From the NCBI GenBank assembly GCA_964016885.1, contig OZ024747.1, forward strand, positions 64,728,001 to 64,792,000: a stretch of 64,000 nt of DNA, in the 5' to 3' direction. Below, piece by piece: positions 1 to 64,000 of this stretch. The first letter of the stretch is position 1; each line of letters opens with the position of its first letter. The notes below the pieces were generated by a model. That model was given only the letters and a program-made list of their open reading frames with translations. It had not been told where the DNA came from and made no database searches. Position numbers and translations under genes: made by a program. The DNA is from Eledone cirrhosa. Taxonomy: Eukaryota.

Positions 1-27
1 ATACGTTCGAACCCACATCGAACACAG

Positions 28-85
<58 letters not shown>

Positions 86-262
86 ACATATATATATAAA
101 TATATATATATATACAGAGAGAGAGAGAGAGAAGGAGATGAATATATATACGTATATATCCATTCATCTATTCATTCACACAAACATACATATAAGCATA
201 GATTTGCATACACCTATATCGACACAGGGACGTGTCTGTATCTGTATAGGGACATTAAAGTG

Positions 263-357
<95 letters not shown>

Positions 358-743
358 ACATTAATAATACATTACAATGATATATTTATTACGTTACTGT
401 GAAGTATTTATTTTCTTTGCTATATGTTAAATTGTAAAATTATAACCTTTACCTAAGTTCTATACAAAATTGATATAACATATTTATGGGCATCCTTTTG
501 TTCATTTTACATCTTCTCGTAGAATTATTTCACTGTTCTAAGTATGGTGGTTGTCATAGATCTAGATATTTTTCTCATATTGTCAAGATATATATCTCAT
601 ATTGTCGCCTTTTGGGCAGTCATTGAAGAATAACGTACAGCAATCATATAATGATGTGATGATTTATATCGATTAACCAAACCACTCACGTTCATATCTG
701 TATGCACATGTGTGCATGTACATACACAGAAAGGAACACATCA

Positions 744-876
<133 letters not shown>

Positions 877-1419
877 CATATATATATTTATATATATATA
901 CATATATATATTTATATGTATACATATATATATTTATATATATATATTAATATATATACATATATATATATATATGTATATATATTAATATATATATATA
1001 TTAATATATATATATATATATATTAATATATATATATATATATGTATATATTAATATATATATTTATATATATATACATATATATATATTTATATATATT
1101 TACATACATATTTATATATATATATTTATATATATACATATATAGATTTATATATATATACATATATATATATTTATATATATACATATACATATTTATA
1201 TATATACATATATATATATAAATATATATATGTATATATATATTTATATATATACATATATATATTTATATATATATATATATTTATATATTTATATATT
1301 TATATATATATATATATATATATATGCTATAAAAGAGATATTTATATATACATACATTTATACACTGACACACTTATATAGAATAACACCTCTTTTTCTT
1401 TATCCATCTATATATATAT

Positions 1420-1451
<32 letters not shown>

Positions 1452-1511
1452 CACTCTTACATACATACATGCATTCTTAACATACATGCATAACAATTTG
1501 AGAGACAGGAT

Positions 1512-1620
<109 letters not shown>

Positions 1621-2350
1621 CGTGCATGTGCTTGTGTGCGGGTGCATGTGTGTGTCTGTAAATGTGTTCATGAGTTTTATAGAGGTTAAACTAATACTTA
1701 ATCCAAGATTATTTCAGTTACGTATAATTTACGCAGCTATTTCAAGCAAAAGTGAAACACAGATGATCAAATACATATGATATAAGTGTATTATAATGAG
1801 GGACCACCATAGGTTGTAACCTGTCATTGCAATTATGCAACAGACATATCTAATATATAAACTTCGTTCTGGCCCTTCCAATTAGCTAGACACAGATATA
1901 TCTGAGTGCTTTCACCTCACTCCAATAATGTTCATGAATGTCAGTATAACTTTAACGAGAGTATTCAAAGCACGCATTGAAAATTTAAATTCCTTCTGTT
2001 ATATGTCTTGAAAGGCCAATATTTACAGCATAGCAATTTCACTGGATTTGCATAAGAACATCCGTTATACACACATCGTATCCATAAAATATTAAGCTAG
2101 TGAATATGAGCTGTAATACTGTGATCAGACGTGTACATCAATGTTAAAACTGGAAAACAAACACATCTGTCGTACATATGAGGAGAGTAATTTAGCATTT
2201 AAATGAAGCTATCGGAAATAGTGTGCAAATCTTCTTCTTCCTTCTTCTTCGCCCACTTATTCCTGAGAGGGTCGTGGGGGCTCAAGCCCTCAAGCCCTCC
2301 TTCCAGCGATTCCTTTCAGAAGCAACCGTCTGCAACTAATCCGGCCAGAT

Positions 2351-2514
2351 CAGGCATAGGTAACCTTTTTCAAGCAACGGGGCGCATAGGCTGTGGTTCT
2401 TTATAAGGGGGGCCGCACTACTATAAAATTCAAGGCAATTTTGAAATTAAGCGTACCATTCAGAAAGCCAAACGAGCCGCATGCGGCTCGTGGGCCGCAG
2501 TTTGCCCATGACTG
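2351..2514. mobile_element. Non-autonomous hAT-type MITE
   Basis: Imperfect TIRs CAGGCATAGGTAACC / GTTTGCCCATGACTG; 8-bp TSD GGCCAGAT / GGCTAGAT (1 mismatch); subterminal GCCGCA motifs typical of hAT (Charlie/Ac-like) MITEs. Confidence 0.75.
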
Positions 2515-3200
2515 GGCTAGATCCTCAACCGAGACCAAAGACATGGGTGTTATCCAAGCAGATTGCGCACGGTCTATTCCTGCGTATCCTGCCGGTTGGT
2601 TTTGCTCGTAAAATATGTTCAGTGATTCTTTTCTGAGACATTCTAATCACATGCTCAAATCTATTGGTGAATTAAATAAATATGACACCTCAACATACTG
2701 TCAGTTCTGGCGAATGAAATGTAGAAGTCGGTGGATATAAAAGGAGGACATTAGAAGTTTGAAATGTTTCACATTATTCTTAGGTTAACCAGGTTTAATA
2801 TTTTATACTACATGTATAAGATATACTACAAGAAATATAATAGTGGCCAGGGACACTTAGCGTAATGGTTATAGTACCTGATCGATATCAGATTTGTAGT
2901 AATCATATTATTGTTTACCCTGGAACGGCTACATTACAAATGTCCAAGTTCCCCAATGCTAAATCGAATATTCTTTTATATATATAAATTTTATATATAT
3001 AAATTTTCAGTATGTGTTGGTTGTTTGCTACTGTTTGAAGCGCTCAATATGTGGTGGAGCAAGATACATTTTGAGTATGTGTTGGTTGGATATGATTCCA
3101 GTTCCTCTGAGCGCTAGCAACACACCCAGGAGCTGCACATATCGATGAATTAACAGAGTGGAACACATTACAACACCATGTTTACATGCTTTTTCTACAT

Positions 3201-3269
3201 TAATTCTTACTGCCTGATGAGGTCACAGCTAATAATGGCTGACACTGAAATATATATAGCAGAGAATTA
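3201..3269 (+). ncRNA. Minimal type I hammerhead ribozyme, family A
   Basis: Stem I TAATTCT..CTGC / GCAG.AGAATTA; core CTGATGA (3214); stem II with CAGC/GCTG; GAAA (3247); palindromic TATATA stem III with ATA cleavage triplet; AATAAA follows at 3271 and a (TA)n tract at about 3322. Confidence 0.7.
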
Positions 3270-3593
3270 GAATAAACGAGGCCAACTTTAACATGTTTCA
3301 CTAACACATTTTATATTATTTATATATATATATATATAAAGAGCCGTTGAAGCGGCAAGAGCTCAAAAGTCGGTATCCCGGCTCCTTATAATACAACCAT
3401 ACGCTACTACCCCAAGCATCGAGTACTCTATCGAGTAATGTGGTCTAAATAATTTCAAACTAAATCCATCCTGATACATATATATATATATATATATATA
3501 GTTAGAGAAGCAAAAAATTGCTTATTGTGATCCAGTCCCGTAAATACCTGGATAAAATCCTTCTCTTAATGCTCACCTGTGTTTTCTCTTTTA

Positions 3594-3649
<56 letters not shown>

Positions 3650-3653
<4 letters not shown>

Positions 3654-3840
3654 GAAAAACGTAAAATAATGTCCGCGCATCGCCAGGTATCTTAGCTGAG
3701 AATGTCTCCCTGATAACGAAAAGGTTTCTCCATGATCTCTATTTGGAGACGGTGTATTCCATCTCAGAAACTAATTAGTTGGAGTGAAATTTAAGTAAGT
3801 AAGCTAATTACTATAATTTTTTATTTTACGTTTTTCATAT
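3650..3840 (+). mobile_element. Short PLE-like insertion with terminal inverted repeat and degenerate HHR
   Basis: About 20-bp inverted repeat ATATGAAAAACGTAAAATAA / TTATTTTACGTTTTTCATAT; internal CTCC-CTGATAA...GAAA-CTAATTAG-TT-GGAG. Confidence 0.4.
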
Positions 3841-3972
3841 AATTGTTCTGCATCTCCTTGCATTGAACCACAAAGTTACTAAGACAAAACCTATATATTT
3901 GCTTGCATAGGTATACATCTGTATATATATGTTGGTAGATGTACTAATTCTCTCTCTCTCTATATATATATA

Positions 3973-4366
3973 TATATTTGAAAAAAAGGAAAATAATGAC
4001 TTCACTTGTAGTGTTAAACAATTTTTGATTTAATTTTATAATATTATAATATTATGAGTTGGTAGATCCAGTAAGTTCTTTGTTAACCTTGGTGGGAAGA
4101 ATTTTAAAGATTCCTTGTTAACTTGGGTTAGAGAACTTTGACTAATAGTCACACATTTCAACACAACCTGATCTCAGTTTGACAATCGCCACAGACAGAC
4201 GAATGCGAGAAAGTTCCCCAACCAAAGTTAACCAGGAATCTTTAAAATTCTTCCCAAAGAACTTACTGGATCTACCAACTCATAATATTATAATGTTATA
4301 AAATTAAATCAGAAAAAATGTTTCAACACTACAAGAGAAATCATTCTTTTCCTTTTTTCAAATATA
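3973..4366. repeat. Fold-back (long inverted repeat) insertion between (TA)n tracts
   Basis: About 3973-4139 is the reverse complement of about 4210-4366, e.g. GAGTTGGTAGATCCAGTAAGTTCTT / AAGAACTTACTGGATCTACCAACTC. Confidence 0.85.
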
Positions 4367-4689
4367 CCTAACTGTACCAAGGATCTCACACGTTTTCTAA
4401 TATATATATATATATATATGGAGGTGTGTATACTAAGTTTAATATAACATAATAAAGAAGCCCACTAATTTCATTTTGTGTATTTCATATAGATGATGAG
4501 TAAATATTAGAAATATTTGTTTACGCCTAATAATTGATTAGATGAAGGTCTGACGCATATTGCAACTGTAAGTTTCTCCACCAACCAAATAACGAAATCT
4601 AATCAAGTTTGGATGTGCTTATCGAAATGTGTCTTTTACATGGTCACGCAGATTCATTTCTACTCCCATTTAATTAATCTAATCCTCAA

Positions 4690-4761
<72 letters not shown>

Positions 4762-4764
<3 letters not shown>

Positions 4765-5046
4765 GGGGAGTGTAACGTGAAGTCACTGTAAGTTCACCCA
4801 GGTGAGCACTCGATGTTTAAGTTCACGTCTGTAGCGAGGTGTAGAGCTAAACAGAGTGTAAATATAATAATAAACGGACGATTTGTTAAGCCTTTCATTA
4901 CAACAGCGGATGTCCGACGAGCTTTTGATTCTGGAGTCGGGCCAGATCAATACAGATCGAACTTTTCGCTAATGATATAGCGAAACATGCGTCACCAATC
5001 AATAAACGTAATGAAGGCTTAACAAATCGTGCTTGTATTATTATAT

Positions 5047-5048
<2 letters not shown>
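4762..5048 (+). mobile_element. Short PLE-like insertion in (TA)n with inverted ends and vestigial HHR
   Basis: 4861-4901 is inverted relative to 5008-5048; GAAACATGCGTC then AATAAA at about 4982-5006; (TA)n on both sides. Confidence 0.45.
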
Positions 5049-5081
<33 letters not shown>

Positions 5082-5107
5082 GTATAATAAACAATACAAT
5101 ATAATAC

Positions 5108-5161
<54 letters not shown>

Positions 5162-5349
5162 TTGTCTGTGTCTTTGTGTCTATATATATATACCATGATG
5201 GGATGGTTGCAACGGTGTAGACTACGCTAATACCTGTTCAAAGAGTCAGGGGATGGTATTAAATATGGCGAGGGATTATAGCCGTTTGTTGTAAAAACAC
5301 ACAAGAGAAAAAGTTTATCTATCGACAATTATATGCGTAGTCATTTGTC

Positions 5350-5389
<40 letters not shown>

Positions 5390-5404
5390 TAATAATAATA
5401 ATAA

Positions 5405-5600
5405 TGTTTTCTTTATTAACCACAAGGGTTTACATAAAGTAGACATTAAGGACAGTACAGGACAATACAGGACGGTACAAATGGGCATTTGTATAACAAA
5501 GAAAAATTCCCCAATAGGGGGGTGACTTCCGAGGGACATTTGTGGAGAAAGCCCATTAAAAGATCACAGTGACCCTGACCACCAGGGCAAGTGTCCTCTC
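5405..5600 (-). mobile_element. 5'-truncated 3' end of a related Tx1 LINE
   Basis: TTTATTAACCACAAGGG...AAATTCCCCAATAGGGGG resembles the LINE 3' UTR at 5768-5945; abuts (AAT)n. Confidence 0.7.
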
Positions 5601-6040
5601 CCAGTTTTCCACCCTTAATTTACAGACACATACTCAGAGAAGGCCCATTCATTCGGGCCATACTTGCTTCTCTCACCCATCTTTCAACAACATGCTGGGA
5701 AGAGAGCACTTCCCTCTCTATTCTGATTTTCCTTTTTCAAATAATAATAATAATAATAATAATGATTTCATGTATTAGCCACAAGGGCCGACATGTAGGG
5801 GACAATACAAAGACAGGGACAGTGGGGGTTTACAATAAGGTCGAGTAAAAGTGCACAATGGCAAGACTAATTTAACAATGAAAATATAAAAATATAAAAT
5901 AAAATATGCATAAGTATAACAAAATAAATTCCCCGATAGGGGTGGTCGACCCTGGGGTGACTCGGGTACCCCACCAATCCTGAATCACCCTGCCCTTCTA
6001 GGGCACCCAGAGAGAGACCCCACTCCTCAAGTTAGCTAGC

Positions 6041-9000
6041 CTATAGGCGCATGGTCAGACTAGGCCCATTAACACGAGCCATTCTCGCCCTATTCACCCA
6101 CCTTTTAGCAAATGTACTGGGGGGCAGCACTTCCCTCTCCACCCTCACCTTCCTTTCCAGGTGAAACTTGAAGAAGTTGATGAGGGATTGGCCGAAGAGA
6201 AAAGTGTCTGTCTTCAGTCCTTTTAACCTGGTCCACCATATAACCTCTTTCGCAACTGCCACCAGACAGAGGAAAATTTCATACTCTTCCTGACCTAAGG
6301 AAGGCGGTGGATCGATCTTCACTATGGACTCGGCCGATAACCGGATTCGTTCCACACGCGACAGTAGCTGTTCGACATAACTCCACAAGTCAGTAATGCA
6401 CGGACATTGGACAAGTGCGAGGAGAACGGTTTCGTCGTTCTGTGTGCATCTTGGGCAGGTCCGTCTGACAGCACTTCCGTGCCTGTAGAGTTCATCCCGA
6501 ACCGGCAGTGCCCCCCGGTAGCACTGCCAAGCGAGGGATTTCTGGAAATTGTCCATTGTCCCCGGCTCAAAAGTCCTCCGGTACAGACTGGTCAGTTCGA
6601 CTTCTTCGAGGCCCAAAGCTTCTCCGAGTGCGTCATCGCACTTTCCCACCACTAAACCTCTATAGAACTCGAGAGTTGAAGTTCCACTGATCGCATTGCC
6701 CGCTTGGTATAGGGCAGTGAGTGCCTGGCAACATTCCAGATGCCAGTCACGCAGTCTCGGTCTCTTCTTGACCCAGGACTGCAGCTCAGTCAAAGAAATG
6801 AGCTGCGGAAAGGCCCGTCTGATAAACGGCGACCACACCTGTTCACCGTTGAGGCAGGATATCTGGAGATGTCGCAGCCTCAACGCATGTCTGCGCATCA
6901 TTAGCCACGGCATGCCCAGCCCTCCGCGTAGAGGGTGCTGGCAGCAGATGGACCGCCTCATCAACGGAACTTGTCCCTTCCACAATAATTTGAAGAGGAG
7001 CCGTTCCGCCTTGACGAGGCGCGGACGGGGGCAAGGCACGACGGTCAGGCGGTAGTAGATGACGGACGCGATGTACGCATTCGCCACCTCCGCGCGACCT
7101 TTCAGTGATAGCTTCCTCCCAGCCCATTTTGGGGTGAGACTGGCTACTCTGCTCGTTACCTCGTCCCAATTCTTTTCCACCTGGAGGTCTGGTCCGAACC
7201 AAACCCCGAGCAACTTTACCGGTCCGTCCGTCCAGCGCCCCACGACGCTGTTGGACGGCATGGGCTTGCCTCTCCAGGTTCCGAGCTGCAAGCCCACCGA
7301 CTTTTCCGGGTTAAGTTTGGCTCCTGTCAACCTTTCATATTCCTTCAATAAGGTGCCGACCACCTCGATTTCTGAGGTGTTCGACACCATCACGGTGATG
7401 TCGTCCGCATAAGCCGACACCGCGCTTCCACGTCTCGGTTCGAGCGGGATGCCCTGCAACAGCTCCAGCTTCCGCAGTAAAGGCTTGAGAGTCAATACGT
7501 ACAGAAGGGAAGAGAGAGGGCACCCTTGACGGACTGATCGGGAGAGCCGAAATGGTTCGGAGAGGTGGCCATTAACCTTGACCACCGAGCGTGTGCCGCT
7601 GTGCATTGCAGCGATCCAGCTTCTAAAGACAGGGCCGAAGCCAGCTGCTTTGAGGACAAACTCCAGATACCGATGGTCGACCCTATCGAATGCTTTCGAT
7701 TGATCTAAATTGATCAGTGCTCCACCGAAGCCAGGTTTACACCCTACCCTCTCTATGATGTATCGCATGAGGTGGAGATTGTCGTGTATGGACCTGGCTG
7801 GGATTGCGCAAGTTTGCGCCTACCCAACCAAATCCTCAACGACAAGCGCCAATCTCTTCGCTAACACCTTGGCCAAAATCTTAAACTCTGTGTTGAGCAG
7901 AGTTATGGGCCTGAAATTGTCTAATGTATCCCTCTTGTTCTCGTCTTTCCTTATCAGAGTCACCACTCCCCTGCTCACAGAACTGGGAATACTGCCATTC
8001 TGCTGCCAGTTGCAGTAGAGCGCTTCGAGGAGTTCGGAGAACAAGTCTGGCATATTTACGTAAAGCTCGTAGGGAAGGCCATCCAAACTGGGTGAGTTGC
8101 GCCTCATGCAGCCGACAAGGGCGTCCTGAATTGCGGCTGAAGTAATCGGCCTTTCGCAGCGCTCAGCGTCGACCGTCGAGATGCGCGGCAAGCCGTCAAG
8201 GTAGGGACTGAAATCCGCTACTCTCTCTGACTCGCCACTCTCCCCGAACAACCGAGCAAAGTGCTGGCGAAAGGCCGCACACATCAACTTGGAATCGCTT
8301 ATCTCGTGTCCGTCTCGGTCCGCCGACGACCGAATTGTGATTTTATTACCACGCTGCGCCTCCGCCACGCGGGCCCATCGAACATCTTTTGTTCCCTCGT
8401 TTCTCAGCGCACGTGCCTTAGTTCTGACAATGCAACCTTCGTGTTTGGCATTGAAGAAATGGTCTAATGCCATTCTCGCCGCTAGCACGTCAGTTGCAAT
8501 GCCACTACAAATAGCCTCGTCTAACTTATCTACCAGCTCCCCCTCCTTTCTATTTTTCTCTAACGCTAGTTCTTTGCTGAACTCTATCGAAGTTACTCTC
8601 ACCTCTCTTTTGAGAGCCCCCCCACCATATGTTGTTGATGCTCCCCCCTGTCAACTTTTGCTTAACTAAAATGTTGACTCGGTCCCTGTAAGCCTTACGT
8701 GCCGGAAATGACATGTTCAGCTTCCAGTAACCCGGTCCTAACCTACGCGTTTTGTCTAGGTAGACCGTACAGATCACAAATTTGTGATCTGAATAGGCAA
8801 CCGTTTTAAAAAGTGGGCAGCCCACACTATTTCTATCTATTTTCCTAATGAAAATCCTGTCTATATACGATCTAGATGACCCCATTTGGTTGGTCCATGT
8901 CCATACTGGCACATTGGGGAAATCTAGTCGATACCTGTCAGACAGTTGGAACTGGCTGAGTAGGTGATTGAGGCTTTTGCACCCCCCGCTCCTATCGGCT

Positions 9001-9464
9001 ACTCCCACACAATCCCAGCTTGCGTCTAAGATGCCATTCCAGTCCCCCGCTAACAGTAAAGGGCGAGACGTACCCAGAAAGGTCTCCAGGCGCCTAAAGA
9101 AGTCCGGTCGTACGGCCCCTGTAGGGGCATAGACGGCCAGCAGTCTAAAGGCACCGCCTTCGGTACTGCTCACATCCAAGACCACCAACTTACCGTCCGG
9201 GTCCCGGAAGATCGACCTTACCTCAAGATCCAGTCCTTTCCTAAACAGCACTGCCATCCCACCCCCCATTCCCGGCTTGCTAACAGATGCAAAGATCTGA
9301 TAGTCGTCGAAAATGGGGGCTAGTGCGCGCGTGTCGGAAATTCTGGTCTCGCTGACGGCAATCAGATACATTTCCAGCGACCTGAGGTCGTTGAGCAGGC
9401 GACCCTGCTTCCAGGGTGACCCCAGGCCGCGAACATTTAAACTTCCTACTCTTAATATGGCCAT
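6041..9464 (-). pseudogene. Tx1 ORF2 (APE endonuclease + reverse transcriptase + C-terminal zinc-finger-like region), disrupted
   Basis: EN motifs SLNVRGL, ET, GDWN, YIDRIF, SDH (8550-9464); RT motifs FRPITLLNTEFKIL, DQSKAFDRVDH, QGCPLS, YADD; CPRC near the C-terminus. One frame change near 8600-8650 and one in-frame TAG at 7820-7822 (ORFs 7820-8602 and 6041-7768 share a frame). Confidence 0.93.
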
Positions 9465-9493
9465 ATTGGTAAGCTAAGAGAGAGAGGGATGGT

Positions 9494-11092
9494 TTACTTA
9501 CCTCCCGGGGTCTTGTGAAGGTCGGGTGGTTCGACCTCCATGGTTGGTGGTGTTTCTTTTGGGAACCTCTTTAAAAGTCTTGATGTGGGTTTCACATATG
9601 GGGTTCTCACGTCTTGAGGAAAGCTCTCTCGAATTTCTTTGAAGGAATTGAGTAACATTCGGACCAGAAGCAAATCTTCTGGCACGCAAAATGTGCTCAT
9701 TTCAAAAATCTCCCCCTCTGTTTGAATGTCCTCGCTTCGTGCTAAGAGGGCCATCAGTTTATCGTTGGCCCTTCTGACAAGCACGAAGTTTTTAACATTT
9801 TGGTGGTGTGGTTTTATTTGTTTTCGTTTTGGTGACTGTGATGGTGATGGTTTTGGTGGTGTTGTTTCGGGTATGTCTGTGTTTGTTGTAGGTGTGGTGT
9901 CTGCAATTTCAGGTATGTGTGTTTATTTGTACTTGTGTTTGTTTAGGTTGTTTGCCTTTCGGGGATTGTGAAGGTGGTGTCGATGTTGCTGTTGGTGATG
10001 ATGTTATTGGGGAAGTGTTTGCGTTAGTGGTGTCTGTATTTTTTGTTGTGTATGTTTTTGTGTTTTGTTGGGGCTTTTTTTTTTGGTGAGTTTTCTCTGT
10101 TTTTTTTTTTTGCACTTTTGGGTTTTCCTTCATCTTCGCTGCTGGAAGACAAAGGGTCTGTGGCTGTGAGTGTCTCTGTGTCTGTGTGTGCGTTTATTGT
10201 TTTGTCTATGTGTATAATTGGGGGGGGGGGGGGGGGGCGGGGTAGGTGGAGTGGGAGAGCTTACCTCGTTTTCCCCTTGGATTGGTTTTGGTGTTGGTGG
10301 TGATACGTGTGTTTTTGATGTTGGTGTCCGTGTTTTTGTTGGTGTTGTTTTTGGTGGTGGTGATGCTGCAGCTTTCCGTGCTGACACTGGCGTTGGCAAC
10401 AAAGGAGGTTTGCGACCCCCTGCATTTTTGCGCTGAGGGCAGAAGGCTTGCAGATGCGTTGCTTCCCCGCAGACGAAGCAGCGTGGACTTCTTCCGTCAA
10501 TGATTAGTTGGATTGTTGTCCCGTCCTGCAGGCGGGCAAAATCCGGGAGTTTGTTCATGTCCTCCGGTTTCATTTGGAGAAGAATCTCCAAATCCATTCC
10601 GGGCCAGTCCTCTCTCTCTGTCCTTTTGATATCCAGGAGAGTAGTGTTTGTCCCCTCCTCGATTACGCATCCCAGCAGCCACCATATGTTCATTCCTGGT
10701 GGGATACTGGGAATACGTACCTTTACTGTCATTTTACCCATGCAGGACGGATGCATGATAATGCGTTCCGTTCTGCAGGGGGTCACCGAGTGCTTAATAG
10801 CGAGGGTCTCGGTTTTGAACAGTACCGAGATGGTACCAAACTGTTTGCCTCTTGCTTTGTATTCTATGTTACTTCCGATGTACTCCAAAGCAGCCTCGAC
10901 CTCTGCTTGGCTGGCAAGTTCCACTTTTCGTGTCTGCACCGAAATGCATCGAAAGAACACCGTCTTCCTTTGCATGGCCGCTATTGCCTCGTCCGGGATG
11001 GTCAGGTTTTCCCAGGACTTCTCCCGTTTAATTAGCCTCCACGCTTTGGCTAACTGTTCGTCTTTATCGCTAATATCAATATCAATATTCAA
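9494..11092 (-). pseudogene. Tx1 ORF1 (gag-like nucleic-acid-binding protein), frameshifted
   Basis: CFVCGEATHLQAFC (CX2CX4HX4C) knuckle, then a Pro/Thr/Lys-rich region; split into ORFs 10130-11092, 9909-10133 and 9494-9784, with long G and T homopolymer runs near the first break; ends about 30 bp before the ORF2 ATG. Confidence 0.8.
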
Positions 11093-11259
11093 TAAGCGCT
11101 TTGTTTTTGCTGCTGCTGCAGCAAATGTGGTGTTTCTGATGCTCTTATTGTTGGTGTAATAATAATAATAATAATAATATATATATAATCATCATCATCA
11201 TCATCATTATTATTATTATTATTATATATTTATCATTATTATTATTAGATATATTTATA

Positions 11260-11361
11260 CAAGATGTCCGCAAAAAAATATATACACATTCTGATTACCT
11301 GTACAGGCAATATTTCTTAGAATGCTGTTGAAATGTGTATACAGGTTTTGACGACACCCTG
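11260..11361. mobile_element. Tc1/mariner-type MITE
   Basis: Imperfect TIRs CAAGATGTCCGCAAAA / TTTTGACGACACCCTG with TA-rich flanks; about 100 bp. Confidence 0.5.
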
Positions 11362-11486
11362 TGTATATATATATGTATATATATATATAAATATATACAG
11401 TAATAATAATAAATGTGAAGACTAAAATCCCGTTACGGGTGAAAGCAGCGATTCGTTGCTTAAACTTTAATCTGTTATTTGATTAA

Positions 11487-11541
<55 letters not shown>

Positions 11542-11575
11542 TAAACTTAATGGAAAGGTGACACCTCGTCCATAC

Positions 11576-11617
<42 letters not shown>

Positions 11618-12389
11618 TGTATATGTGTGTGTGTATGTGTGTATGTATGTATGTATGTATATATGTATGTGTTTGTTTGTGCGTGAAAGTAACAACTGTG
11701 CTGTAGCTGATTTCCTTGTGTATACAATTACGTTATTCAAATAATATAATTATAGTTTCGGGCACAAAACAGAGTCGTGCTTAAGAATGAATATTTTTCA
11801 AACTCACCTTTTTAATAATTTTAATATATATTGTTTCCAATTTCATATAGCTCGACGAAACTTGAATTACGTCGTTTCATTATCGCATCTTCTTGCTAGG
11901 TTTGGGTGAAACTGTATATATGTTCGTATAATTGATTTTTGTTTTTTTTCCTGAATCTATTATTTGATGTATATCTCTGAAGTAGGAAATTCTTCCCAGT
12001 AGTATTTCTTTTTAATAACTTTTAACTAAATATAGAAGTTAAGAGGAGAAACTACAAACACAGCCAATGATTACATTTCATGATTGAATATTTTAGCCTG
12101 AGGTGTGTCTCGCACAAATATTTGGTTGTTGTACTTATTTGATATTTATAACAGATTGCTTACAAATATCTCTCTTTCCACCCATCTGCCAATTCTTCCC
12201 TCCAGCCAGCCATCAATCCAACCCTCCATCCATACATCAAACTATCAGTTTATCTATCAATCAACCCATTTATTATTCCATCCATCCATTCATCTATCCA
12301 TTAATCCATCCCTCCATTTATTCTTGCGTAAAGAAATTACACAAACATATGCATGCATGCTTACACAAATACTTACTCAAAAATGTATT

Positions 12390-12443
<54 letters not shown>

Positions 12444-14280
12444 ATATATATATAAGGTACATTCTATAATACGACAGGATGACATTCAGATATCCAGATT
12501 AATGAATATATATATATGTATATATATATGAATATATCCAGATATATATGAATATATCCAGATTAATGAATATATATATATGCGTGCGTGCATGCATGCG
12601 TGTCCGTGTGTGTATATACCTAGGTGCATATACAATAACAGGAGGCTCTAAAAGAATCATGGGAATTATGTTTTCTTTTCTTATTGAACACTTAAAAATG
12701 AAGTCATCCAAATACAACATATCATCACCATCATCTTCGTCATCATCATCATAAACGCCATTATCATCATCATCATCATCATCATGGCCATCACTTTAAT
12801 GCCTATTTTTCCGTGCTGTCATATAAAAATCTATATTTTGAAACTTTGTTGTGATTTTGTATTTTTTACGTTGTTTTTCAATATAATATCGATTTGTTCA
12901 GAAAATCAGAAAACACTTTCATGGGTGCAACATTAATAAAATCCTTTGTCGTATTTTATAAAAGAGAAAATCGACTAGAAAGGGTCTTGAACTCGCTATG
13001 TAAAGGGATGTCATTAAACACCGCAAGTGATTTTGTCCGATACTCCATTGATTCTATGATAGGCCAACTTCCATCACGAGGCATATGGTGTTGGAAGGAG
13101 GAAGACCAGTGTCAATTAAATCGACACAGTAGTTAACTCATAAATTTATTTTCGACCCAGAAATGATAAAAGCAAAGTCTACCACCAATCGGCGTATTTG
13201 AATAATAACTTAAAGGAAATAATGTAATATAACACGGGATTCCGTCCAGTAATTAATCGACAAGAACATTACCCCTTTCTTTTGATTTCTAACATTTACA
13301 TCATACCAGAAATATTTGAGAGGCCTGTATCGATCGAAATAATAACAGTACGTAACTTGCAAAAATATTATCGATCCGTCCTTCATGGTAAAATCAAAAT
13401 CGACTTTAATAAGGTAATTGTCTAAATCGAACCCTGGTGTATCTGAAATCAGTGTACAAAAAGGAAAACCCAATGGTACCAACATCATAATAAATGTTGT
13501 CAATTTACAAACTAATTAACAACTGAATATTGTTAAATATTGACACACTACCCCCAGTAATATTAAATATTTATTATGTAGAATAATGTGAGAGATGGAG
13601 GCATGTGCGACGTTTTGTGAGATTAGTCGATGATTATTGTATTTTACAGATGGATTTGTCTGATTTAAATATTTACAGCTGGGGATTTAATTCGGATTAT
13701 ATTAACAACTTAAATAGTAATTATAATGGACAGGATGACGGGCAATTTAGATGAAAACAATTGACAACAAAAATAATGATGATAATCTAAAATATTATTA
13801 AAGTGGAAATATCTCCTTAATCAGTTTCGATTATGCTCTTTCCAGTTTTTCAATAAATCGGACTGACTACAGAAAGCGTTGCAAGACAAAAGTCTCAGTT
13901 TATAAAATGGTTGCCTTTCACACACCATGTAGAAATCGTGTCTGATTATTATGTCAGTGCACAGTTGACATTGTGGAGGTAACATGTCTCACCACTTTGC
14001 CATAATAAAGAATATTTAAATTCTAGTTCGGTGTTGTGTGCTCCTTCTCACGTGCTCCATCATCACAACTATTCGTATATTCTTCTCTATATAGTTGAAG
14101 CTACATTGACTGTGAAAAGATCAATGGCAAAGGTTGCGCTCAGCGGCGATTGAACTCAAAGATCATGAAGAAGAAACAATTGCCTTTAATGCATTATATT
14201 CAACAGCCGAGCAGCTCTACCGGTTCTCTTATCACACAGCAAATTCATGCTTAGCATTTCATGACAAGAATTCCTCTACA

Positions 14281-14560
14281 TCCGTGGTTACAAACCTTTT
14301 GTGTCCCATGCCCCACCTCAACATTTCAAACATACCCCACTTTGATATCGGAACAACGATGATCAATTACAAAGTGTAAACAATTTGACGTATAGGTGGT
14401 GCCAGATGCACAATAACATGTGTGGAGGAAGTGAGACAGGACTTTCCGACTATAATTTGTTCCAAATTTACCTTGAGGTAAAAGTAATAGGGTAAAATAT
14501 GAGATCTGCTCTCATTAACATCATTTCCAAATTGCTCACCTGTGGGGCGAGCATCCCACG
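14281..14560. mobile_element. hAT-type MITE, degraded copy of the element at 45849-46134
   Basis: Shares CCGTGGTT.CAA.CCTTTTG...CCATGCCCCACCTCAACAT...CAAAGTGTAAACAA...CCTGTGGGG with 45849-46134. Confidence 0.7.
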
Positions 14561-16576
14561 TCTACATGTTCACTTGTCTTTTATAACATTTAATGTTTGT
14601 AGAATTATATTCTATACCTTTTCAATACAGATAAAAATGGTCAGAGGTATTGTTTCTATATGGAACAGAAAACGGTAGAATTATGTATCATAACTTATTC
14701 ACATATAAAAATTAATAAAACCAGACGCTAGAAATTATTCCATATTTGATGTGTACGGTGGATAATCATTAGATATAATTTCGATTCGAGTGTTATAAAC
14801 CATATGTTAATAAATGGAGCGTCGATAATTAAATGAATACACATAATACATCTATTCTACACATGATTAAACTTAAGCAAATCATCGCAAATTCAGAATG
14901 ATATCCGGGCATAATATTACAAAAGAAATATTAATATAAGTACTAGAAATATTCCAAACTCATATCATGTTCCACATTCTCCATGATTGAGAAAGAGGGA
15001 ATTACTCATAAAACTGAGAAATGATAGGTTTTCAGTTATTGTTTTCTTTCCAATGTAATCAAAAATAAATACTGATATCTGTGTTCAGTCAATTGAAAAA
15101 GAAAAAGAGAAATCCATATTCCTGTTTATTATAGGGACACCATAGTTATATGATGAACCTAATGCTAGATGCTATATTATAAAAGATTGATGCTACTGTT
15201 TGGCATTCATTTTTGCCTGGGTTTCGTCAATCGCATTTATACGACGGATTTATTTATATGTAGTTCTCGGTGTAAGAGGAACGTAAAAACATGTTATAGA
15301 TTGTGCTGCAATTACTACTGCCACTGCTGCTACTACTACTATCACTGCTGCTACTACTACTACTGTTTGTGCTACTGCTACTAGAACTACTGCTGCTACT
15401 ACTACTTCTCCTCTTCCTACTACAATCATCATCATCATCATCATCAACATCAACAACAACATTATTATTGTTATTTTTTCAGTGCAGGCATAGTGGGAAA
15501 TGTTTTTGTGTCGTTCCTTCAGGCAATGAATTTTCACCTTATATAGTTCAGCGACATGGAAAAGTTATTCTTTGAAAAGATATTCGTATCCAGTGATCTT
15601 ATAGTTTTATAGTTTTCAGTAAAATAGAGAATTATTTTGTTTTGATTGGCAGAATCCTCGTTTGAGCATCGGATCAAATAAATTACTGTATTTATACAGC
15701 TCATTGCGTTCTCGGATCAAATCCCGCTGAAGTCGAACTTGACTTTCATTTATTCAGGGTCGATAAAGTAAAACAACAGTGAATATTTTGATTAATATCC
15801 TCTCCACCAATTATCTGTTCTTTTGCCTTTCTAACATAATCATTGTTTGTATTGTTTTTGTTATTGATGTTCATCTGACTTCCATTTGTATCGCTCTTTC
15901 TATAACAACAATGAAATCCAAGAAACCATTATTAAATCTAAGATATCGTTACTACAATGAAATAAATTATTACAGCAATGAAAGAAATATGTTTTGTATG
16001 ATCAAAAACCACTATATTACGGTTGAAAGATTTCACCGATCTCTGTATTATAGGGTAGAATGTTTGTGTTCTTTTATCTTCACAGATAAAGTGAGAATTA
16101 GAAATGTTCATATGCCAGACAGTGTATCAAATTGTAGATTGCTCTGCTTATAATCACTGGAAGCCATGAATAATATTTGTGTGGATAACATTAACATATA
16201 ATATTGTATCTATCTGAATATCATAGCTTCTGTACTTTACTTCAGATCGTGGAGAACTATTGCAAAATAGAATATATTTCTTCGAGCAGAATTGTAATCG
16301 GGAGTCATATGAATATTTATATTTCACAGTCTTTTCTGTAAGTCCATGGAAAAGATAATAATCCTATGAAATATAATTACTAATTTTATATTCATGAATT
16401 TGAAATCGTATTGTTTTTACTCCTTTTTGGTTTGTGTTTTACATATATTTGTCACATTCTTTTAACATGTATCGTTCATTAACACATATTTTCCATTTCT
16501 TTGCATACCTTTGACGGTTGATGCTAATAATAATAACAATGATAATAATAACAATACTTTTAAACAATGATTATAA

Positions 16577-16670
16577 CAAAAACAATAAAAATCCTTTCTA
16601 ATATTGGCACAAAAAACAATACGAATTCTTTCTAATATTGGCACAAAAAACAATAAAAATTCTTTCTAAT
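16577..16670. repeat. Short tandem repeat, about 33-bp unit x3
   Basis: Repeated AAAAACAATA.AA.TTCTTTCTAATATTGGCAC. Confidence 0.7.
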
Positions 16671-16689
16671 ACGACCGAAGCAATGTTGA

Positions 16690-17300
16690 TGTTTTCCACC
16701 CCAGTCCAGTCATTGGCAGGCAACTTTCTCTCCGCCCATTTCTGCGTGACCCTGACTACATTAATCGTAGCCGCCAGACAGTTCTGGTCTACCTAGATGA
16801 GTGGTCCAAATAAGATTCCGAGTACTTTGACCGGGCCGTCAGTCCAACGGCAACGATTTCCACTGGCCAGCAAAGTCCTGTTGCTACACATACAGATGTT
16901 CAATCCCATGACTCGTCACTATTAATACAAGTGTCAGTCACCTGCTGGTTGTCTTCCAGTATGGAGCCAACTGCATCTCTAAATATGAAGTGTCCGACAC
17001 CATATCAGTTTCATCATCTGTGTATGCAGTCTTGGCTCTCCTGCGTCAAAGTTCTAGCGGAATTCCATTCAACATGTCCATTCTCCTCAGAATAGGCTCT
17101 AAAGCCAGCACATGGAGTAGATGGGAAAGGGGACATTCGCAACGGAGCGGTTGTTTGATATTGAGAAAGTCTGATATGTGGGCATTCAATTTGACCTCCG
17201 AACATATACCACTGTAGAATGTGGTGATGCAGCTCCTGAAAACTCAGCCGAAACAGCTGTCCGCAGGACAGCCTCTAATTAACGATGTTCTACCTGGTAA
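16690..17300 (-). pseudogene. Old degraded Tx1 RT fragment
   Basis: Minus strand reads RWTDGPVKVLGILFGP, matching RWTDGPVKLLGVWFGP of the LINE at about 7.2 kb; flanking similarity to the YADD and QGCP regions. Confidence 0.8.
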
Positions 17301-18652
17301 AGAGCCAGTAGATCAGGTACGCTATTTTATCGACCCTGGTAGTATAAAAGGTAAATTTGACCTGAGAAGGTAAAAGGTGGTTACAAATATTGTAATGCAC
17401 CCGTGACAACCCACAATAATAAATATACCATTCTATATGTATGGTTTAAACAAATATACTATTTATTTTGTATCTGCTTAGGAGCTGCACATTCTTGTAC
17501 TGAAACCTTATTCCTAAGAGTGTATTTGATAAACACTTGATATATATTGTATTTTATATACTCTGAAGATTTCATTTTCAAGAAGCAGCCACCATTTATA
17601 TATGTGTGAAATATAGATATGTATTTCAGTTGATATAAATGCGTCGTAGTTTTATGGTAACTTAATTTCTGATGCGTTAATAGGATAAGTGAAATTAGTT
17701 GCTTGAAATGTAGATAAAAAAAACACGTGTTACAGGAACCTTGCATTTTGTTTAAGTGTGGTTGCTATAAAATATCGTTAGTTCGATGTTAGCATATATA
17801 TCAGTTGAGAAAATCGAATTCATTTGAATATGTGGGCTCACATAAAAGTACTTTCGTGGGAAGAAATCAATAAAAATATTGAACATACATTGTTGAAATT
17901 TCTTTGGTAAGTCCAATATAAATCGAATTATAGTTTGAATATCAACATATATTCAGTGATATTGAGATCACTGTATAGAAAAGGAAACACACATTACAGC
18001 GGAGATTGAATTACTTGTTCGTTTTCTTGCAGAACACTGAAAAGTTATTAGTTAATAAATCTAAACGTGAATATGTTAGATAGATTGTGAATTGAAAGAT
18101 ATATAAAATGTTACACAGATATGATAGGTCGCAGAGTCATAATTCTCTACTCTAGAGGAGAAATACATCGATGACAACAATTGAGGGAGAAATAGTATTT
18201 TATTGCACATCATGCCTAATAATATTTGGTTTTTACAAATAGAAATAATCAATATTTAGTTACCATTAGCAACGTATAGTTATTTGAATTCTATTTGGTT
18301 TAGAAATTTAATAACGACCAAAAAAGTGACGTTGAAATCGAGATAGATAAAGTTAATAATTAAAATATAAAATCTTCCTCAATTTCCATTTCCCTTTTTT
18401 AGTTTCCATCTTACAAGTTGACTTCAAGTAATACGTTTAGAAATTCTGGATATCATGTCGATGAGTCAATCTGTGTTTTAACCTATTGACCTAACGCAAA
18501 TGTACGAAGAGATAAAATAGTCATAAACTGAAGATATGCTAAGTCCGTCTCTCTATTTTATTTCGTACTAATAATTGTTTCTACCACAGACTCAATACCA
18601 GAGACTTATGCCGGAAGATTTATTCGCTTATAGGGAGATCAGTACATAACTA

Positions 18653-18862
18653 ATCGGCCCCAGGGCTACGTCCTTACTCACCACCATAGGCGCTAAGCTG
18701 GCCAGCCGCAGGTGTGAGCCCCGCGAGTTGGAGGGGCTTTACCAGCGTGTCTCCCTTGCCGTCCTTCGGGGAAACGCCTTCTCCATTCTGTCCCCCGGGG
18801 CTGTGGGTAGGCCCCATCGCGTACCGTTGTAGTTGTTGTATACACATCAATCCCATTGTCTT

Positions 18863-18866
<4 letters not shown>
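18653..18866 (+). mobile_element. 3' end of a CRE-clade (RLE-type) LINE
   Basis: 18653-18832 translates IGPRATSLLTTIGAKLASRRCEPRELEGLYQRVSLAVLRGNAFSIL*, matching the CRE C-terminal QRxSxAxxRGNA motif; short UTR then (TA)n. Confidence 0.75.
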
Positions 18867-18933
<67 letters not shown>

Positions 18934-19719
18934 AACTTTTTATCTAAGACAAAACCACGTTTATGGTAGAAATAAAGTCGTAGACTATTTATTGGTGATG
19001 ATATGAAAAAAAAAAAAAAAACATTAAAAGGAATCACACCAGGAAAATGACAAGGATATTCTATAAAACGAGAAGGATAAATTATTAAAACTAATTCAAG
19101 ATTCATATTTTTTTCTGAAGGCACTAATATATTATTTTCCCCACCACAGATAGATAAAATGCAACATTGATCCAGTATGGTTTAAAAGGAGTATCTGTGT
19201 CGATTCAATCGGCGTTCCCCTTCTCTCAAATCTGTTGACTTTGTGTCTAAAATGAGAACCGTTGTGTTATTTAAGCAGGTTACACAAAGGGAACAATTTT
19301 AAAGTTATAAATAGAGATAAAAAAACAACGAAATCTTTATGACACTTTTCTTTTTACTATGGGCATTGTGGTTAATGAACCTTTGGAATAATACTAATTT
19401 TATTAAAAAAATTTTAGAATATTTTGGAAATAATATTGCAATAATGTTTGTATATAAATTTATAATCAATTTAAATTACTTTCTATATCTTTTATTAACC
19501 ACGCAAAGGATCAGGAAAAAATGTTATGAGTAAACAAAATGTGCCATTTTTTTAAAGAACACTTATCTACTTGGTTATAATACACCACTATGGCCCATCA
19601 TTGTTGTCATGCGGCTTACACACCCAAATTGTGGAATTGCAGGTAATATTTTGTGAAAGTCTTGAGGTAATAAATATACCAATATTTTTAAACATAATTC
19701 TCTAATTATGAAATTGTCA

Positions 19720-19910
19720 AGGGCGGTGGATTGGCAGTATCGGTAGAGGGTCGGGCGCCATGATCTGAGTTCAATTCCCACCGAGGTTACCTTTGCCTTT
19801 CATCATTATGGGGTCGATGAAATAAAGTACCAGTCACGCACTGGGGGTCGATTTAATCGACTTTCCTCTCTCCCCAAATTACTGGCTCTGTGCCTATATA
19901 AGAAACCATT
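19720..19910 (+). mobile_element. tRNA-derived SINE (cephalopod-type) with TSD
   Basis: A-box-like GGATTGGCAG, B-box GAGTTCAATTCC, conserved TTTGCCTTTCATC...GGGGTCGAT.AAATAAAGTACC; TSD ATTATGAAATTGTCA on both sides. Confidence 0.9.
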
Positions 19911-20565
19911 ATGAAATTGTCATCATTTATCACGACATGGGTACACCATTATAGTATCAATAATAATATTACTAATAATAACATTAACTGAAACACATGC
20001 GATCGTTATAGGGAAAATTTAGTTTGTTTAAATATGAGAATAAAAATATTATAACTTTGTAAAAGATATGCATTTATTCTTTATCTCTGCTCGATATTGC
20101 TTTTTGTTTCCATATTTCTGCTGATTATAAATTTAATGAAACATAAATCTTGTTACATATGGGAACCGTTAAACATTCGCATTATATTATCATTTTAACA
20201 TTGTTCTATATTTCATTGGTATCACGATATGTGCTATTGGATGTTACAAGCTTAAAGATTTACGCAGTAAAAATAATTACAATTCTATGTCACCCTACAT
20301 TATAACCATATTTGGAATTATTTTATGTATATTTTTGAATATATTGTTTGTATTTTAACTCACAATACAAGCATTTCTCACACGATATGTTTCCATATTT
20401 CACATACGTCAGATTATTTTATGACATATTAAGTTCCATTATAGAAAATTTTACGAAAGAAAACTCACAGTTTTATGTGAAGTTATATAAACTCTAAATA
20501 TATGTTGTTATAACAAGACATTTTTATGTTGTTTTTATTCCCTATCCGACAGAATCACATAATAA

Positions 20566-21410
20566 TTGTTTCTACTTTAGGCATAAGGCCATCAATTTGT
20601 CGATTAAATCCACCCAGTGCGTGACTGGTACTTTATTTTATCGACCCCGTAAGGATGAAAGGCAAAGTTAACATCGGCAAGATTTGAACTCAGAACGTAA
20701 AGGGCCATAACTCTATGCTGTAAAGCATGGTGTCTGACTCTATGCTGTAAAGCATGGTGTCTGCCAATCCATAATAATGGTTTCTGATTTAGGCACAGGA
20801 CCAACAATTTCTTGGAGAAAGGTAATTCGGTTATATCGATCTCAGTGCATTACTGGTGCTTTATTTTATCGAGTCCTAAGGAAAAGAAGCTATTCTCGGC
20901 AGGATTTGAACTCAGAACGTAAAGGACTATGTAACTGTACGACACGCTGTTAAGCATTTTCTCCGATTCTCTATCGATACTGCCAATCCACCACCATAAT
21001 AATAAGTATTTCGAATATAGGCAGAAGGTCAGTAATTTGCGGAGAGGGGAAATTCGATTAAATCGACCCCAGTACGTTACTTGTGCTTTATTTTATCAAC
21101 GCCTTAAGGATGAAAGCCAAAGTTAACCTCGGCGGGATTTGAACACAGATCGCAAAGGGCAGTACCTCTATGCTGCACAGCATGGTGTCCGGCTCTCTAC
21201 CGATTCTGCCAATACATGGTTTCTGATTAAGGCACAAGGCCAAGCATTTTGTGGGGAGGCAAAAGTCGATTAAATTTATCCCAATGCTTTAGAGGTACTT
21301 TATTTTATCGTTCCATGTAAGGACGAAAGGCAAAGCTTTCCTCAGCCGGATTTGAACTCAGAATATAAAGGGGCGTAACTCTATGCCGCTAAGCCGGGTC
21401 TCCGACGCTG
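20566..21410 (-). mobile_element. Four head-to-tail copies of the same SINE
   Basis: GATTTGAAC (reverse B-box) at about 20681, 20903, 21136 and 21349, each preceded by the reverse tail TTTC..ATT.AGGCA.AAGG. Confidence 0.85.
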
Positions 21411-21944
21411 AGTGGCACTAGTTCGATTCTTTAATGTAAAACACGGTTTCATTGGTGGTGGTGGTGGTGGATTTGGTTGTTTTGTCATTTGTAGTAGGCT
21501 TATTGGAGGACGATTTTGTTGGCATGTAGCATGTCTCAGACGAAGTCGGCGGAAAATATCTTTGTAGTTTTTGTTATTTTCGCATGAAAACGGATCCATT
21601 TATTGTATCTTTCTTAGTGATGTTGTAGCAAACCTTCCACATAATAATGATATGTCATGTTGGCTTTTAGGATGAACTTGTACGGGGTCATCATCAAAGC
21701 AAGAACCTTACCTCGTTACCGTGTTAAAGTTCTTCGGAATATCCTTGAGGATTGGTAAAACAAAATTCCATATTTTCCTTCAAATAAACACATTGATACC
21801 AAGGATGCTTTTGTAATCTTAATGAGGGAGATGGGTATAGTAGCAGGAAGTATAAGGATATTAGAAATGTCAGCAGAAACACAATGGCTATAAAAGATTT
21901 ATATAAAAATCTTTATATATATGTATGTGTGTGTGTATATGTGC

Positions 21945-21984
<40 letters not shown>

Positions 21985-22178
21985 TCAGGTTTGAGGTTCA
22001 CCACTGTATAGAGCTGGTCTATTCCGTATGGTCAATCGTAATGCAATAATATAGAGAGTACTCAACGTAAGGCAGTTCAACCGTCTTTGTTTTTGTAGTT
22101 GGTGGTGCTATTACGGAGTTAAATATTATAATGAAATGACAGGAGGCTGGATTTGTGTAAATCCTTGAAAGGTTTATT

Positions 22179-22236
22179 ATACTATGATCATTTCAATGAC
22201 CGGGTTCCGTATGAATCCGGTGATATCATCAGGTAT
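22179..22236 (-). ncRNA. Minimal hammerhead ribozyme, family B (left arm)
   Basis: Reverse complement of the HHR at 26222-26279. Confidence 0.7.
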
Positions 22237-24109
22237 TCGAAATATAATACGTGAATGTAATAGGTAAAATCCATGGGGCTGAAAATCGAGACCCGAGGGC
22301 GACCGCTATTCTGTTCCTTCAACCTCAGCCGATCGCCCTGGAGTGACGTGGCTAAATTTTACAGTATGCTACTACCGGTCAGATGAACGAAAACAGAAAG
22401 GGATGAGAGCATAGGTTAACGTCGATCCCATGACACACGGTAATAGAAAGAAAGAAAGGAAGGACAGAGAAGAAGGGGGAAGAAAGAAGAAGAAGAGAAG
22501 CCAGGGTTAATGTCAGCTAAAAGAGGAAGGCAACTACTACTGGTCAGATATAGGCAAGCAAGAGGGGGAAGGAAGATAAGTCTGCGGGAGGAAGACAGGG
22601 GGAGAGGAGAAGAGAAGGAAGGGAAGAGAGAAGTAGAAAAGTAAGGGTTGATGGCTACAAGAAGAAAGATAGAAAGAAAGAGGAAGAAAGGTCGATATTA
22701 ATGTCAGGCCACAGTGAAGCCAGGAGTGGCGCGAGAAAAGTTTTACAGGGACCCGCATCTTAGCAGAGGTGAATATATTGGGAGTCAGTGTTTTACAGTG
22801 TTTAGACTTCTAGGATGAAGTTAAAAAAATTAATAATCAATATTCAATATTAAAGAGGTTAGAAAATTTAAAGTTCAACAGTTTAACATTTAATTATATA
22901 ATAGTTCCGATTTGTTCTGTAATTTAAAGGTACTATTTGGCGGTTAAAACACCGGCCGCGCCCCGGGCCCCATGGCGAACTAAGCCACGCCGAGTATTTT
23001 CATTTACTGAAAGAAGGGGAAATTTATTTTTCCAAGCACTCCAGGTGAGCTCGTTCGCAAGGGAGCCGGTCGCGCCGCCATTAAAACCCACCCAACAGTC
23101 CGACAGAAAGTTTGAACTTTAAAATTTTGCTTAGAGAAGTAAAAGAGTAATGGTTGATAGCTACAAGAAGGAAGATAGAAAGAGAGAGGAAGGACGGTCG
23201 ATATTAATGTCACACCACAGTTGGGCCAGGAGTGGCGCGACAAAATTTTCACAGGGACTCGCATCTTAGCAGAGGTGAATATATTGGGGGTCAGTGTGTT
23301 ACAAGGTTTAGACTTATAGGATGAAGTTAAAAAATTAATAAATTAATAATCAATATTCCATATTAAAGAGGTTAGAACATTTAAAGCTCAACAGTTTCAG
23401 GTTGATACATCTAATAGTTCCGATTTGTTCTGTAATTTAAAGGTACTATTTGGCAGTTAAAACACCGGCCGCGCCCCGGGCCCCATGGCGAATTAAGCCA
23501 CGCCGAGTATTTTCATTTACCGAAAGAAGGGGAAATTTATTTTTCCAAGCACTCCAGGTGAGCCCGTTCGCCAGGGAGCCGGTCGCGCCGCCGTCAAAAC
23601 CCACCCAACGGTCCGACAGAAAGTTGGAACTTTAGAATTTTGCTTAACTCTATCGGATGAAGTTGAAAGAATTTAGAATAACATTATAAAACTAAGGAGT
23701 AAGAGGATTGAGAATTGAACAAACAGAAAATTGAAGATTAAACATTCAAATAACTTCTACGATTGACCATACGGAATAGACCAGCTCTATACAGTGGTGA
23801 ACCTCAAACCTGAATAAATAACGCTCCTGAAATGTTGAGCACTTCAAAATGTAATAATCAACAGCGGCATGGGACTGAATATATCTAACCACAATTCGAA
23901 CTTTGGCTACCCGGTGCTTTCGCCTGGCCCTTTGCTACTCCCCTCACAGAATATCCGAACTTCGACGAAACTCCACGGACTGGACCATAACATGTATTGT
24001 ACTGCACTGAATTAACTAAATGGCTACCCTATACTTCTGGGCATGTATAACTCACACTGAACTCCCAGACTCGAACACACACTGTTTCCACATCTATATG
24101 CATTATCTG

Positions 24110-24585
24110 ACTGCAACTTGAACTATATTGTATTTCTCCTGTGTCTTGAACTCTCCATTTAATAGACAACGACTCTTGTTTGTTTATTTATATCTTTACA
24201 TCTTTATTTGCTGTATTAATGCTCCTCCACGTATTCTACCTCTCTACATGCATGTACTTTTAACTCCCCTTATTCGGACTTTTACTCGCGTGCACCCTTA
24301 GCACACGACACAGGATTGCCCCCCCCCCCCCCCGGGAACATAAATACTGCAACCTGAACTATATTGTAATTCTCCTATGTCCTGATTTCTCCATCTTACT
24401 CCAACACCACTCTTGTTGGTTTACTTACATGTTTATACCTATATATTGATATGTTTATATATTTATACCTCTGCTGTACCAATGTGCTCTTTCACGTATT
24501 CCACTTCTATGTATCCATGTATTTCTACTCCTCACATTGGGACCTGTACCCATTAGCACACGACACTAGAATGTCTCCTCCTGAG
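24110..24585. repeat. Diverged direct duplication, about 235-bp period, in the spacer of the fold-back
   Basis: ACTGCAAC.TGAACTATATTGTA.TTCTCCT and TTAGCACACGACAC each occur twice. Confidence 0.7.
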
Positions 24586-26221
24586 AACAAAAATTAAACA
24601 TTACACGACTATATCCCGTACTCTACATCCCACTAGGATAAATTACAGATCTACATAATACAATTAACGTTTCTTCATAAAAGACTATTTAATTAAACCC
24701 CGCAACCCAAAACCTCATAGAAGTTATTTGTTTTTCTGTTTGTTCAATTCTCAATCTTCTTACTCCTTAGTTTTATAATGTTATTCTGAATTCTTTCAAC
24801 TTCATCCGATAGAGTTAAGCAAAATTCTAAAGTTCCAACTTTCTGTCGGACCGGTGGGTGGGTTTTGGCGGCGGCGCGACCAGCTCCCTGGCGAACGGGC
24901 TCACCTGGAGTGCTTGGAAAAATAAATTTCCCCTTCTTTCGGTAAATGAAAATACTCGGCGTGGCTTAATTCGCCATGGGGCCCGGGGCGCGGCCGGTGT
25001 TTTAACCGCCAAATAGTACCTTTAAATTACAGAACAAATCGGAACTATTAGATATATCAACCTGAAACTGTTGAGCTTTAAATGTTCTAACCTCTTTAAT
25101 ATGGAATATTGATTATTAATTTATTAATTTTTTAACTTCATCCTATAAGTCTAAACCTTGTAACACACTGACCCCCAATATATTCACCTCTGCTAAGATG
25201 CGAGTCCCTGTGAAAATTCTGTCGCGCCACTCCTGGCCCGACTGTGGTGTGACATTAATATCGACCTTCCTTCCTCTCTCTTTCTATCTTCCTTCTTGTA
25301 GCTATCAACCATTACTCTTTTACTTCTCTAAGCAAAATTTTAAAGTTCCAACTTTCTGTCAGACTGTTGGGTGGGTTTTAATGGCGGCGCGACCGGCTCC
25401 CTTGCGAACGAGCTCACCTAGAGTGCTTGGAAAAATAAATTTTCCCTTCTTTCAGTAAATGAAAATACTCGGCGTGGCTTAGTTCGCCATGGGGCCCGGG
25501 GCGCGGCCGGTGTTTTAACCGCCAAATAGTACCTTTAAATTACAGAACAAATCGGAACTATTATATAATTAAATGTTAAACTGTTGAACTTTAAATTTTC
25601 TAACCTCTTTAATATTGAATATTGATTATTAATTTGTTTAACTTCATCCTAGAAGTCTAAACACTGTAAAACACTGACTCCCAATATATTCATCTCTGCT
25701 AAGATGCGGGTCCCTGTAAAATTTTTCTCGCGCCACTCCTGGCTTGACTGTGGTCTGACATTAATATCGACCTTTCTTCCTCTTTCTTTCTATCTTCCTT
25801 CTTGTAGCCATCAACCCTTCTTTTCTACTTCTCTCTTCCCTTCCTTCTCTTCTCCCCTCCCCCTGTCTTCCTCCCGCAGACTTATCTTCCTTCCCCCCCT
25901 TGCTTGCCTATATCTGACCAGTAGTAGTTACCTTCCTCTTTTAGCTGACATTAACCCTGGCTTCTCTTCTTCTTTCTTCCCCCTTCTTCTCTCTCCTTCC
26001 TTTCTTTCTTTCTTTTACCTTGTGCCATGGGATCGACGTTAACCTATGCTCCCATCCCTTTCTGTTTTCGTTCATCTGACCGGTAGTAGCATACTGTAAA
26101 ATTTAGCCACGTCACTCCAGGGCGACCGGCTGAGGTTGAAGGAACAGAATAGCGGTCGCCCTCGGGTCTCGATTTTCAGCCCCATGGATTTTACCTATTA
26201 CATTCACGTATTATATTTCGA

Positions 26222-26279
26222 ATACCTGATGATATCACCGGATTCATACGGAACCCGGTCATTGAAATGATCATAGTAT
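26222..26279 (+). ncRNA. Minimal hammerhead ribozyme, family B (right arm)
   Basis: ATAC-CTGATGA-stem II (ACCGG..TTC/GAA..CCGGT)-GAAA-TGATCA (palindrome)-TA-GTAT, then AATAAA. Confidence 0.7.
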
Positions 26280-26331
26280 AATAAATAAACCTTTCAAGGA
26301 TTTACACAAATCCAGCCTCCTGTCATTTCAT

Positions 26332-26368
<37 letters not shown>

Positions 26369-26862
26369 GTCCTATTGCGGGCTGTGTGATCTTGAGCTAT
26401 TGTATATCCTTAGAAATGTTAAAAGGCTACTTAATAATAAGTTAGAAAGATCTATCTTCTGCAGACATAGAATAGCCACTAAATTCATAAGATTCAAACC
26501 TCCGTGAATCGAACCAACATAACATAGCTTTAAATTAGGATACCTACTACCCACAAAAAAAAAAAAATATATATATATATATATATTCATTAAGTATACT
26601 ATTTCCTTCACAAGTCTATACCACACAATTGTCTGTAAATACCTCATCTACCAACAATCTTACTCCTTCTCAGCTGCTGCAATCATTTGATCCTAGATCC
26701 TAGTTTTTCTCATTTCACTACTACAATGTTACTTTACCTTCTTTTTGCCATATTACAATTAGCACGCTTTTATCTTTGCATGTATGTATATTTTTGTACG
26801 AGTGTATATTAATGTGTATGTATGTGTCTATGTACACATATATGTGTATATATATTTATATT

Positions 26863-26938
<76 letters not shown>

Positions 26939-27455
26939 TAGATATATGCGTATATTAATTCGTTAACCTCTGTATTAACTCTACAACTATTGAGCTTTGA
27001 CAGTGGTCCCACTCATGTATACTGTTGAAGATGAAGAGAAAGACTGTAAAAACTAGCTTATCTTTATAATTTAAAATTGATACACACTACGATACTTTTT
27101 GCCTTATGACAGCTGGTTTTCACGCCGTAACATTAGATACATTATATACCCCCCACCTAAGTAATGTCAGGGTCTCCTTAAATAGTTTATTGATAGCATT
27201 GTTGTAATAATTGTTGTTGTTATTGTTCTAATTGAATGCCATAACTACTCCATATTTTCTTTTCTTTTCTTGCCTGTGTATTTTCTTCATTCTCGCATGC
27301 TCCGAAGATCTGACTGGTTATAATTCTGTATTAGCGATCGAGTGACGCAAAATTAGGCGGATAGCGATCTCTAGACATACCAGCTCAGTGAAACAAATGT
27401 AAGCTATGTGATTAAACATTTTTTGTATAGCAAACCATGTAAACCTTCTTTCCTG

Positions 27456-27493
<38 letters not shown>

Positions 27494-27547
27494 ATGTGTT
27501 GGTGTGTGTGTGTGTGAGTGTGTGTATGCGTATATATATATATATAT

Positions 27548-27707
27548 AGGAAAAGAGTCAGGACTCCGACGGCTGAGCTCCAACCGTTTCCACACCTAGA
27601 TCAGTACTAAACCAGTAATATGGTTTAGTTTACCCACTCTACTACGCTAAGTATCGAGTAATCTGGTGCGTTATGGTCCACCTGGTTTCTTACCACACTT
27701 TCTTTGT

Positions 27708-27710
<3 letters not shown>
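27548..27710. repeat. Dispersed short repeat between (TA)n tracts; also at 47165-47303, with weaker similarity at about 3340-3450
   Basis: Shared AGGAC.CCGACGGCTGAGCTC.A.CCGTTTC and TTACCCACTCTACTAC.CTAAGTAT.GAGTA...TATGGTCCACCTGGTT. Confidence 0.7.
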
Positions 27711-27748
<38 letters not shown>

Positions 27749-28039
27749 GCGAAGGTAGATAAGGTTTTGTTTATGTCTATCCGGAATGAATGTTTAAACA
27801 AGAAACCTATTTACCAGAAAGTTTGACTCGACCGTATCCTTTGAATCGTATAGCATAAATATCGAAGTAGGCGAATATGGTATAGATGTCCAGAAGAGAT
27901 CACGGAGTATATTAATGTAAGCAACTATTGCACCAAGGAAAATAAAACGTCGGCGTGACGATACTATGAATTTATTTGCTTTGACATATGTTTCCATGTC
28001 TATTATAAATTATCTACATATGCTGACAACAATATATAA

Positions 28040-28141
28040 TTGTTTCTACTTTTGGCACAAGGCCACCACATACCCAGTACATTACTGGTACTTTATTTCA
28101 TCGACCCCGTAAGGATGAAAGGCAAAGTTAGCCTCGGTGGG
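28040..28141 (-). mobile_element. SINE, 5'-truncated
   Basis: TTGTTTCTACTTTTGGCACAAGGCC...TCGACCCCGTAAGGATGAAAGGCAAAG. Confidence 0.85.
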
Positions 28142-28876
28142 ATAATATATAATGTTTGAGTCATATGCAAAACACAATTATTTATTACACTTCATCAGAA
28201 AGCAAAATACAGTAATTCTGCCCCTCTCCATATAACTTCTCTCCTCCCATATATGGGGAAAATCAAAACCTTCACCTATAAAAATGGTCACAAAATAATT
28301 GTTCCACATCACAACCCATGGAAACTAGTTTGAATCTCTTTACCCCCCCCCCCCCCCTCCTCTCTTCTATCACACTAACTGACTGTAATCTATGCTATTT
28401 TTAACTTATTTACATTTTCTTTAACGAAAATCTCATTACTGAACTTTACTTCGTGGTGAACAGTTGAATTCCACTACTATAGGCTTCTGATGAAGTTTAA
28501 TAAGTAATTAAGCATTGCATATGATAGAGCAATATATATTGTAGTCAACGTATTATTCACGTCAACGTATTGTTTCTCTTGGCGCTATATATATAGTTTT
28601 GCACCACTGACGATGCTGCATATGTGCAACGAAAGAACTTTGATAAACTATATATATGTGTTTGTGTCTATATTGTATCTGTATTTTTGACTGCTGGTCA
28701 GTCAATGGCAACATTGAGGACCGAATAAATTAAATTAACCGATATAAAAGACACAGAAGCGAAAGCCAACCAAACAGTGAATGTGTTCTGTTATTAATTG
28801 TGGCAATATAACACAAATATGACCCTCCCCAAGTATAACAATATATATATGTAAACATATATATATATATATATAA

Positions 28877-28982
<106 letters not shown>

Positions 28983-29077
28983 AAGATGAATATAAAATGA
29001 AAGTGCTTTTTTTAAAAAGGAATTTATTAGGTATTGACATATGTTTCTGTAACAGACGGAATACCTATGTATCGCTA

Positions 29078-29132
<55 letters not shown>

Positions 29133-29724
29133 CAGCGGGAGGAAGTGCAGGTGTATGTGTACATATAGAGGGAGAATGAGAGATACAGATGAGAAATAGT
29201 GTATTTTAACGCACAGTAAATAACATGTGTACACTTATTTTATTCCTTAGGAAATCAAATCAAATTTTACAGTCCATGATATTATTCATTTAATAACCCT
29301 GCAGTCATTAGAAACTAACAATTTGTTCAGTAGATTATTTATGAAATTATTGATTCTCTGGTACTTTTTGCAGCTTTCGTACTCTCCCACGTTAATTTTA
29401 TGTTATTTCTTAGCTATACCACCTAGCAAAAGTTACAAAGTTTCATAAAATGGTCTATGAGACTATGTTAGTTATGTACTAAAATACATATTTATATTTT
29501 CCAAAACATCTGTTGAAGACTTCGTGATTTCAAATTGATTTATCAGCTAACTTATTGGTGAAACATTGCAGTTCATATTTAATTGTAAATAAGATGTCAG
29601 ACACTTATTCTCTGAGAATTATATTAACACAGTACACAGCAAGTATCAATTTAGCATTGGTTATTAGTTTAGTACATATGCCTCTGTGGTCCTACAGATA
29701 GACACAAGTATATATGTATGTATT

Positions 29725-29809
<85 letters not shown>

Positions 29810-29851
29810 ATATATATATATGTATATTCACATATATATATATATTATGTT

Positions 29852-29888
<37 letters not shown>

Positions 29889-29925
29889 TCACATATATAT
29901 ATATTATGTTGGCATATATATATAT

Positions 29926-30046
<121 letters not shown>

Positions 30047-30166
30047 CATATATATATATATTCATATATATATATATATCTATATCTCGTTTCTGAATTT
30101 GTTTAGCAAGATTCTTTATCTGAAATCGTGTGTTGAAACCGATATTGTTATATGTATATATATGTT

Positions 30167-30259
<93 letters not shown>

Positions 30260-30624
30260 ATATGTGTGTGTGTGTGTGTTTCCATATGTATCTTCGAGCA
30301 TCTGTGTTGAAAGAGGGAGAAGGCGAGGAGGGTAGATAGATAGATAGGTAGATAAAAAGCGATAGAGAGAGAAATGTATCCATATATACAATATACTAAC
30401 GCATGAATATAAGATTATTTACAGAAATACACGGGAATATGATTAATCATATAAGTTACGCTAGTGTGAGGCATACATAACCACTTTACCTGAATTGCTA
30501 ATACCTTTAGATGAAACTGATATCCTCACTCAATATATATGATTTTAATAATTATGGAAACACCTAAGTTTTCACATCTTTGTAACTTTCACTGAATGAT
30601 ACATAACACACATATATGAATACA

Positions 30625-30740
<116 letters not shown>

Positions 30741-30947
30741 ATATATATATAAACGGAAAAAATGAAACGAAATTTCATTTGCCACTCTTAGTACGGCTGT
30801 TACTTAAATATATGTATGTACACGTACATACATATATTTATACAGACGTACAGTAGTATGTATATATATATATATACATACATGCACATATATATATATA
30901 TATGTACGTATGGATTCACCGAACATTTATTATAATACGTGTACATA

Positions 30948-31093
<146 letters not shown>

Positions 31094-32294
31094 CACATAG
31101 ATATGTATTTATATATACCTAATCATATCTATAAATGTATATGTATATATATACAAATAAAATATAGAGTTATTAACTCATTTAGATACCCTGCAATTAA
31201 CACGGCATCTACTTTGTTTACTTCTACACATATTAATATGTATATACATATATATGTGCGTGTGTGTGTGTGTATACAAATACATATATATATTCATATA
31301 TAAATATAAATATAAATATATATATATGTGTATATATATATTTATTTATTTATATATATATATATTTATTTATATATAGCGCATATATATATGTGTGTGT
31401 GTGTGTATGTGTGTGTGTGTGTGTGTGTGTCTGTGTGTGTTTGTTTGGATGTATATATATGTGTGTGTGTGTGTGTGTGTACAGATATACGATCAATGAA
31501 TTTAATTTCACAGGAACTCTTATCTTGGCAACAGTAGATTTACATGATGGTTTTGGAAAAGACTTTGTAATTTCTTTGGTGGTTCGGAAAATAGTCTTTG
31601 CTAATTATATATGTAGAGGAAGTGTTAATTGTTTCGTTCGATGGTAGAAGTGATAGAAATCAGACTCTTTACTAGTAATGTCTTTAATTTCCCGTCTATA
31701 CCCTCTAGCTGTAATCGATATGCCAACACTTCAAGACAAATAAGAATTATATAGATCTTAACACAAACGTGATCAAAGAAATTACGCTGACATGACTCGT
31801 TGAGCGATTTTGTTTTATGTTTTATCTTTTATCTACGAAACGTTATGTGATAAATATTTGTATATATTTACTCTATATTATATGTTTAAATATGTTACAA
31901 TATACTATATATATATATATTTTTTTTTTTTTATCTACCACTCTATATAATATATGCTTGTTTATGTTATTCGATATGCTATGTTTTTTTTTGTTTTTTT
32001 TATATTATTCAATAGGGCATACGGAATGTAATCGTACCGATTGATAATATATTTTTCAGTAGAAGTAAGTTTCACAGAATGAGATAATGATCTGGTGAGT
32101 AAAAAACGAGGTGTATATGTAATTTCGTTTGTATGGTGTTGAACACCTTAGATTTAATAGTACATACAGTAATTCTTTCTAAATACAGGAATTAAATACC
32201 GACCAATTGCACAGAATGACACACACACACAAACATATATATATATATGGTGAGGAAACATAAGTCAATTGCATGAACTCATACTCCTTTATTT

Positions 32295-32351
32295 ACTGCT
32301 ATATACATTTCGATATATAGCCATTCAGTGGCTATGACCTCATCTGGCAGT
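32295..32351 (-). ncRNA. Hammerhead ribozyme family A copy with a core substitution (CAGATGA)
   Basis: Minus strand ACTGC-CAGATGA-GGTCATAGCC..GGCTAT..-GAAA-TGTATATA-GCAGT then AATAAA; homologous to 3201-3269. Confidence 0.6.
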
Positions 32352-32749
32352 TAGTCAGTGCCAACTCTGTGTTTATAGTGTTGATGGTATCAGAGCCTTG
32401 GGATATATGAGATTGTTAGGAATAATTTAATGTTGTCAGCAGGAATAATCTTAATTCTCATTGGTCAGTTTGTAGATGCTAGTGGGGTTGGTATTTGACC
32501 TCAAAGAGGCAGGTGGTGTTGTAGAGGCATGGTACAGCTAATAGTTATGCCTAAACCTGGAGTTTCTTTGACGGAGAGGCGGTAGTGCATTATAACCCTT
32601 CGTCACCTCACCAGATGTTCATTAGTAGATTCAGTTGCCACCACTTTGAGGGCGACTGGCCGAGCAGCTAGTTGGTCAGTCGTCCTCTTTGTCTCTGTCT
32701 CTGATTTTTTGGACCCATGGTGTTTTACATATTCCTTTGTTATATTCCA

Positions 32750-32807
32750 ATACCTGATGATATCACCGGATTCATATGGAACCCGGTCATTGAAATGATC
32801 ATAGTAT
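32750..32807 (+). ncRNA. Hammerhead ribozyme family B, third copy
   Basis: Nearly identical to 26222-26279; similarity continues downstream to the (TA)n at about 32862. Confidence 0.7.
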
Positions 32808-32855
32808 AATAAACCTTTCAAGGATTTACACCAGTCCAGCCTCCTGTTATTTTAT

Positions 32856-32909
<54 letters not shown>

Positions 32910-33433
32910 CGAAACATAAGTCAATTGCATGAACTCATAATCCTTTATTTACTGCTCTATTTGTATGAAATTGTAAATAAGACAAAAGTATTAGAACAGG
33001 GGGAAATAACTCACCGAACGCGATAGTAAATAGACCGTTTTGGGGCCCCATGGACCACATTTTTCAAGTTAGATATTTGAAATCTCGTCTATTTGCTTCC
33101 TTGGCACTTTTTACATAGGTGTGTAAATTTTCATGTCCATCCGACCACGTCTACTACCATTTAACCGTGCACAACTGAATTTCAACCACCACCCATTTCA
33201 CAAATATATATTAGATATATATATGTTTTAACGGTCTATTCTCCGATTTCTTACTTTCCCACGTGCTTACGCTCTGCTAACTCTCTAGCCCACTAAATAT
33301 TAACACTTCGAATATTTAGTACTGCCGGCACTAGTATCGAGCACCTTTGGCATACGCTACTTGGCAAATAACTGTATGTATCACCTATCCTCCCCTTTTT
33401 TTTTCTCTTTCTCGATACGTAAATACTGTATAC

Positions 33434-33503
<70 letters not shown>

Positions 33504-33505
<2 letters not shown>

Positions 33506-34523
33506 TGCGATTCTGTTTTTTTCTCTCTCTCTCTCTCTCTCTTACTGCTCCCTCGCTCTCTCTGTTTCTCCTACTTTCTTTCGCCCTCTCTGTCATGTTA
33601 GTTAACTCTTCCTCACACTTCCACTCACTCTACTCACTGTTTCTCCTCTTCTCACTTCACCCCGTTCGCGACGAAATCATTTTCTCTCTTCTCACATTTG
33701 AATTCGCTCCTGAAAGGTCTTTTTTCTAAGCGCTCATATATTCACCTAGCTTATGCTAACAGAATAACTATGAAGCTTGTTCCCTTCCTTCTACGGTTAG
33801 CTATCCTCTTTGTTGTTATCTTGTTTCACTCGCTTTACGCGTTTTAATTGTCCTAATAACTTAATTTAGTTATTATTGCACCGACGTGAGGTATATGATT
33901 TTTAATACAATGAAATATCTATGATCGTCGGCAAATCACTGATGAGGGACTTATTTTATTATATGTTATCCATGTGCAACCAGCAGTATTCTTCTCCCCA
34001 TTTTTTCACATATATTTACCTAAACTGCGATTCTGTTTTTTTCTCTCTCTCTCTCTTACTGCTCCCTCGCTCTCTCTGTTTCTCCTACTTTCTTTCGCCC
34101 TCTCTGTCATGTCAGTTAACTCTTCCTCACACTTCCACTCACTCACTCACTGTTTCTCCTCTTCTCACTTCACCCCGTTCGCGACGAAATCATTTTCTCT
34201 CTTCTCACATTTGAATTCGTTCCTGAAAGGTCTTTTTTCTAAGCGCTCATATATTCACCTAGCTTATGCTAACATAATAACTATGAAGCTTATTCCCTTC
34301 CTTCTACGGTTAGCTATCCTCTTTGTCGTTATCTTGTTTCACTCGCTTTACGCGTTTTAATTGTCCTAATAACTTAATATAGTTATTATTGCACCGACGT
34401 GAGGTATATGATTTTTAATGCAATGAAATATCTATGATCGTCGGCAAATCACTGATGAGGGACTTATTTTATTACATGTTATCCATGTGCAACCAGCAGT
34501 ATTCTTCTCCCCATTTTTTCACA
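33504..34523. repeat. Tandem duplication, about 520-bp unit x2, between (TA)n tracts
   Basis: ACTGCGATTCTGTTTTTT at 33504 and 34024; the units are near-identical; each has a CTGATGAGGGAC near its end but no intact GAAA. Confidence 0.9.
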
Positions 34524-34719
34524 TATATATATATATATATATATGTATATGTGGGTATGTATGCGTGCGTGTGTATGTCTGTTTAGACATTCACATACAT
34601 ACAAATTCATATATGAATATATATATATACATACTTATATATATATATATATATTCATATATGAATCTGTATGTATGTGAATGTCTAAACAGACATACAC
34701 ACGCATACATATACATATG

Positions 34720-34860
<141 letters not shown>

Positions 34861-34879
34861 AAATCAAAAGATGGTTAAA

Positions 34880-37330
34880 AGATTTCCAAGTACTTTATTA
34901 TGCGCATTTCAAAAACAAAAAATAAAGTAAGATGGATATATGAGATTGGGAAAAAATGAGGTGTGGGGGGGGGGGGGGGGTAGGAAAAAGTAAGGAAGAG
35001 GAGGAAAGAAAATAATGGTGGGGGAGGAGTATAAGAAGGAAGGACTAGAATGGAGGAGAAATGAGTGATATAGAGAGAGAAATAGCCTTTACAACTGAGA
35101 AAACATTGTCTCACAGAGAGAAATTAAAAAACCGTTGGGAGATTATAGATAATTTTAAAACATTTTGAAATTAAAAGTTAATGAGGTTTATGGATGTTGA
35201 TGTTTATGATTGAAGAAAAAGGAATTAGGAATATTATTAATTTAGGTTTATATAATATGTGCGAAAAAAAAGAATTTATTAATATGTATTATTAAAATAA
35301 AAATATTAACGATATTAAGGATATAATGTGAAAGAAGGAGAAGAAGAAATGAATTATGAACTTAGAGGAATTAGTTAGGGTTTAAGTTTGTTTTTATGTA
35401 TTGTAATATGTAAAAGTAAATAATAGGTTTAAAACGAGCATGGAAGGAGAGAAGAAAAAAGAGAATTTAAGGAAGAAAAAATATCTAACGTCAAAAAGTA
35501 TATATATGTTTACAAACATTTTCTAATGGTAATATTATTATATATTAAAAAATATATAGTTTCTATGGCCAATGATAGGATGAAAAATGGGAAAAGGGAA
35601 AATGCTGTAGTGAGTAATAATATCAATTGAGAAGTAATTGGGAAGTAAAAGTTACAGATTAAAGATTAGAAATTAACAAAGAAAAAAGGAAGAAAGGAAA
35701 AAGGATAAAAAGAAGAAAGATAGGGGATCACAACGACATAGAGTGAGTAAATTGTATAATATAATATACTGAAATAAGGTAGACAGATTGGTATATTTGT
35801 AAAAGATATAAAAGCATTTGAGAAAAGAAGATTTTAAACTAATTAGGTATTGAGATATTAGCTGTATACTTTATGGAATGTTCTATGGGATTTATACAAG
35901 CAGAGCGAAAATAAATCCGTATTATAGAATTAAAATTAGATATAATGGTAAATTTCTCTGCTAGGCAGGGATTACATGTTCTGGATGGGGAAGAATTCAG
36001 GTAAGGAAAGGCGTTGCAAGCCTTCCTCCAAGAGATGTTATAGTTAATATTTTTGTCTTTTAAGGACCATATGATTTGCAAGAGTGCCATGTTAGTTCTT
36101 TTAAGTTGATATTTAAAAGACGATTTGTGATTATAACATTTTGTTTTAAAGGAAGTGGAAGTGGAACCGAAATAGGTAAAAAAATTAGTACCAGTTATAA
36201 CCGTACATTCATACACTAAGTTTTTATCAAGACATTGGTTATTAAGAGGACATTTAGTTCTAACAGGGCAATTACAATTAGGATTAGATAAATTAACAGA
36301 GTTATTAACAAGTGACCTAGTATTATTTATAGAAGGAATTGGATTGGAGAAGTTATTTACGATAGGAACTATAGTTTTCTGATTCAACGAAGTTACGTTT
36401 GACGTCGTATTTAAATTTACTGAATCTAACCTAGAGTTAACATTGACGTCGGGTATACTACTGCTATTATTACGACGCTCAGTATTGGATGTATGTAATT
36501 TATTACTTAATATTCATTATTGTGTTTAGAGATAATGTTAGAGATGTTGGAAGTGGTGGAATAAGAAAATTTGATTGTATGTTTGTTAAACATTTTACTA
36601 TAGATATGCAAGGGAGGGGGAAGCATTTATCTAAGGCCCTAAAGAATAGTTTAGGAATATTATTAGTGATAGATAGAGAAAAAGGAGCACTATTCCAAAT
36701 CATATTTTTGTATCTAGGTATTTTATTTAAGTAATTGGAATGTTCATAATTAACTATTTTACTATAAGTCCTTCGATGATTGGTTTCTTTACTGTATTTA
36801 ATTTTATCAGGATAGCCGGCTTTAGAAAGCGCATTATTATAGTAATTGGCAATAGCGTCGAAGATAACTTTATTAGAGATTTGAGATTCTTTTTTCAATA
36901 TTACTAACTATAGCATGTTTAACGTTAGTGGGGTGGTTAGATTTAAAATTAACATAATTTAGATTCTCATTGTTTTTATGGTAAGGGTAATATAGGCCAG
37001 TGTCAAGATTAAGGGATATATCCAAGAAGTTAGCTAGCTTGACATTGTTATCAAATTCAATTGTATGGTTATGGTGCTTAAATAGATCAAGTATATTGTT
37101 CTTAATAATATTAAGGTTAACTAAGTTACAGTTTAAGACAGTAAAAAGGGCATCGCCACGATAAATTCCACCGCGAAGTTGAGGAATTTTCTGATTTAAA
37201 GAATTCAGAATAAAGATACCAATCAAATCCCTCAATTGCGATGAATCGGAAGCACCCATTGTGATATCAACATTGTTGGAAGTATCAACTCCAGTCCAAT
37301 ATTCATTGTTGAATTCAAGATAGTTTTTCT
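34880..37330 (-). mobile_element. Decayed Penelope-like element (RT C-terminal half, thumb, GIY-YIG endonuclease, 3' UTR)
   Basis: VDITMGASDSSQLRDLIGIFIL..GIYRGDAL (RT, YRDD degenerate), NFLDISLNL..YYPYHK, YVNFKSNHP, MIWNSAPFS, CNC..CPL..CL..VYECTV..YFGST..FK..YNHKSSF, CNPCLAEK; several frameshifts. Confidence 0.9.
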
Positions 37331-37563
37331 TGTGGTGTATATAATTATAGGTGTGTGTATGTCTGTGTGCGTGGGTGTATGGGGAGAGATGTAGGTATGA
37401 ATGTATGTATATAAATATACACATATACTTTTAAGTATATGTATGTGTGTATGTATGGATGTATATTTGTATGTATGCAAGTATATAAATATATATATAT
37501 ATATATATATACGTATGTATCTATGCATATATATATATCTGTGTGTGTGTGCATATGCATGTA

Positions 37564-37620
<57 letters not shown>

Positions 37621-37792
37621 GTGTGCGTGCATACATATGTATATATGATGTGTTTGTGTATTCTCACTTCTCTATGTCTGTAAGAATAAGGCAATTTTAT
37701 GTAAATAAGTTACGTAATTAGAAACCACAAAACTAAATCACTGTTTCACCACTAACCGACCTTCAGAACACACACACACACACACACACACG

Positions 37793-37840
<48 letters not shown>

Positions 37841-37935
37841 CCTACGCAGGCACATAAAGAAATATTTTCATGTCGTTATCTTTCACTCGCAATACATATA
37901 ATTATGTACATATATATCCTTCACTACTCTTTTTT

Positions 37936-37976
<41 letters not shown>

Positions 37977-38559
37977 TGTGTGTGTGTGTGTGTGTTTGTG
38001 TGTGTTTGTGTATGGGTGTGTGAGTGGGAGTGTGTGTCAGTCGGTGTGCTTGCTTGTATGTGTGTGTATGCGTGTGTGTGCGTGTCTGTATATGTATGAA
38101 TGCGTCTGTGCGTATGTGATTGCTGTCTCTGTGTGTGTATGCACATATAATATTTGTTGTTAACAGTGTTTCGAAGCTTGAAATCTCTCGCACACACATT
38201 AGCATCATATATTAGGATATATTTCTGGTGAGAGGCAGTGAATAAGCTATGTTAGTAAAAGGTCAAACTAAATGCTCTTCTGTATTTAAATTCGTTCATA
38301 TATATTGGCAAGTAAATTTCCATTAGTTCCGGGTATATACTCTGTTTTTGTACACTTCAGGAAAAGTTAATGTGTATAAATTCACATATGCTCCTACGTT
38401 CATATAAACATATTAAAATCCGTTATTTTACCAGAGTTACTAAGATAGAAACAAACATTATAAAATCCATATGTTTTTAGGTTTTAAAACATCATTACAT
38501 TTATTAATATTTGTAAGATGGTAGAGATTCCATAACGCATTTCATAATTTATTTATGGC

Positions 38560-38845
38560 GATTGCCTTTCATGTTTATGGAGTCGATAAGGTAAAGCACC
38601 CCCAACAAAAAAGAATTGTGCCTAAATCAGAAACCATTATATTTATGGTGTAAGGGCGGTGGATTAGCGAAATCGTTAGTGTGTCGGGGAAATGCTTCGC
38701 GGCATAGAGTTACGGCCCTTTACATTCTGATTTTAAATCTTTTCATGGTCGATACAATAAAACACCAATAACACACTTGGGTCGATTTAATCGACTTTCC
38801 CCTCCCATAAACGTGTTGGCTTGGGGTCTAAATCTGAAACCATTG
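38560..38845 (+). mobile_element. Two tandem degraded SINE copies
   Basis: TTGCCTTTCAT..GTCGATAA; GGGCGGTGGATTAGC; tails GCCTAAATCAGAAACCATTAT and GTCTAAATCTGAAACCATTG. Confidence 0.75.
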
Positions 38846-39478
38846 TTTATTTATGGTGTATATTTTCTGATATTAGAAGAAACAAAATGAATGACAGCTA
38901 TGTTACGTCGAATTCCAAAGAGTATATATTATAAATGAAAATATCTATTGATAATGTCAGTTGTTCTATGATGGCAACACGTGAACTGGTAACGAACGTT
39001 CCCTAGGAATAAAATGTGGAAAGTATTGATCGCATTTGTGAAGGAACTACAAGAATAATAATTTACTTTCTGAAACTTCTACGACTTTTTGTAAATTATA
39101 TTTTTATAGAAATTCTTCATTTTCAAAATATGGACTTAATAAAAGATCATGAGTAAAATAGATTACGTTACGATTCAAATTCATGAAAGGTTAATTTGTT
39201 AACTTGGAAATTGAAACGGACAAGTTCTGGACGAAATAGAGTTTGAAACATTGTCTTATTCAAGTCACGAAGCTGAAAGTTAAATTGAATTGTAATTTCT
39301 TGCTTACTCTTTCGTAACGTTACTGACCGAACTGTTTCAGTTTTTAAAGAAACTTTCTCTTGTTGAGTTTTTCCTGGTGTATTTCTTCCTATTTGTCATA
39401 AAACAGAACATAAATACCTGAATCCTATAGTTGAGCTAATACCTGTTTTATAGATATCTTACACACACACACACACAG

Positions 39479-39578
<100 letters not shown>

Positions 39579-39892
39579 ATATTTATATCTATATTTATAT
39601 ATGTTTGATATAGCTATAAATATGTAGGGTAGTACTAAGTACAATCCGTTTTCGACATTCCTTATGTTCCGATGAAGAAACAATTGTCAGCTAATAAAAG
39701 TTCTAAACTAAAATTTGATCGTTTTAACACTTTGTATATATATATATATATATGTAAAAGTTCTATTTAAATTGTTGGGATACAACAAGCAAATATTTTT
39801 ATAACTGATATTAAATATTTGGAGTAAAAATACGATATTAACAAATGGAAACTATATTTATAAAACCATATTTATTTCATTATACATATAAA

Positions 39893-39951
39893 ACAAAGTA
39901 CCAGTAATGCACTGGGTAATTGCTGGCCTTGTGCCTAAAGTAGAAACAATT
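39893..39951 (+). mobile_element. SINE 3' fragment
   Basis: AAAGTACCAGTAATGCACTGGGTAATTGCTGGCCTTGTGCCTAAAGTAGAAACAATTAT. Confidence 0.85.
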
Positions 39952-40008
39952 ATACATATAAATATAGTTAAATATAGTTTATAAATATAGTTTCCATATG
40001 TTAATATC

Positions 40009-40042
<34 letters not shown>

Positions 40043-40316
40043 GATATATTTTTAACATAAAAACATAAAAACAATAAATATTTTTAACATAAAAACAGGT
40101 AGAATTCCCAAAACTAATCAGATCAGAGCAAACAGCACGGACACTCTATCTCAAAATTATTTTTGAAAAGCATTTAGAAATGCGCAACCGGTAAAAACTT
40201 AAAAACTTAAAACCACAACTGAATACTAACCCATACAATCACTAATACTCTTTTATTCCTAATTAAACCATTTTTCAACTGTGAACAATTTGTCAGCATT
40301 TTCTATTCCGTTTACC

Positions 40317-41361
<1,045 letters not shown>

Positions 41362-42091
41362 TCAATAATAAATGCTGGATGAAAGGAAATGCTGAGCTTA
41401 ATTAAGAGGTCAGACGGCACTGCTGCAATACATCTGTTGTCTTTTTAATATAAATCAAACGATTTTCCATGGAAGAGAATCGACAAGAATTTCATTTATA
41501 ATTTTGGATTACAGCACCTCAGATATTAAAGCCAACGCTTATTATGAAATGAAAAATCTAATAATATCCATCCATCATTTATTTGTATTCTAATATATAA
41601 CAATAAATATTACACATTAATATGTCCGGATGAGTGATTATGAAACTGAAAATATATAGATTTATGTAATACAATCATCACAATTATTGAGTTGATGATT
41701 TTATATTAACTATTTTTTCAAATAAACTGTTTATAAGTAGTAATGTCTCAAGTGTGTCGCATAGAAGCCGCACCAACGACCACACGGGTGGTGTCGATCT
41801 GCTAGATAGTAATGCCAGTCAAATAACTCTCAGGCTACAACATATCGTATTAAAACAAGATAGTCGATTTTATATATCATTCAAAATGATGGCGCTGTCT
41901 CGAAATTACAAACCATTAACATAATATGTAATCGTATGCTATGTACATTTCATTTGATAACTAGTCACATATGTAATTTTATTTGAACAATACCACTGAA
42001 TAATTATATTAAAAACATGTCCGTATTATACAATCTACATTCCAGTTTACCTTATCGAATGTAATAGCCTTGCTTGATTCAAATTGCATTC

Positions 42092-42650
42092 ATAGTGTAT
42101 TTTGCAATACAATGTATGCTTAATTAAAAGCATTTCGAAGACCTTACGCTATTGTTTTAGAGCAGTGACAGTCTCTCTTACTTTAAATTTTCAGCAAACA
42201 GGGAGATAAATCTGACAGAGCTCTGTTTCGTACTTTTTGGTATTTATCAAAGCTAAATACTACACCTGTTAGCTGAAAATCATGAATGTTTGATTCTTAT
42301 AGAATTCTAGTAATAATCAGGAACTGATTATACAGAGCGGTTGCCGGTCAAGCAGAAATTGAAAATTAGAATTGTTGCTCTGAAATAGCGATATATATAT
42401 GCATGTATATATAGTGTATTTTGCAATACATTGTATGCTTAATTAAAAGCATTTCAAAGACCTTTTCAGCAAACAGGTAGAGTACTTAGCTTTGATAAGT
42501 ACCAAAAAGTACGAAACAGAGCTCTGTCAGATTTATCTCCCCTGTTTGCTGAAAATTTAAAGTAAGTGAGACTGTCACTACTCTAAAACAATAGAGTAAG
42601 GTCTTCGAAATGCTTTTAATTAAGCATACAGTGTATTGCAAAATACACTA
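42092..42650. mobile_element. Partial tandem plus inverted element related to the 310-bp satellite monomer
   Basis: Direct repeat with a 319-bp period (42092 and 42411); 42092-42262 is inverted at about 42482-42650; 42296-42398 is homologous to the satellite (AGAGCGGTTGCCGGTC..GCAGAAATT..GCTCTGAAATAGCGATATATAT); HHR-like TTGATAA-GTAC/GTAC-GAAA-CAGAGCTCTG-TC. Confidence 0.75.
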
Positions 42651-42657
42651 TATATAC

Positions 42658-42762
<105 letters not shown>

Positions 42763-42793
42763 AATATATATATAAATATATATATATATATAA

Positions 42794-42886
<93 letters not shown>

Positions 42887-42910
42887 TATATATATACATA
42901 TATACATATG

Positions 42911-43520
42911 AAAAAGAAAATGTTCGCTCTACATGGCTGAATACAATAAATGTAATCTCAGTTTTTCGAATATTAATAATTGTTTCTACTTTTGGCACAA
43001 GGCCAGCAATTACCCAGTGCATTACTGGTACTTTATTTTATCGACCCCATAAGGATGACAGGCAAAGTTAACCTCGGCGGGATTTGAACTCAGATCGTAA
43101 AGGGACGTAACTACGCTGGAAAGCATGTCTGACCCTCTACCAATAATAACATTCGATTCGTTTGCAATTTTGCAAACAAGCCTCAATGTTATAGCCATGC
43201 TATACAATTGAGGCGTGTCTGCAAAATTGCAAACGAATCGAATGTTATTATTAATATTCAAAAATATGGCGGTGGATTGGCAGTATCGGTAGAGGGTGGG
43301 ACGCCAAGCTTTCCACCATAGTTACGTCCCTTTACGATCTGAGTTCAAATCCCGCCGAGGTTGACTTTGCCTTTCATCATTACGGGGTCGATAAAATAAA
43401 GTACCAGTAATGCACTGGGTAATTGCTGGCCTTGTGCCAACATTAGAAACAATTATTAATATTCGAAAAACTCAGATACATTTATTGTATTCAGCCATGT
43501 AGAACGAACATTTTCTTTTT
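42911..43520. repeat. Palindrome carrying a SINE in each arm (42979-43143 minus, 43267-43455 plus)
   Basis: Both SINEs and about 65 bp of outer flank are reverse complements; central hairpin 43143-43252. Confidence 0.85.
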
Positions 43521-43567
43521 TATTTTAATTTGGCAAAGCCGGCCATTTATCGCTCGTATACAGGAAA

Positions 43568-43689
43568 CTGACTGACTGGCTAGTATGCTGATATGCAAAT
43601 CTGGCTGATCAGTGGATCTGCTAATGTGCATATCTGACTGATCACCCAATCTGCTAATATGCAAATCAGGCCGATCAGTCACTGTGTAT
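43568..43689. repeat. About 39-bp minisatellite x3 containing ATGCAAAT octamer motifs
   Basis: CTG.CTGATCA...ATCTGCTAAT.TGCA.ATC repeated; ATGCAAAT at about 43593 and 43659. Confidence 0.65.
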
Positions 43690-44096
43690 TTTTGAAAATA
43701 GCATATATTTTCACTAGCTCTGATAGTTTGGCAGGTGAACAGTGAACTCTACTGGTGAAGGGTGATACCCAGAAACATTAGTGTTTGCAGTTCTGTTGAC
43801 ATGCCAACACAAGAGCAAAAATGGAGGGTTCATTCTACTGACATGGCTATAAAATTGAGGCTTTTGTTGCAAAATTGCAAACAAATCGAATGTTATTATT
43901 AATATTCGAAACACTCAGATTACATATATACATACATATATATATAAGGGTTAAAATGCTGGAGTGTGTTGGAGTTAAACACCCTCTTCGTATTATTGAA
44001 ATGACAGTAAAAGGTATAGCTCAATGTAGTTAAACAGAGCCGAAAAATTAAGAGAGTAAAACAAAGAAGCCTTCAATACATCAAAAGTCTTTATTA

Positions 44097-44134
44097 GCCG
44101 ACAATGTTTCGTCCTATTAAGGACTCATCAGGGC
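44097..44134 (-). ncRNA. Canonical minimal hammerhead ribozyme, family C
   Basis: Minus strand GCC-CTGATGA-GTCC-TTAATA-GGAC-GAAA-C-ATT-GTC-GGC, then TAATAAA; GUC cleavage triplet; lies within a roughly 330-bp insertion (about 43948-44280) bounded by (TA)n. Confidence 0.85.
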
Positions 44135-44299
44135 AATTAAAACAACAAGAAGTAATATCGGCAGATACAAGCCGGAATCTCCGAAGAATATGGAGTGTAC
44201 ATAAACTGAAGTATTACAAAAATATATAATAAAAATATCTGATAATAATTACTAAGGATGTATATAACATTAAGAACCATATTATATATATATATACAT

Positions 44300-44710
44300 G
44301 GTGGCTGCCAACTCGTTTTCGAGTACGGCCACTACTTTATATCCATGTAGGAGAACCCCTACCGATACGCTGAACGAGTGTGACTTTTGAGTCCAGCCAG
44401 CGACTTGAAAACTCTGGTACAAACACTGCACTTGTGACAATTATTGACACATAGTGCTGGGCCCATGGTACCATGTGACGACAAGTGCAGAGAGATCTCC
44501 AGATATAAAGCAATGCCTGTGCCATGAAGCTTTTATAGTGAGCAAAGGCACTGCACAAAGCCAGTCCCACTCTCTTAACCAAGATGATATTTACCAAAAA
44601 GAAGAACAAGTCAACATCATTGGATACCATCAGGGTTGCAGGTGTTATATCAGAGTTTTCCTTCTCCTAGAATTCTGCCTTGACAAAGGCTAAGGGGTCA
44701 TCTCTCCCGG
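44300..44710 (-). mobile_element. Probable RTE-clade LINE 5' UTR fragment
   Basis: Minus strand TCTAGGAGAAGGAAAACTCTGA resembles a motif I recall from RTE 5' regions; not verified. Confidence 0.4.
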
Positions 44711-44756
44711 ATATATATATACATATATACATACATACATACATACATACAGATGT

Positions 44757-45160
44757 ATGCCTGTGATTACTGGGGCACTAGGATATGTTAGTAACTGCTT
44801 CAATACAAATCTTGAGAAGCTAGGCTTCACAGGAACAGAAAGAAGACAACTAGTTATGAAATTACAAGTACAATCCATTAATGGAACAGTAAGAATATGT
44901 AAAACATTCCAAAAATGTTGCATCTAATAACTGCATATACACATGTACAGATACAAAGCATATACACATGCACACAAACAACTCAAAACATACACATCCA
45001 CACATACAATAACATCCATATATACACATGCAGACATGCAGACATATCTACCTAATTGATGTTGTGTAAATTCCAATGACAGAGTCTTATCTCTATGTTA
45101 GAAACCGACTCTCTCTCTCGATTGGTAACAATTTATGAAATTATAAAACCAGAAGAATAT
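44757..45160 (+). mobile_element. 3' end of an R4/Dong-like (RLE) LINE
   Basis: 44757-44927 translates MPVITGALGYVSNCFNTNLEKLG...KLQVQSINGTVRICKTF, matching the RLE C-terminal PxxxGALG...LQ...GT..I pattern. Confidence 0.7.
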
Positions 45161-45848
45161 ACATACATATATATACATATATAGTTAAAATCTAGAGTTA
45201 AAATCTAAAAGGAGATACATTATTATTGGTAATATCATTGCGTTTGTTTTTGTTGTAATTTGATAGGACATTTTAAACTATTTCCATACACTTCATTATC
45301 GCATTGAATATGACATATTGCAGATTTCATGCAGTTCTTCCCCTGTAAAAGGTTATGACATGTAAGTTAGCATAGAATCAATACACATGCTGGAAAATTA
45401 ATGTTGCACTATTTGTAATAGCGTGGTAATCCTATTTAATTCACAATATATTGACTCATCAATTATCCATCTGATAGCAGTTATGATAACATGAGGCTAC
45501 CCTAAGTATATATATTTATTAATTAAGAAATCAAACAACATCATTGAATATTCTAATATTTATTTCGTACATCGGAGAACTCAATTAACAGAAATAGAAA
45601 TACATCCCGCAGTGTCAATACATTAATTAAGAACTTGAAATGCAATTTTCGTTATAGCGATGGCAAATATTCTCTCATAAAGCAAACAAATAAATAAATA
45701 TATGGAAGGGAATACGTAATGTTCGATCCTTCGTTAGAGTTTTAGAACATCATATATTTGATAACGCCCATAATAAAATATTTAATGTAGTAAGCCATCT
45801 GAACGGTGCAGCTTAGATTTTATGAAAGTCTAATAGAAATGATTAGAC

Positions 45849-46134
45849 CCGTGGTTCCCAACCTTTTGTATACCATGCCCCACCTCAACATCTAAACAAA
45901 TTGTTATGCCTACTCTCTTTGATATTAAAATAGCAATGATCAACTGCAAAGTGTAAACAAATGGGTGTATAGGTGGCGCAAGGTACACAATGACATGTGG
46001 AAGAGGAGGTGAAACAGAAGTTCCTGACAGTAATATGTACTAAAGTTGCCTTGGTGTAACATCATTGCCAAATGTCCCCGTTAAATATTCAAATTGCCCT
46101 CCTGTGGGGTGCGCGATCACGTTGGGAATCACTG
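45849..46134. mobile_element. hAT-type MITE with TSD
   Basis: TIRs CCGTGGTTCCCAAC / GTTGGGAATCACTG; 8-bp TSD GATTAGAC / GATCAGAC. Confidence 0.8.
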
Positions 46135-46666
46135 GATCAGACATGCATATGTTATATATTGGGTGGTACATTTTAGCGATCACTATAAATATATTTCTCC
46201 TTTATTTTTTTTTCAATCATGCAAATATATAAATTATTTTAGCATGGTAAATTAAGGATATACTTTACTGACAGTTTTATGAGTTTATGATTTGATCTAA
46301 CTTACCAATCGAATCCAAAGCATTATTGGTGTAGTTTCTGATATTGGATTAAGGAAGAAAAACTTGTTGAAGTCAACTAAAATGATTCGATTTCTCGAAT
46401 CACAAATATCAGAATTTAAGAAAGAATCTATATAATCTCTCCTTCTATCTCCCCCTCCCTTCCTCTGCTCCTCGCCCCCTCCTCTCTCTCTCTATATATA
46501 TCTCTATATATATAGATATATATATATACCAGGCGATGCATTATGTCTTTGGGCAAGACACTTCATTTCACCGGTGCTTCTTCTAGCTGGAGTCGTGACC
46601 GATAGAGAATATTAGCAATTGGAAACATTGTTTCCTCGCTTCGATTTGACGAAAGTCGATCGGCAG

Positions 46667-46719
<53 letters not shown>

Positions 46720-46793
46720 GTATATATATATGAAGTGTTTCCGTAGGAAAGGTAAAGGATAAGCGAGTGCTCTATGTAGGCTACAGAGCTTTT

Positions 46794-47015
46794 TAGTTAT
46801 GTAATAAACAACATGTGGTAATTATTTCATTTACCAAAGGTTTAACGAAGACAGACTTGCGTGATACAGACATCTAACTTCGGTCGTCAGAATGCATTCT
46901 GACGACCGAAATCTGGCGTCTGTCTCAGGCTCGTCTGTCTCAGGCTCGTCTGTCTTCGTGAAACCTTTGGTAAATGAAATGAAATAATTATCTTATGCTG
47001 TTTATTACATAACTA
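46794..47015. repeat. Fold-back element with a perfect 32-bp central palindrome
   Basis: TTCGGTCGTCAGAATG|CATTCTGACGACCGAA at 46879-46910; arms TAGTTATGTAATAAACA / TGTTTATTACATAACTA. Confidence 0.85.
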
Positions 47016-47045
47016 TATATATATATATATTTATTAAAATAGCAG

Positions 47046-47142
47046 TTTAATAAATATTTGCTCTACGGTTCTTATATATTTGATATATATTTTCCTTATC
47101 GAGCCCTCTTTGGATTTTAGTCTTCAATTTTATTATTATTAC
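47046..47142. repeat. Dispersed repeat, with an inverted copy at 49895-49992 and a related piece at about 11400-11470
   Basis: TTTAATAAATATTTGCTCTACGGTTCTTATATATTTGAT / ATCAAATATATAAGAACCGTAGAGCAAATATTTATTAAA. Confidence 0.8.
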
Positions 47143-47550
47143 TATATATATATATATATATATTTAGGAACGAGTAGGACCCCGACGGCTGAGCTCAAGC
47201 CGTTTCGACGGCTAATTCTGGACATTACCCACTCTACTACCCTAAGTATTGAGTACTTTGGTGCTATATGGTCCACCTGGTTCTTTACCACATTTCCTTC
47301 GTTATATATATATATTTATATATATCGAGAGAGAGACAGAGAATAGGGCAAATATTAATAGTTACATTTTTTTAACTTCGGAGGCCGTAACAATTGCGCA
47401 TACACATGCCATTCATATAATACACATATGTACAAATGTAGCCAAACGTAGGAAAACTCCCACCGACGTGAGAGAATGGTATTAGTCAAGTTTCGTTTAT
47501 ATTACAAAATATTAACAATTTTTCAGCATTGCAAATCATTATTAGTAAAA

Positions 47551-47655
47551 CCCGTCGAGGTTAACTTTGCCTTTCGTCCTTATGGGGTCGATAAAATAAA
47601 ATTCTATTAATGTATTGGTTAATTGCTGGCCTTGTGCCAAAAGTAGAAACAATTA
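47551..47655 (+). mobile_element. SINE, 5'-truncated
   Basis: GAGGTTAACTTTGCCTTTCG..GGGGTCGATAAAATAAA..GGCCTTGTGCCAAAAGTAGAAACAATTATT. Confidence 0.85.
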
Positions 47656-47792
47656 TTAGTAGTACTAATAGTAGATTGGTTGTATCGATAGATTTTGGGA
47701 CATGATTTACAGCATATAGTTATGTCCCCTTATATTCTGAATTCAAATCCCACCAAGGATTATACATATATATATACACACATATATATATA

Positions 47793-47892
<100 letters not shown>

Positions 47893-48041
47893 CGTGTGTG
47901 TGTGTGTTTAGAAGAAACCGCCGAAGAAACAACACCTCGCGTCCGGTCTGCTCCCGGTATCAATAAAACAAAATCAAGAAATTTATTGGAGTTTTCCGAA
48001 CTTAAAGGTTTTTTTTTTATTTCATTGTTGTTATAGGTTTT

Positions 48042-48101
48042 GTCGTCTGAAGAGTTCAGGCTGTCATAACTGATAGTCCTCGGCGAAATATGTATAACGG
48101 T
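48042..48101 (+). ncRNA. Minimal hammerhead ribozyme, family D
   Basis: GTCGT-CTGAAGA-stem II (AGG CTGTCA/TGATAG CCT)-GAAA-TATGTA-TA-ACGGT; AATAAA at 48108. Confidence 0.6.
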
Positions 48102-48839
48102 GTTTTAAATAAACCTGAATCAACACAATATTGCCTCCGATCTTTCTTTTTGCTGTAAATGTTCAATTCTAGGTGAACCACGTTTGGAGAAGACCTATGC
48201 TTAATGGCATTTCATAGTTACCATACATTTATGTTTTACGTATTTGCAGAACTGTATCTGTCTTAATTTTTAATATGATTGATTATAATTATAGCGACTC
48301 CGAAGCTTCTAGCTGTCCAGTTAGCTGATTTGTGCTTAATAAAAAAAAAGGGGCTAAATGTTCAAATTTATGATCATTAAAAATTGAATATGAATTTCAA
48401 CCACAAATAATTGTAGGTTTATGGTATAGGTTAGTGGTTGGATATCTATTCATGTTACAATATACATTACGGAGTGATATAGTTTTCAAATACCTAATTA
48501 CACACTACATAACGAGAAATTTTGATAGTGGTTCAATGAGTATTAAGTATGAACAAACTACAGAAAAAGAATTTAATAGCAGCGTATATCTAATAACATA
48601 AAAGTGCATCTATGGATGATGATGAGCCAAAAACACTGCTAAAAGGATTAGAGGGTGAATAAAAAAAAACTGTTAACTAATGATGTATCATCATTAAAAT
48701 CTGGAAATTATGGCAGTAATGCAAATGTATAACGAAATATACATACGCATACAAAGACTCATATAAGTACACACACACATTGATATATATATATATTCAT
48801 CTCTCTCTCTCCTTCTCTCTCTCTCTAAATATATTTACG

Positions 48840-48877
<38 letters not shown>

Positions 48878-48880
48878 ACA

Positions 48881-49340
48881 GAATTAAAATTTAGCTTCGA
48901 ACATATCTGAATACAAATATGTATTTGAATTTCGTATTTCTAAAGAAATATGGTAATTGCCGGACTTTGAAAATAGATGAAAATATATAGTTTTGTCGTC
49001 TGTGTAAATGAGGTGATTAATCTCATTTGCATATCAAGCTGTATAGGTTGTCTCAACTTATAATAGAATAAGTGTTCATAGCTGTGGCTTTCTAAATGTT
49101 TATTTATAAACATACCGTTTTTCTTTAGAAATACAAAATTCAGATACATATTTGTATACAGTTATGTTCGAAGATAAATTTTAATTCTATTCTATGGTCG
49201 AGGAAACTTATACAGTCCCCTTGCTCCTGTCGGGCACTACCTGGTGGTGTTAGCTGCCACTGTGTTATGCAGAGCTATTGCTTTCTAAATGTCTATTTAT
49301 AAATATAGCGTATTTCTTTAGAAATACTAAATTCAAATAT
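48881..49340. repeat. Inverted plus partial direct repeat insertion between (TA)n tracts
   Basis: 48881-48944 is inverted at about 49116-49188; 49080-49150 is repeated directly at about 49273-49340. Confidence 0.7.
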
Positions 49341-49422
49341 ATATATATATATATACGTTATTCCAGGTTGAATCGGAGGTAACCACAGTAAGTAAGGTAC
49401 TCAATACAAAGCAGAGTATAAA

Positions 49423-49843
49423 AGTTTTAATATAGATGAGATTCTACAGGACTAGATCTGTTTCATTCTTTAGAAATCATCAGGAATCTGGGTATCAAAA
49501 AATAAATATGGTATTTATAGGCCTCTTCAGGTGGTAGGGGAGGGTAGGGAGTGGGATGGGTAGAGGTCATTGGTTGATAGAAAAGGCAATTCATTAAAAG
49601 CTAATTCTTTAAAGCTATAATTTATATTTTGGGTTTCTGCAAATATAAATTATAGCTTTAAAGAATTAGCTTTTAATGAATTCCCTTTTCTATCAACCAA
49701 TGACCTCTACCCATCCCACTCCCTACCCTCTCCTACCACCTGAAGAGGCCTATACATACCATATTTATTTTTTGATACCCAGTTTCCTGATGATTTGTAA
49801 AGAATGAAACAGTTCTAGTTCTGTAGAATCGCATCTATATTAA

Positions 49844-49847
<4 letters not shown>
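49423..49847. mobile_element. About 425-bp near-perfect fold-back with an HHR in each arm
   Basis: Arms of about 205 bp around a loop at 49630-49640; HHR on minus at 49440-49488 (GATTC-CTGATGA-TTCT/AGAA-GAAA-CAG..CTG-TA-GAATC) and on plus at 49782-49830; right end abuts (TA)n. Confidence 0.85.
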
Positions 49848-49895
<48 letters not shown>

Positions 49896-50389
49896 TAATA
49901 ATAATAAATTTGAAGACTAAAATCTAAAGAGGTCTCGATAAGGATAAATATTTATCAAATATATAAGAACCGTAGAGCAAATATTTATTAAAATAACATT
50001 AAAATTTAAGCAAAGATCGCTGCTTCAATATATACATATTTCAATCATATCTTATTTTGTTTGACCCGTTTAGCTTGATCGCTTTTTTGGCTTTGGTGGT
50101 TAATGGTTTCTTAACCATCGACTCAGTTTGTATGACCTTTTTAACTTATGTTTATAGCTCTGGTATCTTCATATCCTTGGAGCGCTTGTCTACACAATAC
50201 GGACGTTGCTTTTCGCTAATTTCTACCCGCCGAAATGCGATTCTCGCTAAATTTATATGTATATAACACCAAAATAGCGTATACGTATTCATTTATTTTG
50301 GTTACGTGTTGAGCAATGTAACTCACGAGTTCTATCTGGGCACTCACAGGATCATCAGAAATTAGATATTGTGTATGTATATACATATA

Positions 50390-50420
<31 letters not shown>

Positions 50421-51202
50421 GTATATATACATACATAAATGGAGAGAGAGAGAGAGAGAGAGACAGAGAGTCAGAGAGACAGAGAGAGGGAGGAGAGAGA
50501 GCGAGAGAGATCAACATGTTGAAGATTAAGGATTTCAATATAAAACATGTCATATGACAAAAGTAATTGTAAAAATTTCAGAAAAAAACCTAATGTTCTT
50601 TTTATTTTTCATATATAAATGCTACGTTCATATTACACAACGAAAATAATTTTTCACATCAATTTTTCACATTGTACTTAAAAATGTTTTCAAAAGATTT
50701 TTTGTGTCTCATTTTTTAAGTGTCCTGTGTTAATATCGGGTATGTATTTGTTAAACCAAGTGTTACTTTTGGCTGTATCCTTGCCCCTTATGTCGAGGAA
50801 AACACAATCCTTGACAAGGGACGTGACTCTGGTCTTATCAAGTATTAGAATTATGTGTGTAAAAAGTTCAGCTTTAGTGTAAGTTTTTCTATAAAATAAA
50901 ATTTTACGTTGCCAATGCACTTTACCTCTCATGTTGACTGACAAGATAGGTAGAATGAGAAGACATTGCAATTTGGTAATATTCGCCTTCCGCATTCTTC
51001 GATTTGTTTGCTAAACAGATCTTTCTTGTAAACGGATCCCTAATTTGCTCGCGGTGAACTGTCTTTCTTTGTCAGAGTGTTAATCCTGTTAGCCAATGTA
51101 TGTTCATGGCAACACTAACATTTCATTATATATACTAAATTTTCTGAATTGCGCGAAAAGTCATTTTTAAAATGGGACCTTCTTTGATTAGATAATAATA
51201 AT

Positions 51203-51408
51203 AGTTTCTACTATAGGCCAGCAAATTTGGGGATTTAGAAAGTCGATCAAACTGACACCAGTGCATTACTGGTGCTATATTTTCGAACCCGTAAGTATGA
51301 AAGGCAAATCCAATCTCGACGGGATTTGAACACAGAAAGTAAAGGGCTGCAACTCAATTCAACAAAATCATATTTACCGACATTCTACCGATACTGACAA
51401 TCCACCAC
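51203..51408 (-). mobile_element. SINE, diverged
   Basis: GGGATTTGAAC reverse B-box; TGAAAGGCAAA; CTACCGATACTGACAATCCACC. Confidence 0.8.
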
Positions 51409-51432
51409 TCTAGATTAGTTCATAATAATGAT

Positions 51433-51457
51433 TTCATTTATTGGCCACAAGGGCCGA
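51433..51457 (-). mobile_element. About 25-nt Tx1 3'-terminal micro-insertion with an about 21-bp TSD
   Basis: TTCATTTATTGGCCACAAGGGCCGA matches the LINE end at 5767-5791; flanked by AGATTAGTTCATAATAATGAT / AGATTAGTTCATAGTAATGAT. Confidence 0.7.
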
Positions 51458-51616
51458 AGATTAGTTCATAGTAATGATAATATTTAAACTCAAGTCAAAT
51501 TTATATCCAACAAAAAAGAAAAAATGTCATACCATTTCTACATGTCATTTATGAATTATTTGAAATTAAAGTACTTCAGGGAGGAATTGAAAATGTGTTG
51601 ACCTCTCAGTTAAATA

Positions 51617-51802
51617 TTTGTTTCTACTTTAGGCACAAGGCCAGCAATTACCCAGTTCATTACTGTTACTTTATTTTATCGACCCCGTAAGGATGAAAGG
51701 CAAAGTCAACCTCGGCGGGATTTGAACTCAGATCGTAAAGGGACGTAACTATGCTGGAAAGCATGGCGTCCGATCCTCTACCGATACTGCCAATCCACCG
51801 CC
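51617..51802 (-). mobile_element. Full-length young SINE with TSD
   Basis: Consensus-like copy; TSD CCTCTCAGTTA. Confidence 0.9.
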
Positions 51803-51895
51803 TCTCAGTTATTAACCTTATACAAGCATTGTGTCAGTATTTCAAACGATGAGATATTATTTCACATATAATCAACTCATTATTAAACATCATTT

Positions 51896-52082
51896 CGGTG
51901 GATTGGCAGTATCGGTAGAGGGTCGGACGCCATGCTTTCCAGCATAGTTACGTCCCTTTACGATCTGAGTTCAAATCCCGCCGAGGTTGACTTTGCCTTT
52001 CATCCTTACGGGGTCGATAAAATAAAGTACCAGTAATGCACTGGGTGATTGCTGGCCTTGTGCCTAAAGTAGAAACAATTAT
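51896..52082 (+). mobile_element. Full-length young SINE with TSD
   Basis: B-box GAGTTCAAATCC; TSD ATTATTAAACATCATTTC. Confidence 0.9.
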
Positions 52083-53170
52083 TAAACATCATTTCTACAC
52101 AGAAAATATGGAGATATAGCAAATACATTTGTATAAATTAATAGATTACCTCTGTACATATTAATCTATATATCATAAACATAGATATGTTAATTAGGTA
52201 AGTGAAGGTCTTGATGCTATAATCTTTGATAATATAGTGTATATTGATTGCTGCAATTAGCATAAGGCGAAGCTTTGGAAGTGAAGATGGAGTTAACATG
52301 TGCACGTATGTTCCTATTTAATTTAATTTCGTAGTAATGAAAGAGTAATTGAAATCCAGCCAATTTTGAAATGAAATAAAACTAAATACCTAACATATTG
52401 CAGTTATGCAATATATATAGAATATAGGAATAAATCATATATACGTACTACTAAATGTATTTATTATAGAAAATTAAAAAGATAAATTTAGTCGGACACA
52501 CTACCCAGCTGCCAACTCGCAGCGGATATATATATATTCTTAATGAAACATCGAAGCGAAAATACTCTGAAGGTAAAATTAGACAATCAAAGGAGGACTA
52601 ACTCCATTTCTATTGCCCAATTCGTACCTCAATCCTCTAAGGACAAGTTCTGTATATCTGACTAATGCATATCATGTAGGGTTAAAGATAAACATATTCT
52701 GAAAATATATTCCATAAATATATTCAATAAATATTGTCTATAATGCAGTATACCATTAAGGCAAAGTATTCATAACACACAGGTCATTTCTTGATCGAAT
52801 AAGCTTCCAATAATCTGTTGTATATACAAATTGGTCCGTCCGGTTTACACAAGTCCTACGTTATTGTGGACACGTAAACTGAGTCACGATGCTCAATTTA
52901 CTGAGCGTATTTGGTCACTGATGAACTCCCAAAATATTATTGATATCAGTTTATTGGGTACCTGCTATTATGTTCATGGAGATACTGTTAATCAAAATAA
53001 CATTTATAATATACCGCAGTAAATAATATCTATAGATATAGTTTTTAACACTGTGTATATCGTAGATATAGTGTATGTGTTGTGCTACACAATATAGATC
53101 ATATATATATAGACTAAGTCAATAGATTATATTTATCGTTGATTATCATAAACAATATTTATATATATAT

Positions 53171-53485
53171 AAATCCCACCGAGGTCAACTTTGCCTTTCA
53201 TCCTTACGGGGTCGATAAAATAAAGTACCAGTAATGTACTGGATAATTGCTGGCCTTATGCCAAAAGTTGAAACAATTATTTATATATATAAAGGGCGGT
53301 GGATTGGCAGTACCGGTAGAGGGTCGGATGCCATGCTTTGCAGCAAAGAATTACGGCCCTTTATGGTCTGAGTTCAAATCCCGCCGAGGTTATCTTTGCC
53401 TTTCATCCTTACGGGGTCGATAAAATAAAGTCCCAGTAATACACTGGCATAAATGCTGGGCTTGTGCCAAAAGTAGAAACAATTA
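53171..53485 (+). mobile_element. Two tandem SINE copies (one truncated, one full-length)
   Basis: Two TTTGCCTTTCATCCTTACGGGGTCGATAAAATAAAG blocks; head GGGCGGTGGATTGGCAG at about 53293. Confidence 0.88.
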
Positions 53486-53741
53486 TTTATATATATAAAC
53501 ACCCAAATATATATATATATATATATAATATATATATATATAAACACCCAAATATATATATATATGATATATATATATATATACATAAGATATATATACA
53601 TATATGATATATATATATAATATATATATATATATAAACACCCAAATATATATATATATAATATACATATATATATACATAATATATATATATATATGAT
53701 ATATATATATAATATATATATATATATAAACACCCAAATAT

Positions 53742-53807
<66 letters not shown>

Positions 53808-53869
53808 GTGTGTGTGTGTGTATGTGTGTGTGCATGTGTGTGTGTGTACATATAAACAGAGAAAATATG

Positions 53870-54206
53870 ATGAAAATAAAAATATACACTTCAATATGTT
53901 ATAATGGCCTCGGATTGTATAGATATATCTGTTTCTGGAAGCAAAAAATGAAGAATGCAAACCTTCGATCTCAGTAAATAGTATCAATCACCAATTATCG
54001 ATTCTGGTAATAAGTATCCTAAGAACTTGATTTCCTTCATTCGTATGATTCGGCCATGGCTATATTTATCTCACACCACACAAAAAACTGTATGATTGAT
54101 GCTCTGAACTGAAATTTATGGAGCTATGTACTGAGAAACATTATCAATATATATTTCATACGCATTGATTAAATATAAAATTAGTATATATATATATGTA
54201 TAAATG

Positions 54207-54274
<68 letters not shown>

Positions 54275-54353
54275 CGTGTGTGTGTGTATATATATACATA
54301 CATATATATATAAATATATTTGTGTGTGTTGGTGTGTGTGTGTGTATACATAC

Positions 54354-54400
<47 letters not shown>

Positions 54401-54438
54401 CGTGTATCGGTGTGGGTGTGTGTATACATACATATACA

Positions 54439-54470
<32 letters not shown>

Positions 54471-54481
54471 CATATATATAC

Positions 54482-54565
<84 letters not shown>

Positions 54566-54765
54566 AAATGTATATATGTATAAATAAAAATATATACTTC
54601 AACATGTTATAATGGCCTCGGATTGTATAGATATATCTGTTTCTGGAAGCACAAAATGAAGAATGCAAACCTTCGATCTCAGTAAATAGTATCAATCACC
54701 AATTATTGATTTTGGTAATAAGCATCCTAAGAACTTGATTTCCTTCATTCGTATGATTCGGCCTT
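53870..54765. repeat. About 185-bp segment duplicated (53870-54058 and 54583-54765) among compound microsatellites
   Basis: CTTCAA.ATGTTATAATGGCCTCGGATTGTATAGATATATCTGTTTCTGGAAGCA...GTATGATTCGGCC occurs twice. Confidence 0.85.
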
Positions 54766-54790
54766 GTATAAATGTATATATGTATAAATG

Positions 54791-54889
<99 letters not shown>

Positions 54890-55032
54890 ATATATATATA
54901 CATACATATTTATATAAATATATGTGTGTGTGTTGGTGTGTGTATACATACATATACATATATATATATATATATGTGTGTGGGTGTATCGGTGTGGGTG
55001 TGTGTATTCATACATATACATATATATACATT

Positions 55033-55154
<122 letters not shown>

Positions 55155-55165
55155 CGTGTGTATGT

Positions 55166-55306
55166 GTAGAAGTAGTTCCTCAACAGTTAGTTCACCATGC
55201 CGAGAACAAATGTTTCACCTCATGTGGACCCTCTGACTGAGCTGAGGATCCGATACGAACATTTGTTCTCGATAGTGTGAACTAACTGTTGTGGAACTAC
55301 TTCTAC
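55166..55306. repeat. Short fold-back element
   Basis: GTAGAAGTAGTTCC.CAACAGTTAGTTCAC..GAGAACAAATGTT / AACATTTGTTCTC..GTGAACTAACTGTTG.GGAACTACTTCTAC. Confidence 0.85.
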
Positions 55307-55467
55307 CAAACTTATCCCATGGACTGAGTACTCTACTACTGCGAATATAACCCTCCTGTGTTCTACTATTATACATACATACATATATATATACATATAT
55401 GTATATATATATATATGTATGTATATATGTATATATGTATATATATGTATATATATGTATATATATG

Positions 55468-55534
<67 letters not shown>

Positions 55535-55864
55535 ATATATATATATATATATACTGTATATATATAAATATATATATATACATATATATATACACACATA
55601 TATATATATATAACTATATATATATTCATATATATATATATATATATACATATATTTATTTATATAACTATATATATATACATATACATATATATATATA
55701 TGTATATGTATATATATATATATGTATATGTATATATATATATAGTTATATAAATAAATATATGTATATATATATATATGAATATATATATAGTTATATA
55801 TATATATATGTATGTGTATATATATGTATATATATATAGTTATATATATACAGTATATATATAC

Positions 55865-55897
<33 letters not shown>

Positions 55898-56057
55898 AAC
55901 TATATATATACATAAACTATATATATACACACATATATATATATATATAACTATTGGCAACATGACCCTCCCAAAGTATAACAATATATATATACATATA
56001 TATATATACATATATATATATATACATATATATACATATATATACATATATATATAT

Positions 56058-56121
<64 letters not shown>

Positions 56122-56163
56122 TATTTTAATATACTTAGAAGTGAGCAGGATACTAATAATTCT

Positions 56164-56244
56164 TCACCCGCTGATGAGCAAGAATTTGTTATTCCTCTTA
56201 ACAATTAATTTTGCGAAACAGCATTATCAAAGCTCTCCGGGTGA
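56164..56244 (+). ncRNA. Hammerhead ribozyme, family E (one mismatch at the base of stem III)
   Basis: Perfect 7-bp stem I TCACCCG/CGGGTGA; CTGATGA; long stem II GCAA..TGTTA/TAACA..TTGC; GAAAC-AGC..GCT-CTC. Confidence 0.7.
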
Positions 56245-56357
56245 TTGGTAATTACCACAATTCCGGTTTGTATTTACTTATTTGATTTATTATTATATTG
56301 AGTTAGCCATCATCATCATCATTTGGCATCAGCGTTTTACCCCCGCTTTTTCCTGCT

Positions 56358-56469
56358 TGTAGAGAGGCGTCTACAGGTCTAGGACTGTTTCATTCCGGAG
56401 AATTCCTCAGGAAGCCCTGATGATTTCTCTGGAATAAAACAGTTCGTGTCCTGTAGAAGCCTTTCTACA
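56358..56469. ncRNA. Back-to-back hammerhead pair forming a palindrome
   Basis: Minus 56366-56416: GGCTTC-CTGAGGA-ATTC/GAAT-GAAA-CAG..CTG-TA-GACGCC; plus 56411-56461: CTGATGA..AAAA (GAAA mutated)-CAG..CTG-TA-GAAGCC; related to the 49.4-kb HHR. Confidence 0.65.
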
Positions 56470-58555
56470 TTAAATATTTATAATCTGCTCTGTATTGATT
56501 ACGTTACTTACTGTGATTACCCCCGATTGAACTCGGCATAAACTTATATATATGCAATATACGGAAATTCGTATAGTCATATGCGTCTGTCTTAAAATAG
56601 TGCTAGGTTGCAATGAAAACATATTTTTAATCTGAAACCTGTATTCGATATGTATGAGGAGTAAGGTGTGACATAAATTTTAATTAGATTCAATTTCCGG
56701 ACTTACACCCACTCCCACATTGCCATCATCTGATTTGATTAATATTACACATTGACTCTTTATATCCCTCTCCTCAGTTCATAGGTAATTTTGGTTAATT
56801 ACAATTTCTTTCAATATTACACTTAATGTGTTATTATTTAACACCTGCAGTACAAACAGCTTGGACTAATCTCATCCAATCAATGTTCAGTGCCATTCCA
56901 ATCAGAAGGTGTAGAGGAAATGACATGACTGAACATAAAATCTAATTGATTTCTCATACTTGATTTCGGGTTTGGTTAACACAACATTGTTTTTATGTAG
57001 AACATTCTAAGATATACTTTATGATGGCTATTATTATATATTTTATGATGTTGTTTTTATATCATATACTTTGCGATAGATATTAAGATGTGTAATTATT
57101 ATAGATATTATGAGATATATTTATGCTATATTATCGCTCAATTAAACATCTACAGAAACGGATATTCTGAAAGTGAAAATTGTCTACTGATATAGCGTTT
57201 TCTCATACCTTTCCGTGTGTGAATAGCAAGTAACTAATGAAATAATTGCATTAATCAACAAAACAATTAACCGATTATAGAGGAACCTAATTAACCAAAT
57301 ATCATTGTCGTAATTATTTGAATATATTGCTAAAATTGAACTGTAATAATCTTATGTATCAATCACCCTGTCGCCGTGTATACTAGGAGCTATTAACATA
57401 AGACATAATAAATCCCTATTATTTCATTTTCAAAGACGAATACAATTTATCTCTGTTTATTGCTTCAGTAACTTACATATAATAAAGAGTTGGTAATAAA
57501 TTTGTACAATGTTGAGATTTACGCTTCGGATATACAATTAGCTGTATTCACTTTTCACCCATTATTTCAACTTAATCATCTCCATGATGTAGTGGGGTCA
57601 TCACGAGGGTCATTTTTTTAATATCTAATGCTGATCGGCATTAAGGCAAATATCCTGGATCTGACGTCCAATCTGATACTCATAACTTTCTAGGATATTG
57701 ATGTCAGTTCTAAATGTATGCCTTCGTCTATTTATCATTGTTGCTAATTGTTTTAAAGCTGTAAACAAATCTATATTACGTCAATTTTTTAAATGGAGAG
57801 GCAAGTGACCGAAGAGACTATATATCCCTTGATTTATATCCCTAGTAAACCCAGGTTGATCATTCAGATAATTCACTGATACCTCATTTATTGAATGGCA
57901 TTAAACCAATAAATTCATTTTACATCTGAAGAATCTCGGATATTTCATTATAAGAACGGTCACTGCTGCTTGACCTGTGTTTATATTCTCTCTAATAAAG
58001 AATTACTTAGACAGTCAAACTGTATTTATAGAGATTAAGTGGTTGAAAGAAAATGTATTGGGTCGTCAAGTATGAATTTTGTAGACATTTATAGAAAACA
58101 AATAAATTTATACAAATAGCATACTTGACGACGCAATATATCTCTGTAACCCTGATTTCAAATCCTTTGTCTCTCAACATCATCTCATATTATTTGAGTT
58201 TTCCTACATTCGGCTGAAAAGAACAGGTAGAATGCATCTGCTATTCTGTATCCATGATCAAAATAAGGTCTGTCATGGAGCCCGCTAATATAGGAATATA
58301 AGCATTGAATGCAAGTGGTATAGTTTTATACTAGAATCTCATTGAATTAAGGATGGAAAGCTGAGATATCGTCTTTATTCTACATATATTTAGATGACGT
58401 TGTCATCGAATGAGATTCTGGTTGGGAGATTTTCTTAATGATTCAATACTATTTCAATAATATTCTAAGTTTAAGCACCCTGAAATTAATTCACATTAGG
58501 ATAAAAAGAATAACGTCACCACACCCCTTTTCTACTTCTTAACTGTTAACTACTG

Positions 58556-58587
<32 letters not shown>

Positions 58588-58591
<4 letters not shown>

Positions 58592-61500
58592 ATAAATGCT
58601 CTGAAATAGCGATATATATGTGAATATAGACATAGAATATTCGAAAATATTCTGTATGTTTATAATAAACATTTTGAAGACCTAATCGCTATAGAATAGA
58701 ATACGTCACGTATTACAATTAGATTCTCGATAAAAGCAAGGGAAGTAATCTACGCGTTTCATTCTTGTTAGAATTCATCAGGACCACATATCCAGTGCTT
58801 TTATCGAGAATGACACAGCTAGAGACTTATAGAATACTTAGCTGTGTACAGGAACTGGTTTGAAAGAGCGGTTGCCGGTCCGGCAGAAATTAGAAATTGG
58901 AATAAATGCTCTGAAATAGCGATATATATGTGAATATAGACATAGAATATTCGAAAATATTCTGTATGTTTATAATAAACATTTTGAAGACCTAATCGCT
59001 ATAGAATAGAATACGTCACGTATTACAATTAGATTCTCGATAAAAGCAAGGGAAGTAATCTACGCGTTTCATTCTTGTTAGAATTCATCAGGACCACATA
59101 TCCAGTGCTTTTATCGAGAATGACACAGCTAGAGACTTATAGAATACTTAGCTGTGTACAGGAACTGGTTTGAAAGAGCGGTTGCCGGTCCGGCAGAAAT
59201 TAGAAATTGGAATAAATGCTCTGAAATAGCGATATATATGTGAATATAGACATAGAATATTCGAAAATATTCTGTATGTTTATAATAAACATTTTGAAGA
59301 CCTAATCGCTATAGAATAGAATACGTCACGTATTACAATTAGATTCTCGATAAAAGCAAGGGAAGTAATCTACGCGTTTCATTCTTGTTAGAATTCATCA
59401 GGACCACATATCCAGTGCTTTTATCGAGAATGACACAGCTAGAGACTTATAGAATACTTAGCTGTGTACAGGAACTGGTTTGAAAGAGCGGTTGCCGGTC
59501 CGGCAGAAATTAGAAATTGGAATAAATGCTCTGAAATAGCGATATATATGTGAATATAGACATAGAATATTCGAAAATATTCTGTATGTTTATAATAAAC
59601 ATTTTGAAGACCTAATCGCTATAGAATAGAATACGTCACGTATTACAATTAGATTCTCGATAAAAGCAAGGGAAGTAATCTACGCGTTTCATTCTTGTTA
59701 GAATTCATCAGGACCACATATCCAGTGCTTTTATCGAGAATGACACAGCTAGAGACTTATAGAATACTTAGCTGTGTACAGGAACTGGTTTGAAAGAGCG
59801 GTTGCCGGTCCGGCAGAAATTAGAAATTGGAATAAATGCTCTGAAATAGCGATATATATGTGAATATAGACATAGAATATTCGAAAATATTCTGTATGTT
59901 TATAATAAACATTTTGAAGACCTAATCGCTATAGAATAGAATACGTCACGTATTACAATTAGATTCTCGATAAAAGCAAGGGAAGTAATCTACGCGTTTC
60001 ATTCTTGTTAGAATTCATCAGGACCACATATCCAGTGCTTTTATCGAGAATGACACAGCTAGAGACTTATAGAATACTTAGCTGTGTACAGGAACTGGTT
60101 TGAAAGAGCGGTTGCCGGTCCGGCAGAAATTAGAAATTGGAATAAATGCTCTGAAATAGCGATATATATGTGAATATAGACATAGAATATTCGAAAATAT
60201 TCTGTATGTTTATAATAAACATTTTGAAGACCTAATCGCTATAGAATAGAATACGTCACGTATTACAATTAGATTCTCGATAAAAGCAAGGGAAGTAATC
60301 TACGCGTTTCATTCTTGTTAGAATTCATCAGGACCACATATCCAGTGCTTTTATCGAGAATGACACAGCTAGAGACTTATAGAATACTTAGCTGTGTACA
60401 GGAACTGGTTTGAAAGAGCGGTTGCCGGTCCGGCAGAAATTAGAAATTGGAATAAATGCTCTGAAATAGCGATATATATGTGAATATAGACATAGAATAT
60501 TCGAAAATATTCTGTATGTTTATAATAAACATTTTGAAGACCTAATCGCTATAGAATAGAATACGTCACGTATTACAATTAGATTCTCGATAAAAGCAAG
60601 GGAAGTAATCTACGCGTTTCATTCTTGTTAGAATTCATCAGGACCACATATCCAGTGCTTTTATCGAGAATGACACTGCTAGAGACTTATAGAATACTTA
60701 GCTGTGTACAGGAACTGGTTTGAAAGAGCGGTTGCCGGTCCGGCAGAAATTAGAAATTGGAATAAATGCTCTGAAATAGCGATATATATGTGAATATAGA
60801 CGTAGAATATTCGAAAATATTCTGTATGTTTATAATAAACATTTTGAAGACCTAATCGCTATAGAATAGAATACGTCACGTATTACAATTAGATTCTCGA
60901 TAAAAGCAAGGGAAGTAATCTACGCGTTTCATTCTTGTTAGAATTCATCAGGACCACATATCCAGTGCTTTTATCGAGAATGACACAGCTAGAGACTTAT
61001 AGAATACTTAGCTGTGTACAGGAACTGGTTTGAAAGAGCGGTTGCCGGTCCGGCAGAAATTAGAAATTGGAATAAATGCTCTGAAATAGCGATATATATG
61101 TGAATATAGACATAGAATATTCGAAAATATTCTGTATGTTTATAATAAACATTTTGAAGACCTAATCGCTATAGAATAGAATACGTCACGTATTACAATT
61201 AGATTCTCGATAAAAGCAAGGGAAGTAATCTACGCGTTTCATTCTTGTTAGAATTCATCAGGACCACATATCCAGTGCTTTTATCGAGAATGACACAGCT
61301 AGAGACTTATAGAATACTTAGCTGTGTACAGGAACTGGTTTGAAAGAGCGGTTGCCGGTCCGGCAGAAATTAGAAATTGGAATAAATGCTCTGAAATAGC
61401 GATATATATGTGAATATAGACATAGAATATTCGAAAATATTCTGTATGTTTATAATAAACATTTTGAAGACCTAATCGCTATAGAATAGAATACGTCACG

Positions 61501-63636
61501 TATTACAATTAGATTCTCGATAAAAGCAAGGGAAGTAATCTACGCGTTTCATTCTTGTTAGAATTCATCAGGACCACATATCCAGTGCTTTTATCGAGAA
61601 TGACACAGCTAGAGACTTATAGAATACTTAGCTGTGTACAGGAACTGGTTTGAAAGAGCGGTTGCCGGTCCGGCAGAAATTAGAAATTGGAATAAATGCT
61701 CTGAAATAGCGATATATATGTGAATATAGACATAGAATATTCGAAAATATTCTGTATGTTTATAATAAACATTTTGAAGACCTAATCGCTATAGAATAGA
61801 ATACGTCACGTATTACAATTAGATTCTCGATAAAAGCAAGGGAAGTAATCTACGCGTTTCATTCTTGTTAGAATTCATCAGGACCACATATCCAGTGCTT
61901 TTATCGAGAATGACACAGCTAGAGACTTATAGAATACTTAGCTGTGTACAGGAACTGGTTTGAAAGAGCGGTTGCCGGTCCGGCAGAAATTAGAAATTGG
62001 AATAAATGCTCTGAAATAGCGATATATATGTGAATATAGACATAGAATATTCGAAAATATTCTGTATGTTTATAATAAACATTTTGAAGACCTAATCGCT
62101 ATAGAATAGAATACGTCACGTATTACAATTAGATTCTCGATAAAAGCAAGGGAAGTAATCTACGCGTTTCATTCTTGTTAGAATTCATCAGGACCACATA
62201 TCCAGTGCTTTTATCGAGAATGACACAGCTAGAGACTTATAGAATACTTAGCTGTGTACAGGAACTGGTTTGAAAGAGCGGTTGCCGGTCCGGCAGAAAT
62301 TAGAAATTGGAATAAATGCTCTGAAATAGCGATATATATGTGAATATAGACATAGAATATTCGAAAATATTCTGTATGTTTATAATAAACATTTTGAAGA
62401 CCTAATCGCTATAGAATAGAATACGTCACGTATTACAATTAGATTCTCGATAAAAGCAAGGGAAGTAATCTACGCGTTTCATTCTTGTTAGAATTCATCA
62501 GGACCACATATCCAGTGCTTTTATCGAGAATGACACAGCTAGAGACTTATAGAATACTTAGCTGTGTACAGGAACTGGTTTGAAAGAGCGGTTGCCGGTC
62601 CGGCAGAAATTAGAAATTGGAATAAATGCTCTGAAATAGCGATATATATGTGAATATAGACATAGAATATTCGAAAATATTCTGTATGTTTATAATAAAC
62701 ATTTTGAAGACCTAATCGCTATAGAATAGAATACGTCACGTATTACAATTAGATTCTCGATAAAAGCAAGGGAAGTAATCTACGCGTTTCATTCTTGTTA
62801 GAATTCATCAGGACCACATATCCAGTGCTTTTATCGAGAATGACACAGCTAGAGACTTATAGAATACTTAGCTGTGTACAGGAACTGGTTTGAAAGAGCG
62901 GTTGCCGGTCCGGCAGAAATTAGAAATTGGAATAAATGCTCTGAAATAGCGATATATATGTGAATATAGACATAGAATATTCGAAAATATTCTGTATGTT
63001 TATAATAAACATTTTGAAGACCTAATCGCTATAGAATAGAATACGTCACGTATTACAATTAGATTCTCGATAAAAGCAAGGGAAGTAATCTACGCGTTTC
63101 ATTCTTGTTAGAATTCATCAGGACCACATATCCAGTGCTTTTATCGAGAATGACACAGCTAGAGACTTATAGAATACTTAGCTGTGTACAGGAACTGGTT
63201 TGAAAGAGCGGTTGCCGGTCCGGCAGAAATTAGAAATTGGAATAAATGCTCTGAAATAGCGATATATATGTGAATATAGACATAGAATATTCGAAAATAT
63301 TCTGTATGTTTATAATAAACATTTTGAAGACCTAATCGCTATAGAATAGAATACGTCACGTATTACAATTAGATTCTCGATAAAAGCAAGGGAAGTAATC
63401 TACGCGTTTCATTCTTGTTAGAATTCATCAGGACCACATATCCAGTGCTTTTATCGAGAATGACACAGCTAGAGACTTATAGAATACTTAGCTGTGTACA
63501 GGAACTGGTTTGAAAGAGCGGTTGCCGGTCCGGCAGAAATTAGAAATTGGAATAAATGCTCTGAAATAGCGATATATATGTGAATATAGACATAGAATAT
63601 TCGAAAATATTCTGTATGTTTATAATAAACATTTTG
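58588..63636 (-). repeat. 310-bp tandem array (16 full units plus a partial unit), one hammerhead ribozyme per unit: candidate retrozyme satellite
   Basis: AATAAATGCT recurs at 58591, 58901, ... 63551; only two substitutions noticed (60677, 60802); the left end abuts (TA)n. Confidence 0.95.
58745..58787 (-). ncRNA. Minimal type I hammerhead ribozyme of the array (first of 16 copies at +310-bp steps, last at 63395-63437)
   Basis: GTGGTC-CTGATGA-ATTCT-AACA-AGAAT-GAAA-CGC-GTA-GATTAC: 6-bp stem I with two G-U pairs, 5-bp stem II, palindromic ACGCGT stem III, GUA cleavage triplet. Confidence 0.88.
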
Positions 63637-64000
63637 GATGAATTCTAACAAGAATGAAACGCGTAGATTACTTCCCTTGCTTTTATCGAGAATCTAATTG
63701 TAATACGTGACGTATTCTATTCTATAGCGATTAGGTCTTCAAAATGTTTATTATAAACATACAGAATATTTTCGAATATTCTATGTCTATATTCACATAT
63801 ATATCGCTATTTCAGAGCATTTATTCCAATTTCTAATTTCTGCCGGACCGGCAACCGCTCTTTCAAACCAGTTCCTGTACACAGCTAAGTATTCTATAAG
63901 TCTCTAGCTGTGTCATTCTCGATAAAAGCACTGGATATGTGGTCCTGATGAATTCTAACAAGAATGAAACGCGTAGATTACTTCCCTTGCTTTTATCGAG
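63637..64000 (+). repeat. Inverted continuation of the 310-bp array, running off the window; intact HHR at 63939-63981
   Basis: Exact reverse complement of the monomer, starting inside the HHR core at GATGA. Confidence 0.93.

What the first reader, a model, noticed from the sequence alone, without database searches (positions are those of the whole stretch)
63551..64000. The array inverts abruptly at 63,637, and its ends are permuted relative to the cleavage site
Seen: the minus-sense array switches to plus-sense with no spacer (ATTTTG|GATGAATTC), so 5' ends meet and 3' ends face outwards. The left 3' terminus joins (TA)n at about 58588, roughly 160 nt past the cleavage site rather than at it. 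Only two substitutions were seen in 5 kb. Inference: a single recent event in which both ends of a break primed reverse transcription at internal positions on a circular or multimeric RNA, rather than slow unequal crossing-over.
Basis: partly seen in the sequence, partly recalled or inferred. Interest (0 to 1): 0.75.

Follow-up and report, generated by a model that had tools for sequence, protein, structure and literature searches.

The report
Head-to-head hammerhead repeat, Penelope-style insertion
A 310-base non-coding repeat carrying a hammerhead ribozyme motif lies in a TA microsatellite as two mirror-image arrays whose outer ends fall at two fixed sites, a layout repeated at roughly a thousand places in this genome and likely made in one step when a Penelope-type reverse transcriptase copied one circular or multimeric RNA from both sides of a DNA break.

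Summary
A 310-nt tandem repeat with a minimal hammerhead motif runs minus-sense from 58586 to 63636 (16.3 units, 2 substitutions). It flips without spacer at 63636|63637 and runs plus-sense to 1,035 nt beyond the window (4.5 units).

The layout is general in this 3-Gb genome:
- The outer terminus joined to (TA)n occurs 1,021 times as an exact word.
- In 60 of 60 sampled two-armed insertions the ribozyme-sense 5' ends meet.
- In 53 of 54 with both ends visible, one end lies at unit 165-172 and the other at 125-139. This leaves a ~35-nt 'tail' on one side only.
- Centre junctions differ at every locus.
- The two arms of a locus are near-identical (0.03%), while loci differ by about 1%.

This is the published insertion signature of Penelope-like elements, which abound here, applied to a non-coding 'retrozyme'. 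Best reading (0.7): one event in which both ends of a (TA)n break primed reverse transcription of one circular or multimeric RNA.

The RNA, the partner enzyme and read support for this junction are untested. Other agents of this scan reached the same reading on other DNA. It is a new member of a known kind and mechanistically informative.

The parts
58557..58587 (.). (TA)15 microsatellite flanking the left (outer) end of the insertion. It is the presumed half of the target microsatellite.
   Evidence: Tandem Repeats Finder period 2, 15.5 copies, 100%; sequence.
58586..63636 (-). Left arm ('A arm'): 16.3 units of the 310-nt repeat, ribozyme sense on the minus strand. The outer 3' end is at unit 165 (..CCAAT joined to (TA)n) and the inner 5' end at unit 75. 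It carries the 35-nt 'tail' (unit 131-165) at its outer end.
   Evidence: Two substitutions only, at 60677 and 60802.
63636..63637 (.). Centre junction where the 5' ends of the two arms meet (unit 75 | unit 282). It is blunt, with no microhomology and no filler.
   Evidence: overlap 0.
63637..64000 (+). Right arm ('B arm'), ribozyme sense on the plus strand, starting inside the CUGAUGA box at unit 282. It continues beyond the window to extended coordinate 65035 (L011:1035), 1,399 nt = 4.5 units in all. It ends in the unit's own AUAUAU tract (unit 130 class) against (TA)8(GA)11.
   Evidence: 0 mismatches.
63930..63995 (+). One complete copy of the minimal type I hammerhead motif. Helix I is GUGGUC/GAUUAC. 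The core box is CUGAUGA. Helix II is AUUC-UAACAA-GAAU. GAAA follows, then the palindrome ACGCGU in place of helix III. The predicted cut is after GUA at 63975|63976. The same motif recurs every 310 nt on the minus strand of the left arm, e.g. 63381-63446.
   Evidence: Rfam HH9 match of 21.5 bits, below the gathering score of 52. Core read by eye. Helices I and II appear in the minimum-free-energy fold. Helix II covaries in related families.
63665..63666 (+). First predicted hammerhead cleavage site of the right arm (unit 310|1), 29 nt inside the arm. Neither the centre junction nor either outer end coincides with a cleavage site.

Best explanation
This is one insertion of a young, non-coding, hammerhead-bearing 310-nt repeat (an animal 'non-LTR retrozyme'), and its two head-to-head arrays were likely made in a single event in which both 3' ends of a break in a (TA)n microsatellite primed reverse transcription of the same circular (or uncleaved multimeric) RNA, probably by the RT-endonuclease of a Penelope-like element.

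Shown directly:
- the architecture;
- its recurrence at many loci with fixed outer ends and variable centres;
- the (TA)n flanks;
- the identity of the two arms of a locus;
- the abundance of RT + C-terminal GIY-YIG elements in the genome, one of which shows the same syntax.

Inferred sequence of events:
1. The unit is transcribed, and the dimer-type hammerhead would cut it to 310-nt monomers that are ligated to circles.
2. The endonuclease opens a (TA)n tract.
3. One DNA 3' end starts cDNA in the unpaired AU-rich loop at unit 165-172 (site A).
4. The other DNA 3' end anneals to the AUAUAUAU tract at unit 130-139 (site B) of the same RNA.
5. Each polymerase runs round the template for an unrelated distance. 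Arms range from 75 nt to 8.5 kb.
6. The two cDNA 3' ends are joined through 0-5 nt of microhomology or a few filler bases, and the complementary strands are filled in.

This leaves minus arm | plus arm, with the 35 nt between sites B and A present at one outer end only.
For: Architecture in the window.

Recurrence:
- A 620-nt query across the junction matches at full length on at least 8 other contigs.
- The word 'unit-165 end + (TA)n' occurs 1,021 times (502+/519-); the reversed control gives 0.
- The unit-130 end word occurs 1,208 times; control 0.
- Of 94 A ends on contig 1, 42 have an exact B word within 30 kb, and 40 of those 42 lie in outward-facing geometry.

Sample of the first 40 A-end hits (L013-L052):
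- 37 are minus|plus pairs.
- 1 is a single arm (L036).
- 2 are unresolved (L022 runs into N; L047 runs off the stretch).

Across all samples:
- 60 of 60 pairs are head-to-head and none is tail-to-tail.
- All 40 pairs with both outer ends inside the fetched stretches are A+B. Their B ends fall at unit 130 (20), 139 (13), and 125-128 (7, which are unit variants).
- In a second sample anchored on B ends, 13 of 14 pairs are A+B, with A ends at 165-172.
- Nearly all flanks are (TA)n on both sides.

Same template for both arms:
- Arm versus partner arm differs by 0.033%, and 36 of 40 pairs show no difference. Different loci differ by 1.03% on average.
- 68 of 74 non-majority positions are shared by both arms.
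- Within-arm variation is 60 of 133,468 bases.

Two independent cDNAs:
- Inner ends are uniform round the unit (chi-square p 0.66).
- The A/B phase difference is uniform (Kolmogorov-Smirnov p 0.996, n 48).
- Arm lengths are uncorrelated (rho 0.21), and the B arm is longer in 15 of 40 pairs.

Joining: microhomology of 3 nt or more in 11 of 40 junctions, against 6.8% expected by chance (p 5e-5). Fillers of 1-16 nt occur in 13 of 40.

Site A lies in a predicted 22-nt unpaired loop, unit 154-175.

Link to Penelope-like elements:
- The published signature is partial tandems, an adjacent inverted 5'-truncated copy, a 30-40-bp tail at one end only, and (TA)n targets (PMC8557442, passages).
- The GIY-YIG family search gave 10,596 first-look candidates; 150 of 150 scored exceed the cut-off.
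- Open reading frames carry RT followed by a C-terminal GIY-YIG domain.
- Locus L076 is a head-to-head pair of such copies: 1,629-nt arms, 100% complementary, in (TA)n, with about 55 extra nt at one end only.

Raw short reads of two other individuals hold a head-to-head joint of this family from another locus (98 and 110 reads).
Against: - No RNA evidence. No RNA run was available, so transcription, self-cleavage and circularity are untested.
- The hammerhead match is below Rfam's gathering score (21.5 against 52 bits).
- No autonomous Penelope-like element sharing sequence with the unit was found in the 27 element loci examined, out of more than 10,000 candidates. The enzyme assignment rests on the insertion signature alone.
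- Site A has at most 2 nt of complementarity to a (TA)n primer. Why initiation is so precise there, and why pairs are A+B rather than B+B, is unexplained by microhomology alone.
- The autonomous-element pair L076 is a perfect palindrome with an 8-nt spacer. That fits a fold-back copy, or a shared RNA 5' end, as well as it fits twin priming.
- Identity of arms could in principle be kept up by gene conversion between inverted repeats.
- Arm lengths could have changed after insertion by unequal exchange.
- This particular junction has no independent read support, and no empty-site allele was seen.
Confidence: 0.7

Rival explanations
1. Fold-back (snap-back) synthesis. A single cDNA is primed at site A. 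The polymerase then turns round and copies the nascent cDNA back towards its start. It leaves that template at the TA-rich site B to rejoin the (TA)n target, so the second arm is a copy of the first.
For: - The arms of a locus are near-identical.
- The tail sits at one end only.
- The element pair in L076 is a perfect 1,629-nt palindrome with an 8-nt spacer.
- 15 of 50 centres lie within 36 nt of a palindromic register.
Against: - A copy cannot be longer than its template, yet the B arm is longer than the A arm in 15 of 40 pairs.
- The near-palindromic share is not above chance (15 of 50 against 23.5% expected, p 0.18).
- The A/B phase difference is uniform.
- In the window the centre is 103 nt out of register.
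Confidence: 0.1
2. The layout and the two-ended priming are the same, but the enzyme is a LINE-type reverse transcriptase (classical L1-style twin priming) rather than a Penelope-like element.
For: - Twin priming is established for L1 (recalled: Ostertag and Kazazian 2001; not read here).
- An APE+RT LINE lies in the window at 6041-11188.
- No partner Penelope-like element with shared sequence was found.
Against: - There is no poly(A) or A-rich 3' end.
- The target is (TA)n at both flanks in nearly all sampled loci.
- A 35-nt one-sided tail and near-obligatory inversion (51 pairs against 4 single arms in the two anchored samples) are features described for Penelope-like elements, not LINEs (PMC8557442).
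- The hammerhead is of the minimal, helix-III-less kind reported in pseudo-LTRs of Penelope-like elements (PMC7761336, passages).
- A Penelope-like element in this genome shows the same syntax.
Confidence: 0.08
3. DNA-level origin. A one-armed tandem array was inverted or duplicated later by replication template switching, breakage-fusion or recombination. It then grew by unequal crossing-over, and gene conversion keeps the arms alike.
For: Inverted repeats do undergo conversion. One locus (L013) shows a local duplication across its centre junction.
Against: - It cannot explain why every pair has the ribozyme-sense 3' ends outward (60 of 60).
- It cannot explain why one end is at 165-172 and the other at 125-139 (53 of 54).
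- It cannot explain why both ends abut (TA)n, nor why arms shorter than one unit show the same rule, e.g. L014 with arms of 153 and 80 nt.
- Within-array variation of 0.045% leaves little time for slow processes.
Confidence: 0.05
4. Assembly artefact: the inversion at 63637 comes from fold-back chimeric long reads.
For: - This junction was not verified in independent reads.
- No listed contig of the likely source sample spans the 400-nt stretch.
- The source cited above notes that such structures trouble assemblies (PMC8557442).
Against: - A fold-back chimera gives a perfect palindrome. Here the arms are 103 nt out of register.
- The right arm ends properly in a microsatellite followed by unique sequence on a 94-Mb contig.
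- The same rule-bound layout recurs with different centres at all 60 sampled pairs.
- A head-to-head joint of the family is present in raw short reads of two other individuals.
Confidence: 0.03

Closest known systems
Animal non-LTR retrozymes (Cervera and de la Pena 2020, PMC7229834, passages seen; Li, Clavereau and Pollet 2026, bioRxiv 10.64898/2026.07.22.740005, abstract and passages seen)
   Same: - Tandem, AT-rich, non-coding units of a few hundred nt, each with a type I hammerhead.
- Proposed to spread through circular RNA and reverse transcription.
- Proposed to be non-autonomous derivatives of Penelope-like elements.
   Different: - A term search of those two texts found no mention of head-to-head arms, a one-sided tail or a microsatellite target for retrozyme arrays.
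- The preprint's discussion invokes local amplification and unequal crossover for array growth. Here the arrays look born complete in one event.
- This 310-nt family is not named in anything I read.
Insertions of Penelope-like elements (Craig, Yushenova, Rodriguez and Arkhipova 2021, PMC8557442, passages seen)
   Same: - Partial tandems.
- An inverted 5'-truncated copy abutting the 5' end.
- A 30-40-bp tail at one end only.
- (TA)n targets that hide any target-site duplication.
- Hammerhead motifs.
- The same syntax is seen here in an RT + GIY-YIG element of this genome (L076).
   Different: - The unit encodes nothing (longest stop-free run 59 codons).
- It is only 310 nt, so each arm is a many-fold head-to-tail array rather than a truncated coding copy.
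- No sequence similarity to an autonomous element was found.
L1 twin priming
   Same: - Both ends of the target break prime cDNA on one RNA.
- 5' ends meet at an inversion junction.
- There is microhomology at the junction.
   Different: - No poly(A).
- Both priming sites are internal, fixed and about 35 nt apart.
- The template behaves as endless (arms of up to 27 units).
- Inversion is the rule, not the exception.
Hammerhead-bearing satellite DNAs of newts, schistosomes and cave crickets (recalled; mentioned in the introduction of PMC7229834)
   Same: - Tandem units of a few hundred nt transcribed into self-cleaving RNAs.
- Newt-type hammerheads with a weak helix III that act as dimers.
   Different: Those are described as satellite arrays. 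Here each array is a bounded insertion with defined termini in a microsatellite.

Membership tests
Hammerhead ribozyme, type I, minimal (dimer-type) variant | Conserved core CUGANGA ... GAAA ... and a cleavable UH site after helix III | tested here: met
   The motif reads GUGGUC-CUGAUGA-AUUC UAACAA GAAU-GAAA-CGCGU-A|GAUUAC, read from the sequence and aligned by cmscan.
Hammerhead ribozyme, type I, minimal (dimer-type) variant | Score at or above Rfam's gathering threshold for a hammerhead family | tested here: not met
   The best match is Hammerhead_HH9 at 21.5 bits against a gathering score of 52, E 0.094. This is expected for variants without helix III, but it is still a miss.
Hammerhead ribozyme, type I, minimal (dimer-type) variant | Helices I and II supported by pairing and by compensatory change | tested here: met
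   - The minimum-free-energy fold pairs unit 1-6 with 274-279 and 287-291 with 296-300.
- Helix II reads UUC/GAA here, and CGC/GCG, UGC/GCA and UAC/GUA in related families and in an element's 3' region (read by eye, no formal covariation test).
Hammerhead ribozyme, type I, minimal (dimer-type) variant | Self-cleavage | not testable with these tools
   Needs in-vitro transcription or RNA-end mapping.
Animal non-LTR retrozyme | Head-to-tail units of about 150-400 nt, each with a type I hammerhead, low GC, no coding capacity, no LTRs | tested here: met
   Period 310; hammerhead in every unit; GC 34.5%; longest stop-free run 59 codons in a tetramer. Primer-binding site and polypurine tract were not searched.
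Animal non-LTR retrozyme | Accumulates as a circular RNA of unit length | not testable with these tools
   No RNA run was listed for this organism.
Non-autonomous rider of Penelope-like elements (insertion signature) | Insertion into microsatellites, (TA)n in particular | tested here: met
   (TA)15 on the left and (TA)8(GA)11 on the right in the window. (TA)n lies at both flanks in nearly all of 46 pairs.
Non-autonomous rider of Penelope-like elements (insertion signature) | Inverted 5'-truncated copy abutting the 5' end | tested here: met
   60 of 60 two-armed insertions are minus|plus with variable inner ends.
Non-autonomous rider of Penelope-like elements (insertion signature) | 30-40-bp extension ('tail') at one end only | tested here: met
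   One arm ends at unit 165-172 and the other at 125-139. The difference is 35 nt in the window. This holds in 53 of 54 pairs with both ends visible.
Non-autonomous rider of Penelope-like elements (insertion signature) | Sequence shared with the pseudo-LTR or 3' end of an autonomous RT + GIY-YIG element of the same genome | tested here: inconclusive
   No similarity was found in 27 element loci, out of 10,596 first-look GIY-YIG candidates. The sample is far too small to exclude a partner.
Penelope-like element proper | Encodes RT with GIY-YIG endonuclease | tested here: not met
   The unit has no open frame. It is not itself a Penelope-like element.
Twin-primed retrotransposition (as defined for L1) | Two arms with 5' ends meeting, joined with microhomology | tested here: met
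   Overlaps of 3 nt or more in 11 of 40 junctions against 6.8% by chance. The window's own junction is blunt.
Twin-primed retrotransposition (as defined for L1) | Target-site duplication and a poly(A)-primed first arm | tested here: not met
   There is no poly(A). Any duplication is hidden in the (TA)n.

The most novel reading that the evidence does not exclude
The strict 'one end at site A, one end at site B, same template, unrelated inner ends' rule records the normal integration reaction of Penelope-type enzymes. One RNA-protein complex holds both 3' ends of a (TA)n break on a single RNA at two AU-rich sites about 35 nt apart. On a 310-nt circular ribozyme RNA, both polymerases roll round the template. 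Kilobase 'satellite' arrays are thus born whole in one event, and the long-unexplained tail and inverted copy of Penelope-like elements are by-products of this coupled twin priming.
Probability: 0.4. Interest if true: 0.7.

Novelty: new member of a known kind. Interest (0 to 1): 0.55.

Why it matters
How Penelope-like elements integrate is an acknowledged open problem. [quoted passage not shown]

A very young family offers about a thousand insertions, each recording a start site on either strand and two independent stop sites. It is a natural data set for that reaction.

It also bears on how satellite-like DNA arises. Here arrays of up to 27 units seem to be written in one event, not grown by unequal exchange.

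Finally, it supports, from insertion footprints rather than co-occurrence, the recent proposal that animal retrozymes ride on Penelope-like elements.

Tried and rejected
- RNA evidence: no RNA holder was listed for the stretch.
- Read support:
  - Laying contigs of two runs and raw reduced-representation reads of two other individuals on 63437-63836 gave heavy family-wide depth. It gave no read that can be assigned to this junction.
- Empty site: the 33-nt left flank is unique in the assembly, so no alternative haplotig exists. No relatives' genomes are held.
- Partner element, four approaches, none successful:
  - blastn of the unit against 20 GIY-YIG loci found only a second retrozyme family.
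  - tblastn with four element proteins against 20 loci of that second family found only distant, unconnected ORF pieces.
  - One place where a GIY-YIG hit lay 4 kb upstream of a family-2 terminus proved to be two separate insertions.
  - A regular-expression hammerhead scan of the element loci gave nothing convincing.
- A cmscan of six element loci at a permissive threshold returned only (TA)n-driven microRNA noise.
- An apparent hot spot of inner ends at unit 13-22 did not stand. Inner ends fit a uniform spread (p 0.66).
- A left/right phase skew (Kolmogorov-Smirnov p 0.008) disappeared when arms were labelled A/B (p 0.996). It reflects how the loci were anchored.
- The fold-back model was rejected as the general mechanism.
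- Literature: 'twin priming' together with 'Penelope' gave 3 papers with incidental co-mention only. Subscription-journal papers on these elements could not be searched.
- Earlier-findings look-ups by place and by sequence returned nothing.
Full report
WHAT IS THERE

Tandem Repeats Finder reports one array of a 310-nt unit at 58586-63636, with 16.3 copies and 99% matches. It is preceded by (TA)15 at 58557-58587. From 63637 the sequence is the exact reverse complement of that array. The arms 63066-63429 and 63637-64000 are 364 nt long and 100% complementary. The switch is CATTTTG|GATGAATTC with no spacer and no shared base.

I number the unit in ribozyme sense from the predicted cut, so unit 1-310 = window 63666-63975.
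- The left arm runs from unit 165 at its outer end to unit 75 at the centre.
- The right arm starts at unit 282.

The window is G000:C7:64728001-64792000 of a 3.0-Gb assembly. I fetched the next 20 kb. The right arm goes on for 1,035 nt beyond the window, 1,399 nt in all. It ends ..TCTATATTCA followed by (TA)8(GA)11 and unique sequence.

The left arm has two substitutions (60677, 60802) and the right arm has none. Every factual statement of the finding is confirmed.

THE RIBOZYME

Rfam gives only a weak match to Hammerhead_HH9: 21.5 bits against a gathering score of 52, E 0.094. Read directly, the motif is complete for a minimal type I hammerhead:
- helix I GUGGUC/GAUUAC;
- the CUGAUGA box;
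- helix II AUUC-UAACAA-GAAU;
- GAAA;
- the palindrome ACGCGU in place of helix III;
- a predicted cut after GUA.

Supporting points:
- The minimum-free-energy fold of the circular unit is -67.9 kcal/mol, z = -3.97 against shuffles. It forms helices I and II and extends helix I by a 16-bp stem.
- Helix II reads CGC/GCG, UGC/GCA or UAC/GUA in a related repeat family and in the 3' region of an RT + GIY-YIG element of the same genome. This was read by eye, with no formal test.
- Helix-III-less hammerheads thought to act as dimers are the kind reported in pseudo-LTRs of Penelope-like elements (PMC7761336, passages).
- The unit has 34.5% GC and no open frame longer than 59 codons.

Cleavage itself is untested.

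THE LAYOUT IS A RULE, NOT AN ACCIDENT

A 620-nt query across the junction matched at full length, with 90-98% identity and small length differences, on at least eight other contigs. Mapping these loci showed the same minus|plus order with a different centre junction each time.

Genome-wide word counts:
- The unit-165 end joined to (TA)n occurs 1,021 times; the reversed control gives 0.
- The unit-130 end joined to (TA)n occurs 1,208 times; control 0. Some of these are internal to arrays whose unit carries T at position 131.
- On contig 1, 42 of 94 A-end words have a B word within 30 kb, and 40 of those 42 face outwards.

First sample: I fetched the first 40 A-end places on contig 1.
- 37 are minus|plus pairs.
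- One is a single 5'-truncated arm joined directly to (TA)n (L036).
- One runs into N (L022).
- One runs off the fetched stretch (L047).

Second sample: 17 places anchored on B-end words that lacked an exact A word nearby.
- 14 are pairs. In 13 of them the partner ends at unit 165, 167, 168, 170 or 172. One (L088) ends at unit 127 against non-(TA) sequence.
- 3 are single B arms (L085, L089, L095).

Taken together:
- 60 of 60 pairs have the ribozyme-sense 5' ends meeting. No tail-to-tail pair was seen.
- 53 of 54 pairs with both ends visible combine one 'A' end (165-172) with one 'B' end (125-139).
- Among the 40 pairs with both outer ends inside the fetched stretches, B ends fall at 130 (20), 139 (13) and 125-128 (7). 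The last group are unit variants of the 130 class.
- Read closely, the '130' class equals the '139' class with C131 replaced by T. That is what a (TA)n primer laid over the unit's ACAUAUAUAU would leave (my reading).
- No outer end lies at the cleavage site.
- Flanks are (TA)n on both sides in nearly all pairs.

The 35 nt between B and A (26-42 over the classes) are therefore present at one outer end only.

ONE EVENT, ONE TEMPLATE, TWO cDNAs

Same template:
- The arms of one locus differ by 0.033%, and 36 of 40 pairs show no difference. Arms of different loci differ by 1.03% on average.
- 68 of 74 positions at which an arm departs from the family majority are shared by its partner arm.
- Within arms, 60 of 133,468 bases depart from the arm's majority.

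Independent inner ends:
- Inner ends are spread evenly round the unit (chi-square p 0.66).
- The phase difference between the A and B inner ends is uniform (Kolmogorov-Smirnov p 0.996, n 48).
- Arm lengths are uncorrelated (rho 0.21).
- The A arm is longer in 25 of 40 pairs. Arms range from 75 nt to 8,459 nt.

Joining: junctions show 3 nt or more of microhomology in 11 of 40, against 6.8% expected (p 5e-5). Fillers of 1-16 nt occur in 13 of 40.

What these facts fit:
- They fit two separate cDNAs, copied from the same RNA species, started at fixed places and stopped at unrelated places, then joined end to end.
- They argue against a fold-back copy of one cDNA, which could never give a B arm longer than its A arm. 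That occurs in 15 of 40 pairs.
- They argue against slow growth by unequal exchange.
- Because most arms cross unit 310|1 several times, the template was either circular or an uncleaved multimer. The DNA cannot tell which.

WHOSE SIGNATURE

Craig et al. 2021 (PMC8557442; passages) describe insertions of Penelope-like elements as follows:
- 5'-truncated partial tandems;
- often an inverted 5'-truncated copy abutting the 5' end;
- a 30-40-bp tail at one end only;
- (TA)n microsatellites as preferred targets, which hide any target-site duplication;
- hammerheads in most clades.
They call the mechanism undefined.

All four structural features are met here. The genome is full of such elements:
- The GIY-YIG family search gave 10,596 first-look candidates, and 150 of 150 scored exceed the cut-off.
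- Several long open frames carry RT followed by a C-terminal GIY-YIG domain.
- One locus, L076, is a head-to-head pair of 5'-truncated copies. Its arms are 1,629 nt and 100% complementary with an 8-nt spacer. One arm stops at ..TTATTAATATA against (TA)n, and the other runs about 55 nt further before (TA)n. This is the same A/B syntax.

A second non-coding hammerhead family shares the 3' module of the unit, with 78-82% identity over unit 59-154. It has 1,829 termini of the form TTTCAGAGCA-8 nt-AAT-(AT)n. In 20 sampled places it is mostly a 260-420-nt self-inverted insertion.

I did not find an autonomous element that shares sequence with the unit. Only 27 loci of more than 10,000 candidates were examined.

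MECHANISM PROPOSED

Steps marked 'inferred' rest on no direct test.
1. The unit is transcribed, cut by the dimer-type hammerhead and ligated to a 310-nt circle (inferred).
2. A Penelope-type endonuclease opens a (TA)n tract (inferred).
3. One DNA 3' end starts cDNA in the loop at unit 154-175, which is predicted to be unpaired. The other anneals to AUAUAUAU at 130-139 of the same RNA (inferred from the A+B rule and the shared variants).
4. Both polymerases roll round the template for unrelated distances (shown as outcome).
5. The cDNA 3' ends are joined with little or no homology (shown as outcome).

The rule that a pair is A+B, never A+A and almost never B+B, suggests that both ends are held on one RNA in one complex. 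Microhomology alone does not explain the precision of site A.

WHAT IS AND IS NOT NEW

Already published:
- retrozymes as tandem hammerhead repeats (PMC7229834);
- their proposed descent from Penelope-like elements (bioRxiv 10.64898/2026.07.22.740005);
- the tandem/inverted/tail/(TA)n signature of those elements (PMC8557442).

Term searches inside the two retrozyme texts found no mention of inverted arms, tails or microsatellite targets for retrozyme arrays. The preprint's discussion invokes unequal crossover for array growth. A library search for 'twin priming' with 'Penelope' found only incidental co-mentions. Older subscription papers on these elements could not be searched.

Notes of other agents in this scan, on other windows of this genome and on other genomes, reach the same reading. 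They are not independent evidence, but they show the pattern is widespread.

I therefore class this as a new member of a known kind. Its value lies in the quantitative rules it yields about a poorly understood integration reaction.

LIMITS

- There is no RNA data.
- No empty-site allele was seen.
- No partner element was found.
- The samples are 57 anchored loci on one contig plus 9 loci found by similarity to the window's own junction. They were mapped with exact 10-11-mers of the window's unit, so diverged copies are under-represented.

Noticed in passing
window 6041-11188 (minus strand): A LINE-type retrotransposon. Its open frames carry an Exo_endo_phos (APE) domain, RVT_1 and zf-RVT. It is unrelated to the array.
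   Followed up: partly
L054 2426-2905 (G000:C1:267124874-267125353): A second hammerhead-bearing non-coding family shares only the 3' module of the unit (78-82% over unit 59-154). It is also inserted head-to-head in (TA)n, with a tail of about 43 nt at one end. Its terminus motif occurs 1,829 times in the genome. A shared 3' module across families is what recognition by one reverse transcriptase would predict.
   Followed up: partly
L076 3259-6580 (G000:C1:97887259-97890580): A head-to-head pair of 5'-truncated RT + GIY-YIG element copies forms a perfect 1,629-nt palindrome with an 8-nt spacer, and one arm is about 55 nt longer at its outer end. Its 3' region holds a minimal hammerhead-like motif with CUGAAGA and the palindrome AGUACU. 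The perfect register differs from the retrozyme pairs and is unexplained.
   Followed up: partly
L013 5885-6062 (G000:C1:1241342-1241519): The centre junction (unit 65 | unit 29) occurs twice. A segment of about 172 nt spanning the junction is tandemly duplicated. This could be a later duplication or a template switch during synthesis.
   Followed up: no
L082 2048-2319 (G000:C1:45281598-45281869): About 272 nt of unrelated sequence lie between the two arms of an otherwise regular A+B pair. This could be captured filler or a later insertion.
   Followed up: no
G000:C1:105760989-105762499, 165008670-165010552, 169700720-169703825: In these arrays every unit carries T instead of C at unit 131, seen as 310-nt periodic hits of the B-end word. 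This is the same change that the B-type outer end shows. Whether that is coincidence is unknown.
   Followed up: no
window 63649-63650: In raw reads of two other individuals, about 20-30% of family reads carry T at 63649 or G at 63650, both in the loop of helix II. This is variation between copies of the family.
   Followed up: no
window 56000-56119 and fetched loci L073-L078: Very long and very frequent (TA)n tracts occur throughout this genome. That means abundant target sites for these elements. It also causes floods of false microRNA matches in permissive Rfam scans.
   Followed up: no
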